Both the position numbers and the translations under genes were made by a program. This document shows positions 1 through 64,000 of a stretch of 64,000 nt of DNA, one piece after another; within the stretch, counting starts at the first letter, position 1; each line of letters opens with the position of its first letter. The stretch lies in the IMG/VR virus record IMGVR_UViG_3300021121_000001, positions 1-64,000 of that record, one strand, 5' to 3'. This stretch comes from a virus. Taxonomy: Duplodnaviria > Caudoviricetes. Under the pieces are notes generated by a model that saw nothing but the letters and a program-made list of their open reading frames with translations, had not been told where the DNA came from and made no database searches.

Positions 1-3000
1 ATATATCATTTATCTCTTGTGTTATTTGTTGTCTTTCTTCATAGAATTTTTGAGAAATTACACTTCTTGTATTTTCATTATTCCATATTTCCATTTCTTT
101 AAGATATTCTGAAGATCCTTCCGGGAAGTTTTTATTGGAAATAATATATTCTGAATATCTCTGTTTTGCTTTTTCAAATGCAGCAATATTATCTTTATAT
201 TCAAAGAATTTATTATTTAACTCTCTAATTTCTTTCATTTTGAGAGCTTCTTCTAATTCTTCTCCTGTTTTAGATTCTCCATCTAATTGTACTACAGAAC
301 CCAAAAGTTTATATTCTTTTAATAAACCATTTATTTGTTCTACTTCTTCATCTGTTAATTCTGTACCAAGAGCCAATGATACAGATTGTATATGTTTTAT
401 TTCATCAAAGATCTTATCCACTTTAACTTTAAGTCTTTGTCCGGCAGCATCATTCCAAAGTTCATATTTTTTATAAAATTCCGGAATGAACTCCTGATGC
501 ATATAATCAAGTTTCCATTGTGCAAACTCTTTTTTTAAATCTAAAAGTTTTTTACTATTTTCATCAACATCCACTCCATCTCTAATAAGTTCTTTAAGTT
601 GATTTATACCATTTAAAAATAATTGTTCATCTTTTTGATACCCTATAAATTTATTTAAAATACTAACTACCTTATAAGGATTTCCTTCCCAGTCAATTCT
701 TTCATCCTCAAATGTTAATTCTTTCCCAATATCTTCCGGATTGAATCTTTTTCCTAATTTGTCATACATTGGAGCTATCTCATTTTCATAATCTCTTTCA
801 GTATGTTCAACTTCTACATTTACATCTTGGATGTTATTTTTAAGCCATATTGCAAAAGACCCTACAATTGGATCTGGACTATCTGAAAAAGCATCTACAA
901 GATAACCTATTTTACTTGTGTCTCCTCTTTCTCCTTTAAGGAAAGCTGCAATATTTTCATCAATTGCAAAATCATAATCCTGCAATTTTTCTTGAAACTG
1001 TTCAGCTATTTTTGTATACTGCTTTTTATTTTCTGGATTAGTGGTTTTATTTGCTAAATTGGTATAATGATCAACCTTTTCCTGAAGTAGTTTAGTTAAT
1101 TTAGCTGAAGCAGGGGCAAGAAGAGGTTTAAATGCTTCTACAAGTCCCAATACATCATTTTTAATAATATTGTCATCAATGCTTTGTATTTTTCCAAGAA
1201 TACTATTTATAGCTTTTACAGTTTTTGGATTTTCTGAAAATGTAACTTTTGCATCCTGTAAAAATAATTGCCAGTCATTTAATGTATATAGATAATATTG
1301 TAAAGTTGTAATGTTCTCTAATGCCTTATTTTTATTTGCCATAATGTCCTGAACATCTTCTTTTATCAGATCTACAAGTTGGTCTGTTTGAACAATACCT
1401 AATGCAATTCCTCTTATTTTTCTTGCAATACCTTCTACATCTGCCTCTGCTTTAGAAGCTGCTTTTAAAAGGTCTTCTATTGTTTCATATTTATTTACCC
1501 CTTCTGAATTTTTAAAAAGCTCTTTTAATCTTGAATAATTTCTATTTTTTATCAGTTTTTGAAGCCTTGACCTTGTTATATTAAAAAATTCATCAATTGT
1601 TTTAATAATATCATTATCATTAGCATTTCTTAATTCATCTGTTATCTTTTCTATTTCTTCTTTAATTTCATCCTGTGTTACAGATTGTAATGCTTCTCCA
1701 TTGTCGTTATAAAAATCTTGTTCAACATCTTCATACTTTGATCTTTCATATCCCATTTCAACTATCTGAGTACCAAGAGAAAATACATCATCCAGTAATG
1801 TTTTTTCTTTTGTACTAAGTCCTAAAACTTTATAAAAAAAGTTTTTAAGGGCTTGAAATACGTCTTCCCAAAGATTTTTATTTCCTGTATTTAAAGAAGG
1901 TTTGCTTTTAAGCAATGCAATAAATTTAGAATCTGTAAAAACTCCTGTTAGAAATTCATGTTCATCTGAAAGAGCATAATACTTAATTTCTTCCTCATTC
2001 ATTAAATTTTTAACTTTGTTAAATAAATCCTTCCAATCTTTTGATATTTCTGAATCACTATTAATAAGATGAAGACTTAAAGCATGGAGCACTTCATGAA
2101 GAACTAAAGACTCAAATTTAACAGTTGGTTTATCACTTAAAACAATTTGATTTGTTGCAGGATGATAAAACCCTAAACTATTATCTGAATTTACAATTTC
2201 TCCATTTTTACCTCTTACATTATTATCAACTATATATTTTTTAAATTCCTGATCTGTAAGATATAAAACATTAACATTGTTAAAATTTATAGAAAGCAGT
2301 TTTTTAGCAAGTTCTGCCAAATACCCTTTACCTTCTGCTATTTTTTTCAGCAGTTCTTCAGATTTAACTGATTTTTCATCCCCAAATAATCTACTAACCT
2401 GTCTCTGGTGCTCTACATTGATATTTTTGGCTTTATCTATCTCTCCTTTTTCTGTAGATGTAAAAATTTCTTTGGCTTTATTGTTCCATTCTCCATTTGT
2501 TTCATTAAATGCCTTAAAAAGTCTCATTACTTTAGAAGAAGTGATGATTGCAACTTTATCTTTTGTTTGTTTATAATCTTTTATCTCTTTCCATGCTTCT
2601 AATGCTCTTGTTCTGAATTCTTTAAAAGTTTCAGCTCCGGGAAAAGGTTTTTCATCTTCATTATTTACATAATATTCTTCATCAAAATCAGAAACAGGTT
2701 GATTCAATTCTGCTTCTCCAAGTCCCCATGTTTTGAGATTGTCTCTGTATTCTGTAGGGATTTCTGTTGTTTCTGCTGTTTCTGCAACTCTTGCAACTGG
2801 AGAACTCCATATTTGTGTAACTCCTTCCTGCTGTAAAAGATTAGAAAGATTATTTGCTTGCTCCCTTCCTTCAGCAGTGAGTTCTGTTTTTTTCTGTCCA
2901 TTTATAACCTGTTCTGCGCTTGCATTATCTTCTCCATGCTCATATGTAATAACTTCCCCTACTTTTACAGGGTTCATTTTAGGAGCAATATTTTCTTTAG

Positions 3001-5509
3001 AAGCAACACTTTGGAGTGCGGCTTTTCCTAAATCTCTAAACTTTCCTTGGTTTAGGTCTCTGATAAATTGCTCTATTTTAGATTTATTTTTAAATATATC
3101 CGATAGCCAATTTTTTAACTTTTGTAGAAACTCCCCAATTTTAGATTTAGGCACAAATTGATCTGGAGATCTTTCAATCTGTTCCATTATTTTCTCTTCA
3201 ATGGCTAAATCTCCACTGTAATTTAAATTAGGAGCTTGCAGTTTTATAGTTGATGCCAGTTCTGGTTTTAATTCAAGTTTAAACCATTCATTTCCATATT
3301 CATCTGTTATTCTTTCTATATTTTCTTTACCATAAATTTTATCTAAAGAATTTTTTACTCTGGTTTCATAGAAATCATATATAGGTTTTAAAGCTCCAAA
3401 TCCCTCTTTTTCTACTCTTTTAAGTTCTTCTTGAAGAGTTTTTACTTCATTTTCTAAGTGCTCTATATCAAAATTTACATCTTTAATTTTAGTAAGTTCA
3501 TATTTTCTATCTACTGTACCATCCTTAATAGATTCTATTCTTTTATTTAAAAATTCAATCCTATCTTCTTTTTGTCTTTTAAACTCTTCTAAAGTTTGAT
3601 GACCTTCTACTTTACTAGCTGTATCACCTGTAGGAAATAAAACACTTTCATATCCTTTTTTAACACTATCTTGTATAATAGATTTAATAAAGAATGGAAT
3701 CCAATTTCCATCTTTATTTAGAAGTTGTAGAAAGTTATTAGAAGTAGTTGAATATTTTAATCCAATTTCATGCTCTTTTTTAGTAATCAATCCAGCTCTA
3801 AAGTCAGCATCTAATATTCTTTCATTATCATCAATACTTTCATGGTTTACTAAATCAACCCTATCTCTACCTTTTTGAAATAAATCAGATTGTACTTCTA
3901 ATATTCTACGAGTTTTAGTATTATTATAAACAGATATATTAGCTTTTCTCTTAGCTTCATAATATTCATCAGAAGATATTTCTTTACCATTTTTATAATT
4001 AGTATCCCAAAATTCAATAGGAACACCTACTTCTGGTCTTGATACTTGATTATATTTATCATTACCGATAGTAAAACTTTCATCTATTCTGTCATACTCC
4101 CCATTAGCTTCTACTCTATCTGAATCATTCAAAGAGGATTGCCCCCCATGAGTTCTATCATCACTTCTAAACCATCCAATTCCATTATCTGTTGAGAATT
4201 GAGCATGACCTTTTATACTAGGAGTAATATTAGGAACAGCTATTTCATTTTCAGTGTAATTAGTTCCTCCTGCTACTGTTAGATTTGAATAATAAGAGGT
4301 ATTTTTTTCAGGATTTTGTTTAGATAATTTGTAAGCTTCATCATATTCTATAGGAGAAATTTCTTCTCCATTTTTTAAAAAAAGTTTCCTATCAGGTTCT
4401 GCTCCTATGCTATAATTATCATTGTTGTACTGAAAATTTTCTTCATCTGAAATTTCATTCCATAATTCTGGATTTGCGTAATTTGTTTTAGCAACATTAA
4501 TCTTAACACTATAACTTAAATCAGCTAATACTCCTGTAATAATGTCACTAATAGTTTTAGGCTTATTTTCACTAGCCCAATCAAGAATGATTTGCTTTTG
4601 ATCTTTTGGTATTTGAAGTTCTGAAAGAGTTTTGTCTAAAGACCAACCGGCTTTTTTAGCCTTTTCCCAAACTTGTTGGGCTTTTGGTGTATTTAGAATA
4701 TCTATAGCTTTAAGTGTATAATCTATAGTATTTTGATCTTTCTTTGAAAACTTAGTAGTGACTTTTGATTCTCCTCTGGGAATATTAAAAAGCTTAGAGC
4801 CCTCATTTAACAAAGCTTCTTGCTGTTCTTTAGGAAGGTATTTAAAGGCAAGATGCCCAAATTCATGTTTTACTGTTCCTTTATCTGCAAACTGTTCTGA
4901 AAAAGTTATTAAGTCAGATAGAGTATTAAATGATCCACGAGCTATCCCTTGAATAAGACCTTTTTGAAACTCTGGGGAGAAATTAGGAAAAGTGTTTTTT
5001 GCCCAAGTAAGTCCTTCTTCTAAAGAATTTATTTGAGTGTTCTCAGGACTCTCTATTTGAAATAATGTAAGATTTTGATTAGGTTTACTTGAAGTTTTTT
5101 TGGGTGTATACTTAGGTCTTTCATAACTTACCTCTTCCCCAAGATTTTCTTTTTGTTCTTTTTGTACTCTTTTTTCAGCATCTAGTTGTTCTTTGGTTTT
5201 AGGTTCTTCTAAACCTTTAGCCTTTCTTCGCAGTTGTCTGTTTATAGCATCAAGTTTTTTAAAAGCTTCTTTATTGTACATCATTTTTGTACCTGTGCCT
5301 ATTTCCTGTATAAGATTTGTTTCAAATTTTCCTTTAAACAAAGCTTGATAATTTAACCAATGTTTAATGTCTATAAACTTTGGATAATTTTCACTTATAA
5401 TGTTGTTATATTTATCAACAACATTATAAGCAATAAGCATATTTTTAGTAGACTTTAAAGCATTTGTTTTAATTTTCTTATACTTTATATTACAATCCGG
5501 TTTAAACAT
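1..5509 (-). CDS. Giant virion cargo (ejected) polyvalent protein, 3'-truncated at window edge (>1836 aa): split zincin, EVQSD-motif domain, degenerate histidine phosphatase, second zincin, helical region
   Basis: Absent from the ORF track because there is no stop before base 1. ATG at 5509 (MFKPDCNIKY) lies 16 nt after the RNAP stop and reads open to ...TQEINDI. HEFGH 4853-4867; RILEVQSDLFQ ~3875-3910; EHGE/SSPVAR/GAETF His-phosphatase motifs ~2505-2960; HEVLH 2084-2098 with HEF 1952-1960. Confidence 0.9.
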   Translation of the reverse strand, partial: MFKPDCNIKYKKIKTNALKSTKNMLIAYNVVDKYNNIISENYPKFIDIKHWLNYQALFKGKFETNLIQEIGTGTKMMYNKEAFKKLDAINRQLRRKAKGLEEPKTKEQLDAEKRVQKEQKENLGEEVSYERPKYTPKKTSSKPNQNLTLFQIESPENTQINSLEEGLTWAKNTFPNFSPEFQKGLIQGIARGSFNTLSDLITFSEQFADKGTVKHEFGHLAFKYLPKEQQEALLNEGSKLFNIPRGESKVTTKFSKKDQNTIDYTLKAIDILNTPKAQQVWEKAKKAGWSLDKTLSELQIPKDQKQIILDWASENKPKTISDIITGVLADLSYSVKINVAKTNYANPELWNEISDEENFQYNNDNYSIGAEPDRKLFLKNGEEISPIEYDEAYKLSKQNPEKNTSYYSNLTVAGGTNYTENEIAVPNITPSIKGHAQFSTDNGIGWFRSDDRTHGGQSSLNDSDRVEANGEYDRIDESFTIGNDKYNQVSRPEVGVPIEFWDTNYKNGKEISSDEYYEAKRKANISVYNNTKTRRILEVQSDLFQKGRDRVDLVNHESIDDNERILDADFRAGLITKKEHEIGLKYSTTSNNFLQLLNKDGNWIPFFIKSIIQDSVKKGYESVLFPTGDTASKVEGHQTLEEFKRQKEDRIEFLNKRIESIKDGTVDRKYELTKIKDVNFDIEHLENEVKTLQEELKRVEKEGFGALKPIYDFYETRVKNSLDKIYGKENIERITDEYGNEWFKLELKPELASTIKLQAPNLNYSGDLAIEEKIMEQIERSPDQFVPKSKIGEFLQKLKNWLSDIFKNKSKIEQFIRDLNQGKFRDLGKAALQSVASKENIAPKMNPVKVGEVITYEHGEDNASAEQVINGQKKTELTAEGREQANNLSNLLQQEGVTQIWSSPVARVAETAETTEIPTEYRDNLKTWGLGEAELNQPVSDFDEEYYVNNEDEKPFPGAETFKEFRTRALEAWKEIKDYKQTKDKVAIITSSKVMRLFKAFNETNGEWNNKAKEIFTSTEKGEIDKAKNINVEHQRQVSRLFGDEKSVKSEELLKKIAEGKGYLAELAKKLLSINFNNVNVLYLTDQEFKKYIVDNNVRGKNGEIVNSDNSLGFYHPATNQIVLSDKPTVKFESLVLHEVLHALSLHLINSDSEISKDWKDLFNKVKNLMNEEEIKYYALSDEHEFLTGVFTDSKFIALLKSKPSLNTGNKNLWEDVFQALKNFFYKVLGLSTKEKTLLDDVFSLGTQIVEMGYERSKYEDVEQDFYNDNGEALQSVTQDEIKEEIEKITDELRNANDNDIIKTIDEFFNITRSRLQKLIKNRNYSRLKELFKNSEGVNKYETIEDLLKAASKAEADVEGIARKIRGIALGIVQTDQLVDLIKEDVQDIMANKNKALENITTLQYYLYTLNDWQLFLQDAKVTFSENPKTVKAINSILGKIQSIDDNIIKNDVLGLVEAFKPLLAPASAKLTKLLQEKVDHYTNLANKTTNPENKKQYTKIAEQFQEKLQDYDFAIDENIAAFLKGERGDTSKIGYLVDAFSDSPDPIVGSFAIWLKNNIQDVNVEVEHTERDYENEIAPMYDKLGKRFNPEDIGKELTFEDERIDWEGNPYKVVSILNKFIGYQKDEQLFLNGINQLKELIRDGVDVDENSKKLLDLKKEFAQWKLDYMHQEFIPEFYKKYELWNDAAGQRLKVKVDKIFDEIKHIQSVSLALGTELTDEEVEQINGLLKEYKLLGSVVQLDGESKTGEELEEALKMKEIRELNNKFFEYKDNIAAFEKAKQRYSEYIISNKNFPEGSSEYLKEMEIWNNENTRSVISQKFYEERQQITQEINDI

Positions 5510-5525
5510 ATTTATTTATTTTTTA

Positions 5526-8500
5526 TTAGAAAGGAACATCACATCCCTTTGCTTCTTCTGTATCTTCTTCTTCAGGTGAATTAATATTATCTGATATACT
5601 TTGTTCGGTTACAGGTAAAGATAAACCAAATTTTTCATTTAAGCTAGTGGCAAGCCAGTTATATGTAATAGGAGCATTCTCTTTAAGATTTGATCCTTCA
5701 AACATATTATCCGGAAATACAATTTTGTCATATTTTTTAGACAGTTGCTCAACCATTTTTATATATTGCTCTGCATCTGATTGATTTTGCAGAAAATCCT
5801 CATCTTTTAAAGAAACTTCTTTAGAAATCATTACAGGAATACCCACAACATTTTCCTGATTTTCTCTTGCAAATCCAGAACCTTTTTTAACAAGGGAGAT
5901 TTTTGCTGAATTTTGTGTAATTGCACGATTTTGGGAATCACCAAAAACATAAAGAACATTAGGATTTTCTGTTGCTTCATTTGCTTTAAATTCTGAAACA
6001 ACAGATGTTTTGTTTTTTAATTTCTCTATTTCCTGTAATTTTACATTGTCAAAAAGATCAAGTTCAGCATCTACATAGTTTTTATATCTGTATGGTTCAT
6101 TTTGATTAAATGTTATTTTTGGATTGTCATAATCGTCATATTGTTGAGTGTAAAATTTAGGGTTGTTATATCTAAATCTTGCATTGAATCTTGTTAGGAT
6201 TTTTTGTGTTCTGTCTGGATCTTTATCGAATATTTCTTTGGTTTTATCAATAATCTCCTGCATTTTTCCTGCAAAATACTCTTGTGGAATGAATTTAGCA
6301 AGATAGAATGGAGTTTTATTTAATCCTGACTGAACAAAAGAAAAATAAGCAAGATTTTCTGCAAAGTTTTTAATTCTTGCTTGCTGATCAGGGGTGTAGC
6401 TAGGGTCATTAAATTCAAGAAGTTTCTTAAAATCTTCACTCATTATATCTGAATTGTCTTTATCAAGCTTGTCAAATTTAAGCTTGATATTAACTTTTTC
6501 AGGTCTGTCTGCTGTATTTAATCTTAAAGAATTATCTTTAACTAAATATTGAAGGAATAGATTATTTTCTGTAAGATTGGGAAAATCTCTCTTAAGCTGT
6601 TCCATATCATGAGCTAATGCAGTTTTATATTGCATTTGCTGGTATACTTTTGTAGCTACGAGATTATTACTTTCATCAAAAACATTATTATCATATAAAA
6701 ATAAAACAAAATCGTTCTTGAAAGTTCTTAGCCAAAGATCAAAATTGTCTTGATTTTTGTCATCGAAAGAAATAAAGTTGGCACTTTCAGGTTTTGACCA
6801 TTCAGAAAATATAAAACTATTAAATTTAGGATGGTTTGTTACATCAAATAACTTTGTAGAAAGTTGCTGAATAAAAGTATCCATACCTTTGCTATCATTT
6901 GTAAAAGCAGCAATTGTGCTTTCATTTGCCATTTTTTTAACAAGATCAATAGGAAAAAGATTATGCATCTCTGTATTATTCCTTTCAGCTTTTCTTGATT
7001 TAGAATATTGAAATGAAGAAGCTTTAGTAGTGTCATTATTCAATGTTCTTCTCATTTGACTGAATAACTTTGTTTGTTCTTCAAGTTCAAGATACTGAAT
7101 GAGATATAATGCCTGGGCAAGTTTTTCTTTATCTGTTTTAGGGATTTCTATTTTTCCATCTTTAGGAATTGAAAATCTATCATAATCAAATTTAGTAGAA
7201 TCAAACAATTCTTCATTTTCATCTGCCAATTCCCTCATTTGATTATTTAAAAATCCATAAAAGAAAGGAGTTTCATCATATTTTTCATTAAGGCTTTGCT
7301 TTACATTTATTTTATTTGGTTTATTTTTAAAGTAAACCGTCATTTCAAGATTATCCGGAATATATTTATTTAACACTTCATAAATTGCTTTCTTTTTAGC
7401 ATCTTTATAAGCCTCTCTGTTAATTGCTTTTACAAGAGGATTCTTGTAATTATTTAAAGTTTTTATATATTCGTAAAGAATTGGTTGATTGAAAAATGAA
7501 ACTACATCATCTTTATGAGTTCCCTGCATTAAATGAAATAACATTACAGGGGCAAATTCTTTTCTTCCGTTTATATAAAAGATCCAATCTTTTTTAGCAA
7601 CATCCACCCAACCATTCATTAGTTGTGAAAATGATTCGGATATTTTATATTTTCCTTTTCCTGGTTTTTCTACAGAATAAATCCCTGAAACAGATATATT
7701 ACCATTTGAGTTTTTATTATGATCAAATCTGTTTCTTACATTTCTTTCTTTGCCTCCACTGCTAACATAAGTTTTATTAAGATATAAACCTACTTGTTGC
7801 ATCATTGGAAAGAATTTATTTGCAATTGCTCCAATTCCCAATGCATCTTTACCAACAAAATTAGATTCATGCTGGTTCAAAGATTCTGTAACGGTATAAT
7901 TATCAGAATATCCAGGTTTCTCTTTTTGAAGAGCTGCTTTTCTTTCATCTGCCACATCTTCAAACATATATGTAGCATTTGGAAGAACAAGACTTGAGAA
8001 ATTTTTAGGATCTTCAAGCACTTCTCTTGCTACACTTATTGCTTTATTTTGAGCATATTTTTCTTTAAAGCTATTATAAAACGCATCTTTAGATCCGTCC
8101 TCTTCTGTATAAAGTTCCTTAATTTCTTTATCTGATAGATTTCCTATAGGTTTTACATTTCCTTTTTTATCTATATAAATATGAGGGAAGTTAGAAGTGA
8201 TTTTATCCCAGTCAAAGTCACCTCCTGATTTTGCAACAAGTGCCGGAGACACTGCTATTATACTACCTGCTTGAGTAGGGAAAAATTCATGAACCTCCAT
8301 AAATTCCATAGAATTTAATCCTTGTACAGGAATTCTCACTCCTGTAAATGTTATCATTTCTCTATTTTTTCCTTTATCCAGCCAGCTTTCATCAGAAATA
8401 AGAGTGTTTAGAGCAGTGAGTCTTGGATCCTGTGTAAGATTTTTAGCTTTATTTATAATATCTTCTGTTTTAGAAAGACTTATTACATCTGGATGCTCTA

Positions 8501-11500
8501 AAAGTTTTTTGAAGTCTCCTTGCAATGATATTTTTACTTTATGTGCTGATGTCACTTTATCTCCATTAGCTAAAGTTCTTCCTTTGTCTTGATAAAAAGG
8601 AAGTGTGTCATCTACCGATGTTTCAAATCCTGTAGCAGAAACTTGAATAAGGGCTTCTCCATAAACATTTTGCTTTCTAAGTCTATTATCAATAATTGAA
8701 AGAATAGTGTTTTCAATTTCATCTCTTGCTATTGTAGCATCAAATTTGAATTTGAATTTACCATTTTCATTTTGAATACTTTTAATGATATTAAAAGGCA
8801 AATCTTTATTTTCAAATTCTTTTTCAAGAATACTGGAAAGTGCTGATTGGTCTATTGTATAACTATCAGATTCAGAATTATAAACAGCTTTTAGTTGTTT
8901 AAGTAGGTTTTCCTTTCTTATGGAAACTATATTGTCAATAGCATCTCTGAATTCTACAGCTCTTCTATAAAAAGGAGATTGTTTTTTCTTTTCATCTTCT
9001 GATAAAGAATCCCAGTTATTTTTTGTATAATCTATAGGTTTTCCATTATTGAAAATGTTTGAAAAGAGCAATGTTCTAAATTGTGTTGAAAATCTGCTTT
9101 CTTCTTTATAATGATCAGGGGAATTTACAACCTCATAAAAATATTCCACTGGAACTGGATTTATAGTGTAATCTCCTGTATATGGTTTTCCGTCTTTATC
9201 ATAAAAAGAATTGTATTCTCCATCACTTGTAATAGCGGAATGTTTAGAACCAGAAGAAAATAACATCAAATGAACATTTTGTCTAAGCATATTATCTTTT
9301 ATAGATTCATATACTTTTCCTTTTACAGTTGTTCCAAGAAGAGGAGTGATAGCAAATTTGTAATCTATAGGAATAAATATCTTTTTATTTTCGTCATATG
9401 TTCTTCCTGCCACCCTGAATTTAAGAGGAGCAAAAAACAAATAAGCATTTGTTTCATCTTCTTTAGAAAGTTCCTCTCCTCTGGCTATTTTTTGATACAG
9501 CTTTTCAGATTCATCTGACCAAGATTCTTCACCAATCCTAAGTTTGAGATTTCTGTAAAAATCAAAAGTACAAACTCCCATTGCATCTGTAATTTTAATA
9601 TCTTTTAAAGCTTCTTTTACAGCATCTATCTCTACATTTGGAGAATTTTTTAGATGTTCTAAAAGAGCATCAAGATAATCTGTAGGTGTAATTTTTACAT
9701 CTTTTACAATTACAGAATTAACAATTCCTTCCTCTACATATGGTTTTGAAGGAGAATCTGGATTGTTTTTATCATAATTAGCCTTTTCAGCAAAAGAATT
9801 AGATTCAGGATTGTTAAAAAAGTTATTTATCTGGGTGTCATTTAAAGGAATTATTCCAGTGGAAGAAGCTTTACTATAGCGTTTGAATGGCTCTCTGTAA
9901 TTTTCTTTTGGACTTCCTTGTTTTACATCATAAAATCTCTGATCTTGGAAAATAAGTCTTTCATGTTCAGAATTTATTATCCATGAGTTCATAGACATTG
10001 CTCTGATCATTTGTTCTTTTGAATAATTATTCAAAAGTCTTTCAGGGAATATATCATTTTCTTTAACTATTGGGTTCTCGTCTATTTCATCTAATATTTT
10101 TTGACTGTCTTTCTTGAAGTATTCAAGCAGATCTTTAGATATTTCTGCTTTATTTTTATCTATAAGAGCTTTAACATCAATAGGTTTTTCAGAATGTGCC
10201 TCAGAAAGAGCTTCTTTGGTTTCTTTTGAAAATATTTTATCAAATTTACCAAATGGAGAAGCTTTTATATTTTTTACAATATTTGCAGCATTTGAATATG
10301 TATTATTGGCAGTTTGGTCATTTGTTATTTGAAGCGTTGAAATTATAGAGTTTCTGAATATCAGCCATGCTTGCTCTGAAAGAATGTCTGGATTTTGAAA
10401 ATTATTTATATCTACAGGTATATGTTTATCTGATTTAACTACATTTTTTACAAGAGAAGGATATGTAACTAATGTTCCTCTGGATGTAGATTTATCCCCA
10501 TAACGTAAATGTTGCTTTTCACCTGTAGTTAGGAGAGAAGGAATATCTACAATCAATGCCATAAACCTTGATAGTTTTGAGGTTTTAATACCTTCTCTTT
10601 CTGATCTATTTCCTTTGTCGTTTGATATTCTTATACCTCCTTGATCAAATAATTCAAGAGTTATTTCTTTTTTTCCTTTTCCAACTCTTCTTTTTCCATA
10701 AGAAGGATCAGATTTAGGTACATCTAAAATAAATAATGCATTTACGAATATGTTGTTTGCATCTGGATTTAAAGATATATCAAAATATGCCCCATTTGGA
10801 TCAGAAATAAGGTGCTGATATGTAGGGAATTTAGAAATATCATTAAGCAAAGAATAATCCTGAGACTGTAAAGACCAGTTTTTATGCAACCATTGACTAT
10901 TTCCTTCTGCATTGGTTACACTATCTGAATGATATTTTTCTGAATTGCGTAATTCCAATTCTATAAAATTATCAAAAACCTCCTTAAGTCCTGTAAATAA
11001 TGGTTTGCCATCTACATAAATAGATGTAGAAAGTGCATCTAATGTAGAAGTAAAAGGCTTTGACAGTCTTGCCATTTGAACAGGAGAAGGAATTAGATTA
11101 TTTGGATATTTTTTATCCATTAAATCTTTATACTCTACAATTTTATTATAAATATTCTTTAGAGTTTTATTTTCCTGATTTAAAATAGAGGTCATTTCAG
11201 GAGAATCTAAAGTGGCTTGAGAGAAAGTGAAACCTAAAGCATTTAAAAAATTCAAGGAGTCTGATTTTGTCAATCCTTTAAAATCTTTTATTAATTTTTC
11301 TAAGTTTACAACATATTGACCAGACTCATCTTTTTCCCTGTATGGATTTGATATTTCCTGAATTGCAAGATTCCAATCTTGTTTAAGCTGTGCAAATGTT
11401 ATTGGTTCTGCATTTCTTGATTGTATATTTACTCTTCCGGCACTATATTCAAAAGAAGTAGATTTATAATTTATAATTGGTTTAGAAAGAGCATTTATGA

Positions 11501-14500
11501 AAGAAGCCTTTAACTGTAATTCATAACGTGTAAGTTGTTTTGAAGGATCTGGTAAAGCTGTCAAAAGAGGAACATATGAAGGATTCTTTTTAGAAAGAGT
11601 GTCTATTTTTTTGTACATTGATTCATAGTCCTTATCTCCTTCTAATGTTTTAGCTAATTGACCCCAAGCAACACCAAAATCTACAGTTTCTTGTATATTT
11701 GGAAGAAAATTATTAAAAACAGCAACAGGTTTTCCATTCTTAAAGGCATATTTTGGAAGAGAAGCAACTAAATATAATATGTATTGAGAAACATCATCTT
11801 TAGGATTTATATTTTCTCTTGCGTCTCCGTATTTGTCATTTGATTCTACCTCTTCTCCTCCATCTGTAATTTCTACATTAGGAATAAGCTCTTTGGAAAC
11901 TTTTAAATATTTTGAATTTTGTCTATGGAAATTCTTGATATTTTCCCAATTTTGTAAAGTGTACTTTAAATTATACAGTGTATAAGCAAGTTCAGGAGTT
12001 GGATCTTTTTCATATTGTAACGCAAGTTGCTTTGCAGAAGATAACAATGTATTTTTTAGAGTGCCATAAACTTTGTCCAAATATCCTCTTTCCAAAAATA
12101 CTTTAGAAATAGATATTCCTCTATTGTTAAGTTGTTGAGAAGCAAGACTATCTATAGCACTATATACGCTACTACTGTCACTAATAGATAAACCAGGAAT
12201 AGATCTATTCAAAGTACCAAACATTGCTTTTACAGGATCTCTCTGGGCTTTATTTATATTTTTACTTGCAAGATTCTTATAGATTGTTTCAATATTTGGT
12301 TTTCCTGTAAAGAGTTCTTTAAGGAAATTATACATCTTTCTGAAGATTGTATTTCTTTTAACTCTTTGATTCAAAATTAATTTTTGACCAGAAAGCATAT
12401 AATTATAAAAATCTTCAGCAAGCATTTCTTCCAAAGCAAAATTCTGCTCTACGAGAGTAAGGGATTTTACATCTTTATTTAGTTTTTTTGCAAAATCCTG
12501 CAATGCTTTTTTTCCTGCTTCGCTTTGTCTTGCTTCATTATAAAGAGCTGTTTTTTGCTCTTTTGTGAGAAACAATTGAGAAAAATCATGAAATGCCTCA
12601 TGATATAGGTCTGTAAATTTTCCAGATTTCCATAAGGTTATTACCCCATTTTTCCACGATGCAAAAGCAGTGGAGTTTGCTATATTTCTACTATCAGTAA
12701 AGCTAACTCCTGATTTTTTAAGATACTCATTAAACCATTGTTCAGCTTCTTTTTCCTGTTCAAGGGATGTTTTTTGTTCTAATGAACTTACCCTATCTAA
12801 TCCTTTTGTATCTGTTACATCATCTATAGAATCTTCATCTTCTTCTATATCAGAAAAATCAAAAGTTAATTTATCTCCAGTTTCTACAACTGGTTCTGGT
12901 TTAACTTCTGGAGTCTCTAAAATTTCATTTTCTACATTTGGTTCTTTTTCTTCTTTTTTTACAGATTCATTAAAAGACATTTCTGGAACACCTGTGATGC
13001 TTTTAAAATCTGCTTCAAAATTATTAGCTACAAAATCCTTATAACTAATGGTTTCTACACTGAATTTACCATCTTTAAATCTATATATCTCCAAAGGAAC
13101 ATCATTTTCTGCCCTTTTTGATAGATTTATTTGTTGACTATTAACAAAATCTAAAAACTCCTGTCTGGTTTTTGCTATTATTTCTTTTTTGTCATTTGTA
13201 ATATAAGGAGTTTTGGTTTCTGCATCTATATAAATTCTATAATTATTTCTTGTATAAAAGAATATTTCAGGAAATGTTTTAAGATCTACATTTGTCTCTC
13301 CTTGAGACATTCTATTTTTAAATGCTTGAGTTATTGCTGCGAAAGTGTCATTTGCAGGAATAAAAGCTTCCGGTAAACCATCTGTATTATTCATATTCAG
13401 AAAGTCATAAATGCTTTCTGCTAGATTTGGAACATCTCTAATACTTCTTGTTCTATTCCAAATCCTTCTTGATTCTCCATTTCCATCAGATAAAACAACC
13501 CAGCTATCTTTTCCTACACTTATTTTATAATTAACCCCTTGATAATTTACTGAAATGATTCCTCTTTTTGTTTCAGGGAGGGCACTTGTTAAATTAGCAG
13601 AATATGTAACGGGATTTCCAGGTTTTACGGCTTGTCTTATTGCTTTAGCTTTTTCTACATTTATTTCCCATTGTGTCATTTCTGCTTTAGACATAGCAGT
13701 TGTAGGAGTGTTAAAATTACTTCTAACTGTATGCGTACTCCAATATCCTCCCTCCTTTACAGGTTTTCCTGTTTCATCAAAATAAATAATGTTTCCTTCC
13801 TTATCTGTTATTACAGCAATAACACCTTCTCTTTCCTCTTCTTTTATATTGTTTTTATTCCAATATTCTATAAAATCACTAGAGAATTTATCTGAAGGAA
13901 AATCTTTTACATCGTGAATAGTGAGATAGTATCCAAGATCACTCATGGATTTTCCAGCAGCAAACATTTGATTTTTAATCCATTTTATTGAATTTATTGC
14001 TACTTTTTGAATAATTCCTTTTTCAGCATTATTTGCAAATGGAGTAACTGTACTAAGAGGATTGTAGTTAGCTACTTTTTTAGCTTTTTCAGCAGCCTGA
14101 TCTGCTTTTTTCTTTTCTTCTTCATCTGCCTCTTTAGCAATAGCATCTAATTCTTCCTGTGCTTTTATTTCTTCTTCTGTTGCAGCAGGAGGAGTTATTT
14201 CTTCTTCTTCAGGTTTTGCTTCTTTTTCAGTTTCTTCTACTATTTCTGTAGATTTCTCTTCATTTGGAACTTCTTTTGTATTAGTTTTTTCAGTAGGTTG
14301 TTCTAATTCACTTAATTCTTTATCATATTTAGCATTGATTTCTTCTGATGTTTCACTTCCAGGATATAATAAATTATTTTTTCTTGAATTTTCAATACTT
14401 GCTATTTTTTTTCTTTTTTCTATTAATTCCTTGGCATTGGGAATATTATTATCTAAAAGCTCTTTATCAAATGCCTCATTAATACGTTCTAATTCGTTAA

Positions 14501-17500
14501 ATAATGATCCTTTGAATGCATTTAATGCATTACTAACAGGTTTTGATATTACACCATTTCTTTTTATATCTTCATCAGCTTTCTTTTGCCATTCATTTAT
14601 TTTAAGTTTTGCAGATTCTTCAGCTTTTGTAAGTTTTTCTTGTCTTCTTTTTTCAATATCAGCTTTTTTAGTTTCTAATTCAGGTTCATCAAATGTTTCA
14701 GTTTCAAATTCTTCCTCTGAAGATTTTTCAGATGGTGTTTCAAGCTCAATTTCTCTTTCATTCTTTATTTTAGCAAGTTCTTTTCTTTCATCTGCTGTTG
14801 CTTCAGTTGGAATAACATATCCATCTAATTCATCTAAAGTGAGCTTTTTTATCTTTTCTTTTTCATCATCTAATTTAAAACCTGTTTCTTCAACAGGTTC
14901 TTCTTCTGTAATGGTGGTTTCAATTTCTGGAGTTTTAGCAGTTGTTTCTTTTCCTATTAATTCATTTTTATTTAATTGAAGAGTTTTCATAGCCTGATCA
15001 ATATCTTCTATTGATTTTTCAGAAATACCATGAAGAATTCCTCTTGTTCTTAAAAGATTTAATTGGTTTATGTAAGTTTGTATTTGCTCTGAATTTTTTG
15101 GACTATTTATATTTTCAGGAGAGGTGAGATTACTAATAATACTCTCCACTCTTTTTATATTTCCTGGGGATTTTGTTTCAGAAAGAATTTCAGAGTTTTT
15201 GATAGCTATTTCATCAAGCTGAGTTAAAAGTTTAGCTCTTTTTTCTTCTGTTAAAGGTTTAGTAAGTTCTTTATTTATTAAAGACTCATTGATATTCTCA
15301 TTAAAAAGTTCATATTTTTTATTCTGAGCTGCTTGTTTTGCTTCATTTTCTATTTGTGTTCTTGCTTCTGGAGTTATTTTTTCTCCTTTTTCTGAAAATT
15401 TTATTAAACCTTTTTGTATATCGTCTTTCTCCTCCTGATCTACTATATCATATTTTGGTTTTAAATTTTCATGTACTTGGGCATAATGATCAATCAACTG
15501 AATTCTCCTCACTGCTTCTTCAGATGTTATGTTTCCGTTATTGAGAAGATTGTAAATTGTTTTTTTGTATACTTCTGGAGATTCTCCCACATAAAACTGT
15601 GCTGTTCTCTGATTTTTTGTATGTCCTGAATAACCATGCCCAAAACCTAAAAGTGCTTGCGGAAGCATTGTAGCCATAGTTTGAATAACTGTATTTGCGT
15701 TATTCTCTAAACTAAAATCATCATTATTTTTATAATTTTTATTATATTTCTTTGCAACTGAATTTACAGGTACATTTAAAAGATTACCTAAAATTTCTTC
15801 TATTGATTCTCCGACAAGTATTTTTACAAATTCTCTGCTTCCTTCTTTAAATTTATTTTTATCATATTGGAACATGAGATCTTTAAAGAATCTATTATAC
15901 TTTGCGCTTTTTGCACTTCTATCTATAAATTCTGTTACTGAAGATCTATATATCTCATTTTCACCAAGTTGTTCTAAAGTTTTTATTTCTCCTTTACCTA
16001 AAAGCCATTTCAGTGCAAGAAAGTTATCTACAAACATTTGTTCTGTTAATCCTTCTACACCTGCTCTTAAGGAACCTACAAGAGTGGCTTGATTTAGACT
16101 TAATCCTCTGTCAAGTTCTGTTTTTATCATATCTCCATCATAAAACATTATTGACGGAGCAACAAAACCAACTGTTGTATAAACACCCCAATCCCCTGCT
16201 TTTGCAAGTGTAGATGCTACAGAAGATTTAATTGCAGAAGATTTTGCCAATCTTTCTCCTTGATTTATTAAAGATTTTAAACTAGCCTCTGATTCCGACC
16301 ATAAATATGGTTTTCCTAAACCACCCGCTATTTCATTTGCTGTTAATTCTTCTGTTGCAAATTCAGATAATTTTGTTCCTATTGCTTCTTCAACACCAAG
16401 TCTTGCAAATGTTTCTGCAAAAGCATTAGTAAATAATGCTTCTGGAGCAAGTTCTGCTCCTAACATCATTATTGTTGATTCTATACCTGTTTTAGTTGTT
16501 TGAAAAGCAAGTCCATTTACATCAAAATCAGGATGCCATTTTCCATCCTTGTCATAAAATTGTATTGCTGTTAAATTTGTAATAGGAACTTCAGATATTT
16601 CTCCTGTTGTACGATCTTTATGAGTTACATTTGGAACAATTTCGTATTCAGGTTTAAATAAAGCTGTGGCAAATCTTTCATCATATAATTTTCCTTCTTC
16701 TTGCCCTATAGTAGATTCAAGAATTGCTTCAGATCCTGTATATACATTTTTTAACAAATTTCCTATAGTGTAAACTGTACTATACTTAACTGTTCCTTCA
16801 ATACCTGTAGCTTTTAAAAAATCTTCCATATAAGCCTGATTATCAGAATATTTCTTAAAATCTGGAAGTTTTGTATCAATTACATTATCTATTTTATCTC
16901 CCCATTTCTTTGTGGAAACAAGCAAATCTGTCAAATTCTTTTTAAGTTGAATTATATTTGCATATTGTTCTTTTTCACTATCTGTAAAATTAATATCTTT
17001 CCCTTGTGATTTGGCAAGATTTATATTTTTATTATAATCATTTATAATTTTATTTACACCTTCTAACTGAGAAGAATATTTTCTCATGTCCTCTGCAACA
17101 CTATATTTTTCATTTGCTGCTGCATGAAAAGCTAATTGTTGTTCTTCATATTTAGAATCATCAAAATGAGAGCTAAATGGAATACCTAAACCTGGAATAA
17201 ATCTATTTGAATTATAGCCTCCATTCTTTTTATTTATGTCAAGAGCTTCCCTTTTTGTAGAATTGTCTGCATGTATAACTTGATTTCCACTATTGAAAAA
17301 GTCATCAAAAACCTGATCAGGTGTTTGAGTTGAAAGTTTATTATAATAATCTTTTTTTATTTGTAAGTTATTATTTACCTCTGGAAGATTTTCAGTGGTC
17401 ATTTCTTTATCTTCTGGAAGAACAGATTTGCCATTTTCATTTTGAATATTCTTCTTTTTGGTTTTTTCACTTATTTGATTTTCCAAAAGAGACTTATAAG

Positions 17501-18242
17501 AATTTAAAGCCTTCATTTGAGAATTTAAACTCTTTAATTTTTCTAGATTTTTTTCTACTATTCTTCTTGTTTCTTCTGGACCATATTCTGAATCAAATTC
17601 TGTTTCAGTTATACTTTTAGTCTCATTTGATAATGTCTGTAAATCCTGCAATTTTTTTGCAGTTTTTTCTACTTCTGTTTGTATATCTTTTATAGGAAGA
17701 GGAGACAAGAACTCCTGCATTGTGTTTGTAGCAGGATCAATTGTTACTCCTGCTGCTTGATAATTTGGAGGAGCTACAAATTTATTTATAGTGCTTAAAT
17801 CTGATATTATTCCTTGTTTTGCTTGTTGTTTTTCAGCTTCTGTAAATTGTTTTGGAGCCTCTGGAGATTTTGCAGCATTTAGAAGTTTTTTTGTTTTTTC
17901 AGAAGTGTCACCAAAAAAATAATTTTTTATAGGTTCATAGGCACTTGACAAAAATTGAAGTTCCTGTGCTCCTCCTGGTAAAGCTGATACCAAACTTGTA
18001 AGAGATTTTGTTATAGTTTCTGTCCATGTTTTAGGTTCTTCTGTTTTTGCAGGAGTTGTTGTAAAATATTTAGATTTAAACTCATTTATTTCCGGAAGTT
18101 TTACATTTCCAGCGTCTAGTTTATTATACAGCTCTTCAGCTCCTCCTTCTACGCTATACTTTTTTTCAAAAGTGTCATAGTCTGGAAGTCTTATATTAGC
18201 TTTTTCTAACTTTCCGTATAGATCTTTTAATGTTTCTGGCAT
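5526..18242 (-). CDS. Virion-packaged two-barrel RNA polymerase fused to an N-terminal cargo region and a zincin metallopeptidase domain (4238 aa)
   Basis: RIPVQGLNSM...AKSGGDFDWDK metal-binding DxDxD motif (8205-8219), as in crAss-like virion RNAPs such as phi14:2 gp66. YHEAFH (12588-12602) with downstream LEEMLAEDF. Located in the cargo gene block. Confidence 0.9.
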   Translation of the reverse strand: MPETLKDLYGKLEKANIRLPDYDTFEKKYSVEGGAEELYNKLDAGNVKLPEINEFKSKYFTTTPAKTEEPKTWTETITKSLTSLVSALPGGAQELQFLSSAYEPIKNYFFGDTSEKTKKLLNAAKSPEAPKQFTEAEKQQAKQGIISDLSTINKFVAPPNYQAAGVTIDPATNTMQEFLSPLPIKDIQTEVEKTAKKLQDLQTLSNETKSITETEFDSEYGPEETRRIVEKNLEKLKSLNSQMKALNSYKSLLENQISEKTKKKNIQNENGKSVLPEDKEMTTENLPEVNNNLQIKKDYYNKLSTQTPDQVFDDFFNSGNQVIHADNSTKREALDINKKNGGYNSNRFIPGLGIPFSSHFDDSKYEEQQLAFHAAANEKYSVAEDMRKYSSQLEGVNKIINDYNKNINLAKSQGKDINFTDSEKEQYANIIQLKKNLTDLLVSTKKWGDKIDNVIDTKLPDFKKYSDNQAYMEDFLKATGIEGTVKYSTVYTIGNLLKNVYTGSEAILESTIGQEEGKLYDERFATALFKPEYEIVPNVTHKDRTTGEISEVPITNLTAIQFYDKDGKWHPDFDVNGLAFQTTKTGIESTIMMLGAELAPEALFTNAFAETFARLGVEEAIGTKLSEFATEELTANEIAGGLGKPYLWSESEASLKSLINQGERLAKSSAIKSSVASTLAKAGDWGVYTTVGFVAPSIMFYDGDMIKTELDRGLSLNQATLVGSLRAGVEGLTEQMFVDNFLALKWLLGKGEIKTLEQLGENEIYRSSVTEFIDRSAKSAKYNRFFKDLMFQYDKNKFKEGSREFVKILVGESIEEILGNLLNVPVNSVAKKYNKNYKNNDDFSLENNANTVIQTMATMLPQALLGFGHGYSGHTKNQRTAQFYVGESPEVYKKTIYNLLNNGNITSEEAVRRIQLIDHYAQVHENLKPKYDIVDQEEKDDIQKGLIKFSEKGEKITPEARTQIENEAKQAAQNKKYELFNENINESLINKELTKPLTEEKRAKLLTQLDEIAIKNSEILSETKSPGNIKRVESIISNLTSPENINSPKNSEQIQTYINQLNLLRTRGILHGISEKSIEDIDQAMKTLQLNKNELIGKETTAKTPEIETTITEEEPVEETGFKLDDEKEKIKKLTLDELDGYVIPTEATADERKELAKIKNEREIELETPSEKSSEEEFETETFDEPELETKKADIEKRRQEKLTKAEESAKLKINEWQKKADEDIKRNGVISKPVSNALNAFKGSLFNELERINEAFDKELLDNNIPNAKELIEKRKKIASIENSRKNNLLYPGSETSEEINAKYDKELSELEQPTEKTNTKEVPNEEKSTEIVEETEKEAKPEEEEITPPAATEEEIKAQEELDAIAKEADEEEKKKADQAAEKAKKVANYNPLSTVTPFANNAEKGIIQKVAINSIKWIKNQMFAAGKSMSDLGYYLTIHDVKDFPSDKFSSDFIEYWNKNNIKEEEREGVIAVITDKEGNIIYFDETGKPVKEGGYWSTHTVRSNFNTPTTAMSKAEMTQWEINVEKAKAIRQAVKPGNPVTYSANLTSALPETKRGIISVNYQGVNYKISVGKDSWVVLSDGNGESRRIWNRTRSIRDVPNLAESIYDFLNMNNTDGLPEAFIPANDTFAAITQAFKNRMSQGETNVDLKTFPEIFFYTRNNYRIYIDAETKTPYITNDKKEIIAKTRQEFLDFVNSQQINLSKRAENDVPLEIYRFKDGKFSVETISYKDFVANNFEADFKSITGVPEMSFNESVKKEEKEPNVENEILETPEVKPEPVVETGDKLTFDFSDIEEDEDSIDDVTDTKGLDRVSSLEQKTSLEQEKEAEQWFNEYLKKSGVSFTDSRNIANSTAFASWKNGVITLWKSGKFTDLYHEAFHDFSQLFLTKEQKTALYNEARQSEAGKKALQDFAKKLNKDVKSLTLVEQNFALEEMLAEDFYNYMLSGQKLILNQRVKRNTIFRKMYNFLKELFTGKPNIETIYKNLASKNINKAQRDPVKAMFGTLNRSIPGLSISDSSSVYSAIDSLASQQLNNRGISISKVFLERGYLDKVYGTLKNTLLSSAKQLALQYEKDPTPELAYTLYNLKYTLQNWENIKNFHRQNSKYLKVSKELIPNVEITDGGEEVESNDKYGDARENINPKDDVSQYILYLVASLPKYAFKNGKPVAVFNNFLPNIQETVDFGVAWGQLAKTLEGDKDYESMYKKIDTLSKKNPSYVPLLTALPDPSKQLTRYELQLKASFINALSKPIINYKSTSFEYSAGRVNIQSRNAEPITFAQLKQDWNLAIQEISNPYREKDESGQYVVNLEKLIKDFKGLTKSDSLNFLNALGFTFSQATLDSPEMTSILNQENKTLKNIYNKIVEYKDLMDKKYPNNLIPSPVQMARLSKPFTSTLDALSTSIYVDGKPLFTGLKEVFDNFIELELRNSEKYHSDSVTNAEGNSQWLHKNWSLQSQDYSLLNDISKFPTYQHLISDPNGAYFDISLNPDANNIFVNALFILDVPKSDPSYGKRRVGKGKKEITLELFDQGGIRISNDKGNRSEREGIKTSKLSRFMALIVDIPSLLTTGEKQHLRYGDKSTSRGTLVTYPSLVKNVVKSDKHIPVDINNFQNPDILSEQAWLIFRNSIISTLQITNDQTANNTYSNAANIVKNIKASPFGKFDKIFSKETKEALSEAHSEKPIDVKALIDKNKAEISKDLLEYFKKDSQKILDEIDENPIVKENDIFPERLLNNYSKEQMIRAMSMNSWIINSEHERLIFQDQRFYDVKQGSPKENYREPFKRYSKASSTGIIPLNDTQINNFFNNPESNSFAEKANYDKNNPDSPSKPYVEEGIVNSVIVKDVKITPTDYLDALLEHLKNSPNVEIDAVKEALKDIKITDAMGVCTFDFYRNLKLRIGEESWSDESEKLYQKIARGEELSKEDETNAYLFFAPLKFRVAGRTYDENKKIFIPIDYKFAITPLLGTTVKGKVYESIKDNMLRQNVHLMLFSSGSKHSAITSDGEYNSFYDKDGKPYTGDYTINPVPVEYFYEVVNSPDHYKEESRFSTQFRTLLFSNIFNNGKPIDYTKNNWDSLSEDEKKKQSPFYRRAVEFRDAIDNIVSIRKENLLKQLKAVYNSESDSYTIDQSALSSILEKEFENKDLPFNIIKSIQNENGKFKFKFDATIARDEIENTILSIIDNRLRKQNVYGEALIQVSATGFETSVDDTLPFYQDKGRTLANGDKVTSAHKVKISLQGDFKKLLEHPDVISLSKTEDIINKAKNLTQDPRLTALNTLISDESWLDKGKNREMITFTGVRIPVQGLNSMEFMEVHEFFPTQAGSIIAVSPALVAKSGGDFDWDKITSNFPHIYIDKKGNVKPIGNLSDKEIKELYTEEDGSKDAFYNSFKEKYAQNKAISVAREVLEDPKNFSSLVLPNATYMFEDVADERKAALQKEKPGYSDNYTVTESLNQHESNFVGKDALGIGAIANKFFPMMQQVGLYLNKTYVSSGGKERNVRNRFDHNKNSNGNISVSGIYSVEKPGKGKYKISESFSQLMNGWVDVAKKDWIFYINGRKEFAPVMLFHLMQGTHKDDVVSFFNQPILYEYIKTLNNYKNPLVKAINREAYKDAKKKAIYEVLNKYIPDNLEMTVYFKNKPNKINVKQSLNEKYDETPFFYGFLNNQMRELADENEELFDSTKFDYDRFSIPKDGKIEIPKTDKEKLAQALYLIQYLELEEQTKLFSQMRRTLNNDTTKASSFQYSKSRKAERNNTEMHNLFPIDLVKKMANESTIAAFTNDSKGMDTFIQQLSTKLFDVTNHPKFNSFIFSEWSKPESANFISFDDKNQDNFDLWLRTFKNDFVLFLYDNNVFDESNNLVATKVYQQMQYKTALAHDMEQLKRDFPNLTENNLFLQYLVKDNSLRLNTADRPEKVNIKLKFDKLDKDNSDIMSEDFKKLLEFNDPSYTPDQQARIKNFAENLAYFSFVQSGLNKTPFYLAKFIPQEYFAGKMQEIIDKTKEIFDKDPDRTQKILTRFNARFRYNNPKFYTQQYDDYDNPKITFNQNEPYRYKNYVDAELDLFDNVKLQEIEKLKNKTSVVSEFKANEATENPNVLYVFGDSQNRAITQNSAKISLVKKGSGFARENQENVVGIPVMISKEVSLKDEDFLQNQSDAEQYIKMVEQLSKKYDKIVFPDNMFEGSNLKENAPITYNWLATSLNEKFGLSLPVTEQSISDNINSPEEEDTEEAKGCDVPF

Positions 18243-18245
18243 ATA

Positions 18246-19886
18246 TTATATTCCGAATTCTAGTTTATTATCAGTAGGTGTTTTATCACTAGGTGTTTTA
18301 TCACTAGGTGTTTTAATAGGAGCTATTTGCAATTTTTCCAAAAGTTTGTCAGAATTATAAACTTTAGTTTCTTCTTTACTCCAGGAATGAGGTTTATGTT
18401 TTATTTTTATTTTACCGTCTTCTGATGTTATTTCATCTGGACTTGGAGCAGAACTAAATCCTAGTTTTTTATAATTGTCAATTATTTGAGATTGCACTGT
18501 TTTTATTTGTGCTTCAGTTGGAGAAGCATCTTTTGCAAAAGACTCTATAGAATTCTTTATTTTATTATCTGTTTCGCTATATTTTAATGGTGTGGCTTTT
18601 TGAGCTTTTTTAAGATCTAATTCATCCAATTTCTGATTGGAAATATATCCTCCTGTGGTTGGATCTATTATATCATATCCAGCATCTGAAGCTCTTATAA
18701 GTCTTTGATTTCTAACAACATCTTTTTCTTTTTGTTCTTTTTCCTGTTTTTTTGCTTCTGCTAATTGATGCAAATCTATATTTGAAATATTTCCTGCCAT
18801 CACCTTTTGTTGATCCTGGTCAGAAAGGTATGGAAGAGCTGCAAGCATAGTTTTATACTTTTCTTTGTATAAATCATTACTAAGTTCCATACTTTTTTGA
18901 TGAGCCATATCCATTTTAGTTTCCCCTTCTTGAGCAAAACTCATTGCACGAGCCATGTTGAGAATATCATTATTCTTATTATTAGCAAGCTTCTCATTCT
19001 TAAAACTTTGTCCAAGATATGGATTAGTTAAATGTTCTTTTGTTTTTGTCAACCCTTCCTCTGCTTCACTCATATCTTTTTTAGCTTTTGCTATATCAGC
19101 AGGATCTTTAGCAGTGGTAAGTATTTGTGCAGCAGCGTCATAATGATTCTGATAAGTGTTTAGAAGATCTGTATATTGCTGTGTTGCATATTGATTTACA
19201 TCAACTCCATCAAATTCATCTTCTATATTATCTCTATGATATTTGTGCCAATTTGGATTGGATTCTGCAATAGTTTTTATTGCCTGTGTGAGTTTTGCAG
19301 GATCATAATATTTAACCAATTCATATTGTCCATTTGGCATCAGCACTCTTTTTTCATCTGGGGTAATGATTTTTTTGGCTTTTTCCATCATTTCAGCAGC
19401 ATCTGGTGCTTGATAGCCATCATTGCCAAAAGGCAAGTCTTGTTTATAATCTTTTTGAGAAAAATAATTTCCAAGTTGTTTTATTCCTCTATTTACATAA
19501 ACTTTACCCTTTGCTTCTATTTCTTTCTTTTCCTGAAGCATTTGACTATATGCAGAACCTCTTTTTGCAATAGCTAAAATATCTGGATCTGTAGAATATT
19601 GACCAATTGTTCCTTTTATTTTAGCAGCAGTATTTATATCTCCTATGTTACTTAAATCCATAGAAGAAACAGCATTTTTAAGTTCCTGCTCTTTTTCTAC
19701 AAGTTTTTGTTTGTCTGGACCATAAGCAGGAATAGACATAAGGGAATTATGCAATGCAGAAATATCCTGTATATTTTTTTCAGCCATTTGCTGTTTATAC
19801 ATCATATTTTTAGCATATAGGTTGAGATCCATAGGATCTACCCATTCTGCTGGTTTGACTGGTTGACTATAAGGACTGAATGCCAT
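18246..19886 (-). CDS. Putative ejected cargo protein (546 aa, helical)
   Basis: Between the PG-binding/YkuD cargo gene and the vRNAP gene; coiled-coil-rich; no recognisable catalytic motif. Confidence 0.55.
   Translation of the reverse strand: MAFSPYSQPVKPAEWVDPMDLNLYAKNMMYKQQMAEKNIQDISALHNSLMSIPAYGPDKQKLVEKEQELKNAVSSMDLSNIGDINTAAKIKGTIGQYSTDPDILAIAKRGSAYSQMLQEKKEIEAKGKVYVNRGIKQLGNYFSQKDYKQDLPFGNDGYQAPDAAEMMEKAKKIITPDEKRVLMPNGQYELVKYYDPAKLTQAIKTIAESNPNWHKYHRDNIEDEFDGVDVNQYATQQYTDLLNTYQNHYDAAAQILTTAKDPADIAKAKKDMSEAEEGLTKTKEHLTNPYLGQSFKNEKLANNKNNDILNMARAMSFAQEGETKMDMAHQKSMELSNDLYKEKYKTMLAALPYLSDQDQQKVMAGNISNIDLHQLAEAKKQEKEQKEKDVVRNQRLIRASDAGYDIIDPTTGGYISNQKLDELDLKKAQKATPLKYSETDNKIKNSIESFAKDASPTEAQIKTVQSQIIDNYKKLGFSSAPSPDEITSEDGKIKIKHKPHSWSKEETKVYNSDKLLEKLQIAPIKTPSDKTPSDKTPTDNKLEFGI
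18268..18312. repeat. 15-bp tandem repeat x3 (ttatcactaggtgtt) encoding KTPSD-KTPSD-KTPTD
   Basis: Directly visible; one mismatch in the first copy. Confidence 0.9.
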
Positions 19887-19948
19887 AATGCTATTATAAT
19901 AATTTTTTGTTAAGAATAAAAATATTTAACCTGAATTTGTTAAACTTA

Positions 19949-22900
19949 TTATTTTCTGGATTTCAATTTAGGTTTAATTTTAGTCTTTCCTCCATATTTG
20001 CTTTTAGGAAGAGTAGTTTGCAATTGGTTATATTGTTCTACAAGTTGTTTGTCATAATCAGGATTTTCTCCAGGTTTATATTTCTTAGGTGCTGTATTTG
20101 ATATAGGACTTGCTCCAAATATCATACTTAAAAGATTTTCTTTTGATAAATTAGCATTAGGATAAAAATCTTTAGCTAATTCTTTATTAGCTCCAAAAGA
20201 TTGTTGTCTTCTTGCATTTTCAATTTCAGACTGAGTGTCCATTCTTTGTTGTGTATCAATAGCACCTTCTCTTCTTCTGATGGGATCTTCTAATTGATTA
20301 TACCATGTTCCCTGATTATACATATCAGCTTGTGTTCTTGCCTGGGCATTATGTTGATCAGCAGCAAATCTTGATTGTCTGTTAGCTTGATCTGTCTGAT
20401 AATATCTTTGTTCTTTTTCTGCTTCCCCTGAAGCAAGTCCTTGAAGTCTGTTAGCCATTCCTGTTCCTGAAAGATCAGTTGCATTTGTAATAAATGCTCT
20501 TTGGGCTCTGTCTATATCATTTGTATAAGGTTGATTTATAGGAGCTTCTATATAGTTTGGCTGAATTTTATAATAATTAAGAGGTTGTCTGCCATATATA
20601 TTAGGAAGAGGAATACCAAGATTCATTTCAAGATTTACATCTGGTTTGAGATAGTTATTTCTTTCTATAGTTCTATCTTTGTATTGTATTTCTGGAGCAG
20701 GTGTTGCAGCAGGTTGATCAGAATATCCTTTTATATAAAGACCTGGAGTGCCTGATTCATAATAATCCCCATGTTTATAAGCTGAATTTTGAGCTTCCCA
20801 TTGTTTTTGAGCATCTGGTGAACTAAATTTGAAATTTTTAAACTCTGGATTTCTGTAATAAAATTCATGATCATTATAATTTGTTGTTGCGTATTCTTTT
20901 GATAAAGTTGGATCTTTTGCAATTTTATTATTTATTATATTTTGAAGCTTTTTAGCATCTGCTGTATTTGGATAGTCCTTCATGGATCCTATTGAAGCTT
21001 TGCCATCTTTACCTACAAATGAAGGATAGTCTTTTGGATCAATTATTTTATGATCTATGAGATATTGAATGCCTGCTCTTGTAGGAGGAGCTGTAAGACC
21101 ATAATGCAGAGCTGCTTCAGGATGAAGTTTTAATGTTCCAAGTTGTAAAATATCACCATATTTATTCAAATCCTGAAAGGTTTTTGCATTGCTGATTGCT
21201 TTTTCAATTTCCGGAGTACTCGCTTTATTATATTGAAGCTGCTCTATCAGTCTTTTTTTAGCTTCACTTACATTTGTTGCATCATTTACATACTTATAAG
21301 TAGGTGATTCTTTAAATTTTGCAACAATATCTTTAGCTTCAGTAGGAGGCGTTGGTCCAGGATTACCTCCTGCTTGAAATTTTCTAAGTCCCCCATATTT
21401 AGCTGTTGGCATATCATCCTGCATTGCTTTATTTTGAACTTCCTGTCCAAAATATCCTCCTTTTTTAAGATTTTCCTGCATTGCAAATATAGATTCCAAT
21501 GCTTCATTATTTTTAGCTATCATTAGTTCTGCTGTTTGTTTTTGTGTATCATCTGCATTTTTATCTTTTGCAAGATCTACATATTTTTTAGTTTCAAACT
21601 TCTTGGCAATATCTGCAATAGACACTTTTCCTTTTTTAGGGAGTTTGAGATTTTCCAAAAAGCTTGCAGGAAGCTGTTTAGAATTCATTTCCATTCCTTC
21701 TTGTGCTTTTGGCATAGATTTTTTCATTTCTCTTAATTCTTCTACAGGTATTTTGAGATGTTCTGAATATATTTTGCTTCCGGCAGGAAGATTTAAAGCA
21801 ATTCCCCCATCTGCATGTGATGGACCTTGTACTTCTTGAGAAAAGCCATTTGGTAATTTTACATGTTCTTTACCCTCAATTTCTACATTTTTTTCTCCTT
21901 TACCTCCTATATCTTTTATTTGCATACCCCCATTTTCAAAATATGTTTCTCCTCCCATTTTTCTGGAATTTGCAGTGAAAGCTGCTTGATTTTCAGGAAT
22001 ACTCAATCTACTATCCATTGTATATATTGAATCAGGTTTAGCTTGATTGTTGCCAAAAAGACCTGTTAAATGTTTAACATCTTCAGTTTTTAAGTTTATA
22101 CAACCCCAAGAGAAACAACGTTGTGTAAATTCTGGAGAATTTATTCTTTTGTTTCTTTCATTTAATTCTTCAGGATATAATGTATGGACTGCAACTCCAT
22201 TATAATTAGGATTAGTTAATGAAAATCCCGGTGATCCATATATATCTGGATTACTTTCTATAGCAGAAACTCCTACGGGAGTAACTTGTGATTTTAAAAG
22301 TGCTTGCGGATTAGTTTTTTCAAATTTTTCCATTTGTTCAAGATTGTAAGGAGCCGTTACATCTTTTGGATTTGAATTTTTACCTGTTATTACAGGATAG
22401 GATTTAATAACTCCATCTTTATCAGTATAAAATATTTTTTGTTGTCCTTTATCAACTAAAAGTACTTTATTTCCATTATTTTGCATTTGTTTAATAAAAT
22501 AATCAGTTGTAGGATTTCCATATTGAGAAGATGGTGCTGAATTAGTATTTAGATTTTTTAAAGGACCATTTTGATTTATATCTACTTGAGTTTTACGCAT
22601 CTGATAATCAGAAATATTTTTAGACTGCTGTAAATTATTTGAAGTATTATCAACCTGTGCATAATTATTAAAAGCAGGCATATTTATTCTTGGAGCATTT
22701 GAATAATCCTGAACAGGTGCTGCATTTGTATTTTGAGGAACATTTATATTAGGAGTAAATCTGCTATTTTTACTTGGGCGAGTATCATAGTCACCAAAAT
22801 CAGGATGTTGAGGTGTAATAGGAGCAGATTTTTTTGGAGTTATTGCAAATGTTTCATAAGCTTTTTGAGTAAGTGGACCCCATGCACCATCAACTTTTAT

Positions 22901-24148
22901 ATTTGCTCCTCTTGAATTTAAAAATCTTTGGTAATCTGCAACTGATTGTGTCCCACCAGGTGCAAGATTTGTTTTTATTTCTGTACCTTCTTGAGCCAAT
23001 TTATTTCTTCCTTCAAAGCCATAACCTTGTGTTTCATAAGGAGTTACATTAAGACCATCTGAAAATACAGATTGTGTGAACAATTTTGCTTCCTGTTCCT
23101 GAGTTTCTCTATTTTGTTGTTGCGAACCTAAAATATCTGCCACTCCTTTTCCTGCATTTATTCCAGATTGAATGATATTAGACCCTATTGCTACTCCCTG
23201 TCCTATTTTATTAGCTAACATAGCTTTTTGTTCAGGGGTCATTTTGCGTTTTTGCTTTTCATTGCCTTGAGCAAATGAATTTGGAAGAGTTTGATCAGAT
23301 GTGTCTTGATTAGAAAAATCACTTGCATCATGTCCTGAAAATTCATGTCCTATGGGAGGGGCATTTGTTGTGTAATTATCTCCTATAAATTGTCCTGTAT
23401 TTGGAAAACCTGTTTGACTGCCTGCATCTGATAAATATTCTGATATTCCAGGAATACCTGTTAAACCAGCATCTTGATAAATAGGAAGTCTTCCACCAAA
23501 AGCCATTTTATCCTGTATTGAATTAAAATATGTTCCTGTAGGATTATTTCTAGTTGTTTCAGTAAACATTGAACTTCCTCCCATAGGTCCATTATAATCA
23601 TAATAGGAAGTATTTACAGGTTTACCTTTTTTTATACTATCAGCAAGATCAAATGCATGATTTATACCCTGATTTAGATATGTAGCACTTCTTTGCAAAT
23701 ATTTATTACCTGAAAGAGGAATAAGATTTGGTTTAAATCTAAAACGTCCTGGATCAGAATTTTTATATAGATTATTCAGTTTATTTATTTCATCGCTGTT
23801 TCCATAAACATTTGGGTGCTCATTTCTAAGAGCGTCATAATCCAAAACACTTTTTGTAAGTGCCGGGTTAAAAGTTTGTCTATTTATAATAGATTCTTGG
23901 TTTAAAGGATTTTCTATACCTCCTTGATAAGTTTGTTCTGGTACATTTACATTAGGAACAGTTTGATTATCATCTGTATTTGCTGTACCTATTACCATTT
24001 TTCCAGTTTGTGCTTTGGAAATAGCAAAAGATTTAACAAGCCTTTCTACAGCAGCATCATTGCCGGAAGAAATAGCTTTACGTATAGCCGCCTCATGTTT
24101 TTTAGGAACATTTACTAATTGACCAGTTTTTGGATTTTGTATTTTCAT
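19949..24148 (-). CDS. Cargo protein with peptidoglycan-binding and L,D-transpeptidase (YkuD)-like domains (1399 aa)
   Basis: SVADYQRFLNSRGANIKVDGAWGPLTQKAY (PG_binding_1-like, ~22855-22945). VLLVDKGQQKIF...YPVITG...TPVG...VAVH...SWGCIN (YkuD-like, ~22020-22480). GPSHADGG module ~21800. Confidence 0.75.
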   Translation of the reverse strand: MKIQNPKTGQLVNVPKKHEAAIRKAISSGNDAAVERLVKSFAISKAQTGKMVIGTANTDDNQTVPNVNVPEQTYQGGIENPLNQESIINRQTFNPALTKSVLDYDALRNEHPNVYGNSDEINKLNNLYKNSDPGRFRFKPNLIPLSGNKYLQRSATYLNQGINHAFDLADSIKKGKPVNTSYYDYNGPMGGSSMFTETTRNNPTGTYFNSIQDKMAFGGRLPIYQDAGLTGIPGISEYLSDAGSQTGFPNTGQFIGDNYTTNAPPIGHEFSGHDASDFSNQDTSDQTLPNSFAQGNEKQKRKMTPEQKAMLANKIGQGVAIGSNIIQSGINAGKGVADILGSQQQNRETQEQEAKLFTQSVFSDGLNVTPYETQGYGFEGRNKLAQEGTEIKTNLAPGGTQSVADYQRFLNSRGANIKVDGAWGPLTQKAYETFAITPKKSAPITPQHPDFGDYDTRPSKNSRFTPNINVPQNTNAAPVQDYSNAPRINMPAFNNYAQVDNTSNNLQQSKNISDYQMRKTQVDINQNGPLKNLNTNSAPSSQYGNPTTDYFIKQMQNNGNKVLLVDKGQQKIFYTDKDGVIKSYPVITGKNSNPKDVTAPYNLEQMEKFEKTNPQALLKSQVTPVGVSAIESNPDIYGSPGFSLTNPNYNGVAVHTLYPEELNERNKRINSPEFTQRCFSWGCINLKTEDVKHLTGLFGNNQAKPDSIYTMDSRLSIPENQAAFTANSRKMGGETYFENGGMQIKDIGGKGEKNVEIEGKEHVKLPNGFSQEVQGPSHADGGIALNLPAGSKIYSEHLKIPVEELREMKKSMPKAQEGMEMNSKQLPASFLENLKLPKKGKVSIADIAKKFETKKYVDLAKDKNADDTQKQTAELMIAKNNEALESIFAMQENLKKGGYFGQEVQNKAMQDDMPTAKYGGLRKFQAGGNPGPTPPTEAKDIVAKFKESPTYKYVNDATNVSEAKKRLIEQLQYNKASTPEIEKAISNAKTFQDLNKYGDILQLGTLKLHPEAALHYGLTAPPTRAGIQYLIDHKIIDPKDYPSFVGKDGKASIGSMKDYPNTADAKKLQNIINNKIAKDPTLSKEYATTNYNDHEFYYRNPEFKNFKFSSPDAQKQWEAQNSAYKHGDYYESGTPGLYIKGYSDQPAATPAPEIQYKDRTIERNNYLKPDVNLEMNLGIPLPNIYGRQPLNYYKIQPNYIEAPINQPYTNDIDRAQRAFITNATDLSGTGMANRLQGLASGEAEKEQRYYQTDQANRQSRFAADQHNAQARTQADMYNQGTWYNQLEDPIRRREGAIDTQQRMDTQSEIENARRQQSFGANKELAKDFYPNANLSKENLLSMIFGASPISNTAPKKYKPGENPDYDKQLVEQYNQLQTTLPKSKYGGKTKIKPKLKSRK

Positions 24149-24177
24149 ATTAAATTATTTCAAAGTAAAATTAATTA

Positions 24178-25410
24178 TTATTCTATTATCTTCCAACTAG
24201 AAGATATTTTACCACCGCTCTGAAATTTTTTTCCGCTTACCTCTTGATAATCTTGCCCTAAATTAGCCAAATTTACAAAAAGATTGAATCTTTTAGCATT
24301 TTTCAATTCTGGTATAAGTCCTAAATAACTTAATGGATCAGTTGGTTTATTATAAATAGATAAAGCTGTGGAAGGTAAACTTGCCATATACCCAATTGCT
24401 TGAGCATGTGGATGAGGAATTAAAGAAATGGCATCTCCAACTAATCCAATTGCATTAACTGTATCTGACAGAGTACCTAATCCTTTTCCTGTTCCTCCTG
24501 TACCTCCTGTGGTGTTTGCATAACTACTTGTTACATCAGAAGGAAGTCTATTATCATAATAGGGAGGTTGAATAAATTTTCCTTTTTGTGCCATAGGCAT
24601 ATCTTCTACTATTTGCCAGTTAGATACCTTACCTCCTGTTTCATATTTAGCTTTTATTTTCTTTTCTTGCTTAAGCATTTCTTTAGTAGGTTTTTTACCA
24701 GATCCTTTATTCTCACGAATTGAATCCCATAAACCATGTTGAGAATAATGTCCATCAGCTCTTTTTATCATACCTCCTTGAGCATACTCATTATAGAAAT
24801 TCATTTCTTGAATGTCTGGGGCAAATCCTCCATCTTCCCATGTTTTTCTTGCAAAAGCTCTGAAATATGGATTGTTTTTTAGATTCTTTGCATGTCTTGC
24901 ATAAAAAGCTTTTTTCCTTTCAGGATTATTAGGATGCTGTCCGAGATGGGAATCTCCAAAATATTTTTTAGTTCCATCAGGTCCTATTACAACATGGGTT
25001 TTACCTTTTCTTGCATTTGACTTTTTGACAATATATCCATGACCTGCTTGAGGTAAAGGAATTTCTCTTATTGTATTTGTATCAAATTGATGCAATCCTG
25101 AATTAGGTGGAAGAAATCTGCCATTTGCTAAAAGAGGAATAGATGTATGAGACATATCAATAAGTCCTTCAGGAGAATGTATGTCTATACTTTCTCTATT
25201 TCTATAAGGGGAATCATCCCTATATCCCATTTCAGAAACTCCTCCATCTTTATGTTTCCACTTTTTGGCATTTTGAGCAAATATAGCCCTTTTGCGAGTG
25301 AGAGGGTTTTTACTATGAGTTAATTCTTCTGTAGTTTTACCTGTGGCTTTTTTAGTTGCATTAAATTTACCGATATTTTTTGGCTTTATATGAATTTTAC
25401 CTTTTGCCAT
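24178..25410 (-). CDS. Modular basic protein built from short modules separated by xxGG motifs (410 aa)
   Basis: Modules IHIKP...RKRAIFAQNAKKWKH, GYRDDSP..., KKYFG...ERKKAFYARH and IKRADGHYSQHGLWDSIR, each bounded by DGG/QGG/TGG-type motifs. Confidence 0.6.
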   Translation of the reverse strand: MAKGKIHIKPKNIGKFNATKKATGKTTEELTHSKNPLTRKRAIFAQNAKKWKHKDGGVSEMGYRDDSPYRNRESIDIHSPEGLIDMSHTSIPLLANGRFLPPNSGLHQFDTNTIREIPLPQAGHGYIVKKSNARKGKTHVVIGPDGTKKYFGDSHLGQHPNNPERKKAFYARHAKNLKNNPYFRAFARKTWEDGGFAPDIQEMNFYNEYAQGGMIKRADGHYSQHGLWDSIRENKGSGKKPTKEMLKQEKKIKAKYETGGKVSNWQIVEDMPMAQKGKFIQPPYYDNRLPSDVTSSYANTTGGTGGTGKGLGTLSDTVNAIGLVGDAISLIPHPHAQAIGYMASLPSTALSIYNKPTDPLSYLGLIPELKNAKRFNLFVNLANLGQDYQEVSGKKFQSGGKISSSWKIIE

Positions 25411-25438
25411 ATTTTTTATATTTTATAACTAATTATAA

Positions 25439-25885
25439 TTAGCTCATTTTTAAATGGTACAGTGTGTTATTAGTTATTTTCAGAATTTTGTTTATTTCTG
25501 AAGTGACTGTATGATCGGCATCTTTTAAAAGACCATCTCTTATTCCCTCTATATAGGTTTTTGCTGATTCAAAATAAGCAGAAGGTTCCATATTTTCATA
25601 TTCAGAAATAGTATAATTTCCAAATCCTTGCAAATCACCATATTCCATTGTAAGTTGCTTAGAAATACAATAGATGGGTTCCCAAATTTGTTCACAATAA
25701 TGTCCAAGAGCCTTGTGATTAGCATAAATTTTAGTTTTAATTGCTAATACTCTGGCTACTTTTGAGCAGTTTATCAAATACCCAACAAAGTCAGCATATG
25801 GGTTTTTAGAAGAGAATTCTTTTTTAAACCCTGTTTCTTTTATTAATTTTGTTACAGAAGGTTTTTCTTTAAATTTAATTTCCAT
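25439..25885 (-). CDS. Ferritin/Dps-like four-helix protein (DUF5856-like), metal ligands apparently degenerate
   Basis: YANHKALG...YG and C-terminal I..TLY.L pattern of phage Dps-like proteins; size 148 aa. Confidence 0.6.
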   Translation of the reverse strand: MEIKFKEKPSVTKLIKETGFKKEFSSKNPYADFVGYLINCSKVARVLAIKTKIYANHKALGHYCEQIWEPIYCISKQLTMEYGDLQGFGNYTISEYENMEPSAYFESAKTYIEGIRDGLLKDADHTVTSEINKILKITNNTLYHLKMS

Positions 25886-25897
25886 TTTGTATTTATT

Positions 25898-28800
25898 TTA
25901 TGAAGGTGAATTTATTGTATCTGTTATAGCAAATCTGTGAAGGATTTGATAATTTGACCATTTGTCATTTATAAGCCTCAAAACATGATAGTCTGATCTC
26001 ATTATATCCTTAATATACGAAACTTTATAATTTATAGCAAGTGGATTTGGTTCTTTATACGCTATATTATTACAATCATAGGTCATCAAAGGTTGTCCAT
26101 CATTTTTTGCAACACTATAAAAATTATTAAATCTCCATATATTTTCAATCTTTTCTGTAAGAATATCCCTAGAGTCTTGATTTTGTTTTGGATATAAAAG
26201 GAATTGCCTTCTATTATTCTTTTCTTTAGGAACAAGATTAAGCACCCCTGTTGTCTGATTTTGATTGTAAATAAGGGCTTTATTATAAGTTTTATTAGTT
26301 ATAAGAGCAGAGGACATATTATCCTGATACCTATAAAACTCTGCAATATATTCCACATTTTCAAGAACTCTGTTATACATTTTTGAATTAACTGTAAATT
26401 CAAAAATAAAGGGTTTTAACTTTCCATAATAAACCTGATAAGATTTACTGGTTAAGTTATGATGCCAAAGTCCTTCTTCTGAAATATCTTCAAAAGAATA
26501 ATTTATTCCCGAAGAGAAATAAGATTGATTTGAAATATAATAATTTGGTGTAAAGCTATGAAAAGATATAAATGATTTAAAAAGAGGATTGTATGAAATT
26601 GTCCAGGATTTATTACAAAAGTATTCAGGATTCTCTAAAGTAAATTTTTTATTAGGTTCTGATATATTATAAAAAGAAGTTCCGTCAAATTTAATAAAAT
26701 TCCTAAAAGCAGGTTTAAGTTCTACATCTCTTTTTGTAAATATCATCCTTTTATATCTTGCATCATAGGCAATTGTCATCCCTACATATTTGTAATTGTT
26801 GGTTATGTCAAAATCAGGGAAATCTTTAAGTATTTTAAATGGTAGATTTTCTTTAAACCACCATTCTTCTTCTGGTTTCACTATATTTTGAATTCCTTGT
26901 TGAAACTGAAGAATTTGTCCCCTTTTATTATCCACCCAAAAATGTCCAAACTCTGTAGAAACTATTGCAGGAGTTTGAGATCCTCCATATCCCAGATCAG
27001 TTTGCAAAAATTGAGAAGGTATTCCACTTGCAAATAAAGTGTTACTTCCAACTGTAGCAGTTGCTACATTTGTCTGAAGAGCAATATATGAATTGAAAAC
27101 AGCAGCTCTATTTTCTTGAATAGCGAGAACTTTTCCATTTTCTATTCCTTTTACAATCAGGAGCTTACCGCCTGATTTAGGAAATTCATAATAGTTATTA
27201 GCAAGAAAAACAAGGTTTCCATCTGATAGGTCGTTTTGGTCATTATCCTGTAAGCTATAAATAAGCCTGTTAGGATGCTGAGATTTACAAAGTTGTTTAA
27301 CTTGGTCATAGTCGTTATTTATTACAAAATTTGGGTTTAGTGTATTTTGTTTGGAATAATCGTTATTATACAAATAAGAATTATCTTCTGACATTGGTAC
27401 AAAACATTCCTGTGTCCATTCAGTTATATCTCCTACATTTGGATAAAAATTCTTTTCTTTTAGATTTTCTCCATGTCTTAAATCTAAATTATAATCTGAT
27501 TCACATAAAAAAGAAGTGATGCCATAAAAAGAATGTACATATTTTCCATTTAAGAATAAACTATCTCCAAGATCACTTTTGAGAGTTGGAATAGATGCAG
27601 CAAGAGCAATAGGGATGGAAATAACTCCAAAAGCCACTCCTGATACACCTCCTATTATTGCTGCTCCCAGTCCAGCATCCTGCCAAGATTGTCCTGAAGA
27701 AGAAAAACATAAGAAATTATAATCTGCTCTTGAAGTTGAGTAAACTGCAACATCTCCAAAAAGTGCCTGGGAAATACCATTATAGTCCAAAGTATTAGGA
27801 TAGTCCATGAAGTATTTTGGATACCCTATATTTGGAAGAAGAGACATTTGTATATCCTGATTTGTTGCACCAACATTTGTTGCAGAGCTAGGTATAACTC
27901 TATCATCTAAAAACATTGGAGTTTTTCTCTTCTTGGTAAATCTGGTTATATAAGTGTCACCTCCAAAAATAGTGTCACATCTTGTATCTTGATTTGCATC
28001 AGACCAATTTATATATCCATCATATCCTGTATCTATCCATTGGATATTATCTATCTGCCCATATTGATTTACAAGAACATTTTTTAAAGATCCGTAATAG
28101 GAAGATATATCTCCGGTAACTCCTGAATTATTACATATTGGAAGTTGTCTGCTTGTATCTTCAGAGGAAGTCTTTAAAAATGTTGAATTTATTGCAAGTT
28201 CTATAAAAACAGAAGAGTCTCTTTTAAAATTATTAAATCTGATGCTTCCTTTAGTTGTATTTACATTTAAAATACCAGGTTTTAGGTATTGACTATTTGC
28301 AACAGTTCTTCTAATGTTTCCTGTAGAGTTCAGAGCATAATTCAAATATTTACCAACTCCATTATAAAAAATGGCATAATTTCTAAACGGTGCATACTTT
28401 TTAATTATATCATACCATTCAGAATAATGAGAATAAATTCTCATTGGAGCAAGAATATTCTCTCCAACTAAAGCAAGAATAAGACCTAAAGGCAATGATG
28501 TTCCACTTCCAAAAACTTCTATTGGTATTGTGAGTGTTGCATTTGCCATTGTGTTAAGTGCTTCAAAAGCAGCTTCTACAGATGCAAATCCTATTGCTGC
28601 TGAAATAATTCCTGCTCCTACATATTGATAAACAGAATTATTTTTAACATCTGAATAATTTCCTATTGCTTTTCCTGTTTGCTCACATTCAAGTTTTATT
28701 TCTGTTCCAAGTCCAGGATTGTTAAAAGAAAGATTTGGAGCATCTATTGTATATTTGTTATTTACATAATCCAATGAACTATAAGGATGAAGCAAATTTA

Positions 28801-31798
28801 AATTTGAATCATTGCCAATATTGGAATTTGTTACTTTTTTTGTTGAAATAAATGGATTGGCATTATTATCATTAAAAGGAAAATTTGGAAAAAGTATCCT
28901 ATTTCCTGTATTATAAATGTTGTCTTTATATTCCCAAACATCATATAATAAACCTTTTGCTACAATAGATTGATTTCCTCTTCTATTACTTCTGTATATT
29001 CTGTATCCACAAATACTGTTTCTTTCATCTTCAGTTATAAGACCTTTAATAACAGCATCATCTAAAGCAAGTTTAATATGATTTACATCAACAATTATTC
29101 CTTTAGGGAATATTTTATTTGTTTTTACACTTAAATTATTTGGAATACTACCCACTTGTTCAAAAAATGGAACAGGATCAGTACTTGTAAAATCAGGAAA
29201 TTTAAAATGCCTAATAGGTGTTCCTGCCAAATTTTCCCAAACTTGCTCGTTACAAGGATAGGTTTCTGTAGATTCCCAATATGCAAAATTTCCATATTTA
29301 TCTGGGCGTGGTTTGCAATTGTTTTCAGGAATTCCCTGGTATGTTATTTGATGAGTTTGAATTAATCTTACAGTTGCAGGTATAGTGGTTTGTTTAGAAC
29401 TTATAGGTGTTGGTGAAAGAATACACACTTTAAATGGTGCATTCTTTTTCAGATAATCCGGAGGTGCTCCAATATCAACAGCTGCTATCACTCTTATATA
29501 ATATTGAGAGTTGTTTGACAGGTTTTCATAAAATTTATAAGTTGAAGTGGAACCTGCAACAGGAGTTAGTGGTGTTATTGAGTTTACATTGTCATAAACC
29601 TCAAAAGAGAAATTTGAGGGATAATTAGGTCCTAAAGATATTTGAATGGCTGCAACTCCACTTGTATTACTGCAAAGAAAAGAATACCATGAATCCTGAG
29701 GAGGGTATAATGGATCTAGTGGATCATAAGTAAACGCTCCCCAATTATCCAAAGGACAGGTTGCATTAGTTGATTGAAATAAAGAAGTTGCAGTTGCAGC
29801 AGTTGTATTTGTTCTTACAGTGTTATACCAATTTTGAAAATCAGTTAAGTCCCCATTTGTTGGATTTGGAGTTAATGGATATGTTCCTGCTGGTGTAGGG
29901 GTTTTTGGTGTTATTTGTCCTGTTGAAGGATTTTTGTAAACATTATCATATACAAATGTTTCATCCTGAATAATTTCTACAGAAGAAGATACTGATTGAG
30001 GATCTTGATTTATAGGAAGTATGTTTTCTGTTGACCCTGCGGGATATTGAGAAAGATAATTTGGACAGTTCCATATTCCTGAAGCTGAAGCAAGTCCTGC
30101 TGGATTTCCTGGTATTTGGTTTACTGGATTTGCTTTATATGTATTAAGCGCATCTATATCTGCTGTATTTCTAGGAGGATAGTTATAAGGAACTCCTGCT
30201 GAAGAAAGTCCTATAAAATGAGCACTTGATGGATTTGTAGAGGGGTAGTAGTAAAATAGAGGTGTTGTCGTATAAACATAAACTCCTGTACTTTGATTAT
30301 AACTAACTACACTATTCATTAATATTTGGTCTGAAAAACATTCCAGACTGTCTGTTATATTTACAGGAGTTTGTGACGAACTTGTAGAAATACAAACAGC
30401 ACTTCCTATAATTGATCCAGTGTTATAAACCTGCCATCTTTTATTTGGAGGGGTTGAAGAATCACATGAAGAATATCCTATTACGTCTGTATTGTTTATA
30501 ATATCAAGATCATAGGATGTAGCATTTCTTCCCACAAAAGGAAAAACTGGAGTTTTAGTGCCATTTTGTTTTGTAAAAGCTATACCAAATGCATAAACTT
30601 CATCTCCTAAATATCCTACAGTGTTTTGAGCAATTATTGGATTTGAATAAGATCCTTCATCCATTTTAACTGTCTGCCAAAAAAGAGGAATATTAGAAAT
30701 AACTGGTTGCAAGTTTATAACTCTGTCCTCTTCAAGATTGGCTATAAATAAATACCCATTATTTTCAGTTGTGATTTTTCCTTTATTGTAATGAGGTCTT
30801 CTTCCTATTATTTCATCTATAGAAAGATCTGCCTGTAGATTTTTATCTATTCCTGTATAAACATATGAAAATGAGGAAGATTTGATTTCAAATGTTTCTA
30901 TAAGGAATACTGAAGTGACATTATTTATTGTTTTTAAAACAGCAATATTAAAATACTTAAAATCTGTATTTAAATTGCCAATTTCCAACTTGAATGATTT
31001 TGCAATAGGATAGGCAGTGTTATTATTTGGAATAATAGGCTGACTATAAAGAGGTGTAGGGTTACTTACATAGAAATAATCTGTTATTTTATTTGATCTT
31101 ACATCAGAATAACAAACTGCAAATTGATAAACCCCTGCCGTATTTTGTCCTCCTGAAACTATATCTGCCACTTCTATAGTTGGATAGCATGTTTCCGGAA
31201 ATATCAAAATTTTGTCACAATCCAATTGATCTGTCTCAATTAATGGACAGTTTGAAATATCAATCTTCTGAAAATCTTTATAATTGATATATCTTGGTGG
31301 ATTTTTAAAATCATTAAAATATATTCTTACATTGCAATCATCTACTTTTATCCATGATGTAACAGGATTGTCTATACTAAAATTAAGACATTTTGCATTT
31401 ACAAATGTATAATATAAAGATAGAGGAGATTGAACTGTCTGCTCCAATGGAGTGTCTTCCAATATAGGTTGATTACAAGTGGAACAATTTATAACAGGAT
31501 CTGGAGAGTCCTGATTGTTTCCATCTAAAATAAAACCTATTTCTGATTCCTGAGTTGAAGGATTTACAAGAAAAAAGAAAGTACATGAAAGTGCCGGAAC
31601 AAGATTTGTTCCTATAACTTTAAATCCTTCTTTAAATTTTGTAGCAAGAATATTTGACTGATCATTATTTATAAGAGCAAAATTACCACTTACAGACTGC
31701 AAATTGGCATTTACAGCCAATGAAAACTCACTCTCTTTTAAAAGAGAAGGATTTCTCATTGACATCCCTACTTGTGGTTGACTTTGATTTTGTTCCAT
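25898..31798 (-). CDS. Tail stabilisation / muzzle protein (P22 gp10-like position; 1966 aa)
   Basis: Size and position between ring genes and cargo genes. YFNDFKNPPRYIN, GVYQFAVCY, PIRHFKFPD, FGGDTYI, FWVDNKRG and KSWTISY motifs typical of the crAss-like beta-propeller tail protein. Confidence 0.75.
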   Translation of the reverse strand: MEQNQSQPQVGMSMRNPSLLKESEFSLAVNANLQSVSGNFALINNDQSNILATKFKEGFKVIGTNLVPALSCTFFFLVNPSTQESEIGFILDGNNQDSPDPVINCSTCNQPILEDTPLEQTVQSPLSLYYTFVNAKCLNFSIDNPVTSWIKVDDCNVRIYFNDFKNPPRYINYKDFQKIDISNCPLIETDQLDCDKILIFPETCYPTIEVADIVSGGQNTAGVYQFAVCYSDVRSNKITDYFYVSNPTPLYSQPIIPNNNTAYPIAKSFKLEIGNLNTDFKYFNIAVLKTINNVTSVFLIETFEIKSSSFSYVYTGIDKNLQADLSIDEIIGRRPHYNKGKITTENNGYLFIANLEEDRVINLQPVISNIPLFWQTVKMDEGSYSNPIIAQNTVGYLGDEVYAFGIAFTKQNGTKTPVFPFVGRNATSYDLDIINNTDVIGYSSCDSSTPPNKRWQVYNTGSIIGSAVCISTSSSQTPVNITDSLECFSDQILMNSVVSYNQSTGVYVYTTTPLFYYYPSTNPSSAHFIGLSSAGVPYNYPPRNTADIDALNTYKANPVNQIPGNPAGLASASGIWNCPNYLSQYPAGSTENILPINQDPQSVSSSVEIIQDETFVYDNVYKNPSTGQITPKTPTPAGTYPLTPNPTNGDLTDFQNWYNTVRTNTTAATATSLFQSTNATCPLDNWGAFTYDPLDPLYPPQDSWYSFLCSNTSGVAAIQISLGPNYPSNFSFEVYDNVNSITPLTPVAGSTSTYKFYENLSNNSQYYIRVIAAVDIGAPPDYLKKNAPFKVCILSPTPISSKQTTIPATVRLIQTHQITYQGIPENNCKPRPDKYGNFAYWESTETYPCNEQVWENLAGTPIRHFKFPDFTSTDPVPFFEQVGSIPNNLSVKTNKIFPKGIIVDVNHIKLALDDAVIKGLITEDERNSICGYRIYRSNRRGNQSIVAKGLLYDVWEYKDNIYNTGNRILFPNFPFNDNNANPFISTKKVTNSNIGNDSNLNLLHPYSSLDYVNNKYTIDAPNLSFNNPGLGTEIKLECEQTGKAIGNYSDVKNNSVYQYVGAGIISAAIGFASVEAAFEALNTMANATLTIPIEVFGSGTSLPLGLILALVGENILAPMRIYSHYSEWYDIIKKYAPFRNYAIFYNGVGKYLNYALNSTGNIRRTVANSQYLKPGILNVNTTKGSIRFNNFKRDSSVFIELAINSTFLKTSSEDTSRQLPICNNSGVTGDISSYYGSLKNVLVNQYGQIDNIQWIDTGYDGYINWSDANQDTRCDTIFGGDTYITRFTKKRKTPMFLDDRVIPSSATNVGATNQDIQMSLLPNIGYPKYFMDYPNTLDYNGISQALFGDVAVYSTSRADYNFLCFSSSGQSWQDAGLGAAIIGGVSGVAFGVISIPIALAASIPTLKSDLGDSLFLNGKYVHSFYGITSFLCESDYNLDLRHGENLKEKNFYPNVGDITEWTQECFVPMSEDNSYLYNNDYSKQNTLNPNFVINNDYDQVKQLCKSQHPNRLIYSLQDNDQNDLSDGNLVFLANNYYEFPKSGGKLLIVKGIENGKVLAIQENRAAVFNSYIALQTNVATATVGSNTLFASGIPSQFLQTDLGYGGSQTPAIVSTEFGHFWVDNKRGQILQFQQGIQNIVKPEEEWWFKENLPFKILKDFPDFDITNNYKYVGMTIAYDARYKRMIFTKRDVELKPAFRNFIKFDGTSFYNISEPNKKFTLENPEYFCNKSWTISYNPLFKSFISFHSFTPNYYISNQSYFSSGINYSFEDISEEGLWHHNLTSKSYQVYYGKLKPFIFEFTVNSKMYNRVLENVEYIAEFYRYQDNMSSALITNKTYNKALIYNQNQTTGVLNLVPKEKNNRRQFLLYPKQNQDSRDILTEKIENIWRFNNFYSVAKNDGQPLMTYDCNNIAYKEPNPLAINYKVSYIKDIMRSDYHVLRLINDKWSNYQILHRFAITDTINSPS

Positions 31799-31802
31799 TA
31801 TT

Positions 31803-32798
31803 TTATAAATGTTTACTATTTATCAATTCATAAGCTGCAAACTTTTTGCGTGTGTTGCGAGCCATTTCAACAGCTTTATTGAAAGAAGGCATTTTAGAAT
31901 AGTTTATTGCTTCCTGTAGATATTTATCTCTTTTTATTTCCAGATCCTGTACTTTTCTTTCTATGTTTGTATCTGTATTATCCAGCCAAGTCATATAAAA
32001 AAAGTAATACATTAATTGATATTCTATTGCTCTTTGAATTACAGGATTGTCAGGAATAAGAGGAAGTCCTGTTTCTGGATCTTCAGGATAGGCATAATAT
32101 TTAAGATATATTATTGGTTTTTCCAAAGTTGAATGTAAAAACCTGTTATTTCCTTGTTGGGTTATAGATATTTCATAAATAGATCTTGCAAATAAATTTT
32201 TACAGTCTTTTTTACAAACATCTCCTGCTGCTGATTTTTTATTCTTCAGTCTGAGCATTATTGGATTTCTCCATGTGATTGTTCTTCCCTGAGGTATGAC
32301 ATATTCTTTTATAGTTACTTTTTCAAGAATATTCTCATTATTGTTATTACAAGGAGTTGACTGGATGATTATACCATTACTTATAACATTTCTAATATCT
32401 TGGGCAGGTGTATTGCATTCTCCTCCTATATCACAACTACTTGGTTTTGAAGGTCCTGATGCACATTCTTCTTTTTGTGAAATTATTTCATTTGTAGTTT
32501 CACTGTACATAATAAAATTAGACTGCAAAATTGCTTCTGTGGTATCTGGCTGACTATCACAAAGCCAAGCAGAATCAAGAAGATAGAAATTACAAGGAAG
32601 AGCAGCTTTATGATTTTCAAGAGTGACAATAGCTTCAACCATTTCATATGCTGCAATACCTAACTTATTGATGATTAACTTAATTTCTGCATAAAATCTT
32701 CCTGAATCTAATGTACCATTAGAAGTGTAAGAGGAGAGCTGATCTTCTATCTTTGCTATAATTTGATCACAGGGAACTAAGTTATATTCTGCTGACAT
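31803..32798 (-). CDS. Tail ring / tubular protein (P22 gp4-like)
   Basis: Immediately upstream of the muzzle gene; KAALPCNFY and YLKYYAYP.D.ETGLPLIPD motifs. Confidence 0.65.
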   Translation of the reverse strand: MSAEYNLVPCDQIIAKIEDQLSSYTSNGTLDSGRFYAEIKLIINKLGIAAYEMVEAIVTLENHKAALPCNFYLLDSAWLCDSQPDTTEAILQSNFIMYSETTNEIISQKEECASGPSKPSSCDIGGECNTPAQDIRNVISNGIIIQSTPCNNNNENILEKVTIKEYVIPQGRTITWRNPIMLRLKNKKSAAGDVCKKDCKNLFARSIYEISITQQGNNRFLHSTLEKPIIYLKYYAYPEDPETGLPLIPDNPVIQRAIEYQLMYYFFYMTWLDNTDTNIERKVQDLEIKRDKYLQEAINYSKMPSFNKAVEMARNTRKKFAAYELINSKHL

Positions 32799-33412
32799 TT
32801 TTTCTTTTTTTCTTTTAGTATTTTACGTTCTTCTCTATCTCTTTTTTTGGTTTCTCTAAAATCTGAAAACTGCCATTCGTAATATTCTTTTCCTTCTATT
32901 ATCTTCTTAGAAAGTTTTTGTCTAATATCTATAGTGGTTTTTACTTCATATGCCGGAGCTTTATCAAAAGTACAGTTTTTTGAATTGAACCAAATTATTC
33001 TGTACAAATAAAAGAAAGAATGCAAATTTACATGATAGGATTTACCTTCTGCTGTAAATTTTTTATAATACTCCAGAGATTTAGTATATCTTTTGATATA
33101 CATTTCTTTCACCTGATCTGTAAGTTTTGGATTATTCATAATGGATTCAATTCTTTCCTGCTTATCTCCCCTGAGACACTTAGGAAGATATTTTGAAACT
33201 ATTATCACTCCATTATCTTTTATTTTAAATCCATCTGCATTGTTTATTATCCAGTCTCCTAAAAGTTTGTTGTTTATTTTACAAATTTTTATAATATCAC
33301 GATCTGGTAATTGAAATTTTTTAAGTTTCAGTTTTTCTCTGATCCTATTGCAAAGCTCTTTATTAACTATATTTGTTTCTGATTTTTTGTAATATGTTTT
33401 TTTACTGTCCAT
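32777..33412 (-). CDS. IHF/HU-like basic protein of the crAss-like tail module
   Basis: Basic; GFKIKDNG and YHVNLHS.FY.YRI.W pattern; conserved position between ring genes. Confidence 0.55.
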   Translation of the reverse strand: MDSKKTYYKKSETNIVNKELCNRIREKLKLKKFQLPDRDIIKICKINNKLLGDWIINNADGFKIKDNGVIIVSKYLPKCLRGDKQERIESIMNNPKLTDQVKEMYIKRYTKSLEYYKKFTAEGKSYHVNLHSFFYLYRIIWFNSKNCTFDKAPAYEVKTTIDIRQKLSKKIIEGKEYYEWQFSDFRETKKRDREERKILKEKKKKCQQNIT

Positions 33413-34160
33413 TTCTTGTATTTTGTAAATCTCTTTGGTTTGTTTTATCTGAAGGACTTGTGTTCATATTAGGATATTGATCCTCTGTAAGGGATACATA
33501 TATCTTGGTAAGTCTATTAAGTAATTCTTTTTTTACATCATTCAAAAGATAAAAAGGAGCTACAATTTCATAATCCAATGGAGATTTACACAAATCTATG
33601 TCTTTACAGTCATAGCAATCTGATGTTCTTTTAAACAACTCCACTTCATGCTTATCTATAAAATATGCCTCCATTCTAACTTGTTCAATAGCCAGATCTA
33701 CATTTTTAGGTATAGGTATATACAAATAACCATCAATAAAAAAATAATAATACTTATTCCTATCCTTATACTGTCTCTTCTGTATACTAACCCATTGCCT
33801 GGGTGTAACAGGATCGAAAGAATAAGAAAAATTAGGAGAAGATACATGTTTGATTATATTTCCAAAACTATAAGTGTAAGTGGCAGGAAGTCTTTTTACA
33901 GATCTCATCATTCTGTCACATATTCTAACATCTACATCAGGACAGGAAATTGTTGGAACTTCTTCTAATTCAATGCCTTGTATTTCAGTCCAGCCTTCAG
34001 CAAGTCTTTGCAATTTCCTTTTTGCATCCTGATCTTTCTTTAAAAAATCTGCTACAATATTTATGGTTTCATAATACACAAATCTTGGAGGAATATAGCT
34101 ATCTGCTGAGATTTGCTTTATCTCTGTTTGTATATCATTAACAAATTGTCTGTAAGTCAT
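33402..34160 (-). CDS. Tail ring protein (probable start 34160, MTYRQFV)
   Basis: The track start (34220) lies inside a terminator hairpin. RSVKRLP and YYFFIDGYLY motifs; synteny. Confidence 0.6.
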   Translation of the reverse strand: MTYRQFVNDIQTEIKQISADSYIPPRFVYYETINIVADFLKKDQDAKRKLQRLAEGWTEIQGIELEEVPTISCPDVDVRICDRMMRSVKRLPATYTYSFGNIIKHVSSPNFSYSFDPVTPRQWVSIQKRQYKDRNKYYYFFIDGYLYIPIPKNVDLAIEQVRMEAYFIDKHEVELFKRTSDCYDCKDIDLCKSPLDYEIVAPFYLLNDVKKELLNRLTKIYVSLTEDQYPNMNTSPSDKTNQRDLQNTRNGQ

Positions 34161-34189
34161 ACCATTTGAGTATTTGGAAATTAATATAT

Positions 34190-34222
34190 AAAAAAAAGGT
34201 GAAGATTTAAATTTCTTCACCT
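34190..34222 (-). terminator. Rho-independent terminator after the phosphoesterase gene
   Basis: aggtgaaga/tcttcacct 9-bp stem followed by a U8 tract on the minus strand. Confidence 0.85.
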
Positions 34223-34244
34223 ATTTCAGTTAAATTTATTAAGC

Positions 34245-35594
34245 TTATTTCTTTACAATATAATTAAATTCTGCTATCTGTCCTTCTTCTTTATGGAATA
34301 TAATAGCATTTGCCATTCTCTTAGCTCCATAATAATTGTTTTCATTATGCCATGCATCCATTACAGAAAGAGAATTCAATCTTCTTAAAACAACTCCTCC
34401 CACTTCATTTTCTGTTAAAAACACCTTTTTAGAGGTTTTATGAAGATGTCCAAGATAGATGTATCTGTATAGAGAACTTGAGAAATAGTCTGGTTTTTCC
34501 ACTGCAAATGTCAAAGGAAGACCATCATCTTTACAATCTCCATGAGTAAGCATATAACTTGTTACACCATATTTGTGGTATTTTCTAATATGGGGATCAT
34601 TAACTATTTCTACGTCTTTATCTTTTCTATAAAATGCTTTAAGAGATTCTCCAAGGTAGAAAGAAGTGGCTTTATCGTGATTACCCTGCACTATGAATAA
34701 TTTAACTTTAACTCCTTTAAAAGAAGATAGGTAATCTACAGCTTCTGTAAGAATTTCCAATCCTCTCATGTAAATTTTCTGATACCTTGTATCAACATCA
34801 TTCATAATAGTTCCATTGGCTGTCTGATTGTTGGATCCATTTGTATGAAGAAAATCACCTCCTATATTAAGAATAAATTCCTCTACTGAAAAACATCTTG
34901 TAGCTTGTATTGCAAGATTTTTAAGAGAATTCATAAAAACCTCTTTTGCAATATCTACATTGAAATCTGCTCCAACTTCTTTATCCCATGCTAGTTTTCC
35001 TACATGCAGATCAGACAAGTTCAAGAGGACAGAAGTGGTTTTTGGCTCATTTGAAGTTGGAATTGGAGAAGCCGGAGAGCTTAAAAGTTTAAGTTGATAT
35101 GTATCTATAAATTCCTTAAATAGTTTTTGATAATCAACTGCGTGTTCTGGTTTTATAGAAAGAAGAGAAACAGTTATTGCATATTTACCGGAAAAAGAAG
35201 TTTTATGGTAGATTTGATTAATTCTATACTTCTTTGTATCTATTTTGAAATGTTCTATTATTTCTTGATCTGTAGGAATATCATCTGCTGTAAATGTAAA
35301 TTCTTTTGTTCCCTGTTCTTTATTCTCATTTCCAGAAATATAAGAAAATGCTCCTTTTATAGTGGAATCTATATTATTTTTAATTGTGGTGAAAATACCT
35401 GATTTTTCTTTTCTTTTTCTAAGTTTAGAAAATCTACTTCTAACATATTCAGAATCAAGTGTTTCAATCTGTGCATTTTTAGAAATAATATCTTTTGTTA
35501 CTTCTTGCCAGGAAAACCCAGAGGTTTCTCTTTTTGCTTGTATTTTATCAAAGTTTTCTTTCAGATATGAATCTACAAGTTTTATTTTTTCCAT
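34245..35594 (-). CDS. Calcineurin-like metallophosphoesterase
   Basis: All five motifs present: SDLHVG, GGDFLH, GNHD, THGD, GHLH. Confidence 0.9.
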   Translation of the reverse strand: MEKIKLVDSYLKENFDKIQAKRETSGFSWQEVTKDIISKNAQIETLDSEYVRSRFSKLRKRKEKSGIFTTIKNNIDSTIKGAFSYISGNENKEQGTKEFTFTADDIPTDQEIIEHFKIDTKKYRINQIYHKTSFSGKYAITVSLLSIKPEHAVDYQKLFKEFIDTYQLKLLSSPASPIPTSNEPKTTSVLLNLSDLHVGKLAWDKEVGADFNVDIAKEVFMNSLKNLAIQATRCFSVEEFILNIGGDFLHTNGSNNQTANGTIMNDVDTRYQKIYMRGLEILTEAVDYLSSFKGVKVKLFIVQGNHDKATSFYLGESLKAFYRKDKDVEIVNDPHIRKYHKYGVTSYMLTHGDCKDDGLPLTFAVEKPDYFSSSLYRYIYLGHLHKTSKKVFLTENEVGGVVLRRLNSLSVMDAWHNENNYYGAKRMANAIIFHKEEGQIAEFNYIVKK

Positions 35595-35611
35595 TTTTTA
35601 TGCTTTGTTTA

Positions 35612-35619
35612 CAAATATA
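35612..35619 (-). promoter_or_regulatory. Bacteroidota -7 promoter element (TATATTTG) upstream of the phosphoesterase gene
   Basis: Matches TAnnTTTG 17 nt before the ATG; no clear -33 TTTG. Confidence 0.5.
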
Positions 35620-35627
35620 GTGTTTTT

Positions 35628-36062
35628 CTAATTGGTATTATTAGAATTTAACAATTTAATTTTATTATTTATAATTTCAAGGATTGCTTCTTTAGAAAAT
35701 GTATTCACCTGTCTGTTCGTAAGTCTAATTGGTTCATACCCTTCTTTTCTCAATCTTTTTGTTCTTAGATTATCTTTCTTTATACCTTGTTTTGTAAAAT
35801 GTCCACTTCCATCAATTTCTATAAAAATTGAATGATCAATTAATAAAAAATCAAGAATATACAATTCCAAGCATTTGACAATGACAGGTTTTTGAAATTC
35901 AAAAGCAAAGCCAAATTCTTTTAAATACTCCAGCACTATTTTTTCTTCAGGGGTGCTTTTCTTTTTTAGTTGTGTTGCATGTGCTTTTCCTACTTTGACA
36001 AGAAAATCATACCTTTCCTGGTTTGTGTATTTTGACTTTTTTTTAACAGATTTTTTTGCCAT
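35628..36062 (-). CDS. DUF559 / Vsr-like PD-(D/E)xK endonuclease
   Basis: STPEEK...FQKP...YILDF...IFIEIDGSGH...KD..RT..L...GY..IRLTN. Confidence 0.85.
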   Translation of the reverse strand: MAKKSVKKKSKYTNQERYDFLVKVGKAHATQLKKKSTPEEKIVLEYLKEFGFAFEFQKPVIVKCLELYILDFLLIDHSIFIEIDGSGHFTKQGIKKDNLRTKRLRKEGYEPIRLTNRQVNTFSKEAILEIINNKIKLLNSNNTN

Positions 36063-36077
36063 AAAATTACTTAATTA

Positions 36078-36085
36078 CAAACTTA
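36078..36085 (-). promoter_or_regulatory. Bacteroidota -7 element (TAAGTTTG) upstream of the DUF559 gene
   Basis: TAnnTTTG 15 nt before the ATG. Confidence 0.55.
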
Positions 36086-36152
36086 ATGCTTATATTTGTG
36101 TATTCATAATTCATCAAAGTAGATAATTAAAATAATTATTTTTACTTATAGA

Positions 36153-36184
36153 TTTGGAAATATGATTAATGTTTTGTAAGTTTG
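36153..36184 (+). promoter_or_regulatory. Consensus Bacteroidota primary-sigma promoter on the + strand (TTTG-N20-TAAGTTTG)
   Basis: -33 TTTG at 36153-36156, -7 TAAGTTTG at 36177-36184, 20-nt spacer; points away from all coding genes. Confidence 0.8.
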
Positions 36185-36189
36185 TATTA

Positions 36190-36334
36190 TAGTAATTACT
36201 TGTTTGCCGAAACAAATAGTAACACTAGAAAACTGATATATTCAAATTATTATAAATTTTCTAGTTCTCTCACTGGTTTCGGACTTTGAGGGAACTTTGA
36301 ACCTGCCCCAAGTACATACTACTTGGGGTTTTTT
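36190..36334 (+). ncRNA. Putative structured small RNA (~145 nt)
   Basis: Promoter upstream. Hairpins at 36196-36222, 36224-36265 (actagaaaa/ttttctagt) and 36264-36295 (gttctctca/tgagggaac, G-U valid on +). Intrinsic terminator at the end; no ORF. Confidence 0.65.
36305..36334 (+). terminator. Rho-independent terminator of the + strand sRNA
   Basis: gccccaagta/tacttggggt stem followed by a U-tract. Confidence 0.85.
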
Positions 36335-36573
36335 ATTCCCCGCCTGGAAGCAGTGTTAATTTTTTGATTAATTACAAAATAGGTTTGAAATAGCACCTTA
36401 AAGGTTACTCCTGTATATAGCCTAAAGCTTTTGAAATTTTTCCAAATGAATAAACGCCACCACTTTAGATCTCTATGAACAGTATGTCCAAATTTGTCTC
36501 AAAAGAGGTAGACTCTCTAAAATAAAAATTTCCTGGGGTGGCGATTTCTTCAATTTTTTGATGGAGGTAAAAC

Positions 36574-36613
36574 TATAAAACCCCCTAATTAATAAAAATC
36601 AGGAGGTTTTATA
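36574..36613 (-). terminator. Hairpin / probable terminator after the basic-protein genes
   Basis: tataaaaccccct...aggaggttttata; the single mismatch is a G-U pair on the minus strand. Confidence 0.6.
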
Positions 36614-36629
36614 AGTTCTTGAGAATAGA

Positions 36630-36944
36630 TTAGCTATTCGCTCCTTTCTTTTTTCCTTGTACAGCACCATATGCTCTTATTCCTCCCACTCTTTTTGCAG
36701 GAGTTCCTGTAGCACCACCAGTCTTATACTTTTTCATTGCTTTCTTTTTGCCACCAAACTTAGCCATCATTTGAGCTGTTTGAGATCCTTCAGGACCTGG
36801 AGGAGGACCTTGTTGAGCCATTGGAGGCATAGGAGGAGCCATTGGAGGAGCCATTGGAGCTTTCCTAGCAGGAGCAGATTTCTTCATCATCTTTTTAGGA
36901 GCTGATTTTTTTGCTGCTGATTTTTTCATCATTTTCTTTTTCAT
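36630..36944 (-). CDS. Lys/Met/Pro-rich basic low-complexity protein (histone H1-like composition)
   Basis: KKMMKKSA repeats, MAPP repeats, AKFGG and YKTGG motifs. Confidence 0.7.
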   Translation of the reverse strand: MKKKMMKKSAAKKSAPKKMMKKSAPARKAPMAPPMAPPMPPMAQQGPPPGPEGSQTAQMMAKFGGKKKAMKKYKTGGATGTPAKRVGGIRAYGAVQGKKKGANS

Positions 36945-37081
36945 TTCTTTGTTTTTTTCTTTGTTACTAATTTTTTTGTTTTACTTGTTGACGTTTCTTT
37001 AGATGCAAATTTTTCACCGAGCTTAAAAGCTTTCTTTGCTTTTGCAGCAGGTGTGAGTCTTTTTTTTATTACTTTTTTCAT
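36941..37081 (-). CDS. Unannotated 46-aa highly basic micro-protein (MKKVIKKRLTPAAKAKKAFKLGEKFASKETSTSKTKKLVTKKKTKK)
   Basis: Its TGA overlaps the ATG of the 104-aa gene (ATGA coupling); fills the gap after the 37118-37153 terminator. Confidence 0.7.
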   Translation of the reverse strand: MKKVIKKRLTPAAKAKKAFKLGEKFASKETSTSKTKKLVTKKKTKK

Positions 37082-37117
37082 TTTGAATAATTAAATATAA
37101 GGAATTTTTTAAAAATT

Positions 37118-37153
37118 AAAAAAATCCCCTGATGTATTTCTACATTCAGGGGA
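37118..37153 (-). terminator. Rho-independent terminator preceded by a pyrimidine-rich anti-TIR segment
   Basis: tcccctga-tgta/taca-t-tcagggga stem with a U7 tract on the minus strand. Confidence 0.85.
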
Positions 37154-37188
37154 CAAACCAAATATAGAGAGAAAAGAACAATATTTTG

Positions 37189-37491
37189 TTACTTCTTGAT
37201 AATTGGAGATTGTACTTCTGTTACCAAATCAGATAACTTAGAAGAGTCAAGATCACTAACCGGAATAGTGAATGAAGAGCCTACATCTGCTGTTTTGTAA
37301 ATAGCATTTCCGCCTTCATCTATTGTAATAATAAAGAAGTTTTCCTGAGCCACGTTTGTGGGTCTCTTAGATTTTACGTCATCTATTACAGTCTGTAATT
37401 TAGTTAGTGAAGTATTCTGCTTGCTTGCTCTTTTATCAGGGGTGTTTGCTATTGTCAAATCCCATGAAGTGATTATTATTTTGAATGCCAT
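37189..37491 (-). CDS. Hypothetical protein (100 aa)
   Basis: Co-oriented ORF directly after the spike gene. Confidence 0.6.
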   Translation of the reverse strand: MAFKIIITSWDLTIANTPDKRASKQNTSLTKLQTVIDDVKSKRPTNVAQENFFIITIDEGGNAIYKTADVGSSFTIPVSDLDSSKLSDLVTEVQSPIIKK

Positions 37492-37501
37492 TTTTTTTAT
37501 T

Positions 37502-39886
37502 TTAAACTGTTATTTGTGTTGGAAAAGTAAATGCTCCAGAACTAAGGAGGGCTAAGTAATGCTGCCCAAATACTTCATCGTACATAGATTTGGTCGGTGT
37601 AGTCGTTTGCATATCAGCACTTGGATTAATTGTAAATGAAATTACCTCATCTATAAAGTTGTGGGATTGTATCTCTGCTGTTATATCGCAGTTTTGCACA
37701 CTACCTACGATGTCAATACAAGGCTGACCGCTATTATTGAAGAATTTGTTACCTGTGCTGTTTGTAATGTCGGTGAGGGTGTTGTTTGCTATGATATTAT
37801 ATTGGTTGTTTGCAATATTGCCAACCATAACATTACTATCTATCAAATTGCAATTGTTTTGGTTAATACCTCTAGCTACTTGATTTTCACTGATTGAATT
37901 TCCAACATTACTTGCAATATTACCAGCGGTTATTGTGTTGCTCAGTATGTACGTGCAATTATTATGAACGATTTGACCAGATATGTTGTTGTCATTTAAC
38001 AGATAAAAACTGTTGTTGCCTTGTATTTTTTCTGAAACTGTATTCCCAGAAAGTTGAACCCCTACATTTTCCGTTATATCTCCTGCAATATTATTATCTA
38101 ATCTCCCTACGATATTACTGCTTATAGAACCGCATGTATTTCCTAATATTGTTATGCCCGAATTGCCCCTTATTACTCCTGCATTGGAATTTGAACTTAT
38201 AACATAAACATTATTTTCAAATATACTGTTTGTATTAGAATTGGAGTTTATAATTATTCCAATATTGTTAGTTATAAAACCAGCATTAGTATTATTGGTT
38301 ATCTCATCAACTTGATTTTCGTTTATCTCTCCCGTATTTGAATTTGTATCAATTACTACTCCAAAATTATTAGTTATATTTCCAACGTTCGTGTTATTGG
38401 TTATATTGACAACATTGTTAGAGCCAATATCGCCACTATTCGTATTGTTTTGAATAATCGAGCCGACATTATTTAAAATACCTCCACTATTTGAGTTGTT
38501 TTCAATCAGATTACCAATAGTATTGTTTATAATATCTCCACCGCTAGTGTTATAGTTTATGTTATTGGCAATATTGTTTTGGATATTCCCAGAAATCATG
38601 TTTGAGTTTATGCTATTAGATATATTCCCGCTTAATTTAGCACAAGTGTTGTCTGATATTGTATCAGTAATATTACCTAGAATTTGGCTACAAACATTGT
38701 TTGTTATAAATGCAAATCCCTGATTGCCAATTATATTAATAGGGTCGCCATTATTATTATTACCCAATAAAAGTGAGCCAGAATTATATTGCAATTGGTT
38801 TATTGTGTTTTGATAACAAACAGAAATAATATTACCCGTTATAATCCCTATGTTTGTATCAATAATATTATTATTTTGAAAAGTACCAATATTATTATTC
38901 TGAAATGCACCTTGACCTAAATTAACAAAATTTAGTCCAGATACATTTATTTGATTATTCGTATTTGAATCACAAATTACCGTGTCATAAGCTATGGAAT
39001 TATAATTAGACTCGCCTAATTCCCCAGCCCCCTCAGTATATTCAGAATATGTAGAGCCATATGCAATATTTACCTGTAAACCTATACAGCCATTTCCAAC
39101 ATTAATTACAAAGTTGTCCAACCAATATGGTGAGCCATTCAAAAATTGATTTGCCGCCAATGGGCTTTTTATATATACGTTCTGTAAACCTCCAGTGTTC
39201 CAAAAGCAACCTATCTCAATATGACTTGCTCCAGATACAGGTTGAACAGACCAATAATTACCATTACCAACGGATGTCTCCCATCTCCAAAAAACTACAT
39301 TCCTCCAATCATAATCCCTAGCAACTTGATTCAAAGTGTCTTCTCTATAAGTTATTACACCTTTTCCTCCATTACTGGAATTTAATCCATCATAAAAACC
39401 ATCCATGACATCTGGTACATAATGTATAATATCCTGAGGGTAAGAAAGAGATTCTGCCATAGGAGATATGCTGGAAGGACTTGTAACTGTAACCAAAAGC
39501 TGCTCCGGTGTTCCGGCGTGAGGGATTTCTCCACCTATTCCTCCAGGACCTGTACCACTAAATTGTATATAGTGTACAGTTTGATAATCTGTAATAAGTA
39601 TTTTAGATCCTGGAATAAGAGTTCCTGAATTAAGTTTTGTAAGAAATTCTGAATACAGCATTTCAAAAACAGGAAAAGCTGGATTGGTCCATGTTCCTGT
39701 TTGATTTAGATATAAACTTGGATTTCCCTGGGGAGAGATTCCAAGACATTTCATTACTGTTTTGCAAAATGTACCATCGCAATTTGCACAATCATATAAA
39801 AGTCTATAAAGTTTTTCTCCATAATATCTACCAAAAGTAGCGTATATGGAAGACCTCTTCATTGGGTCTACATTTAATTCTGCCAT
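37502..39886 (-). CDS. Fibre/spike protein with a long Asn/Ile/Gly right-handed beta-helix (794 aa)
   Basis: Many I..N.N.G.I..N repeats; YSE....LIPG...ITDY domain seen in Bacteroidota phage fibres; Cys-containing N-terminal anchor. Confidence 0.75.
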   Translation of the reverse strand: MAELNVDPMKRSSIYATFGRYYGEKLYRLLYDCANCDGTFCKTVMKCLGISPQGNPSLYLNQTGTWTNPAFPVFEMLYSEFLTKLNSGTLIPGSKILITDYQTVHYIQFSGTGPGGIGGEIPHAGTPEQLLVTVTSPSSISPMAESLSYPQDIIHYVPDVMDGFYDGLNSSNGGKGVITYREDTLNQVARDYDWRNVVFWRWETSVGNGNYWSVQPVSGASHIEIGCFWNTGGLQNVYIKSPLAANQFLNGSPYWLDNFVINVGNGCIGLQVNIAYGSTYSEYTEGAGELGESNYNSIAYDTVICDSNTNNQINVSGLNFVNLGQGAFQNNNIGTFQNNNIIDTNIGIITGNIISVCYQNTINQLQYNSGSLLLGNNNNGDPINIIGNQGFAFITNNVCSQILGNITDTISDNTCAKLSGNISNSINSNMISGNIQNNIANNINYNTSGGDIINNTIGNLIENNSNSGGILNNVGSIIQNNTNSGDIGSNNVVNITNNTNVGNITNNFGVVIDTNSNTGEINENQVDEITNNTNAGFITNNIGIIINSNSNTNSIFENNVYVISSNSNAGVIRGNSGITILGNTCGSISSNIVGRLDNNIAGDITENVGVQLSGNTVSEKIQGNNSFYLLNDNNISGQIVHNNCTYILSNTITAGNIASNVGNSISENQVARGINQNNCNLIDSNVMVGNIANNQYNIIANNTLTDITNSTGNKFFNNSGQPCIDIVGSVQNCDITAEIQSHNFIDEVISFTINPSADMQTTTPTKSMYDEVFGQHYLALLSSGAFTFPTQITV

Positions 39887-40143
39887 TATTGTTCTGTTTT
39901 TTGTTCTTGTTTCTTTGGTGTAAATTTGTCTGCAACTGTAGCTCCTGTCAGAGCTGCTACAAGTAATAAAAATCCATTAAACACATCAACTGCATATCTG
40001 TTTATTTCTTTAGCAATAAAAAAATCAGAAGTGACAATATAAGCACCAAGTATAACAGCAATGACAAAAGAAGAAAGCATTGTTAGAGATTTCCTGCTCC
40101 ACTTACCATCCGGGGATTTTAATGTATCATCAATTATTTTCAT
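39886..40143 (-). CDS. Putative holin (2 TM helices)
   Basis: GKWSRKS followed by two hydrophobic segments and a charged C-terminal tail; in the lysis cassette. Confidence 0.65.
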   Translation of the reverse strand: MKIIDDTLKSPDGKWSRKSLTMLSSFVIAVILGAYIVTSDFFIAKEINRYAVDVFNGFLLLVAALTGATVADKFTPKKQEQKTEQ

Positions 40144-40424
40144 GACTTTTTATATTTATCATATTTCTGACTTGTTCCTGTATCAGGAAGAATTGCTTCA
40201 GCTCCTATAAAATTGTATGTAGTTTTTTTGTCAAATGGTTTATTTTGAAGATTTAAAATGTAGTCATGTTTGCCCACCATTATTTTTAAATTTTCAACAT
40301 CTTTCATAGTGTCTTTAAAGTCTTTGTGCATATCCATTACTAAGTAGGAAACTATGCCAAATAATATTGTATTAATGTAATCTTTTAATACTAATTTCGC
40401 CATCGGGTTTTGGTTTATTATCAT
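40140..40424 (-). CDS. Single-TM membrane protein (holin/antiholin candidate)
   Basis: YINTILFGIVSYLVM TM segment plus coiled coil; overlaps the lysozyme and holin genes. Confidence 0.5.
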   Translation of the reverse strand: MIINQNPMAKLVLKDYINTILFGIVSYLVMDMHKDFKDTMKDVENLKIMVGKHDYILNLQNKPFDKKTTYNFIGAEAILPDTGTSQKYDKYKKS

Positions 40425-40867
40425 TTAGTGAAATATAAATTTGCTTCTGCTTGTCGCCTTCGTACCAATCCAGGAAGCTGTTTACTTCCTGCATATATCC
40501 ATTTTTGAAATTCCTGTAATATACTTGGATCATTTGGATTGATATTTACTTTTTTCAAAAGGGTGCTTCCGGATAATGCAAGTGCTCCTAAATTATAAGT
40601 GAAAGAAACCAATGCATCAAACTGATGTTGGTTTATTTGACTTTTAACCAAAGAAGTTACACTTGTTTCAAATTTTGGCAAAGTTAATAAAAAAAGATCA
40701 TCTGCTCCTTTTTGACTTATCACATCTCCTATTTTAACTTTTGTTCCATCTGCATATCTTGTAGATCCCCAGCCTATTGTTGCTACATTTACAGAATCTA
40801 AATAAGCTTCCAATCTGCAAGATTCAAAAGATTTAATAAGATTTATTCCCTCCTGGCTGGTTTTCAT
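40421..40867 (-). CDS. Endolysin, GH24 phage lysozyme
   Basis: Catalytic E-x8-D-x5-T (FESCRLEAYLDSVNVATIGWG), FDALVSFTYNLG, GLVRRRQAE. Confidence 0.95.
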   Translation of the reverse strand: MKTSQEGINLIKSFESCRLEAYLDSVNVATIGWGSTRYADGTKVKIGDVISQKGADDLFLLTLPKFETSVTSLVKSQINQHQFDALVSFTYNLGALALSGSTLLKKVNINPNDPSILQEFQKWIYAGSKQLPGLVRRRQAEANLYFTK

Positions 40868-40873
40868 ACTTTT

Positions 40874-41608
40874 TTATTTTAAATAGTGAACAATAAGTCC
40901 TGTTAAAATAGCCCCTACAGGTATTCCAATACCAAGTCCTATAAACAATGTCTTTGTCTGTTTAGATATTTTTGGTTTTACAACTATATTTTTTACATCT
41001 TCTGTCTCCACTTTTGGATTGGAAAAATGTATTTTAACCACTGGTTCTGTTTTAAACAGAGACTTTTTCTGGTCTGCAATTGTAATAGTTGTAGTGTTAG
41101 GAATTTTTAAATGATTTATAATCAGTCCCTCTGTTGTTATAGTTTCATCTATTTGAAATGTGCTGTCAATTTTAACAAAATTAGCAGGAAGAGGAAGTGC
41201 TTCAAAAGAATCCAATACACCATGAAGAGAATCTATCACTCTTATAAGATGTTCTGAATTTGAAAATTTGATTGTATCATGTACAATTTTAATTTCTGTT
41301 ACGACTTTTACATAAGACTGAAGATGTGTTGTTCCTGTTTGTTTCTGAATATCCTTAACAGTTTTATTGTCTTTATCTGCCAAAAGTTGAGTTTGTGTAA
41401 TTTCTTTTGTAGAATCTTTTAAAGTTTTTGTTGTAAAGATCATAGAATCCAGAAAGGTTTTATCAACCAATTGACTTTGAAGAGATTTTATATCTCTGGA
41501 TTTTTCACATGATTTTGTACCAAATAAAATTAAAAGGAGCAAAAGTATTATTATTATAGAACCTAAAAAGTAGTCTTTGAAAGTTTCCAGTGATTGAAAT
41601 AGTGTCAT
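40874..41608 (-). CDS. Candidate unimolecular spanin / lysis-associated membrane protein
   Basis: N-terminal hydrophobic stretch ending GTKSC (lipobox-like), beta-rich middle, C-terminal TM (LFIGLGIGIPVGAILTGLIV); adjacent to the endolysin gene. Confidence 0.55.
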   Translation of the reverse strand: MTLFQSLETFKDYFLGSIIIILLLLLILFGTKSCEKSRDIKSLQSQLVDKTFLDSMIFTTKTLKDSTKEITQTQLLADKDNKTVKDIQKQTGTTHLQSYVKVVTEIKIVHDTIKFSNSEHLIRVIDSLHGVLDSFEALPLPANFVKIDSTFQIDETITTEGLIINHLKIPNTTTITIADQKKSLFKTEPVVKIHFSNPKVETEDVKNIVVKPKISKQTKTLFIGLGIGIPVGAILTGLIVHYLK

Positions 41609-41629
41609 ATTTTATAATTTTTAAATTTT

Positions 41630-41664
41630 TAAAACTCTGACCTCCTCCATATTTCAGGAGGAGG
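41630..41664 (-). terminator. GC-rich hairpin / probable terminator after the fibre gene, preceded by an anti-TIR segment
   Basis: cctcctcc/ggaggagg 8-bp stem; U-tract slightly offset. Confidence 0.6.
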
Positions 41665-41708
41665 CTATGAGAAAGGAGCTAAACCAAAAAAAGCTGCTTT
41701 TTTGTATC

Positions 41709-43283
41709 TTATATTACTTGATATGTAAATGAAAAATAAAATGAATTAACTGCTGTATTTGTTGCGCTGTATTTAAGAAGCACTCTGTTATTTCCAGGAT
41801 CTGCTACAATAGCTGCACATTCTCTTGATACTGCTGGCATCACTGCTGTTCCTCCACATTGATAATCTAAAGTAAAAGCAGAAGAAACTGGGATTGTTAT
41901 TCCAAGAACAGTGTCTGCATTTGCAACAGGATCAATATCAATTTGACCTGAAACTGTAACAACTGCTCCAACTCTCATCCACTGACAAGTATATGTAGTT
42001 GAAGCACTTACATTTGTTATATTTGACGAAACAGGAAGATATACTCCAGAACTAATTATAGTTCCAAAACTTAAATTCTTACTTCCATCTGTTTGCAATG
42101 TTGCACCTGCTGCCCCATCTGCACTTGGAAGAGTAAAACTATTTCCTCTGAATTTAAAAGCTGTCACATCATTAGGAAGAGCAAATTGATAATCTGCTGT
42201 TGCTTCTGCACCAGAACCTAATGCTATTCTATGTATTGCAGTCCCACCACCAGAAGAAGAAGGATTTGCACCATGCCCTACATACGTATTATCGCTTCCT
42301 GAGGTATTATATATGCCTGCTGAAACACCTATTGCTGTATTTTTATATCCTGTATTTGTATTAAATAAACTTTGAAAACCAATACATGTATTATCCATAC
42401 CTGTACTCAATGCAGTTAAAGCACTTGCCCCTATTCCTGTATTTAAAGTAGCAGAAGGAACAGAATCAAAAGAATTCAATCCAAAACTTGTATTAAAATT
42501 AGAAAGATTTATTCTACCAGCTACAGTGTTATTAGTTTTAAAAACAAGATCAGAAGCATCTGTAGTTCCTACAAAATTAGTTCCAGGAGTAGTTCCTGAG
42601 TTTCCTGTAAGAGACCAACTTGTCAAAGCTGTCAAAGAAGAAAGAGGAACATCTGAAGGAGTTGTTGTACCTCCTGATATATTTGCTTTTACAGTGTGAT
42701 CAGCCATTGTAGCCAAAGAAGCATTTGCCACTGTATTTGCAGAAAGTTTAGCTCCATTTATACCTGTAGCAAGTTCTGTATCTGTTACAGATCCTGCAAT
42801 AAGTTTTGCAGAACCATCTATTGAATTAGTAGCTATTTTAGCATTTGTAAGAGAAAGGTTTATTCCCTTAAGACCAAGATCAATAGACCCATTTGGGATA
42901 TTTGCAGAAACATCTATTGTTCCTAAATTTGAAGAACTGATTATATCAGAATCAGCAAAATCCATATGAAGTTCTACATCCCAAGAAGATCCATTCCATG
43001 TAGCTTCAGCATCCCAGTTTTTAACAAGCTGTGCCTGGGTTATGTTAGTTCCAAAAAGTGTAAATGTTTTAGAGTTTGTAGTGATGTCCAGAGTAGCCCT
43101 GTAAACAAATTTATAACTTGTTCCTACAGAAGGAGTTCCTGTTGGAACAATTCCATAATTACCAATAGCTATTGCAGTACCTTGAAAGTAGTATAAGCCA
43201 TAAAGACTTGTAGTGTCAAGTGAAGGAATTTCAGTTCCTGTACCATTAAAAGTGATTACAAGTGTTAATTGATTGAGTGGCAT
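41709..43283 (-). CDS. Tail/head fibre protein with YadA-head-like NTxxG repeats (524 aa)
   Basis: WSLTGNSGT...FVGTTDASDLVFKTNN module; NTSFG/NTGIG/NTCIG/NTAIG/NTYVG repeats; beta-sandwich-like tip. Confidence 0.75.
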   Translation of the reverse strand: MPLNQLTLVITFNGTGTEIPSLDTTSLYGLYYFQGTAIAIGNYGIVPTGTPSVGTSYKFVYRATLDITTNSKTFTLFGTNITQAQLVKNWDAEATWNGSSWDVELHMDFADSDIISSSNLGTIDVSANIPNGSIDLGLKGINLSLTNAKIATNSIDGSAKLIAGSVTDTELATGINGAKLSANTVANASLATMADHTVKANISGGTTTPSDVPLSSLTALTSWSLTGNSGTTPGTNFVGTTDASDLVFKTNNTVAGRINLSNFNTSFGLNSFDSVPSATLNTGIGASALTALSTGMDNTCIGFQSLFNTNTGYKNTAIGVSAGIYNTSGSDNTYVGHGANPSSSGGGTAIHRIALGSGAEATADYQFALPNDVTAFKFRGNSFTLPSADGAAGATLQTDGSKNLSFGTIISSGVYLPVSSNITNVSASTTYTCQWMRVGAVVTVSGQIDIDPVANADTVLGITIPVSSAFTLDYQCGGTAVMPAVSRECAAIVADPGNNRVLLKYSATNTAVNSFYFSFTYQVI

Positions 43284-43286
43284 CTT

Positions 43287-44216
43287 CTATATTTTTCTTT
43301 CTAATTTGATTATTAATTGATCAAGAATAACAGAATCACCATGTGGATCAATAGCTATTCTTACATCATTTGTATTTATAGTTACAGGAGTTGTATATTG
43401 ATAAATCTCAGAAAGATTTGAAACTATACTTTCTCCATATTTAGGAGCACCTGGCTTTGAAAGAAGTGTATCTATTTTTGCATAGTTTTTAAGTTGCAAA
43501 GTACTTGTAGCATCTGCCACAACTGTTGAAATTATTTCAAAATCAGTAATAGAAAAAATATTACAAACTGCCTGACTTCCTCCAATGCTTGTAAATTGAT
43601 TATAAGCAGTGCCATCAGTAATTCTTATTTCCTGTATGTTGCACATAGAAAGATTTCTTCTTATTGTGCCTTTAAATGTAATAATGTCCCCCGCTTTTAG
43701 ACTGTAGCTTGTAAGATCAAGAGATTGGAAATAACCTGTTGTCACTGTAGGAGAATTGAATATATTCAAAAGCACTCCTGATTTTTGACTGTTTGTAACA
43801 GGACTTGCAGCATATTCAATATTGATTGTTCTTCCACAGCTTGTTACAGAACCTGTTGTAACTGTTAGACTGCTTGAAGTTATATCTTTTACAGTTGTTC
43901 CAAGGCAAGTTTCTATTGCAGAAATATCATTTTGTATATTGCTTATTTCTGTAGTTATTGCAGGATCTAAACCTATTACATTACTTGTAACAGTTATTTG
44001 TCCAGATGCTCCTGTATAAACTATACCTGAAGGAGGAGCAATATTACAAATGGCATTATTTATATTTGCCAGAATTGTATCATATGGATCTCCTTTAGTT
44101 GCAGAAATACATGGAAGAGGCAATCCCTGATAAAATACACAATTCCCTTTTATTTGTTGAGGGCATCCACAAAGGTCTTGACATTCACAAGGTTGAGGGC
44201 AATTATTTTGACACAT
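43287..44216 (-). CDS. Cys-rich fibre protein (NCVFYxG family)
   Basis: N-terminal C-rich module GNCVFYQG...C followed by coiled coil. Confidence 0.6.
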   Translation of the reverse strand: MCQNNCPQPCECQDLCGCPQQIKGNCVFYQGLPLPCISATKGDPYDTILANINNAICNIAPPSGIVYTGASGQITVTSNVIGLDPAITTEISNIQNDISAIETCLGTTVKDITSSSLTVTTGSVTSCGRTINIEYAASPVTNSQKSGVLLNIFNSPTVTTGYFQSLDLTSYSLKAGDIITFKGTIRRNLSMCNIQEIRITDGTAYNQFTSIGGSQAVCNIFSITDFEIISTVVADATSTLQLKNYAKIDTLLSKPGAPKYGESIVSNLSEIYQYTTPVTINTNDVRIAIDPHGDSVILDQLIIKLERKI

Positions 44217-44225
44217 TTTAAAAAA

Positions 44226-45038
44226 TTAATTTGTTTCTATTGAAAATCCATCTAATGACAACCACCAATCATCCTGCAAAGATCCTGTATCTTGGGTCAT
44301 TACATAAAGCCAATCTGAAGAAAGAGAAATGCTTCCATCAGACTTAAATATGAATGTCACCCAATATACACGTTGCATTCCTCCACTTAATGTGTACATT
44401 CCTATTGGAACAAGTCTTGTAAATTGAGGTTTGAAAGAAGTTGACACCAATGTATTACTAACAAGCATTACAGGTATTTGAACATCTCCTGTTAAAAGTC
44501 CGGCAGGTACTTTTACAATTCCTCTAAACCATATTTTTCTAATTACGGCTCCACAATATTCAACTGCATATTGAGGATTTTGTCCAACTCCAAGACTTGT
44601 TGAAGTATCTCCGCTTACAATATGCATTGCTCCAGGAACTTGAAAAGCCTCTTGAAGAACAAGGTCATGCCATTGCAGAAGAGAGCAGCTTGAAGAAGAA
44701 GCATCAAGTCTGAGGGTTTTACAATTTCCATTTGTAACAACAGTTTTTGTAATTCCTGTTCCTACAACTATTTTATCATTTAAATATCCGCAGCAAGCAT
44801 CTCCTGAATCTATTCTTGTTCCAAGTTTAGAATCTATTTTACCAAGACTTACTGAAATAGTGTCTCCATAATTTACTCCTGAACATGTCAGATTAGACCC
44901 TGAATAGAATACACAATTAGAAGGCAATATATCTGTACAGGTTACTTCTGGAGGACATGGGCCATTGCATTTAGTAGCACCAATTAAACTTGGAGTTTGA
45001 CTAACTATACTTTGTTGACATTCGGGGCAATTAGACAT
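44226..45038 (-). CDS. Cys-rich fibre protein (NCVFYxG family) with receptor-binding-type tip
   Basis: SNCVFYSG module; C-terminal W..L...PQY...IWFRG...WLSLDG fibre-tip pattern. Confidence 0.6.
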   Translation of the reverse strand: MSNCPECQQSIVSQTPSLIGATKCNGPCPPEVTCTDILPSNCVFYSGSNLTCSGVNYGDTISVSLGKIDSKLGTRIDSGDACCGYLNDKIVVGTGITKTVVTNGNCKTLRLDASSSSCSLLQWHDLVLQEAFQVPGAMHIVSGDTSTSLGVGQNPQYAVEYCGAVIRKIWFRGIVKVPAGLLTGDVQIPVMLVSNTLVSTSFKPQFTRLVPIGMYTLSGGMQRVYWVTFIFKSDGSISLSSDWLYVMTQDTGSLQDDWWLSLDGFSIETN

Positions 45039-45048
45039 TTTTTAATTA

Positions 45049-45711
45049 TTAGCAGTTAGGTAAACAATATGTTTTAGCTGTTATAGTGGCTATATTTTGT
45101 TGCAAAGTCAAATTAGCAGCTAACAAACTTGAAACCTGTGTAGCTAGAAAATCAACCTGACTTTGCAAAGAATTTATTTGAGATTGAGCTGTACTTGCCA
45201 AAGTTGTTGCATTGTCAGCAGCAGTTCTAGCAGCACATACACATGAAACTAATGTATTTATAATAGATTTTAGGTCATATTGTTGTGGACCTGTTCCACA
45301 ATTAGTAGCGCAGCAGCAAAGATTAACATCTGTATAAATAGGATTTATATTCTGGATAGATTGTATAATTCCATCTATTTGAGATTGCTGACCACAGGTG
45401 AGTCCACCAAGATATGAAAATAATCCTTTTATTGTTTTATCATCATAATATTTCCAGCCTTGTGTAATACCTGAAGCACATGGGGCAGGAAAGACAAAAC
45501 TTGTAACGTCCAAAGATGTATCTATACTGCATATTTCACCAAATAGGTTTGCTACAACATCAGTGATGCTGCTATCTCTGCAAATTTGAAAATTTGGATC
45601 AGAGGGGCATGTTAAAGTATCTCCTTTATAAAAAACACAATTCGAACTTACAGGAGGGTTACATCTTGAATATGTAGTTGAACTATTATCACAACCTGGG
45701 CAATTACTCAT
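45049..45711 (-). CDS. Cys-rich fibre / adaptor protein (NCVFYxG family)
   Basis: SNCVFYKG module plus C-terminal coiled coil. Confidence 0.6.
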   Translation of the reverse strand: MSNCPGCDNSSTTYSRCNPPVSSNCVFYKGDTLTCPSDPNFQICRDSSITDVVANLFGEICSIDTSLDVTSFVFPAPCASGITQGWKYYDDKTIKGLFSYLGGLTCGQQSQIDGIIQSIQNINPIYTDVNLCCCATNCGTGPQQYDLKSIINTLVSCVCAARTAADNATTLASTAQSQINSLQSQVDFLATQVSSLLAANLTLQQNIATITAKTYCLPNC

Positions 45712-45712
45712 C

Positions 45713-45988
45713 TTAACACTGGTTTAATTTATTTTTAATTAAAGTTACAACATCCTCTATTTTAATATCATCATAGCAACTGTGACATTTTAGAATTTTT
45801 TCAAGGATGTTATGAATATCTAAAAGGTCTGTATAATCAGAAGCTTTACTTTTTATACCAAGATTATAAACACTGTTTTTGTAATCCCTTGTAGAAACAA
45901 GAGCTATTTTATTGTCAACTTCTTTAAGAAGTCCACATATAAATTTTTCATTATAATTAATATCTGTGTTCATGGCAATCGCACTCAA
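45713..45988 (-). CDS. Small tail hub-associated protein (start may be 45973)
   Basis: Synteny; overlaps the 184-aa gene. Confidence 0.45.
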   Translation of the reverse strand: MSAIAMNTDINYNEKFICGLLKEVDNKIALVSTRDYKNSVYNLGIKSKASDYTDLLDIHNILEKILKCHSCYDDIKIEDVVTLIKNKLNQC

Positions 45989-46511
45989 TTAACAAATCAA
46001 GAATTTTGTCAGCAGCTTTATAAAGTTTGCCTGCCTCCTTCACATTACAAGAAGCAGCATTTACTTTAACGCCATAGATATACACTCTTGCTCTTTCAAG
46101 TTTTTCTAATTTTTCAGGAGAAAAACAAGCTTCACAAGGCTGTACATTAAGTTTCAAAAAAGCTTTGTCATATTTGCACTCCAGCAGGCAGGTTCTATAC
46201 CAGGTTTTCTCAAACCAGTATTGCTCTTCAGGACATATACTTATTTTAGCAGTGTATAGTCCATCAGGAAGAGTTGTAAGTAGATCAAGATCAAGAACAT
46301 TTGTAATACCAAGAGTATTACTATTTAGAATTGTAACAGCATTTTTGTAGAAATTTAGCTGTACAGGAGTGTTATCAAAAGGAGTGATCACTTGCAAACT
46401 TGCATTTGCAACAGTTTGACTTGAACTGTAAAACGAAGTGTCATATAGTCCTAATGTTTTACAGTTATTTGTGTCAAGTATATCAAAAGATAATTTAGTA
46501 CTTTGAATCAT
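45957..46511 (-). CDS. Putative tail hub protein (Ig-like plus helical)
   Basis: LPDGLY motif, Cys-containing helical C-terminus, and position after the auxiliary capsid gene as in crAss-like phages. Confidence 0.55.
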   Translation of the reverse strand: MIQSTKLSFDILDTNNCKTLGLYDTSFYSSSQTVANASLQVITPFDNTPVQLNFYKNAVTILNSNTLGITNVLDLDLLTTLPDGLYTAKISICPEEQYWFEKTWYRTCLLECKYDKAFLKLNVQPCEACFSPEKLEKLERARVYIYGVKVNAASCNVKEAGKLYKAADKILDLLIECDCHEHRY

Positions 46512-46621
46512 TTCTTTTTTCTCTCTATTACAATTTTAAATCTTTTTGTTCTGCATTTAGGACATTTTCCTCCTATGCACTCACACCCACAACCCACGAC
46601 ATGACCACATGAACATCTCAT
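46508..46621 (-). CDS. Unannotated 37-aa Cys-rich micro-protein (MRCSCGHVVGCGCECIGGKCPKCRTKRFKIVIERKKK)
   Basis: ATG at 46621 preceded by aaaccaaata; its TGA overlaps the next ATG (ATGA); 7 Cys in the first 23 residues. Confidence 0.75.
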   Translation of the reverse strand: MRCSCGHVVGCGCECIGGKCPKCRTKRFKIVIERKKK

Positions 46622-46658
46622 AACTAATTGATTTTATTTGGTTTATAAATATCATAAA

Positions 46659-47078
46659 TTAACAACTTGGAAACAATACCGGTAGAGGTATAGATACCAA
46701 AGTCACACCTATTGTCTGAGAACTATTTGTTGGTAGAAATAATTCTAAAGTTACATCATATGTACCATCTCCAAAAAAACTAGGAACATGAAAAGTCATT
46801 TCATTTGAATCATTCCAAGTTACAGTGGTGAGAACAACATTAAAAGGTGCTCCAAAATTCCAATATAAACTTACCTGACCTTCTCCAAGAAGGTTAACAG
46901 CATGATCCAAAGTAACTGTCATTATATAATCTCCATCTCCACAAACAGCAGTTATATTCTTTACATTCAAAGTGCAACATGGAGAAAGTATTTCTGAAAT
47001 TGCTTTATAAATAGTTTTATTAACCAGATTTTTTATGAATGCAAGAATGCTTTGTTTTTTAGGTGTTGTAATTGTCAT
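46659..47078 (-). CDS. Putative head fibre / decoration protein, paralogue B
   Basis: N-terminus SILAFIKN...Y..I..L.PCC shared with the neighbouring gene; Ig-like remainder. Confidence 0.55.
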   Translation of the reverse strand: MTITTPKKQSILAFIKNLVNKTIYKAISEILSPCCTLNVKNITAVCGDGDYIMTVTLDHAVNLLGEGQVSLYWNFGAPFNVVLTTVTWNDSNEMTFHVPSFFGDGTYDVTLELFLPTNSSQTIGVTLVSIPLPVLFPSC

Positions 47079-47092
47079 GATTTTTTTAATTT

Positions 47093-47539
47093 TTAGTCAC
47101 AGTTTGGAACAGTCAAAACATGAGCGATACTTCTATGAACTACATCTAAATCTAAAGGAAGCAAAGTTACAACTACAGACATAGTGAAGGGATTTGGTCT
47201 GCTTCCACCATCAAAAGAGGATTGAAGATTTCCATTCCAATGCCCACTGGCATCTAAAGTTATAGTTTTTATAACACCTCCTGTAGGGTAATCAACAGAT
47301 GTTAAAAACAACTCCACTGTTCTTCCTGCAAAAGTTACATCTGTTATTGTAACATTATTAAAAATTATTCCAAAAACATCCCCTGTAAAACCACATGAAA
47401 ATGTGTCAAATATCACTGTTGTCTTACAACAAGGATTCAAAAGAACCTCTATATCTTTATAAACTTTTTTAGAAACAATATTTTTTACAAAAGCAAGAAT
47501 AGAATTCTTAATATTTGACTTTGAAGAAATAAATGCCAT
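47093..47539 (-). CDS. Putative head fibre / decoration protein, paralogue A
   Basis: N-terminus SILAFVKN...Y..I..LLNPCC; Ig-like remainder. Confidence 0.55.
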   Translation of the reverse strand: MAFISSKSNIKNSILAFVKNIVSKKVYKDIEVLLNPCCKTTVIFDTFSCGFTGDVFGIIFNNVTITDVTFAGRTVELFLTSVDYPTGGVIKTITLDASGHWNGNLQSSFDGGSRPNPFTMSVVVTLLPLDLDVVHRSIAHVLTVPNCD

Positions 47540-47569
47540 TTTATTTAATGTATTTAATTTAATTAAAAT

Positions 47570-47611
47570 AAAAAAGGAGGTGAGGTTTTAAGTACCCTCA
47601 ACCTCCTTTTT
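47570..47611. terminator. Bidirectional intrinsic terminator after the auxiliary capsid gene
   Basis: aaaaaggaggt-gagg...cctc-a-acctccttttt. Confidence 0.85.
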
Positions 47612-47633
47612 GGGTTAATATTTAGTAAGAATA

Positions 47634-49589
47634 TTATATTACTTCAAGAGCAAGTGGAGAATTTGCTGCTACAAAAGCAGAGATTGTTGATTCATATTCT
47701 GAACCTGAACCCACTGGGAAGAATACACTCAATTCAAATACTTGTTTTTGACTTGTTCCAAAACCACTTACAGCAGAAGCTTCAGCAGGGAATGTTTCAA
47801 ATTCAAGGATGTATTGGTCATAGATACCATCCAGATCAATTCCAAGTTCATAATCAAATGCATCTCTTTCTGCTGCATTCTTTCTCCAAGGCTGGTTGAA
47901 TTGGAAGTTAGAATCAATTACTTGATCAGCAACTACACGACCTTTACCTTTTGGATATTTAACATTCTTGATCAGAGTATGAGGAACATCAGTTTCACAA
48001 AGAACTGAGTAGTCATTAGGATCAGGATTTCTTGTAGACAGAGTGATGAACAAAGGTTCAAATTCATAAGCCACTTGTTTCAAGAAACATTCTTTAGCTT
48101 TTCTTTGCTCATATACAGATTCAAAACGAATACCTGTTACACAACCTGTTCCATAATTCAAACCTGGAACTTCCGTCCAAACCAAACCATTAAAAGGAGC
48201 TGGAGCTTCAAAATGCCATTCTACCTGTGCACATTTTTCAAAATCTTTATTTGTAGATTCTACAGTGAGAGAGTATTGAGAAACACAAGTGTCTGCATTT
48301 GTAGTTACAAGACTAACACCCATTCCATAAACAGCTTGAAGAGCTGAGAGAGTATTACCTGTGCAGTCATTAAGAATGCTTATTACAAATTGTTTTTCAG
48401 CAGCAGTACCTTCTTTGCAAGAATGGAAAGTATAAGTTAGAGGAGAGTTTGCAGTACATACAGATTGGTCAGTTGCAATTTGTACAACAGAGTCTGCAAG
48501 AAGAGCAGTTACAGCAGTTCCGGCAGCAACAACTATTTTAATATTTGCTGTAGAACCATTATAAGAAAGGAATTCTTGAGCAGTTGCAGAATATGCAGCA
48601 CCTACTGTAGCAGCATAAGTAGCTCTTGCGCCAGAGGTAGTGAAGTTTTCTGTACCAGCAAGAGGTCTTGCTACAACCCAAATATCTGTTGCAGGCTGTG
48701 AAGTGTATCCAGAAGGACAACCTGAAGGACAAGTATCACATGTAACCAGAACTGGATTTGGATTTATAACTACAGGAGCAGGAGTTACACTAAGAATAGC
48801 ACCTGCAAATACTGTTTCATATGTAGAGAAAATACCTTCTCTTTTTACACGTTTGATTATTTGACCTGGATTAGAAGCTTCTACAGCAGCTTGAGCTACA
48901 CCAAGAGCAGCAAGATCACCAGCATCAGGAATTGTTATTGTCCATACACTATAAGTAGTTGTAGGCAAACCTGATGGAGTGTCACAATGTACAAGCTTAG
49001 TAGCTTTTACATAATCTGTGATTAGTTGACCACCAATGAGTTTTCTTGTACTGAAAGCATCAAGAACTGCATCTGCTACAATGTTTTGATCAAAATAGTC
49101 ACCACAGGTATCTACGCAATCAGATACACAAGGAAGTTGAACAGTGAATTGTTCAGTCCATGTTGCATAGTGAGTTTTAGGAGAATCTCCCAAAAGGTTT
49201 GCTATTGGAGCACCTGAGAGAGTAACCCAGTATGTAAATGATTTACCTTGTTTAACAGTGAGACCTTTTGTAGTGTCTACACCATCATAACCAAGAGTTA
49301 CAACCATTCCAGAACCTTCTTGTCCAGATACTTTCTTCCAAGACTTTACAGCTCCACCTTGGATTACACTTGATTTAAAAGTGTGGTTGCTTTTTGCAAC
49401 ACCATGTGGGTATATTACATCAGGAGTACCTTGAGCAACAAGGATTGATTTAGCAGTGAGACCACTTGTAGCTTGATATGTTTTACCATCAAATACACCA
49501 ATCTGACCAATTCCCAAATCTACAGTTGTTCCAGATGATGGGAGGTCTGATGTACTGGCTGCAAATACGTAACGATAACTATTTACCAT
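47634..49589 (-). CDS. Auxiliary capsid / structural protein (651 aa)
   Basis: Third gene downstream of MCP, followed by a strong terminator; Thr/Ala/Cys-rich; crAss-like synteny. Confidence 0.6.
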   Translation of the reverse strand: MVNSYRYVFAASTSDLPSSGTTVDLGIGQIGVFDGKTYQATSGLTAKSILVAQGTPDVIYPHGVAKSNHTFKSSVIQGGAVKSWKKVSGQEGSGMVVTLGYDGVDTTKGLTVKQGKSFTYWVTLSGAPIANLLGDSPKTHYATWTEQFTVQLPCVSDCVDTCGDYFDQNIVADAVLDAFSTRKLIGGQLITDYVKATKLVHCDTPSGLPTTTYSVWTITIPDAGDLAALGVAQAAVEASNPGQIIKRVKREGIFSTYETVFAGAILSVTPAPVVINPNPVLVTCDTCPSGCPSGYTSQPATDIWVVARPLAGTENFTTSGARATYAATVGAAYSATAQEFLSYNGSTANIKIVVAAGTAVTALLADSVVQIATDQSVCTANSPLTYTFHSCKEGTAAEKQFVISILNDCTGNTLSALQAVYGMGVSLVTTNADTCVSQYSLTVESTNKDFEKCAQVEWHFEAPAPFNGLVWTEVPGLNYGTGCVTGIRFESVYEQRKAKECFLKQVAYEFEPLFITLSTRNPDPNDYSVLCETDVPHTLIKNVKYPKGKGRVVADQVIDSNFQFNQPWRKNAAERDAFDYELGIDLDGIYDQYILEFETFPAEASAVSGFGTSQKQVFELSVFFPVGSGSEYESTISAFVAANSPLALEVI

Positions 49590-49619
49590 TTTTTGTTTAT
49601 TTTAAAATTTTTGTTTAAT

Positions 49620-50285
49620 TTATTCTTGTGAGTTAGTTCTATCTTTAGCAATGTTAAGATTATTTGGATCTTGGAAGTCTCTCATGAACTCTTCTGCTGC
49701 CAAGTTTATAATCTGATCAACATATTGTTCTGAAATTTCTATTCCTATATTAGTGGAAGGAGAACCATCCAAATGTGTATAGCCTTCTATATCTATATTA
49801 GGAATAACTTTGTAGTATTCAATTGTTAAATTATTAACAACAAAGTCATCTCTATACACTCTTATATATCCTCCTTGAAGAGAGCAAAAGCTCCATTCAA
49901 AATCAAAATCAGGTTTATAATTTAAATTGAATCTCAGAGTGTTCTTGTCGTGATTTTTTACTTCCCTTAAAAAGATTGTTTTTCTACAAGATTCTCTTTG
50001 GGCTTCACAATTTGCAAGAATCAATTCATAAAAATCAAAGGGTATTTCAAATTCTGTATATCCATCAATGTTTATACCATTTGTTAGATTTACAGTTTTA
50101 ACTATCTCCCAGATTGAATCTATTAGAATAGAATCTTTATCTTTGAGATGGCTTTCAACCCACCTGTTTTTTACTTCATTAAATATAAGAACAAACCTAT
50201 CCTTGTCAATGGCAATATTCCCCTGACTGTTTCCTTTATTTACTTTTAAAAGAAACTTTATGTATATAAGTTCTGGAGATACCAT
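49620..50285 (-). CDS. Tail ring / head-tail connector protein
   Basis: KVNK...FN...W N-terminus and EIS...VDQII..AA C-terminus typical of crAss-like ring proteins; synteny. Confidence 0.6.
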   Translation of the reverse strand: MVSPELIYIKFLLKVNKGNSQGNIAIDKDRFVLIFNEVKNRWVESHLKDKDSILIDSIWEIVKTVNLTNGINIDGYTEFEIPFDFYELILANCEAQRESCRKTIFLREVKNHDKNTLRFNLNYKPDFDFEWSFCSLQGGYIRVYRDDFVVNNLTIEYYKVIPNIDIEGYTHLDGSPSTNIGIEISEQYVDQIINLAAEEFMRDFQDPNNLNIAKDRTNSQE

Positions 50286-50291
50286 TTAACA

Positions 50292-51263
50292 TTAACCTAT
50301 TGCGTTGTGTTTTTTCTTTCTGTTTTCAACTTCACTTCTCAACTCACCAAGCTCAATTTCCATTCCTGCTGCCAGGAGATACAATATGCTATCTTGTTTA
50401 GTCTTTTTGTAATTCACATGACCTCTATGATAGTATCCATCTGAGCTAACCCTGATCACTCCCATATTTATTCCTTGTTGGAACATATTGTGTATTGCCA
50501 ATGTAGCATTGTCAAGTTCACAAGCCTCAAGGAATTCTGTCATAGTTTTACCTGTCTTGTCATTAAAGATTGCTTCCTGCATCCTCATTTCAAGTACTTC
50601 ACTATCAACTTTTTGTTTGCTAACAAGACCAAGTTTGAAGGCAACTTCCCAAGCTCTTTGTTTGTTTTTACTTTCGTCAAACAATTTAGACATTTCAATA
50701 TTAGCCTTGCGACTTTTCTGAATTTTAGATTTGTTAAATTCAGTAGTTTCTTCAGAGGTTGTAAGATAGAATTTAGAATTTCTATACTCCGGTTTACTAA
50801 TGTCAGCTTTACTTTTAGGGAAATTTGGATTGTTCATTATAAGAGCTAAAGAAATAGCATCTCTATAATTCTCAGCAGGACGAAGTTCATTGCCATGACC
50901 ATTCACCCTTATTTTCATATCTGCACCAACTTCTATTTCCACCATGCAGATTTCACTCAGCCATGCTTCAGATGTAGGTTTCAGATAATCAGGAACTCCT
51001 ATAAGAGATTCAAGTTCCTTTCTTTTTTCAATTATTCTTTCTTGAGCTTCTTTTTTCTTTTCAGAAGGAAGTCTTAGAACGTCAGGAGCATTTTCATCAA
51101 ATCCTGTCCTGTCATATTTTTTAAGTCTATCATTCCAAGAAGCAGAGATAGCTTGAGTGATACCTGGAAATGTACCTAGCCCTTTTCTTGCTAGTTCTTC
51201 ACTATCTCTGCTTGGAATTGCTTCTATGCGATAGACTTTTGAGAAATCTATAAAATCTGTCAT
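50292..51263 (-). CDS. Conserved crAss-like capsid-module protein downstream of MCP
   Basis: Synteny; Y.RTG.DENAP motif. Confidence 0.55.
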   Translation of the reverse strand: MTDFIDFSKVYRIEAIPSRDSEELARKGLGTFPGITQAISASWNDRLKKYDRTGFDENAPDVLRLPSEKKKEAQERIIEKRKELESLIGVPDYLKPTSEAWLSEICMVEIEVGADMKIRVNGHGNELRPAENYRDAISLALIMNNPNFPKSKADISKPEYRNSKFYLTTSEETTEFNKSKIQKSRKANIEMSKLFDESKNKQRAWEVAFKLGLVSKQKVDSEVLEMRMQEAIFNDKTGKTMTEFLEACELDNATLAIHNMFQQGINMGVIRVSSDGYYHRGHVNYKKTKQDSILYLLAAGMEIELGELRSEVENRKKKHNAIG

Positions 51264-51304
51264 TTTTATTTGGTTTATTTGGTTTATTGTTCTTTGGAGG
51301 CAGA

Positions 51305-52966
51305 TTACTGCAATTGCAGCAATACTGACCTACCTGGGTCTCTCAGCCATATACTAGACTGTTCTTCAAGGAAAGCTGTATATCCATCAAACAAAGATGA
51401 AGCAACAGAACCTTTACCGGCAGCAAGAGGATATGGACTAGTTCTACCATTGATATAAGTGTATTTGACACCTGGCATACCTTGGTTTTTAACCAGATAG
51501 ATATTTGCTTTGTTATCAAAACCTGTAGCAAATTCTACACCTTTAGAAGGCTCATATGCATTGGTAGAAGTAGTTTCTGTAACATCCATGATCATGGAAG
51601 TGTAAGAGAACTTAGGCAAACCACCAATTCTTTCCTCATCCATTGTTCTGTTAAATTCAGAATCAAGAGCAGGGTTGTGTTCAAATGAAAGATGACCAAA
51701 ACCTGAAAGGAATACTTTGTTAAATCTGTAACCTGCTTCCAGATTGTAAGCATCTGAACCTTTTATAATACCCAAAGATGAGTTATCAAGTACAGTACCT
51801 ATTGCATTGCTTATTGCAACACCTGCTTCAGTACAGATTCTTGTAAGTTCAATCATTGCACCTCTACCACACTGGAAATGAAGGTGACGATCAACATCAG
51901 CTATATCAGGACGATTTTTAAATATTTGAGAGAATACACCTTTGATTATATCAAGAGAGTATTTAGGGATTGTAAGCCAGTTACCATTTTTCATTTGCTG
52001 ATACAGACCTTGAGCAACTACTTTATAGTTATTTCTTTGATCTTGCAGAACACCACCCTGACCATACATCAGTTGTCTTTCAGTATCAAGCATGAGTTGT
52101 TTGTAAAGCAACACTTCAATCATTGGTACAAATGATACAGGTTTGCTTTTATCAACTTTACCTTGACCATTATTATAACCAATTGCCACCATGAATTCTG
52201 GACTCTTAGGATCAAGATAAGGAGCAACACTTGCAGCAAACTGATTTGGATTACCCATACCAGAAATATTATCAAGTTTCAGACGTTGAGCAGAACCATG
52301 AACTGTCATCTTAACAGCTCTCTTGCTACCAATTTTATGGAGGAGTTTGATAAAGCCTGCTGACTGGTTAATACCTGGAGCTTCTTCATCATATTTACCA
52401 ATAGTGGAACCTACACTAAACAATTGAGTGCCTGGTTTCAGCCATTTCTTGTCTACATATTCATTTCTGTCATTTGTAACAAGTTTCAACTTGTAAACAA
52501 AACCATCTGCAATTCTTTGCTCAACAGAAATAACTACAAAATTTTGACCATCACGAAGATCAGCAGTGATAAGCTGATTGAGACCAAAAATAGGATCAAG
52601 ATTACCATCACCAATTAGGAGTTCAAATACTTGACCATCAATACCTGGTTTTGAATTGTCACCAGTGAGATCTTCTCTGATGGTTGGCATTTCCAAAGTA
52701 TAAGGTACATCAAATGTGAATTCGCCATCATCACCATTTACATAAAGGGTGTTTTTAGCAAGTTCTGTCATTTTCAACAGGGGAGTGTTAACCAGTTGAA
52801 ACTGATTAAAAAGAGTGAGGATACCCAAGTGTTGTCTGTTAACACCTTCTCCACCTGCAAGCAAGTTCATTAGCTTATTTTCATCAGCAAAGTTACCTGC
52901 CATCCTATAGTCCATTTTTTCAAGGACTATGTTATTACCAAAATTTTTAAATGTTCCTAATGCCAT
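51305..52966 (-). CDS. Major capsid protein (553 aa)
   Basis: Follows portal and acidic scaffold; GLYQQ, H.PALD and C-terminal DGY......SIWLRDP.RS..L motifs of the crAss-like MCP. Confidence 0.85.
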   Translation of the reverse strand: MALGTFKNFGNNIVLEKMDYRMAGNFADENKLMNLLAGGEGVNRQHLGILTLFNQFQLVNTPLLKMTELAKNTLYVNGDDGEFTFDVPYTLEMPTIREDLTGDNSKPGIDGQVFELLIGDGNLDPIFGLNQLITADLRDGQNFVVISVEQRIADGFVYKLKLVTNDRNEYVDKKWLKPGTQLFSVGSTIGKYDEEAPGINQSAGFIKLLHKIGSKRAVKMTVHGSAQRLKLDNISGMGNPNQFAASVAPYLDPKSPEFMVAIGYNNGQGKVDKSKPVSFVPMIEVLLYKQLMLDTERQLMYGQGGVLQDQRNNYKVVAQGLYQQMKNGNWLTIPKYSLDIIKGVFSQIFKNRPDIADVDRHLHFQCGRGAMIELTRICTEAGVAISNAIGTVLDNSSLGIIKGSDAYNLEAGYRFNKVFLSGFGHLSFEHNPALDSEFNRTMDEERIGGLPKFSYTSMIMDVTETTSTNAYEPSKGVEFATGFDNKANIYLVKNQGMPGVKYTYINGRTSPYPLAAGKGSVASSLFDGYTAFLEEQSSIWLRDPGRSVLLQLQ

Positions 52967-52986
52967 TTTGTATTATTATTTATGCT

Positions 52987-54132
52987 TTATTTAAATTTAA
53001 ATCCTTGAGGAGCACCTGTTTGTTTACGCTTTTCAGGTTCTTTGGATACTACTCCAGAAAGAGGATTACCGCCTTCTTTTAGAAAATTAAATTGCTTTTT
53101 TGTAGCTTCTGCTTCTGCAATCTTTTTATCTTCGTAAGCATCCATGTTCTTGATGAACTTCAGGAACTTCTGATATTTTTTAGGATCTTGGTTGATTTCA
53201 TTCATCCTCACCATGAATTCAGAATATTTATTTCCTTGATTGTCTTGAAATTTATAATCGTATATAAATTTATCAAGTTCTTTTTTTTCTCTTTCAGCAA
53301 GATTGGGATCTTTATAAATATTTTCCCTAACTGCTTTATTAAAAGCCTCTGCTCTTATTTTTCTATCTTGAGCAATTGCTTCTTGCTCTTTTATCATCTC
53401 TTCTCTTTCAGATTCTATAGCTGAAACCAATTTTGATTTACAGTCTTCAGCTTCTTCTTTAAAATCAGAATCACCGGAATCTTTAAGTCTTTCTATATGT
53501 CTTTTGATCTTTGCATCGCTCCAATCAATAGATTTGTAATATTCTTTTATGGCTCTTTCCTGACCATATTCATCAGAAGTATCAAGAGAGGAAACTTCTA
53601 ATTGTTGTGTATAATTACCAACAAAATCATCTACTGTACCTCCTGCTTTTAGAAAATCTACAAGTTGATTTGCAGTATCTGGAAATTGTGATCTTTCTTC
53701 AAAAATAATTTCTTTTGCTGAATTTTCTGCTTGTGCCTTCCAAAGAGCTTGAAATGTCTCTTCAGAATAGTCTATGTCCTCCCTTCCTTCAAAATCTTTC
53801 CAAACTTCTGTCTCTACAAGAAAATCTGCAAAAGCCTTATAGTCAACCTTATCAGCACTTAGCTTTTCAGGTTCTTCTTCTTTTTCTTTTTCAGATTTTT
53901 TATTGTTTTTATTAAAAAAACCAAGAGGGTCATGAGCATCATCTTTATCATCCTCTTCTTCAGTTTCTTCAATAACTACATCTTTAGGTTTTTCACCTTC
54001 ATCTGTAGCTACTGGTTTAGCTTTTTCTTTATCTTCTGAATTGGGCTGAATTGCTCCAGGGAATTGTTCAGGGTTAATTTGAATACCCTCATCTTCTCCG
54101 AAGTAGAAGGGTTCTACGTTAACTTTTGACAT
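52987..54132 (-). CDS. Acidic scaffold-like protein
   Basis: Very acidic disordered N-terminus and coiled coil; between portal and MCP. Confidence 0.7.
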   Translation of the reverse strand: MSKVNVEPFYFGEDEGIQINPEQFPGAIQPNSEDKEKAKPVATDEGEKPKDVVIEETEEEDDKDDAHDPLGFFNKNNKKSEKEKEEEPEKLSADKVDYKAFADFLVETEVWKDFEGREDIDYSEETFQALWKAQAENSAKEIIFEERSQFPDTANQLVDFLKAGGTVDDFVGNYTQQLEVSSLDTSDEYGQERAIKEYYKSIDWSDAKIKRHIERLKDSGDSDFKEEAEDCKSKLVSAIESEREEMIKEQEAIAQDRKIRAEAFNKAVRENIYKDPNLAEREKKELDKFIYDYKFQDNQGNKYSEFMVRMNEINQDPKKYQKFLKFIKNMDAYEDKKIAEAEATKKQFNFLKEGGNPLSGVVSKEPEKRKQTGAPQGFKFK

Positions 54133-54185
54133 ATACTATATTTGGTTTGTAATACAATTATACAAAAAATTATACAATTTAACAA

Positions 54186-54215
54186 ATAGAGTGTATTAAA
54201 TAATGTACACCCTAT
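54186..54215 (-). terminator. Hairpin after the portal gene (weak terminator or processing site)
   Basis: atagggtgta/tacactctat on the minus strand (one G-U pair); poor U-tract. Confidence 0.45.
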
Positions 54216-54241
54216 GTTTAGCTTTATTGAATAATTTCTGT

Positions 54242-57085
54242 TTATTTTTTAAGATTTGGTTTAATTTTTATTTTTTGTTTTTCAAGCTGAATTTTCTTAT
54301 CTGCAAGTTTTTCATCTCTTTTTGCTTTTTCAGCAGAAAGCTTTTCTTGAGACTTATTCTGAGCCTGGATCTGTTCAAGTTTTTTATTTTCAATAGCCAG
54401 CTTATTCTTCATTTCTTTTTCTTTCAGTGCGGCATCCTGTTTCTTAAGCTCATGTTCTGCCTGGAATTTATTCTTTTCAAGTTCATGCTTTCTATGATTA
54501 TTCAATTGATCTGCAAGAAGGGACTGCTGTGCAATTGCTGCCCTTGAATTCATATCTTCTTTTTTAATATCAATTTCTGTTTGTTTTATAAGTTGACCTG
54601 TAGTGTTTTCATCAGGATTGTAAGACCCTTCAGCAGCAATTCCTTTAAGTTTTTCCAGATTGAGTTTGTTATCTCTGTCAAGTTGGTTTTGTTCAGCCTG
54701 AAATTGTCTTTGCTTATCAGCTTCCTGTGCAGCAGCCTGCGTTTGCTGTTGTTGCATTTGCTGCTGCTGTTGCTGCTCTTCTTGTTTTTGTTTTTGCTGT
54801 TGTTTTTCCTGATCTTCCAATTTCTTCTGTATATCTATAAGGCTATCAAGTCTTATTGTTTCTATCAGTTTAGACATAGGCATCATAGACTGGTTATTTT
54901 TAAGAAGCAATTGCTCCACCATTTCTTTCCTTCTAACCTGTTCAGCAGAATTAGTTAAATACACTCCAAAATTTCTTAGGAGTAAATCATCAGATGCTAT
55001 TTTGATAAATGCCTGTCCAAGATCTGAAGTTGTATATTGTTTTACAATATCTCCCTTTCCTTTTGATTCTACATATTGGGAAAGTTCCAAAAGCATTTGA
55101 AGTTTCCTTCTTCTGTAATTTGAAAACTGTTCAAAATATATTTCTGTAATAGCATATGAGTTGTTTATAGCTGCTTGAGTTGTCCCAACTTCAGCAGACT
55201 GCATTACATTTCCTTGTCTTTGTGGAGATATTCCAAGCTGCATAAACCCTTGTTGTTCAACAAGCATTGCAAGATTTATAAGTCTTTGTATCCTGTCAGA
55301 TTCATCCATATCCATCACCTTCAAACCATATTGCATGGATTGAGATTGGGCAGAAGTAGAATCATCTACAACAGCAAGACCAAGATTACTTGCAATTGTC
55401 ATAAATTTCTCCTGTGCTTCCTCTCCTCCCCAATCTTTAATATTAGGAAGAAGAGAGGCACCCATAATAAAAAACTTACCATTGTTCTTTTGAGCAACAT
55501 GATATGCCTGATTATAGAAAGCATTTACAAGTACTTGATATGGCTTAAGGAGATCCACTACAGATTGACTTCTTCCATTTCTATTATTGAAAATACTTCC
55601 TATAACGGGAAGTTTACAATCAAATATGAATCTTGGGTCATTTCCCCTGAATTGAAATTCCATAGGGCGAATATCTATATAGATGGCATTCCTATCTTCA
55701 GAAGTTTGCATCTTTTGATAGTTGACATTTATCTTTATCCCTTGCCAAACTTCTGTTATCCAAGTCCAAGTAATTGTATTTGGTTCATCTGCATCTTTAA
55801 AAGATTCCTTTAAGACTTCAACACCAAATATCTTTGGATCAAAGAATTCATCAACTATTTTAGTTATAATTTCCCCAGTTTCAGGATTTTGCAAATTCAC
55901 TTTTCCAATCTTTCTTTGGGATTTCCAATAAGCTTGAGTAACTTGTACAATGTCTGCCTGAGTGAATATATAATTTGTTCCATCTGTTCCAGGATAAAAC
56001 CCAAACTGAGGAATACCATAAGGAGATGCAGATATATTGCTTTCTCCTACAGCCTGTCCAACCCCTGTAACCAATGTATCATATTCCCTGTAGTCACCAA
56101 AAGGATATAAAGTTGCATTGAATGCTTCTTTATATACTGAACCCTGAGATTCTCCTTTTTGATATTCTGGGTAGAGGGCTTCTATTTGATCCCTTGTCAT
56201 TCTCCATCCAAAATAATCTAAAATTTCTGTTTTAGACATATATAAGATCCTTCCACAATATGCAAGATCTTCTACATTTTTATTTTGCGTATTATATTGG
56301 TAGAATACAGTGAGAGGATTCCAGGTTTCAATAGCATACCCGGAATTGGTTAAATAAACATGTGAGAATGATCTATCCACCACACACATGTCATAAAATT
56401 CATTTATGTCTTGTTCTTTTACTCTAAATCTTTCCAGGTCATCAGAAAGAGTGGCTTGTCCCCAATGTTCAGCAGCACTTCTGAAATCATATGTAAGGTA
56501 TTTTTCTATTGATTGAGGTGTCAGTTCCTGATACTTTTCCTCTATTGCTTTTTTATAATCAGCTTCTTCCTGCTGATCTTTAAAATCATGTTTATTAACA
56601 TCAATGCCTTGACTGGCAAGTTTTTTTGTAATTTCCTGATTTATATTTTCTTTAAGATATGACCATACAAGGTCAGATTTAATTCTTAGTTTCTCATTTG
56701 ATGTTTCTGTATCTTTTGCAACAACTCTTACAAGATCAGGTCTTTTTATGAATTCTCCTACGAGAAGTTTTACAGCTTTTGTTGTTACATCGTAATGTTT
56801 CAGGAAAGAGGGGAGTTTCATTTCCTGATATATCATAGTGGAAAGATCATATGCGTCAAAACTATCAATATAGTCTTCCACATTGAATCTTCCTTGCATT
56901 ATTTCATAATTCTTTCTTAGTTCTATATTGTTATAAAATGAATATCTTCCTACAGATTCAAGAGCATCCATGCTGTCTTTCATCCATTTGGTATATCCAT
57001 TTTTATCTTTTTCCTTTTTAAATTTAACGTCATAACTAACTTGCTGGGAAGGAAGAGAGCTATTTACCGGGCGATTATATAACAT
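54242..57085 (-). CDS. Portal protein (947 aa) with poly-Q coiled-coil C-terminus
   Basis: Follows TerL; LPSQ, KHYD...LLVGE..KRP, S.VDLLKPYQ..N and GISPQRQG motifs. Confidence 0.9.
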   Translation of the reverse strand: MLYNRPVNSSLPSQQVSYDVKFKKEKDKNGYTKWMKDSMDALESVGRYSFYNNIELRKNYEIMQGRFNVEDYIDSFDAYDLSTMIYQEMKLPSFLKHYDVTTKAVKLLVGEFIKRPDLVRVVAKDTETSNEKLRIKSDLVWSYLKENINQEITKKLASQGIDVNKHDFKDQQEEADYKKAIEEKYQELTPQSIEKYLTYDFRSAAEHWGQATLSDDLERFRVKEQDINEFYDMCVVDRSFSHVYLTNSGYAIETWNPLTVFYQYNTQNKNVEDLAYCGRILYMSKTEILDYFGWRMTRDQIEALYPEYQKGESQGSVYKEAFNATLYPFGDYREYDTLVTGVGQAVGESNISASPYGIPQFGFYPGTDGTNYIFTQADIVQVTQAYWKSQRKIGKVNLQNPETGEIITKIVDEFFDPKIFGVEVLKESFKDADEPNTITWTWITEVWQGIKINVNYQKMQTSEDRNAIYIDIRPMEFQFRGNDPRFIFDCKLPVIGSIFNNRNGRSQSVVDLLKPYQVLVNAFYNQAYHVAQKNNGKFFIMGASLLPNIKDWGGEEAQEKFMTIASNLGLAVVDDSTSAQSQSMQYGLKVMDMDESDRIQRLINLAMLVEQQGFMQLGISPQRQGNVMQSAEVGTTQAAINNSYAITEIYFEQFSNYRRRKLQMLLELSQYVESKGKGDIVKQYTTSDLGQAFIKIASDDLLLRNFGVYLTNSAEQVRRKEMVEQLLLKNNQSMMPMSKLIETIRLDSLIDIQKKLEDQEKQQQKQKQEEQQQQQQMQQQQTQAAAQEADKQRQFQAEQNQLDRDNKLNLEKLKGIAAEGSYNPDENTTGQLIKQTEIDIKKEDMNSRAAIAQQSLLADQLNNHRKHELEKNKFQAEHELKKQDAALKEKEMKNKLAIENKKLEQIQAQNKSQEKLSAEKAKRDEKLADKKIQLEKQKIKIKPNLKK

Positions 57086-57179
57086 GTCTTTATTATATTT
57101 ACTTTATATAACTCTATTTTAATCAAAAAAAAGTAATAAATAAAACTTATAATTGATTTCAGTTAAAACTATTATAAAT

Positions 57180-59240
57180 TTATTTTCTCATCCATCTTGG
57201 AAGTTTGTTGGTTTTATCTTGAAAATCAAAAACATTTGTTTTCTTTTCCAAGTTTCCAAAAGGAGTTTTGAATATTTTTCTTGCTTCTCTTTGAATATTT
57301 GTATTGTTTGTAGGAATAGAATTAGCAAGAGGATATTTTATATCATAGTATTTGGCAAGTGTAATAGCACATCCAAATGATATTATCGAGTCATAGTTTC
57401 CATTATGCACCCCTTTTCCGGATATTTTTCCTTTATAATTTTTCATTTCTTCCAATAGCATGGGATCTTTTATTCTGCTAACCCCTAATGTTATTTCTTC
57501 TTCTCCATCTTCTGTAACACTTATAAGTTCCTCATTGGAATATTCCACCATTGCATCCATATAATGTCTTTGATTAGTTGTAGTTGCAGGAAGTCCTTTC
57601 TTACCCTTAAAGGAGGATTTTTTACTTATTTCTGTCACCATATCAAAAGAGTTTGCAAGGAAAAATCCTTTTCTTTTCATGAAGAAATATTGAAAGATGG
57701 AATTTTCAGAAGCCTCTGGAAGAACTCCTTCTGTTGCTCCATAGTATTCTGCAACAAGTAAAGCAAGTTCATGGGCTTCAGAAAGTTCTTTTGGTCTTCC
57801 TCTATATGATGCAACAATGCAATTCTTGTATTGATCCAAAGGAGAAATCATTCTTTTAAACACTGTAATTGTAAAAAGGGAAACAACGCTATCATTAGAA
57901 TCATTATTGTTAATTGGGTCAATACCAATACAATAAGTAAATTTAGGAGCTTCCTGTATAGGGTGTTCAAAAATAAGAACGGGAGCATCTTTATTATCTT
58001 GGGGTTTTACTGGAAATTTGGATATTGGTTTTTTATCTGAAAATTTCCATGCAACTTTTCCATTTATATCTCTATAAAAATCCACATAGGTAGGTTCATA
58101 ATAATTTTTTATCCATTCTTGTTGTTGTTTAATAGCATCTAAAGGAAATTTATTATTTGATTCTGTCAAGAATAGCTCAAATCTATTCTTTGGATGATAC
58201 ATTGTTAATTTAAGAAGATTGGTGGTGTCATTTGAATTAGAAGCCACAAGTCTTTCAGCATCAATCATTTTTTCTGCTCTTTCTAAATTTGTAACCTTGA
58301 TATTTATTTTAGAAAGGTTTTCACATTCAGGTTTATCCAAATAGACAGAAAGAGGAACATCATCTTTTGGAAAATCATGTGCAAAATGTCCTGAAATAAA
58401 AACAGATGTCTTCTTTTCAGGTTCATCGGGAACATTCACAGCAAGAAAATTATAAGAATCTGGATCTTCAAATACTGTTCTGGCATCATTGGCTTTATTC
58501 ATATCTCCTGATGTTCCAAATGCAAGAGGAGAACATCTCCATCCATAAGGAGTGGCAAAACCTGGAATAGCTCCTGAAAAAGCAGCAAGCCAATCCCCCT
58601 TTCCTATCTCATCTATCACCATAGAGAATGGAGAAAGACCTGCAAGTGCTTCTGTATTCTTACCTCCATCTAAGTTTCTTATAGGAATAGAACTCCAGGG
58701 AATTCTTTCTCCTGATAATGTTTTTTTACCAAATGTAACCTGCTTTGTCCATTTGTCTTCAATTCTACCATGTTTAAAAGCATGGGGTAGTCCTCCCAAA
58801 GCTTCTTCACACAAATCTGTTATAACTTTAATATCTGGCTCATTAAGTCCTGCTATTACATTCTGAGTACCCTTGTAGAATGTTGCCCTGTGTGTTATAT
58901 AAGAAGCTTCATATACAGATTTAGCCAAACGCCTTGATCCTAATATACAAAGTCCTTTTTTTTCCTGTTCTGCTTTTCTAATATAGGAATCTATAAGCCA
59001 TTCATTATCTCTTAAATAAGGGTTGGCAAGTTTTCTAATCACTCTCCCATCCTCAAGAATGTCAAGCTGACATTTAAAAAAATTAAGATGGTAGTAGAGA
59101 AACCCTGAAATATATACACCATCTATATAAAGTCCATTTTTACATTTGTCCCTTTCAAGTTTCCAAAAAGCAGAAAACTCCTGAGAGTTAACGTCAGGAG
59201 TGTACTTTTGGTTTAGAATAAGTTCAGTTGAATTAATCAT
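57180..59240 (-). CDS. terL: Terminase large subunit
   Basis: PYLRDNEW; Walker A-like GSRRLAKS; Walker B VIDEIGK; RNase H-like IGIDP...GNYDSIIS. Confidence 0.92.
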   Translation of the reverse strand: MINSTELILNQKYTPDVNSQEFSAFWKLERDKCKNGLYIDGVYISGFLYYHLNFFKCQLDILEDGRVIRKLANPYLRDNEWLIDSYIRKAEQEKKGLCILGSRRLAKSVYEASYITHRATFYKGTQNVIAGLNEPDIKVITDLCEEALGGLPHAFKHGRIEDKWTKQVTFGKKTLSGERIPWSSIPIRNLDGGKNTEALAGLSPFSMVIDEIGKGDWLAAFSGAIPGFATPYGWRCSPLAFGTSGDMNKANDARTVFEDPDSYNFLAVNVPDEPEKKTSVFISGHFAHDFPKDDVPLSVYLDKPECENLSKINIKVTNLERAEKMIDAERLVASNSNDTTNLLKLTMYHPKNRFELFLTESNNKFPLDAIKQQQEWIKNYYEPTYVDFYRDINGKVAWKFSDKKPISKFPVKPQDNKDAPVLIFEHPIQEAPKFTYCIGIDPINNNDSNDSVVSLFTITVFKRMISPLDQYKNCIVASYRGRPKELSEAHELALLVAEYYGATEGVLPEASENSIFQYFFMKRKGFFLANSFDMVTEISKKSSFKGKKGLPATTTNQRHYMDAMVEYSNEELISVTEDGEEEITLGVSRIKDPMLLEEMKNYKGKISGKGVHNGNYDSIISFGCAITLAKYYDIKYPLANSIPTNNTNIQREARKIFKTPFGNLEKKTNVFDFQDKTNKLPRWMRK

Positions 59241-59547
59241 CTAATATATTTTTATTATCAAAGCCTTTTCTCATATCTTCCTTTTTAGCTTCTTGTTCCC
59301 TCAATTGTGAAATGGCAGTTATTATTTCTGTATAGTCCTTTAAAGCTTTACCAAGATCAGCTCTTTGCTGTTCCACTGTAGCAGCTATCATGTGAACCAC
59401 TCCTCCTTTTGCAGTTTGTTTTAGAAAATCCCTGTCTTTAAGTTTATCAAGGGGTCTTTTATCTATATACTCTTTCAATTCCTGAGATCTTTGTTCAAGC
59501 CATTCAAGTTCAAAATCTATATATGTATTCTTTTTTGTTTTACTCAT
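59233..59547 (-). CDS. Helical protein overlapping the terL start (terminase small subunit candidate)
   Basis: Position and size only. Confidence 0.35.
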   Translation of the reverse strand: MSKTKKNTYIDFELEWLEQRSQELKEYIDKRPLDKLKDRDFLKQTAKGGVVHMIAATVEQQRADLGKALKDYTEIITAISQLREQEAKKEDMRKGFDNKNILDD

Positions 59548-59879
59548 TTTTTCAAATCTATATAGTCATAGTAAATCTTTTTAAAATCTGTAAAAGACAC
59601 CAACAGAATAAAATCATACTCATTAGGAAATGCTATAAAAGTTCCCTCTATAAAATTATCTTCCTGATATATTTCCACTTTATTAGGCATAAAATAAAGA
59701 GGCTCACCAAGAGATTTTAGATTCATAACCACTTTCATTGGTTCCCCATAAACTTTTTCATCTATCTGAATACCAAGTTTTTCTGTAAGACTTTCTTCTG
59801 AATTTGGAGAATTTTTAATCGCATAAACGTAACATTCTATTACATTTGCTTCTTTTATAAACTTATGACTGTATTGCAT
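59544..59879 (-). CDS. Hypothetical protein
   Basis: Tightly packed co-oriented ORF. Confidence 0.6.
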   Translation of the reverse strand: MQYSHKFIKEANVIECYVYAIKNSPNSEESLTEKLGIQIDEKVYGEPMKVVMNLKSLGEPLYFMPNKVEIYQEDNFIEGTFIAFPNEYDFILLVSFTDFKKIYYDYIDLKK

Positions 59880-60213
59880 CTTTTTTGTAGTTATTTATAA
59901 ATTCTTTAATTTTTTTAATTTCATCACTGTCTGTAACGGAACTTGGTTTTTGAACTTCTTTCACAAGGGAATAATAAGTGTTTATTTCTGAAGGAAGTTC
60001 ATCTAAAGATCCTGAAGCAACTTCCAGAAATATGTCTATTGTGTTAAACAGGGATATGTTCAACTCCTGAAGTTTTATAACTTTTAGTCCTAAATTTATT
60101 TTATTAGCTCTATCTACATTGTCAGAACCAGGCAGCGTACTATTTAATTCTTTCTCTGAGGCTACGATCTGAGTGTAAATAGAGCTAATCTTTTCTATTA
60201 ATTTAGTCTTCAT
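59863..60213 (-). CDS. Hypothetical protein (probable start MKTKLIEK)
   Basis: Tightly packed co-oriented ORF. Confidence 0.6.
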   Translation of the reverse strand: MKTKLIEKISSIYTQIVASEKELNSTLPGSDNVDRANKINLGLKVIKLQELNISLFNTIDIFLEVASGSLDELPSEINTYYSLVKEVQKPSSVTDSDEIKKIKEFINNYKKDAIQS

Positions 60214-60421
60214 CTTCAAGTCCATTTTCAATTTTATAAATCTCTTTTTCCACTACACCAAGAAGCTCATTATCCTTCCATCTGAAGGGATGTACTTCAT
60301 GTCCTATTGGGGAAACCAGATAGCTGAGTATTGCAGCTACAGATTCTTTCTGATTCAGCTCTATAAGAAAAGCTAATTTCTGTACAAGGATTGCCCTTTT
60401 TTGATATTCTTCTTTTTTCAT
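60203..60421 (-). CDS. Hypothetical protein
   Basis: ATGA overlap with the upstream gene. Confidence 0.6.
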   Translation of the reverse strand: MKKEEYQKRAILVQKLAFLIELNQKESVAAILSYLVSPIGHEVHPFRWKDNELLGVVEKEIYKIENGLEDED

Positions 60422-60792
60422 TTTTTAGATTTCCATTTTAGTTCCTGAGGGTTTTCAGGGTTTGATATATTCCAGCTTTCCATTCCACAATCAGAAGAAA
60501 GGGAAGCAGTTTTCTTTTCTATGGGACATGAACAAATGGAACAATGAAAATCATCCCTATCTGTTTTATAATTTTGTTTATAAAGATCAAAATATTCTTT
60601 TGATGTCTGTGCATTTTTTGAATTGAATGGACAGGTTTCACAAATACCCCTCCTGGTAATTATTTCCTGCATTTCCTCTTCCATTAGATTCTCATAATGG
60701 AGTTTTATGGAATTAACCCACCCTTCTATTACTTTGTCTGCGTTTGCTATTCCTTTTGGAATAAGTTTCAAGTATTCTAAATATTTGCTCAT
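60418..60792 (-). CDS. Zinc-finger-like Cys protein (DUF6171-like)
   Basis: RR.IC..CP...C..C.C...K......C...KW pattern. Confidence 0.6.
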   Translation of the reverse strand: MSKYLEYLKLIPKGIANADKVIEGWVNSIKLHYENLMEEEMQEIITRRGICETCPFNSKNAQTSKEYFDLYKQNYKTDRDDFHCSICSCPIEKKTASLSSDCGMESWNISNPENPQELKWKSKK

Positions 60793-61229
60793 AGTATTGC
60801 TTTATCTCCGTATTTTTTAATTTTCTTTTGTTTCCAGATCTCATTATTGTAATTCACTTGTTTTTTTATCTCATCAACTTGCTTCCAAAGAATCCTGAAT
60901 TTTTTAAGATAGTGTTGATGTATACTATATGCCCTAGTATCCGGAATAAGATAGGTGTCCTTATATTTTATCCTAAACCCTCTTATTTTATTAACCATTT
61001 TCCTTAAAAAGGATTTAGATTTTCCATACCTAAGACTGTATGTTCCAAGACCTGGGGCATATATATGTGGACTTGTAGAATTTACTAATTGTCTCTTCCA
61101 TTCTTTCCAATATTCATCTGTAATAACAAATAAAATATCCATAGGGTCTATTTTGTCAATGGATTCCTTAACAGGATTATCAGGATGTTCAAATATCTGA
61201 CTGTTCAATATAGCTTGATTACCTCTCAT
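60789..61229 (-). CDS. HU/IHF-like basic protein
   Basis: IYAPGLGTYSLR resembles the HU/IHF I.GFG.F strand; basic. Confidence 0.45.
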   Translation of the reverse strand: MRGNQAILNSQIFEHPDNPVKESIDKIDPMDILFVITDEYWKEWKRQLVNSTSPHIYAPGLGTYSLRYGKSKSFLRKMVNKIRGFRIKYKDTYLIPDTRAYSIHQHYLKKFRILWKQVDEIKKQVNYNNEIWKQKKIKKYGDKAIL

Positions 61230-61579
61230 TTTTTTATAAGTATTTCTATTTTAATTATATCAAGATCATCTACAGAAATATTAAAATCTGAAGCAAGCTC
61301 CTCTCCAAAATTATTTTTGGTTATGATCCCATACTTCCTGAAAGAATGCACAAGGTTAGCAACAGAACTTTTGTTCTTGAGCAGCTTAGTTGTAATCAGT
61401 CCTTCCCTTGAAACTTTAGAATATCCATTAACTACAAAATATGTAAGGGCATGGAGTTCTGTTTCAGACAAAGACAAATTCTTTGTAATAACTATAACCT
61501 TGACAAGCAGCTTTGCCATGTCAAAGGTGTTCTTTGTATTTATGTCGTCAATCTTTATCTTGATTCCCTTCATCTTCAT
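61226..61579 (-). CDS. Winged-HTH-like DNA-binding protein
   Basis: LSETELHAL...KSSVANLVHSFRKYGIITK. Confidence 0.55.
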   Translation of the reverse strand: MKMKGIKIKIDDINTKNTFDMAKLLVKVIVITKNLSLSETELHALTYFVVNGYSKVSREGLITTKLLKNKSSVANLVHSFRKYGIITKNNFGEELASDFNISVDDLDIIKIEILIKK

Positions 61580-61736
61580 TATAATTAAAATCTTCTTCCC
61601 AAATAAAAATCACTTCAGGAAAGAGGTTTTTTACCTCTTCCTGGTAAGGCTGTAAATCATAATCATTTACAATAACAGAATTTGTTTCCTCGTCAAAAGG
61701 AATATTCTTACTTATCAGATATTCTTTAAATGTCAT
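61548..61736 (-). CDS. Hypothetical protein (probable start MTFKEY)
   Basis: ATGA overlap with the upstream stop. Confidence 0.55.
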   Translation of the reverse strand: MTFKEYLISKNIPFDEETNSVIVNDYDLQPYQEEVKNLFPEVIFIWEEDFNYNEDEGNQDKD

Positions 61737-61936
61737 AGTTTTTTTATTTCTTCTAATATAATTTCCCAATTGTCTATATTCTGGAATGGTGTATCCATAT
61801 CATAAGAAGCATAAAGTCTTCCAAGCATATATGCTTTTTTAGAAACATCATCCTTAAACCAATCAATCATTGGTTCGTTGTTCTTTTGATCAACAAATCC
61901 TTTTACATATAAAGACTGCAAAATATTATTTTCCAT
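61733..61936 (-). CDS. Hypothetical protein (probable start MENNIL)
   Basis: Overlaps the phoH end. Confidence 0.55.
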   Translation of the reverse strand: MENNILQSLYVKGFVDQKNNEPMIDWFKDDVSKKAYMLGRLYASYDMDTPFQNIDNWEIILEEIKKL

Positions 61937-63644
61937 ACTCATAATCAAGTATTTTACCCACCAGATCTGACCTGTGGTTCTCTTTTAACTTCACCCATTT
62001 AATTTCTTCAAATTTCTTTGACAATTCTATTGCATAGGAAAGCCCTGTAAAATGTTCTTTTGTATCCTGTTGTTCATTATCCCCATTAATAACTATCTTT
62101 CCTGTTTTGCCAAGTCTTGTAAGAATAGCCAGCATTTCTGCTTTTGTAAGGTTCTGAGCCTCCTCCACTATAAGTATATCCTCTATTGTCTTACCTCTGA
62201 TGAACTGTACAGGAAGTGCATCTATATGTTTCTTATCCACCAGCTCATCTATCTTAACCTTATCATAGCACTTGTAGAGATTCTCTATCAAGGCTTCCAT
62301 ATAAGGATTGAATTTATCATCCAGTCCACCAGGTAAGTAGCCTAGTGTTCTGCCTACCTCAATAGCTGACCTTGTAACCATTATCTTGTCACACATCTTC
62401 TTATTAAGAAAGTCCAAAGCAGTGACAGCACCCACGAGAGATTTGCCGGAATTGTGTGTAACTGTAAAATCTTCCAACAAAAACAAATGATCTCCGTCTA
62501 ACTCAAATCCAAAATATTCGTCAACTATGTCTTTTTCCACCTTTATACCTGTATGACTTCTATTCTTAAAATTTGAACCTATTTCATTCTTTTTCCTTTC
62601 TATTTTTAAAGGTAAAAGGTCTGTAGGAGTTATAGAAATTCTATAAACATTGCAAGAATAAACAGAACCATCTTTTCTTTTCATCGTGGCTGTTTTTGGT
62701 CTTATATTTGTTTTATACCCAAGGGATCTGGAAATAAAAACAATACCTTCTGACAATTCTTTTGATTTTAGAGTGAGTTCATAATATTTTCCACGTTTTA
62801 CATAATGTCCATCACTATCCAATAGACCTGAAAGTAAGGCTATTCTATTCTTCTTAGAATTATAAATATATTTTTCGGGAATGTATTTATTTTTCAGTTT
62901 AGATACATTTGTTATATTATAGAGTTTTTTAAACTCCTCATTGGAATTAAATTCTTTTTCGGGAATAACATATTTAAAATTGCCGCGATTAACAGCCCCT
63001 AAAGACTCTAAATAGACAATAATTTCCGGATCTGCTGCTGTTATTGTTTTTAAAGAGTCTGTACTGCCATCTCCCAACCAAAGTCCAAAATAGTAAGGAT
63101 CTATAATTAAAGGTTGCTGTTCAAATTCAATACAACCTGAAATATACCCTTTTAATTGTTTTTCTACAAGAGATGTGCCTTTTAATTTAAGGTAATCTTT
63201 GATTGAAATATTATATACCACCTCTTGTTTTTCATGTATAGGGTTTTGTGAAAGATCTAGTTTTCTTTTATTATTTTCTGTTATTTTTGGATATTTAGCC
63301 GGAATAACTCTTTTTAAAGATAGTATATGAGATTCATTTACTCTATAATCAATTCCTTTATTTTGCTTAACCCAGTACATTTGTTCAACACCTCTTTTAA
63401 GGTTTAGTACACTTCTAGGAGTGCTATCCACCCCCATTAATTGATCCCCAACTAAAATATTCTGAACCTCCTTAAAAGTACCATCGTACATAAGAACTTT
63501 AGTGCCTTTACTAAGACATCCTGCCCTTCCTGTAATGATAACTATCTGATTCTCTATAATAAGCCTTTTGGCTTCTTTCTGTTCCTCATTAAGTGTAATA
63601 AGATACTTGATCTCATTCTTTCTTTCTCTGTTTGGCTCTTTCAT
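61926..63644 (-). CDS. phoH: PhoH-family ATPase interrupted by an intein (probable start 63644)
   Basis: After splicing, Walker A reads ITGRAG|SGKS; LGYLPG, FIRGKT, IVEEAQN, LTRLG, NGD..Q.D and HRS motifs. Confidence 0.92.
   Translation of the reverse strand: MKEPNRERKNEIKYLITLNEEQKEAKRLIIENQIVIITGRAGCLSKGTKVLMYDGTFKEVQNILVGDQLMGVDSTPRSVLNLKRGVEQMYWVKQNKGIDYRVNESHILSLKRVIPAKYPKITENNKRKLDLSQNPIHEKQEVVYNISIKDYLKLKGTSLVEKQLKGYISGCIEFEQQPLIIDPYYFGLWLGDGSTDSLKTITAADPEIIVYLESLGAVNRGNFKYVIPEKEFNSNEEFKKLYNITNVSKLKNKYIPEKYIYNSKKNRIALLSGLLDSDGHYVKRGKYYELTLKSKELSEGIVFISRSLGYKTNIRPKTATMKRKDGSVYSCNVYRISITPTDLLPLKIERKKNEIGSNFKNRSHTGIKVEKDIVDEYFGFELDGDHLFLLEDFTVTHNSGKSLVGAVTALDFLNKKMCDKIMVTRSAIEVGRTLGYLPGGLDDKFNPYMEALIENLYKCYDKVKIDELVDKKHIDALPVQFIRGKTIEDILIVEEAQNLTKAEMLAILTRLGKTGKIVINGDNEQQDTKEHFTGLSYAIELSKKFEEIKWVKLKENHRSDLVGKILDYEYGK
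62451..63518 (-). mobile_element. Intein with LAGLIDADG homing endonuclease (356 aa)
   Basis: Begins CLSKGT, block B NESHIL, LGDGS and GLLDSDG motifs, ends FTVTHN; +1 residue is Ser. Confidence 0.95.
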
Positions 63645-63649
63645 AATTA

Positions 63650-63681
63650 CAAATATGTACAATAAATTCGACACTTCCAAA
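63650..63681 (-). promoter_or_regulatory. Bacteroidota-type promoter for the phoH operon (TTTG-N20-CATATTTG)
   Basis: Correct spacing, ending 5 nt before the 63644 ATG; the track's extra N-terminal residues are simply this promoter translated. Confidence 0.7.
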
Positions 63682-64000
63682 TATATGTTAAACATTTTAA
63701 CATATTTGTTAAAACATAGCCCCTTCTAATTAATTTCTAATTTAATATCCCCCTCCCTGTTTATTATTCTCAATTTAATAAATTCAATTTTTAAATATTT
63801 TTTGTGTGTTTTAATATGTTAAGCCCGTTATTTGAGACACCCCATATAGATTTTGAAAGTGGTGTTATGCCCCCACATGGAAGCAAGAAGGAGAAAACAA
63901 CAAACAGCCAGATCTGACACCTGTTGTCTTAATGTTGATAGATATAGCATTTAAACCTACAAGCCTAGCCTTGTGTTACTTTTTGGGTTTAGATTTAGGG

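Follow-up and report, generated by a model that had tools for sequence, protein, structure and literature searches.

Few known phages are as abundant as the crAss-like phages, whose regulatory RNAs are, to our knowledge, almost unexplored. Among other phages, the C4 RNA of P1 and P7 and the CI RNA of P4 are small, structured, phage-encoded RNAs acting by base pairing; processing releases them from longer transcripts of the immunity region, and the sites they pair with lie close by in the same operon. Phage lambda OOP and P22 sar are short transcripts opposite neighbouring genes, ended by an intrinsic terminator, and overlap the 3' end or the start region of a defined gene. In the literature searched, the only non-coding RNAs on record for crAss-like phages are two long early RNAs of phi14:2. 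In this crAss-like Cellulophaga phage abundant non-coding RNAs come from two long intergenic regions, and the middle and late genes are read by the host polymerase (bioRxiv 10.1101/2020.03.07.982082). In Bacteroides, GibS and the FopS family are intergenic sRNAs with a sigma-A promoter and an intrinsic terminator; in the FopS RNAs, 65-70 nt long, the terminator comes after a single-stranded seed at the 5' end, and a FopS sequence has been seen in one Bacteroides phage (PMC11697453). The Rfp sRNAs belong to Flavobacterium psychrophilum (PMC9723704).

The window analysed here, that is the whole stretch of 64,000 nt, represents the first 64 kb of a complete virus record of 115,327 bp with direct terminal repeats and a G+C content of 31%. 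All genes from position 1 to ~63.7 kb are on the minus strand and those of the second arm on the plus strand. Pfam CrAss_Ring_1 and CrAss_Ring_2, a PHROG DNA-repair exonuclease and giant ORFs of 1,399-4,238 residues are crAss-like markers, and the public runs containing the phage are all freshwater or lake metagenomes, none of them an RNA run. The source is a freshwater crAss-like phage and the window its late (structural) arm. Outside the window, inside the plus-strand arm or at its end, perfectly palindromic hairpins at 89871-89902, 98511-98538 and 111864-111891 carry A-run and T-run flanks and may act as two-way terminators.

The largest gap within the structural arm (36063-36629, 567 nt) lies between the gene of a DUF559 nuclease and a gene pair for Lys-rich micro-proteins (36630-37081, minus strand); by PHROG and Pfam, the near neighbourhood consists of DUF559, the exonuclease, tail ring proteins and Lys-rich small proteins. 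The two micro-proteins (46 and 104 amino acids) are translationally coupled and extremely Lys-rich, the larger with a Pro/Met-rich middle part, and three of the related loci introduced below (L003, L006 and L009) have a single ~40-aa basic peptide in their place. The DUF559 gene stands directly upstream of the exonuclease gene and is kept across the phage group, and is therefore not a sporadic homing endonuclease. A minus-strand terminator (34197-34222, 9-bp stem, T8) comes directly after the exonuclease stop and extends into the start of the gene for tail ring protein 2, so that DUF559 and exonuclease would constitute a two-gene unit with its own promoters and terminator. The DUF559 start codon is preceded by ~16-22 nt by a TAnnTTTG-like -7 box in L005, L006, L009, L003 and the window, at the same place before the gene in the window, L005, L006 and L009. 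Because these boxes recur in the relatives, host-type promoters appear to be really in use at the DUF559 position in this phage group, which fits phi14:2.

The gap houses a candidate transcription unit on the plus strand that overlaps none of the annotated genes and is oriented opposite to all neighbouring genes (Table 1). Its promoter (TTTG, a 20-nt spacer and TAAGTTTG, 36153-36184) fully matches, as a motif, the Bacteroidota primary-sigma -33/-7 consensus TTTG/TAnnTTTG (PMC2483708). The features listed in a preliminary description of this locus are present letter for letter at their positions, including a consensus promoter, which is of the Bacteroidota type and not the E. coli consensus; a sigma-70 scan has no listing for 36153-36184. 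Since the Flavobacterium -7 box occupies -12 to -5 (PMC9723704), the start is placed at about A36189. The intrinsic terminator also noted there is confirmed and strong, with six T; it begins 116 nt downstream of this predicted start, and in a genome-wide scan it is the sole intergenic plus-strand terminator in the 64-kb minus-strand arm. No ATG occurs between the predicted start and the terminator. The sequence signals thus fit the self-contained plus-strand unit that had been proposed, and the term 'antisense' holds for its orientation relative to the neighbours but not for an overlap with any annotated gene. As in a generic bacterial or phage sRNA gene, an intergenic region is predicted from sequence to contain both a promoter and an intrinsic terminator of the unit's own. 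We tentatively read the unit as a strain-specific gene for a small non-coding RNA of ~147 nt, read by the host polymerase and fired together with the nuclease. The interpretation is plausible and the candidate a fairly ordinary one, and we hold it with less than even confidence. RNA polymerase of the host with its Bacteroidota-type primary sigma factor would start at ~36189 and stop at the terminator.

Table 1. Coordinates of the candidate unit, its predicted RNA features and the flanking elements.
Feature	Positions	Strand	Remarks
DUF559 (Vsr-like endonuclease fold) gene	35628-36062	-	Pfam PF04480, E 8e-14; PHROG HNH endonuclease; divergent from the unit
DUF559 promoter -7 box, leader and ATG	36060-36085	-	inverted duplicate of 36177-36202
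-33 element TTTG of the plus-strand promoter	36153-36156	+	20 nt upstream of the -7 box
-7 box TAAGTTTG of the plus-strand promoter	36177-36184	+	sequence and motif scan
Predicted transcript, ~147 nt	36189-36335	+	start by promoter geometry, end by terminator T-tract
29-codon frame opening at TTG 36200	36200-36289	+	ends 16 nt before the terminator
Hairpin 1	36200-36215	+	6-bp A/U-rich stem, loop GCCG, -3.4 kcal/mol; in the minimum-energy fold
CCGAAAC	36207-36213	+	three loop bases and four 3'-stem bases of hairpin 1
Hairpin 2	36224-36265	+	ACTAGAAAA/TTTTCTAGT, 9 bp, 24-nt A/U loop, -5.6 kcal/mol
Hairpin 3	36263-36296	+	10-bp outer stem (one G-U) plus 4 bp, -14.5 kcal/mol; in the minimum-energy fold
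GUUUCGG	36276-36282	+	hairpin 3 apical region; exact complement of 36207-36213
Intrinsic terminator	36305-36334	+	10-bp stem (36305-36329), 5 G-C pairs, 5-nt loop, T6
Rest of the strain-specific intergenic insert	36336-36572		no significant fold; duplicated flank fragments (repeats D1 and D2)
Minus-strand terminator of the upstream operon (46-aa and 104-aa Lys-rich genes)	36573-36614	-	weak T-tail

The fold energy of the unit is -41.1 kcal/mol on the plus strand (z = -5.2, terminator included) and -36.0 kcal/mol on the minus strand (z = -4.0). Plus-strand polarity is favoured because a T-tract lies 3' of the terminator hairpin on the plus strand only, G-U pairs are present in hairpin 3 and at the base of the terminator, and the plus-strand fold is the stronger one. 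Much of the z-score stems from the terminator: the body without it (36189-36304) gives z = -2.3, with 5 of 200 shuffles folding equally well. Taken by itself, the promoter motif does not exceed chance (8 matches observed, 7.1 expected in the A+T-rich window), and non-coding DNA contains TAnnTTTG at a density hardly above that of coding DNA. Both strands of the 115-kb genome together contain only six full motifs with a spacer of 19-21 nt, and thus the chance of a full-consensus promoter lying 100-200 nt upstream of a given terminator is ~0.003.

We then characterized the RNA by its predicted folds, based on nearest-neighbour energies and with the helices named after the hairpins 1-3 of the preliminary description. 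Hairpins 1 and 3 are found in the minimum-energy fold, together with the terminator hairpin (-15.5 kcal/mol), but hairpin 2 lies outside it, shares three bases (36263-36265) with hairpin 3 and belongs to a long-hairpin alternative only. The exact complementarity between CCGAAAC and GUUUCGG, the latter within the 14-nt apical region of hairpin 3, is as described; a 7-nt complement this rich in G+C arises in 0.6% of body shuffles, and the plus strand of the 115-kb genome contains CCGAAAC once and GTTTCGG twice. CCGAAAC had been placed at the apex of hairpin 1, which is incorrect. Because four of its seven bases sit in the hairpin-1 stem, the pairing is not a loop-loop kiss, as had been suggested, and requires hairpin 1 to be melted.

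Together with hairpin 2, the 7-nt pairing forms a nested long hairpin with arms at 36207-36238 and 36251-36282, an arm match score reached by 5.5% of shuffles. This long hairpin and hairpins 1 and 3 are mutually exclusive, consistent with the proposed competition between the alternative pairing and the hairpin-1 stem. For the named helices, the long hairpin has -31.2 kcal/mol compared to -33.4 kcal/mol for the local hairpins, and after optimisation -34.9 compared to -38.8 kcal/mol; the alternative is thus predicted to be 2-4 kcal/mol less stable, i.e. near-isoenergetic. If the outer stem of hairpin 3 is kept, the 7-nt pairing would become a pseudoknot, calculated by hand to be ~4 kcal/mol worse than the local hairpins, a difference within model error. 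Of the pseudoknot or two-state switch that had been put forward, the alternative fold therefore exists, but nearest-neighbour calculations give its self-pairing conformer a share of only 0.16% at equilibrium. A two-state RNA is possible according to these calculations but not indicated.

For the small-RNA reading we assume that the RNA acts by base pairing, and the hairpin 3 apical region (GGUUUCGG) is its most exposed G+C-containing stretch in the predicted fold. No complement of the hairpin-3 loop 7-mer is found in the phage mRNAs of the 115-kb genome, nor an extended complement of this loop in phage start regions. A target in trans, if the RNA has one, would therefore belong to the host and presumably be an mRNA. 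Duplex energies against the 124 phage translation start regions reach a minimum of -24.6 kcal/mol for the real RNA and a mean minimum of -25.9 kcal/mol for shuffled RNAs, so that the proposed search for targets on phage mRNAs gave scores no better than those of shuffled RNAs. The sole phage complement, CCGAAAC, may capture the hairpin-3 stretch in the slightly less stable long-hairpin or pseudoknot form and thereby create a self-masking conformer.

Compared with the described systems, the unit resembles the Bacteroidota sRNA genes GibS, FopS and Rfp in being a stand-alone unit with a TTTG/TAnnTTTG promoter and a Rho-independent terminator, without a long ORF and of a size within the usual sRNA range. 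Unlike these genes, it is single-copy, not conserved and phage-borne in a late arm, and it has no sequence or Rfam match to them. With FopS and GibS it shares the canonical sigma-A (ABfr) promoter, as a motif match only, but not the build of the RNA: unlike FopS, the predicted RNA is 147 nt long, contains several hairpins (three internal helices) and has a base-paired 5' end in the minimum-energy fold. Like phi14:2, the source is a crAss-like phage with intergenic non-coding transcripts, here predicted only. Unlike the RNAs of phi14:2, which are long, come from the early region and are co-directional with their neighbours, the present unit is short, located in the late arm and opposite to its neighbours; a search of the GenBank phage collection gave no match, to phi14:2 or otherwise.

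The predicted RNA would share with C4 and CI that it is small, structured, phage-encoded and, as we suppose, acting by base pairing. Unlike them, the unit comes with a promoter and a terminator of its own, complementary sites are missing from the phage mRNAs, and there is no immunity region here, i.e. no immunity operon with target sites just downstream on the same transcript. The likeness to C4/CI-type RNAs is not supported by Rfam, where the C4 family is not among the matches even at E up to 10. The similarity to lambda OOP and P22 sar consists in a short opposite-strand transcript ended by an intrinsic terminator, and differs in that no annotated gene is overlapped. By analogy, the unit thus seems closest to the stand-alone Bacteroidota sRNA genes with sigma-A promoters and is a member of none of these.

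The earlier statement that no Rfam family can be assigned is borne out. A search of the window against Rfam 15 gave no match at gathering score, and for the plus strand of 35900-36700 the best scores (NsiR1 18.9 bits, Spot_42 18.8, anti-hemB 16.4) are far below the cut-offs and rest on the terminator. The whole phage genome gives no hit to the 6S-Flavo RNA model (RF01685) at E up to 1, and 35900-36700 gives none at E up to 10. For a CRISPR-repeat mimic RNA (a solitary repeat unit), the comparison covered the CRISPR-DR families of Rfam, none of which appears at E up to 10. As the element is an orphan, no RNA family is assignable. Other kinds of element were considered and rejected. No tRNA or tmRNA is found; a riboswitch or attenuator lacks a plus-strand gene downstream and an alternative pairing with a terminator arm; the GC skew is monotonic through the region, arguing against a replication origin; and the terminal repeats of the genome, relevant for a packaging site, sit elsewhere. 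A second structured block at 36335-36575 is likewise dismissed (z = +0.41), and the rest of the insert (36336-36572) shows no significant fold.

To place the gap among relatives, related loci were collected from viral contigs (L003 and L004) and metagenome contigs (five loci), with none in genome contigs and none reached via the 794-aa spike or the DUF559 protein. Six loci were compared, L003 from the viral contigs and L005-L009 from the metagenome contigs. The nearest exonuclease relatives are 63-71% identical, and an identical exonuclease is encoded on three contigs. In L005, L006 and L009 the upstream terminator is followed by the DUF559 promoter within ~60 nt, leaving no room for the element; L007 and L008 have ~3 kb of other small genes at the gap position; and the gap of L003 (~600 nt) does not align to the element. 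The small ORFs of L007 and L008 (2000-5000, in relatives with 63% identity) lie on both strands, mark an accessory-gene hot spot in the structural arm and include one of 88 aa that bears a CxxC motif and resembles a thioredoxin or glutaredoxin.

Searches at the nucleotide level gave the same picture. Using blastn and nhmmer, only A+T-rich noise was obtained for the gap against the relative loci, and four exact or gapped DNA patterns had no match in viral and genome contigs, host genomes being covered through one exact 20-mer against the genome collection. A covariance model of the RNA finds only itself, with no second copy in its own genome and none in the relatives. Conservation of the stems, which the preliminary description had named as its refutation test, is thus not seen: neither the six relatives (L003, L005-L009) nor the own genome nor the viral and genome collections searched contain a homologue. 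Contigs from three freshwater DNA metagenomes (runs X2, X3 and X4) are identical over the element, with 0 variants, demonstrating that it is not an assembly artefact. Run X4 contains a relative whose 104-aa gene is ~88% identical and whose contig diverges from the window at 36577. This second strain, which co-occurs in one lake metagenome, covers 36577-36931 and has the Lys/Pro-rich 104-aa gene with a 9-nt insertion after 36814. As the relatives differ at the gap and the X4 contig departs at 36577, the gap is a variable spot and the element appears to be private to the strain.

A point that is new relative to the preliminary description concerns the origin of the promoter. Positions 36177-36197 match an inverted copy of 36085-36065, the DUF559 promoter and leader, at 18 of 21 positions with a 10-nt identical core, a score that 1% of shuffles attain. 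Promoter and leader of the unit are hence an inverted duplicate of those of DUF559, and the promoter together with the first RNA bases would have arisen by such a copy. Since promoter and leader are shared, RNA and nuclease are probably switched on together. Further into the gap, at 36358-36378, an 11-nt copy of 36552-36562 (AATTTTTTGAT, beside the upstream terminator) is joined to an 11-nt copy of 36071-36081 (TTAATTACAAA, from the DUF559 promoter region). Part of the gap thus seems to have been put together from duplicated fragments of a short ancestral one.

These duplications also suggest a different origin, in which the unit is a functionless by-product of local duplications and its hairpins are leftover DNA dyad symmetries. 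In that case the terminator would persist solely to prevent stray transcription from colliding head-on with the late operon upstream, or the copied promoter would be inactive. We consider this doubtful yet credible. The gap holds duplicates of its flanks (D1 and D2, joined at 36358-36378, and I2, the promoter copy) and lies at a variable spot that each relative fills differently. Counted against the small-RNA reading are the absence of the element from the relatives, of a second copy and of an Rfam match, the weak body fold, the chance-level promoter motif, the missing target signal, the 29-codon frame and the 0.16% conformer; the absent conservation, the weak fold, the promoter motif taken alone and the missing target signal likewise favour a by-product. 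However, the probability that chance alone places a strong terminator, in the right orientation, as far from a full-consensus promoter as is usual for small RNAs is only ~0.003, and against stray transcription the loss of the promoter would be an easier fix than the gain of a terminator. The rare G+C-rich 7-mer complement (0.6% of shuffles) and the unchanged sequence in three runs, which may nevertheless represent one clone, also argue against a by-product.

The convergent arrangement of the unit with the upstream operon raises the possibility of an antisense or insulator RNA acting in cis. Late read-through would be counteracted by collision, or by perfect pairing between the two RNAs followed by double-strand cleavage, and the upstream operon would be uncoupled from DUF559-exonuclease. 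In support of this, the minus-strand terminator at 36614-36573 is weak, with an imperfect 18-bp stem of only 4 G-C pairs and a TTTTACC tail, so that some late transcripts may read through the gap; furthermore, a degenerate second copy of the DUF559 promoter (36368-36385, minus strand), if active, would give rise to a long 5' UTR overlapping the RNA. On the other hand, the good -7 box of DUF559 (36085-36078) starts transcription outside the RNA, such that the two main transcripts do not overlap, the relatives manage without such an element and the read-through itself is only hypothetical. We therefore regard a role in cis as unlikely.

The position of the duplicated leader is also of interest with respect to coding capacity. 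In an ungapped alignment of both leaders the DUF559 ATG falls exactly on TTG 36200, 16 nt after the -7 box, and in L006 and L009 the DUF559 genes themselves start with TTG behind TAACTTTG boxes, i.e. the same kind of promoter, at the same distance. The frame opening here fits within the transcript, and the unit could accordingly be a tiny mRNA for a 29-residue peptide with incidental hairpins. This is unlikely yet credible in our view: by a rough estimate an open frame of 29 codons has a ~9% chance at this composition, the peptide is rich in S, N and Y like translated A+T-rich noise, is not hydrophobic and has no PHROG match, the start codon is buried in hairpin 1, and no A-rich motif resembling a ribosome-binding site is located upstream (compare TAAAA, PMC2483708). 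That the RNA is instead a dedicated partner of DUF559 (an inhibitor, decoy or guide, co-fired from the mirrored promoters and set in its activity by a CCGAAAC/GUUUCGG switch), by analogy to a type III toxin-antitoxin RNA-protein pair or an RNA-guided nuclease, seems very improbable.

The small non-coding RNA gene remains our tentative reading of this locus. As a single, unconserved prediction from an uncultured phage, its value is mainly that of one more data point. If true, it would mean that accessory spots in the late arm of these phages can hold small RNA genes read by the host polymerase, and that such genes can arise fast through an inverted copy of a neighbouring promoter. Like protein 'morons', small RNA genes would then be gained and lost among closely related phages.

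Follow-up and report, generated by a model that had tools for sequence, protein, structure and literature searches.

Near its 3' end, a minus-strand late transcript of this phage carries a short stretch complementary to the leader of a distant structural gene. The question is whether this complementarity is due to chance or to selection, and at what level it would act. We analyzed a window of 64,000 nucleotides (bases 1-64000) from a virus record of 115,327 bp that has direct terminal repeats. The window has a G+C content of 28-37%, with nearly all of its genes on the minus strand, and represents the late (virion) arm of the 115-kb genome of a crAss-like phage. It encodes a capsid protein of the Crass_capsid family (51305-52966), a portal (54242-57085), and, between these two genes, a 381-aa scaffold-like protein (minus strand, ATG at 54132). 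The nearest isolated phages are very distant, with 22-33% identity in the capsid protein. Neither a blastn search against a phage collection nor single-protein searches of viral contigs with the 100-aa and 794-aa proteins found related DNA or relatives, respectively, and a scan with a loose DNA pattern that combined the box and the hairpin described below returned unrelated phages. A tail-protein profile scan returned mainly distant domain matches but gave the relative G003. The most widely conserved marker of the region is a 449-aa minus-strand protein (34245-35594) with the GDxxH, GNHD, and HGD motifs of the calcineurin-like phosphoesterase pattern, for which we found 180 relatives in viral contigs.

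The complementary stretch lies in the 36-nt 3' untranslated region (UTR) of a 100-aa minus-strand gene (37189-37491, stop codon at 37189-37191). This UTR leads into an intrinsic terminator, T2 (37118-37152, minus strand), and the RNA reads ...UUCUUUUCUCUCUAUAUUUGGUUUGU, followed by a hairpin from 37152 to 37126 and then a U-run. The 27-nt hairpin is G+C rich and is followed on the transcribed strand by an A and seven U's, as expected for an intrinsic terminator, with a predicted fold of -23.3 kcal/mol (z = -3.8). The last 15 nt of the UTR form a U/G-rich box (UG box, CUAUAUUUGGUUUGU, 37153-37167, minus strand), one base 5' of the hairpin. The remainder of the UTR (37168-37188) holds a tract rich in C and U, GUUCUUUUCUCUCU, together with the 3' arm of a weak hairpin upstream. 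Both the minimum-energy and the centroid folds leave the UG box single stranded. The arrangement resembles that of a 3'-UTR-derived small RNA (sRNA), in that a single intrinsic terminator serves both the upstream coding gene and the box, which offers a conserved, predicted-unpaired seed adjoining that terminator. A search of Rfam gave no family at the gathering threshold, the sole match being a chance one to NsiR1, which scored 19.5 bits where 39 were required (E = 0.78). On the opposite strand, we considered an antisense small open reading frame (ORF) or a plus-strand leader at 37153-37190, but this stretch holds only a 16-codon TTG frame, which is not conserved. The box also bears no resemblance to GUAGGAUA, the known motif of RbpB (bioRxiv 10.1101/2021.04.27.441718).

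Beyond T2, a promoter-like stretch (37082-37117, minus strand, with TATATTTA at 37099-37092) may serve the genes for a 46-aa and a 104-aa protein (36630-37081, minus strand). Both proteins are very basic, low in complexity, and rich in Lys, Ala, and Pro, and their genes form a unit of their own between T2 and the next terminator (36573-36614). In relatives, a 43-aa Lys-rich protein is encoded directly before T2 in place of this pair.

Read on the plus strand, 37153-37167 (ACAAACCAAATATAG) has one further exact copy in the window, located at 54136-54150 of the opposite strand. The positions and sequences given in an earlier note on this DNA hold: the UG box is complementary, over all 15 nt, to an A/C-rich box (AC box, ACAAACCAAAUAUAG, 54136-54150, minus strand) that ends 3 nt before the ATG of the scaffold-like gene. 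We judged an invertible segment between the two inverted 15-mers implausible because the motif is present in multiple copies. The leader core, AAACCAAA, is the Watson-Crick complement of the terminator-box core, UUUGGUUU, and AC boxes precede four late genes in all. Besides the scaffold-like gene, these are a 323-aa gene, with two tandem boxes (AAACCAAAUAAACCAAAUA, 51267-51285, minus strand); a 37-aa Cys-rich ORF (box at 46635-46644, minus strand); and a 211-aa gene, with a box (ACAAACCAAA, 33434-33443, minus strand) 21-30 nt before its ATG. The copies of AAACCAAATA previously reported before the ATGs at 51263 (two copies) and 46621 are present, and the box at 33434-33443 is an addition to that set.

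A further 12-nt match, between 37164-37175 and the 12-mer AUAGAGAGAAAA (46517-46528, minus strand), had been placed in intergenic DNA upstream of the hub gene. The match itself is there, 5 nt before the hub-gene ATG at 46511, but it is at chance level and is not conserved in L018. Its intergenic placement was mistaken, as the 12-mer lies inside the 37-aa Cys-rich ORF (46508-46621), the stop of which overlaps the hub-gene ATG. This ORF (minus strand, CxC...CGC.C...CPKC) ends in a TGA that overlaps the start of a 184-aa gene, and both L018 and G003 have a counterpart in the same place, likewise small, Cys rich, and preceded by a leader with an AC box.

Promoters of this phage resemble the Bacteroidota type, with TTTG at -33 and TAnnTTTG at -7. 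Upstream of the scaffold leader, we predicted such a promoter, with both elements at the 18-21-nt spacing: TTTG(54186-54183)-N20-TATAATTG(54162-54155), with one mismatch in the -7 box. It is conserved in L002, L017, and G003, and the G003 orthologue is a perfect TTTG-N20-TATATTTG. The scaffold AC box starts about where this conserved promoter should begin transcription and, by this predicted start, probably lies at the transcript's 5' end or close to it.

Taken by itself, this genome offers no more complementarity than chance gives between a T-rich UTR and A-rich leaders. The motifs are of low complexity, with CC in A-runs and GG in T-runs. The earlier note had put a chance origin of the 15-nt match at a few percent and had suggested a shuffle test restricted to intergenic DNA. 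For the intergenic DNA of the window (2.1 kb), the estimate stands, as 4.3% of shuffles gave an inverted exact match of at least 15 nt between intergenic regions (P = 0.043). It fails for all intergenic DNA of the 115-kb genome (8.1 kb), where the proportion was 42% (P = 0.42). Ranked by duplex energy, the scaffold leader comes first among 132 leaders (-18.7 kcal/mol), but 32% of shuffled seeds reach an equal energy somewhere (P = 0.32). Five leaders have complements of at least 10 nt, a count matched by 15% of shuffles (P = 0.15); this number of targets is not significant because any T-rich UTR complements A-rich leaders.

A second UG box, also not in the earlier note, occurs in the 3' UTR of a 524-aa gene (UUUUUUUGGUUUAG, 41679-41692, minus strand). 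It precedes terminator T1, a hairpin of CCUCCUCC and GGAGGAGG (41641-41664, minus strand) with a U-rich tail, which has the form of an intrinsic terminator and carries two compensatory pairs relative to L018. The other terminators of this phage lack a UG box, including T0 (47.6 kb), the first terminator after the scaffold operon. The stems of the late terminators at 41641-41664 and 47540-47633 (minus strand) have arms of the CCUCC/GGAGG type (CCUCCUCC/GGAGGAGG and AAGGAGGUUGAGGG...), so these terminators carry Shine-Dalgarno-like and anti-Shine-Dalgarno-like strings, though the leaders lack them.

Outside the window, the 14-mer CAAACCAAATATAG has a third copy (genome positions 111897-111910, minus strand) beside a bidirectional terminator. 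This copy is not decisive on its own, since 26 different 14-mers reach at least three copies in the genome. It lies at the end of a stand-alone 94-aa gene (genome 111863-112232, in L195) that has a perfect TTTG-N19-TATATTTG promoter, received no family assignment, and ends in CAAACCAAATATAG directly before the terminator. On the strand opposite the gene end, CTTTTCTATATTTGGTTTG equals 37153-37175 (minus strand) save for a 4-nt CTCT insertion. At bidirectional terminators, the orientation is the reverse of that at T1 and T2: the late strand carries the AC box ahead of the hairpin, as at genome 111897-111910 and at L194:7100 and 7925.

Two other sets of noncoding sequence drew our attention. A 567-nt gene-free gap in the window (36063-36629) contains a canonical plus-strand promoter, TTTG-N20-TAAGTTTG, at 36153-36184, and a stretch of it (...GAGAACTAGAAAATTTATAATAA...) is conserved in G003 (L064:15426-15810), which suggests that the gap holds a conserved noncoding RNA. 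Three intergenic regions elsewhere in the genome (92500-92723, 97218-97522, and 100760-101044) have in common a long, near-identical, structured-looking sequence (...TTGGGCAATCAGCAGC...GGTTCAACGACTA...) and look like copies of a repeated intron-like or mobile RNA element.

We then compared the boxes among relatives. A box of the UUUGGUUU type lies 5' of the orthologous T2 and T1 in every relative that retains those terminators. The boundary orthologous to T2 falls between the tail genes and the block ending in the phosphoesterase gene, and in six relatives a TTTGGTT core is found a few bases 5' of the hairpin. The T2 boxes read AATTTGGTTTGGTTTGGTT in L018, ACATTTGGTTTTG in L019, TTTTGGTTTGATTTG in L020 and L021, TTTTGGTTTGGTTTAG in L022, and TTTATTTGGTTAC in L024. 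The box is thus a conserved island, since neither the flanking UTR nor the hairpin sequence nor the upstream gene is the same among them. The T1 box is conserved in three lineages: this phage, L018 (TTTTGGTTTGGTT), and G003 (GTGTTGGTTT). On the leader side, AC boxes occur 1-30 nt before the ATGs of the same four orthologous genes in every lineage in which these are visible: before the 323-aa gene in L018, G001, G003, G006, and G007; before the Cys-rich ORF in L018 and G003; and before the 211-aa gene in L019 and L022.

The system is dispensable in L023, which has lost T2 and its box and kept the downstream promoter, and is absent from the L003 clade, which has neither T1 nor T2. L023:3500-3560 and L022:2650-2740 are otherwise near identical and differ by the entire T2 cassette, box and hairpin together. 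Contigs L003-L014 keep the 100-aa gene (80% identity) and are uninformative on covariation because the intergenic region and terminator are missing there; the near-identical contig L015 offers no variation.

Across 80 crAss-like loci, the two motifs are enriched in their respective places. Of 89 terminator-like hairpins, 12 have TTGGTT in the 30 nt on their 5' side, compared to 30 of 1,480 coding windows (P = 1.4e-6), and AACCAA occurs in 75 of 1,460 leader windows, compared to 13 of 1,480 coding windows (P = 2e-12). AACTAA and AATCAA are likewise enriched in leaders, making AACCAA one of several words with pyrimidines in an A-run. AAGGAA shows no enrichment in these leaders, which fits initiation without a Shine-Dalgarno sequence.

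The terminator and leader boxes change together. This phage pairs leader AAACCAAAT(A) with terminator TATTTGGTTT, and L018 pairs leader AAACCAAACCAAAT with ATTTGGTTTGGTTTGG at T2 and TTTTGGTTTGGTT at T1. G003 has AAACCAACAAC in its leaders (scaffold, 320-aa [twice], Cys-rich, and 237-aa) and GATGTTGGTTTTT and GGTGTTGGTTT before T2 and T1, respectively. The leader and terminator sequences are AAACCAACAAAC and TTTTGTTGGTTTTT in G006, AAAACCAAAAAA and TTTTTTGGTTTT in G007, and AACAACCAA and TTGGTTGTT in G008. In G003 and G006, the motif has switched on both sides, with CCAACA in the leaders and TGTTGG before T1/T2, a concerted change from CCAAAT in the leaders and from ATTTGG at both terminators.

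To quantify this covariation, we matched the 26 nt before each T2-type hairpin against the leaders of the scaffold-like and 323-aa-like genes in seven lineages, three of which had been chosen for TTGGTT before the terminator and not for the fit to their own leaders. The longest perfect complements within a lineage were 15, 14, 13, 11, 12, 9, and 8 nt. Among all 5,040 assignments of boxes to lineages, 0.04% reached the total of the true one (P = 0.0004), and by duplex energy the true assignment was the single best (P = 0.0002). Controls gave no such preference: same-sense matching (P = 0.94), flanking segments 34-60 nt (P = 0.37) and 74-100 nt (P = 0.27) upstream and 45-71 nt (P = 0.49) and 80-106 nt (P = 0.22) downstream, and 100 random sets of upstream windows (median P = 0.49). 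The fit is uneven, as in three of the seven lineages a sister lineage's leaders fit slightly better than the lineage's own, and the L021 box fits its one available leader poorly. In L018, the pairing with the scaffold leader relies on G-U pairs, growing from 14 to 17 nt when these are allowed. The same own-versus-cross comparison restricted to leaders near the phosphoesterase gene, in 80 loci, gave no signal. The compensatory changes in related phages that the earlier note had asked for are thus present across seven lineages, and target complementarity maintained by covariation, with negative controls, is again a feature of 3'-UTR-derived sRNAs. That the two boxes are coupled we regard as well supported and highly probable. 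The interpretation offered earlier needed this comparison, since the statistics of the single genome were insufficient; with it, the complementarity between the 3' UTR and late-gene translation initiation regions appears to be under selection.

What couples the boxes could be RNA, DNA, or neither. Were they independent, the AC box would be a translational enhancer of Bacteroidota leaders that lack a Shine-Dalgarno sequence, the UG box would be a terminator-associated RNA element (for antitermination, processing, or protein binding), and the 15-nt match would be a coincidence aided by base composition. The weak single-genome statistics fit such independence, as does the leader enrichment of AACTAA and AATCAA alongside AACCAA. 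In many crAss-like loci, TTGGTT is found before terminators irrespective of what the leaders nearby look like, and the local own-versus-cross result is flat. RNase E prefers RN|WUU, with which the GGUUU of the box agrees. Independence nevertheless leaves unexplained both the joint replacement of CCAAAT by CCAACA in leaders and of ATTTGG by TGTTGG at the two terminators and the own-lineage preference with clean controls, and we find it rather unlikely. Alternatively, the boxes could be one double-stranded DNA motif (AAACCAAAT/ATTTGGTTT) bound in either orientation by a phage or host protein at late promoters or leaders and at terminators, where a change in specificity would move all sites. Reverse-complement covariation is predicted equally by such a site; the box covers the point at which the scaffold promoter is predicted to start transcription, and the motif has the opposite orientation at bidirectional terminators. 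A DNA site fits poorly, however, with leader copies that lie 1-30 nt from ATGs even in promoterless operons, such as in the 41-nt gap between the capsid and 323-aa genes. Orientation on the transcribed strand is constant in all lineages, strictly A/C sense at all leaders and U/G sense at T1 and T2. The copies differ in length and in how often they repeat (5-nt and 9-nt tandem forms), as a fixed protein site would not, and the L018 scaffold leader keeps its pairing only through G-U. We therefore consider a DNA-binding site improbable.

Less probable still, by a wide margin of our confidence, is that TATATTTG within the UG box (37166-37159, minus strand) is a Bacteroidota -7 box, with a start inside the T2 hairpin giving an RNA that escapes termination. 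The match to TAnnTTTG is perfect, but no TTTG lies 18-21 nt upstream, the TA is not kept in the boxes of relatives, and the relatives have a separate canonical promoter, TTTG-N19-TATATTTG, downstream of T2.

RNA-RNA pairing is, in our view, the best explanation, because the location of each box makes sense only at the RNA level: the AC boxes in ribosome footprints, including those within operons, and the UG boxes in the unpaired stretch directly before a protective 3' hairpin. We lean, with modest confidence, toward a terminator-protected 3' RNA segment that pairs with late-gene leaders. Counting against this reading are the low complexity of the motifs, the three lineages that fit a sister's leaders slightly better, the poor fit in L021, the loss of T2 in L023 and of both terminators in the L003 clade, and the reversed orientation at bidirectional terminators. 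The 3' ends of late transcripts at T1 and T2, protected by their hairpins, would exist as processed fragments or remain attached to the mRNA, and their U/G boxes would anneal to unstructured AC-box leaders that lack a Shine-Dalgarno sequence. On the scaffold-like gene, pairing would cover -4 to -18 and would limit or time binding of the 30S subunit. Because pairing over this region should hinder 30S binding, repression or timing of the scaffold-like and neighboring proteins is predicted, the sign of the effect being our inference. Action between molecules is favored over end-to-end pairing of one mRNA because no box precedes T0 and some of the target leaders lie within operons. We infer all three elements, the RNA-level pairing, the action between molecules, and the translational repression, from the positions and covariation of the boxes.

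Several known systems resemble parts of this arrangement. In enterobacterial 3'-UTR sRNAs of the CpxQ, SroC, and DapZ type, an unpaired seed likewise lies directly 5' of the intrinsic terminator of the parent mRNA, is more conserved than its flanks, and targets translation initiation regions. Those sRNAs are proven stable species that depend on Hfq and RNase E, whereas the phage RNA is a candidate and the presumed host phylum lacks Hfq. The phage box differs further in that a single phage operon system has it at two terminators, with the phage's own late genes as its targets. GibS and the FopS family of Bacteroides are trans-acting sRNAs that pair with unstructured, A-rich initiation regions lacking a Shine-Dalgarno sequence. 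They share with the phage box the use of such Bacteroidota leaders as partners, but they are host encoded, are mostly independent transcription units, and have no sequence relation to it. Phages and prophages also encode regulatory RNAs, among them lambda OOP, P22 sar, DicF, and AgvB/AsxR, which act on translation or stability by antisense or seed pairing. They are, however, cis-antisense or host targeting, and none is a multicopy, terminator-proximal box set against a shared motif of virion-gene leaders. T4 RegA offers a parallel in that one factor acts on a loosely conserved leader motif common to several phage genes; RegA is a protein, whereas the candidate factor here is RNA, deduced from complementarity. 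Our literature searches found no comparable regulatory RNA for crAss-like phages.

The crAss-like phages rank with the most abundant viruses of Bacteroidota, bacteria that start translation without Shine-Dalgarno pairing and lack the classical RNA chaperones, and to our knowledge nothing is known of post-transcriptional control in these phages. More tentatively than for this phage itself, we suggest that there could be a family-wide RNA code, in which anti-leader boxes at the 3' ends of late transcripts would anneal to virion-gene leaders, completed late transcription would feed back on translation of early-assembly proteins, and boxes and leaders would coevolve within each lineage. Its signature, TTGGTT before terminators and AACCAA in leaders, can be searched for over thousands of uncultured genomes. 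If the pairing is real, it would be the first candidate RNA-RNA regulatory circuit in crAss-like phages and would provide a compact model for the regulation of A-rich leaders.
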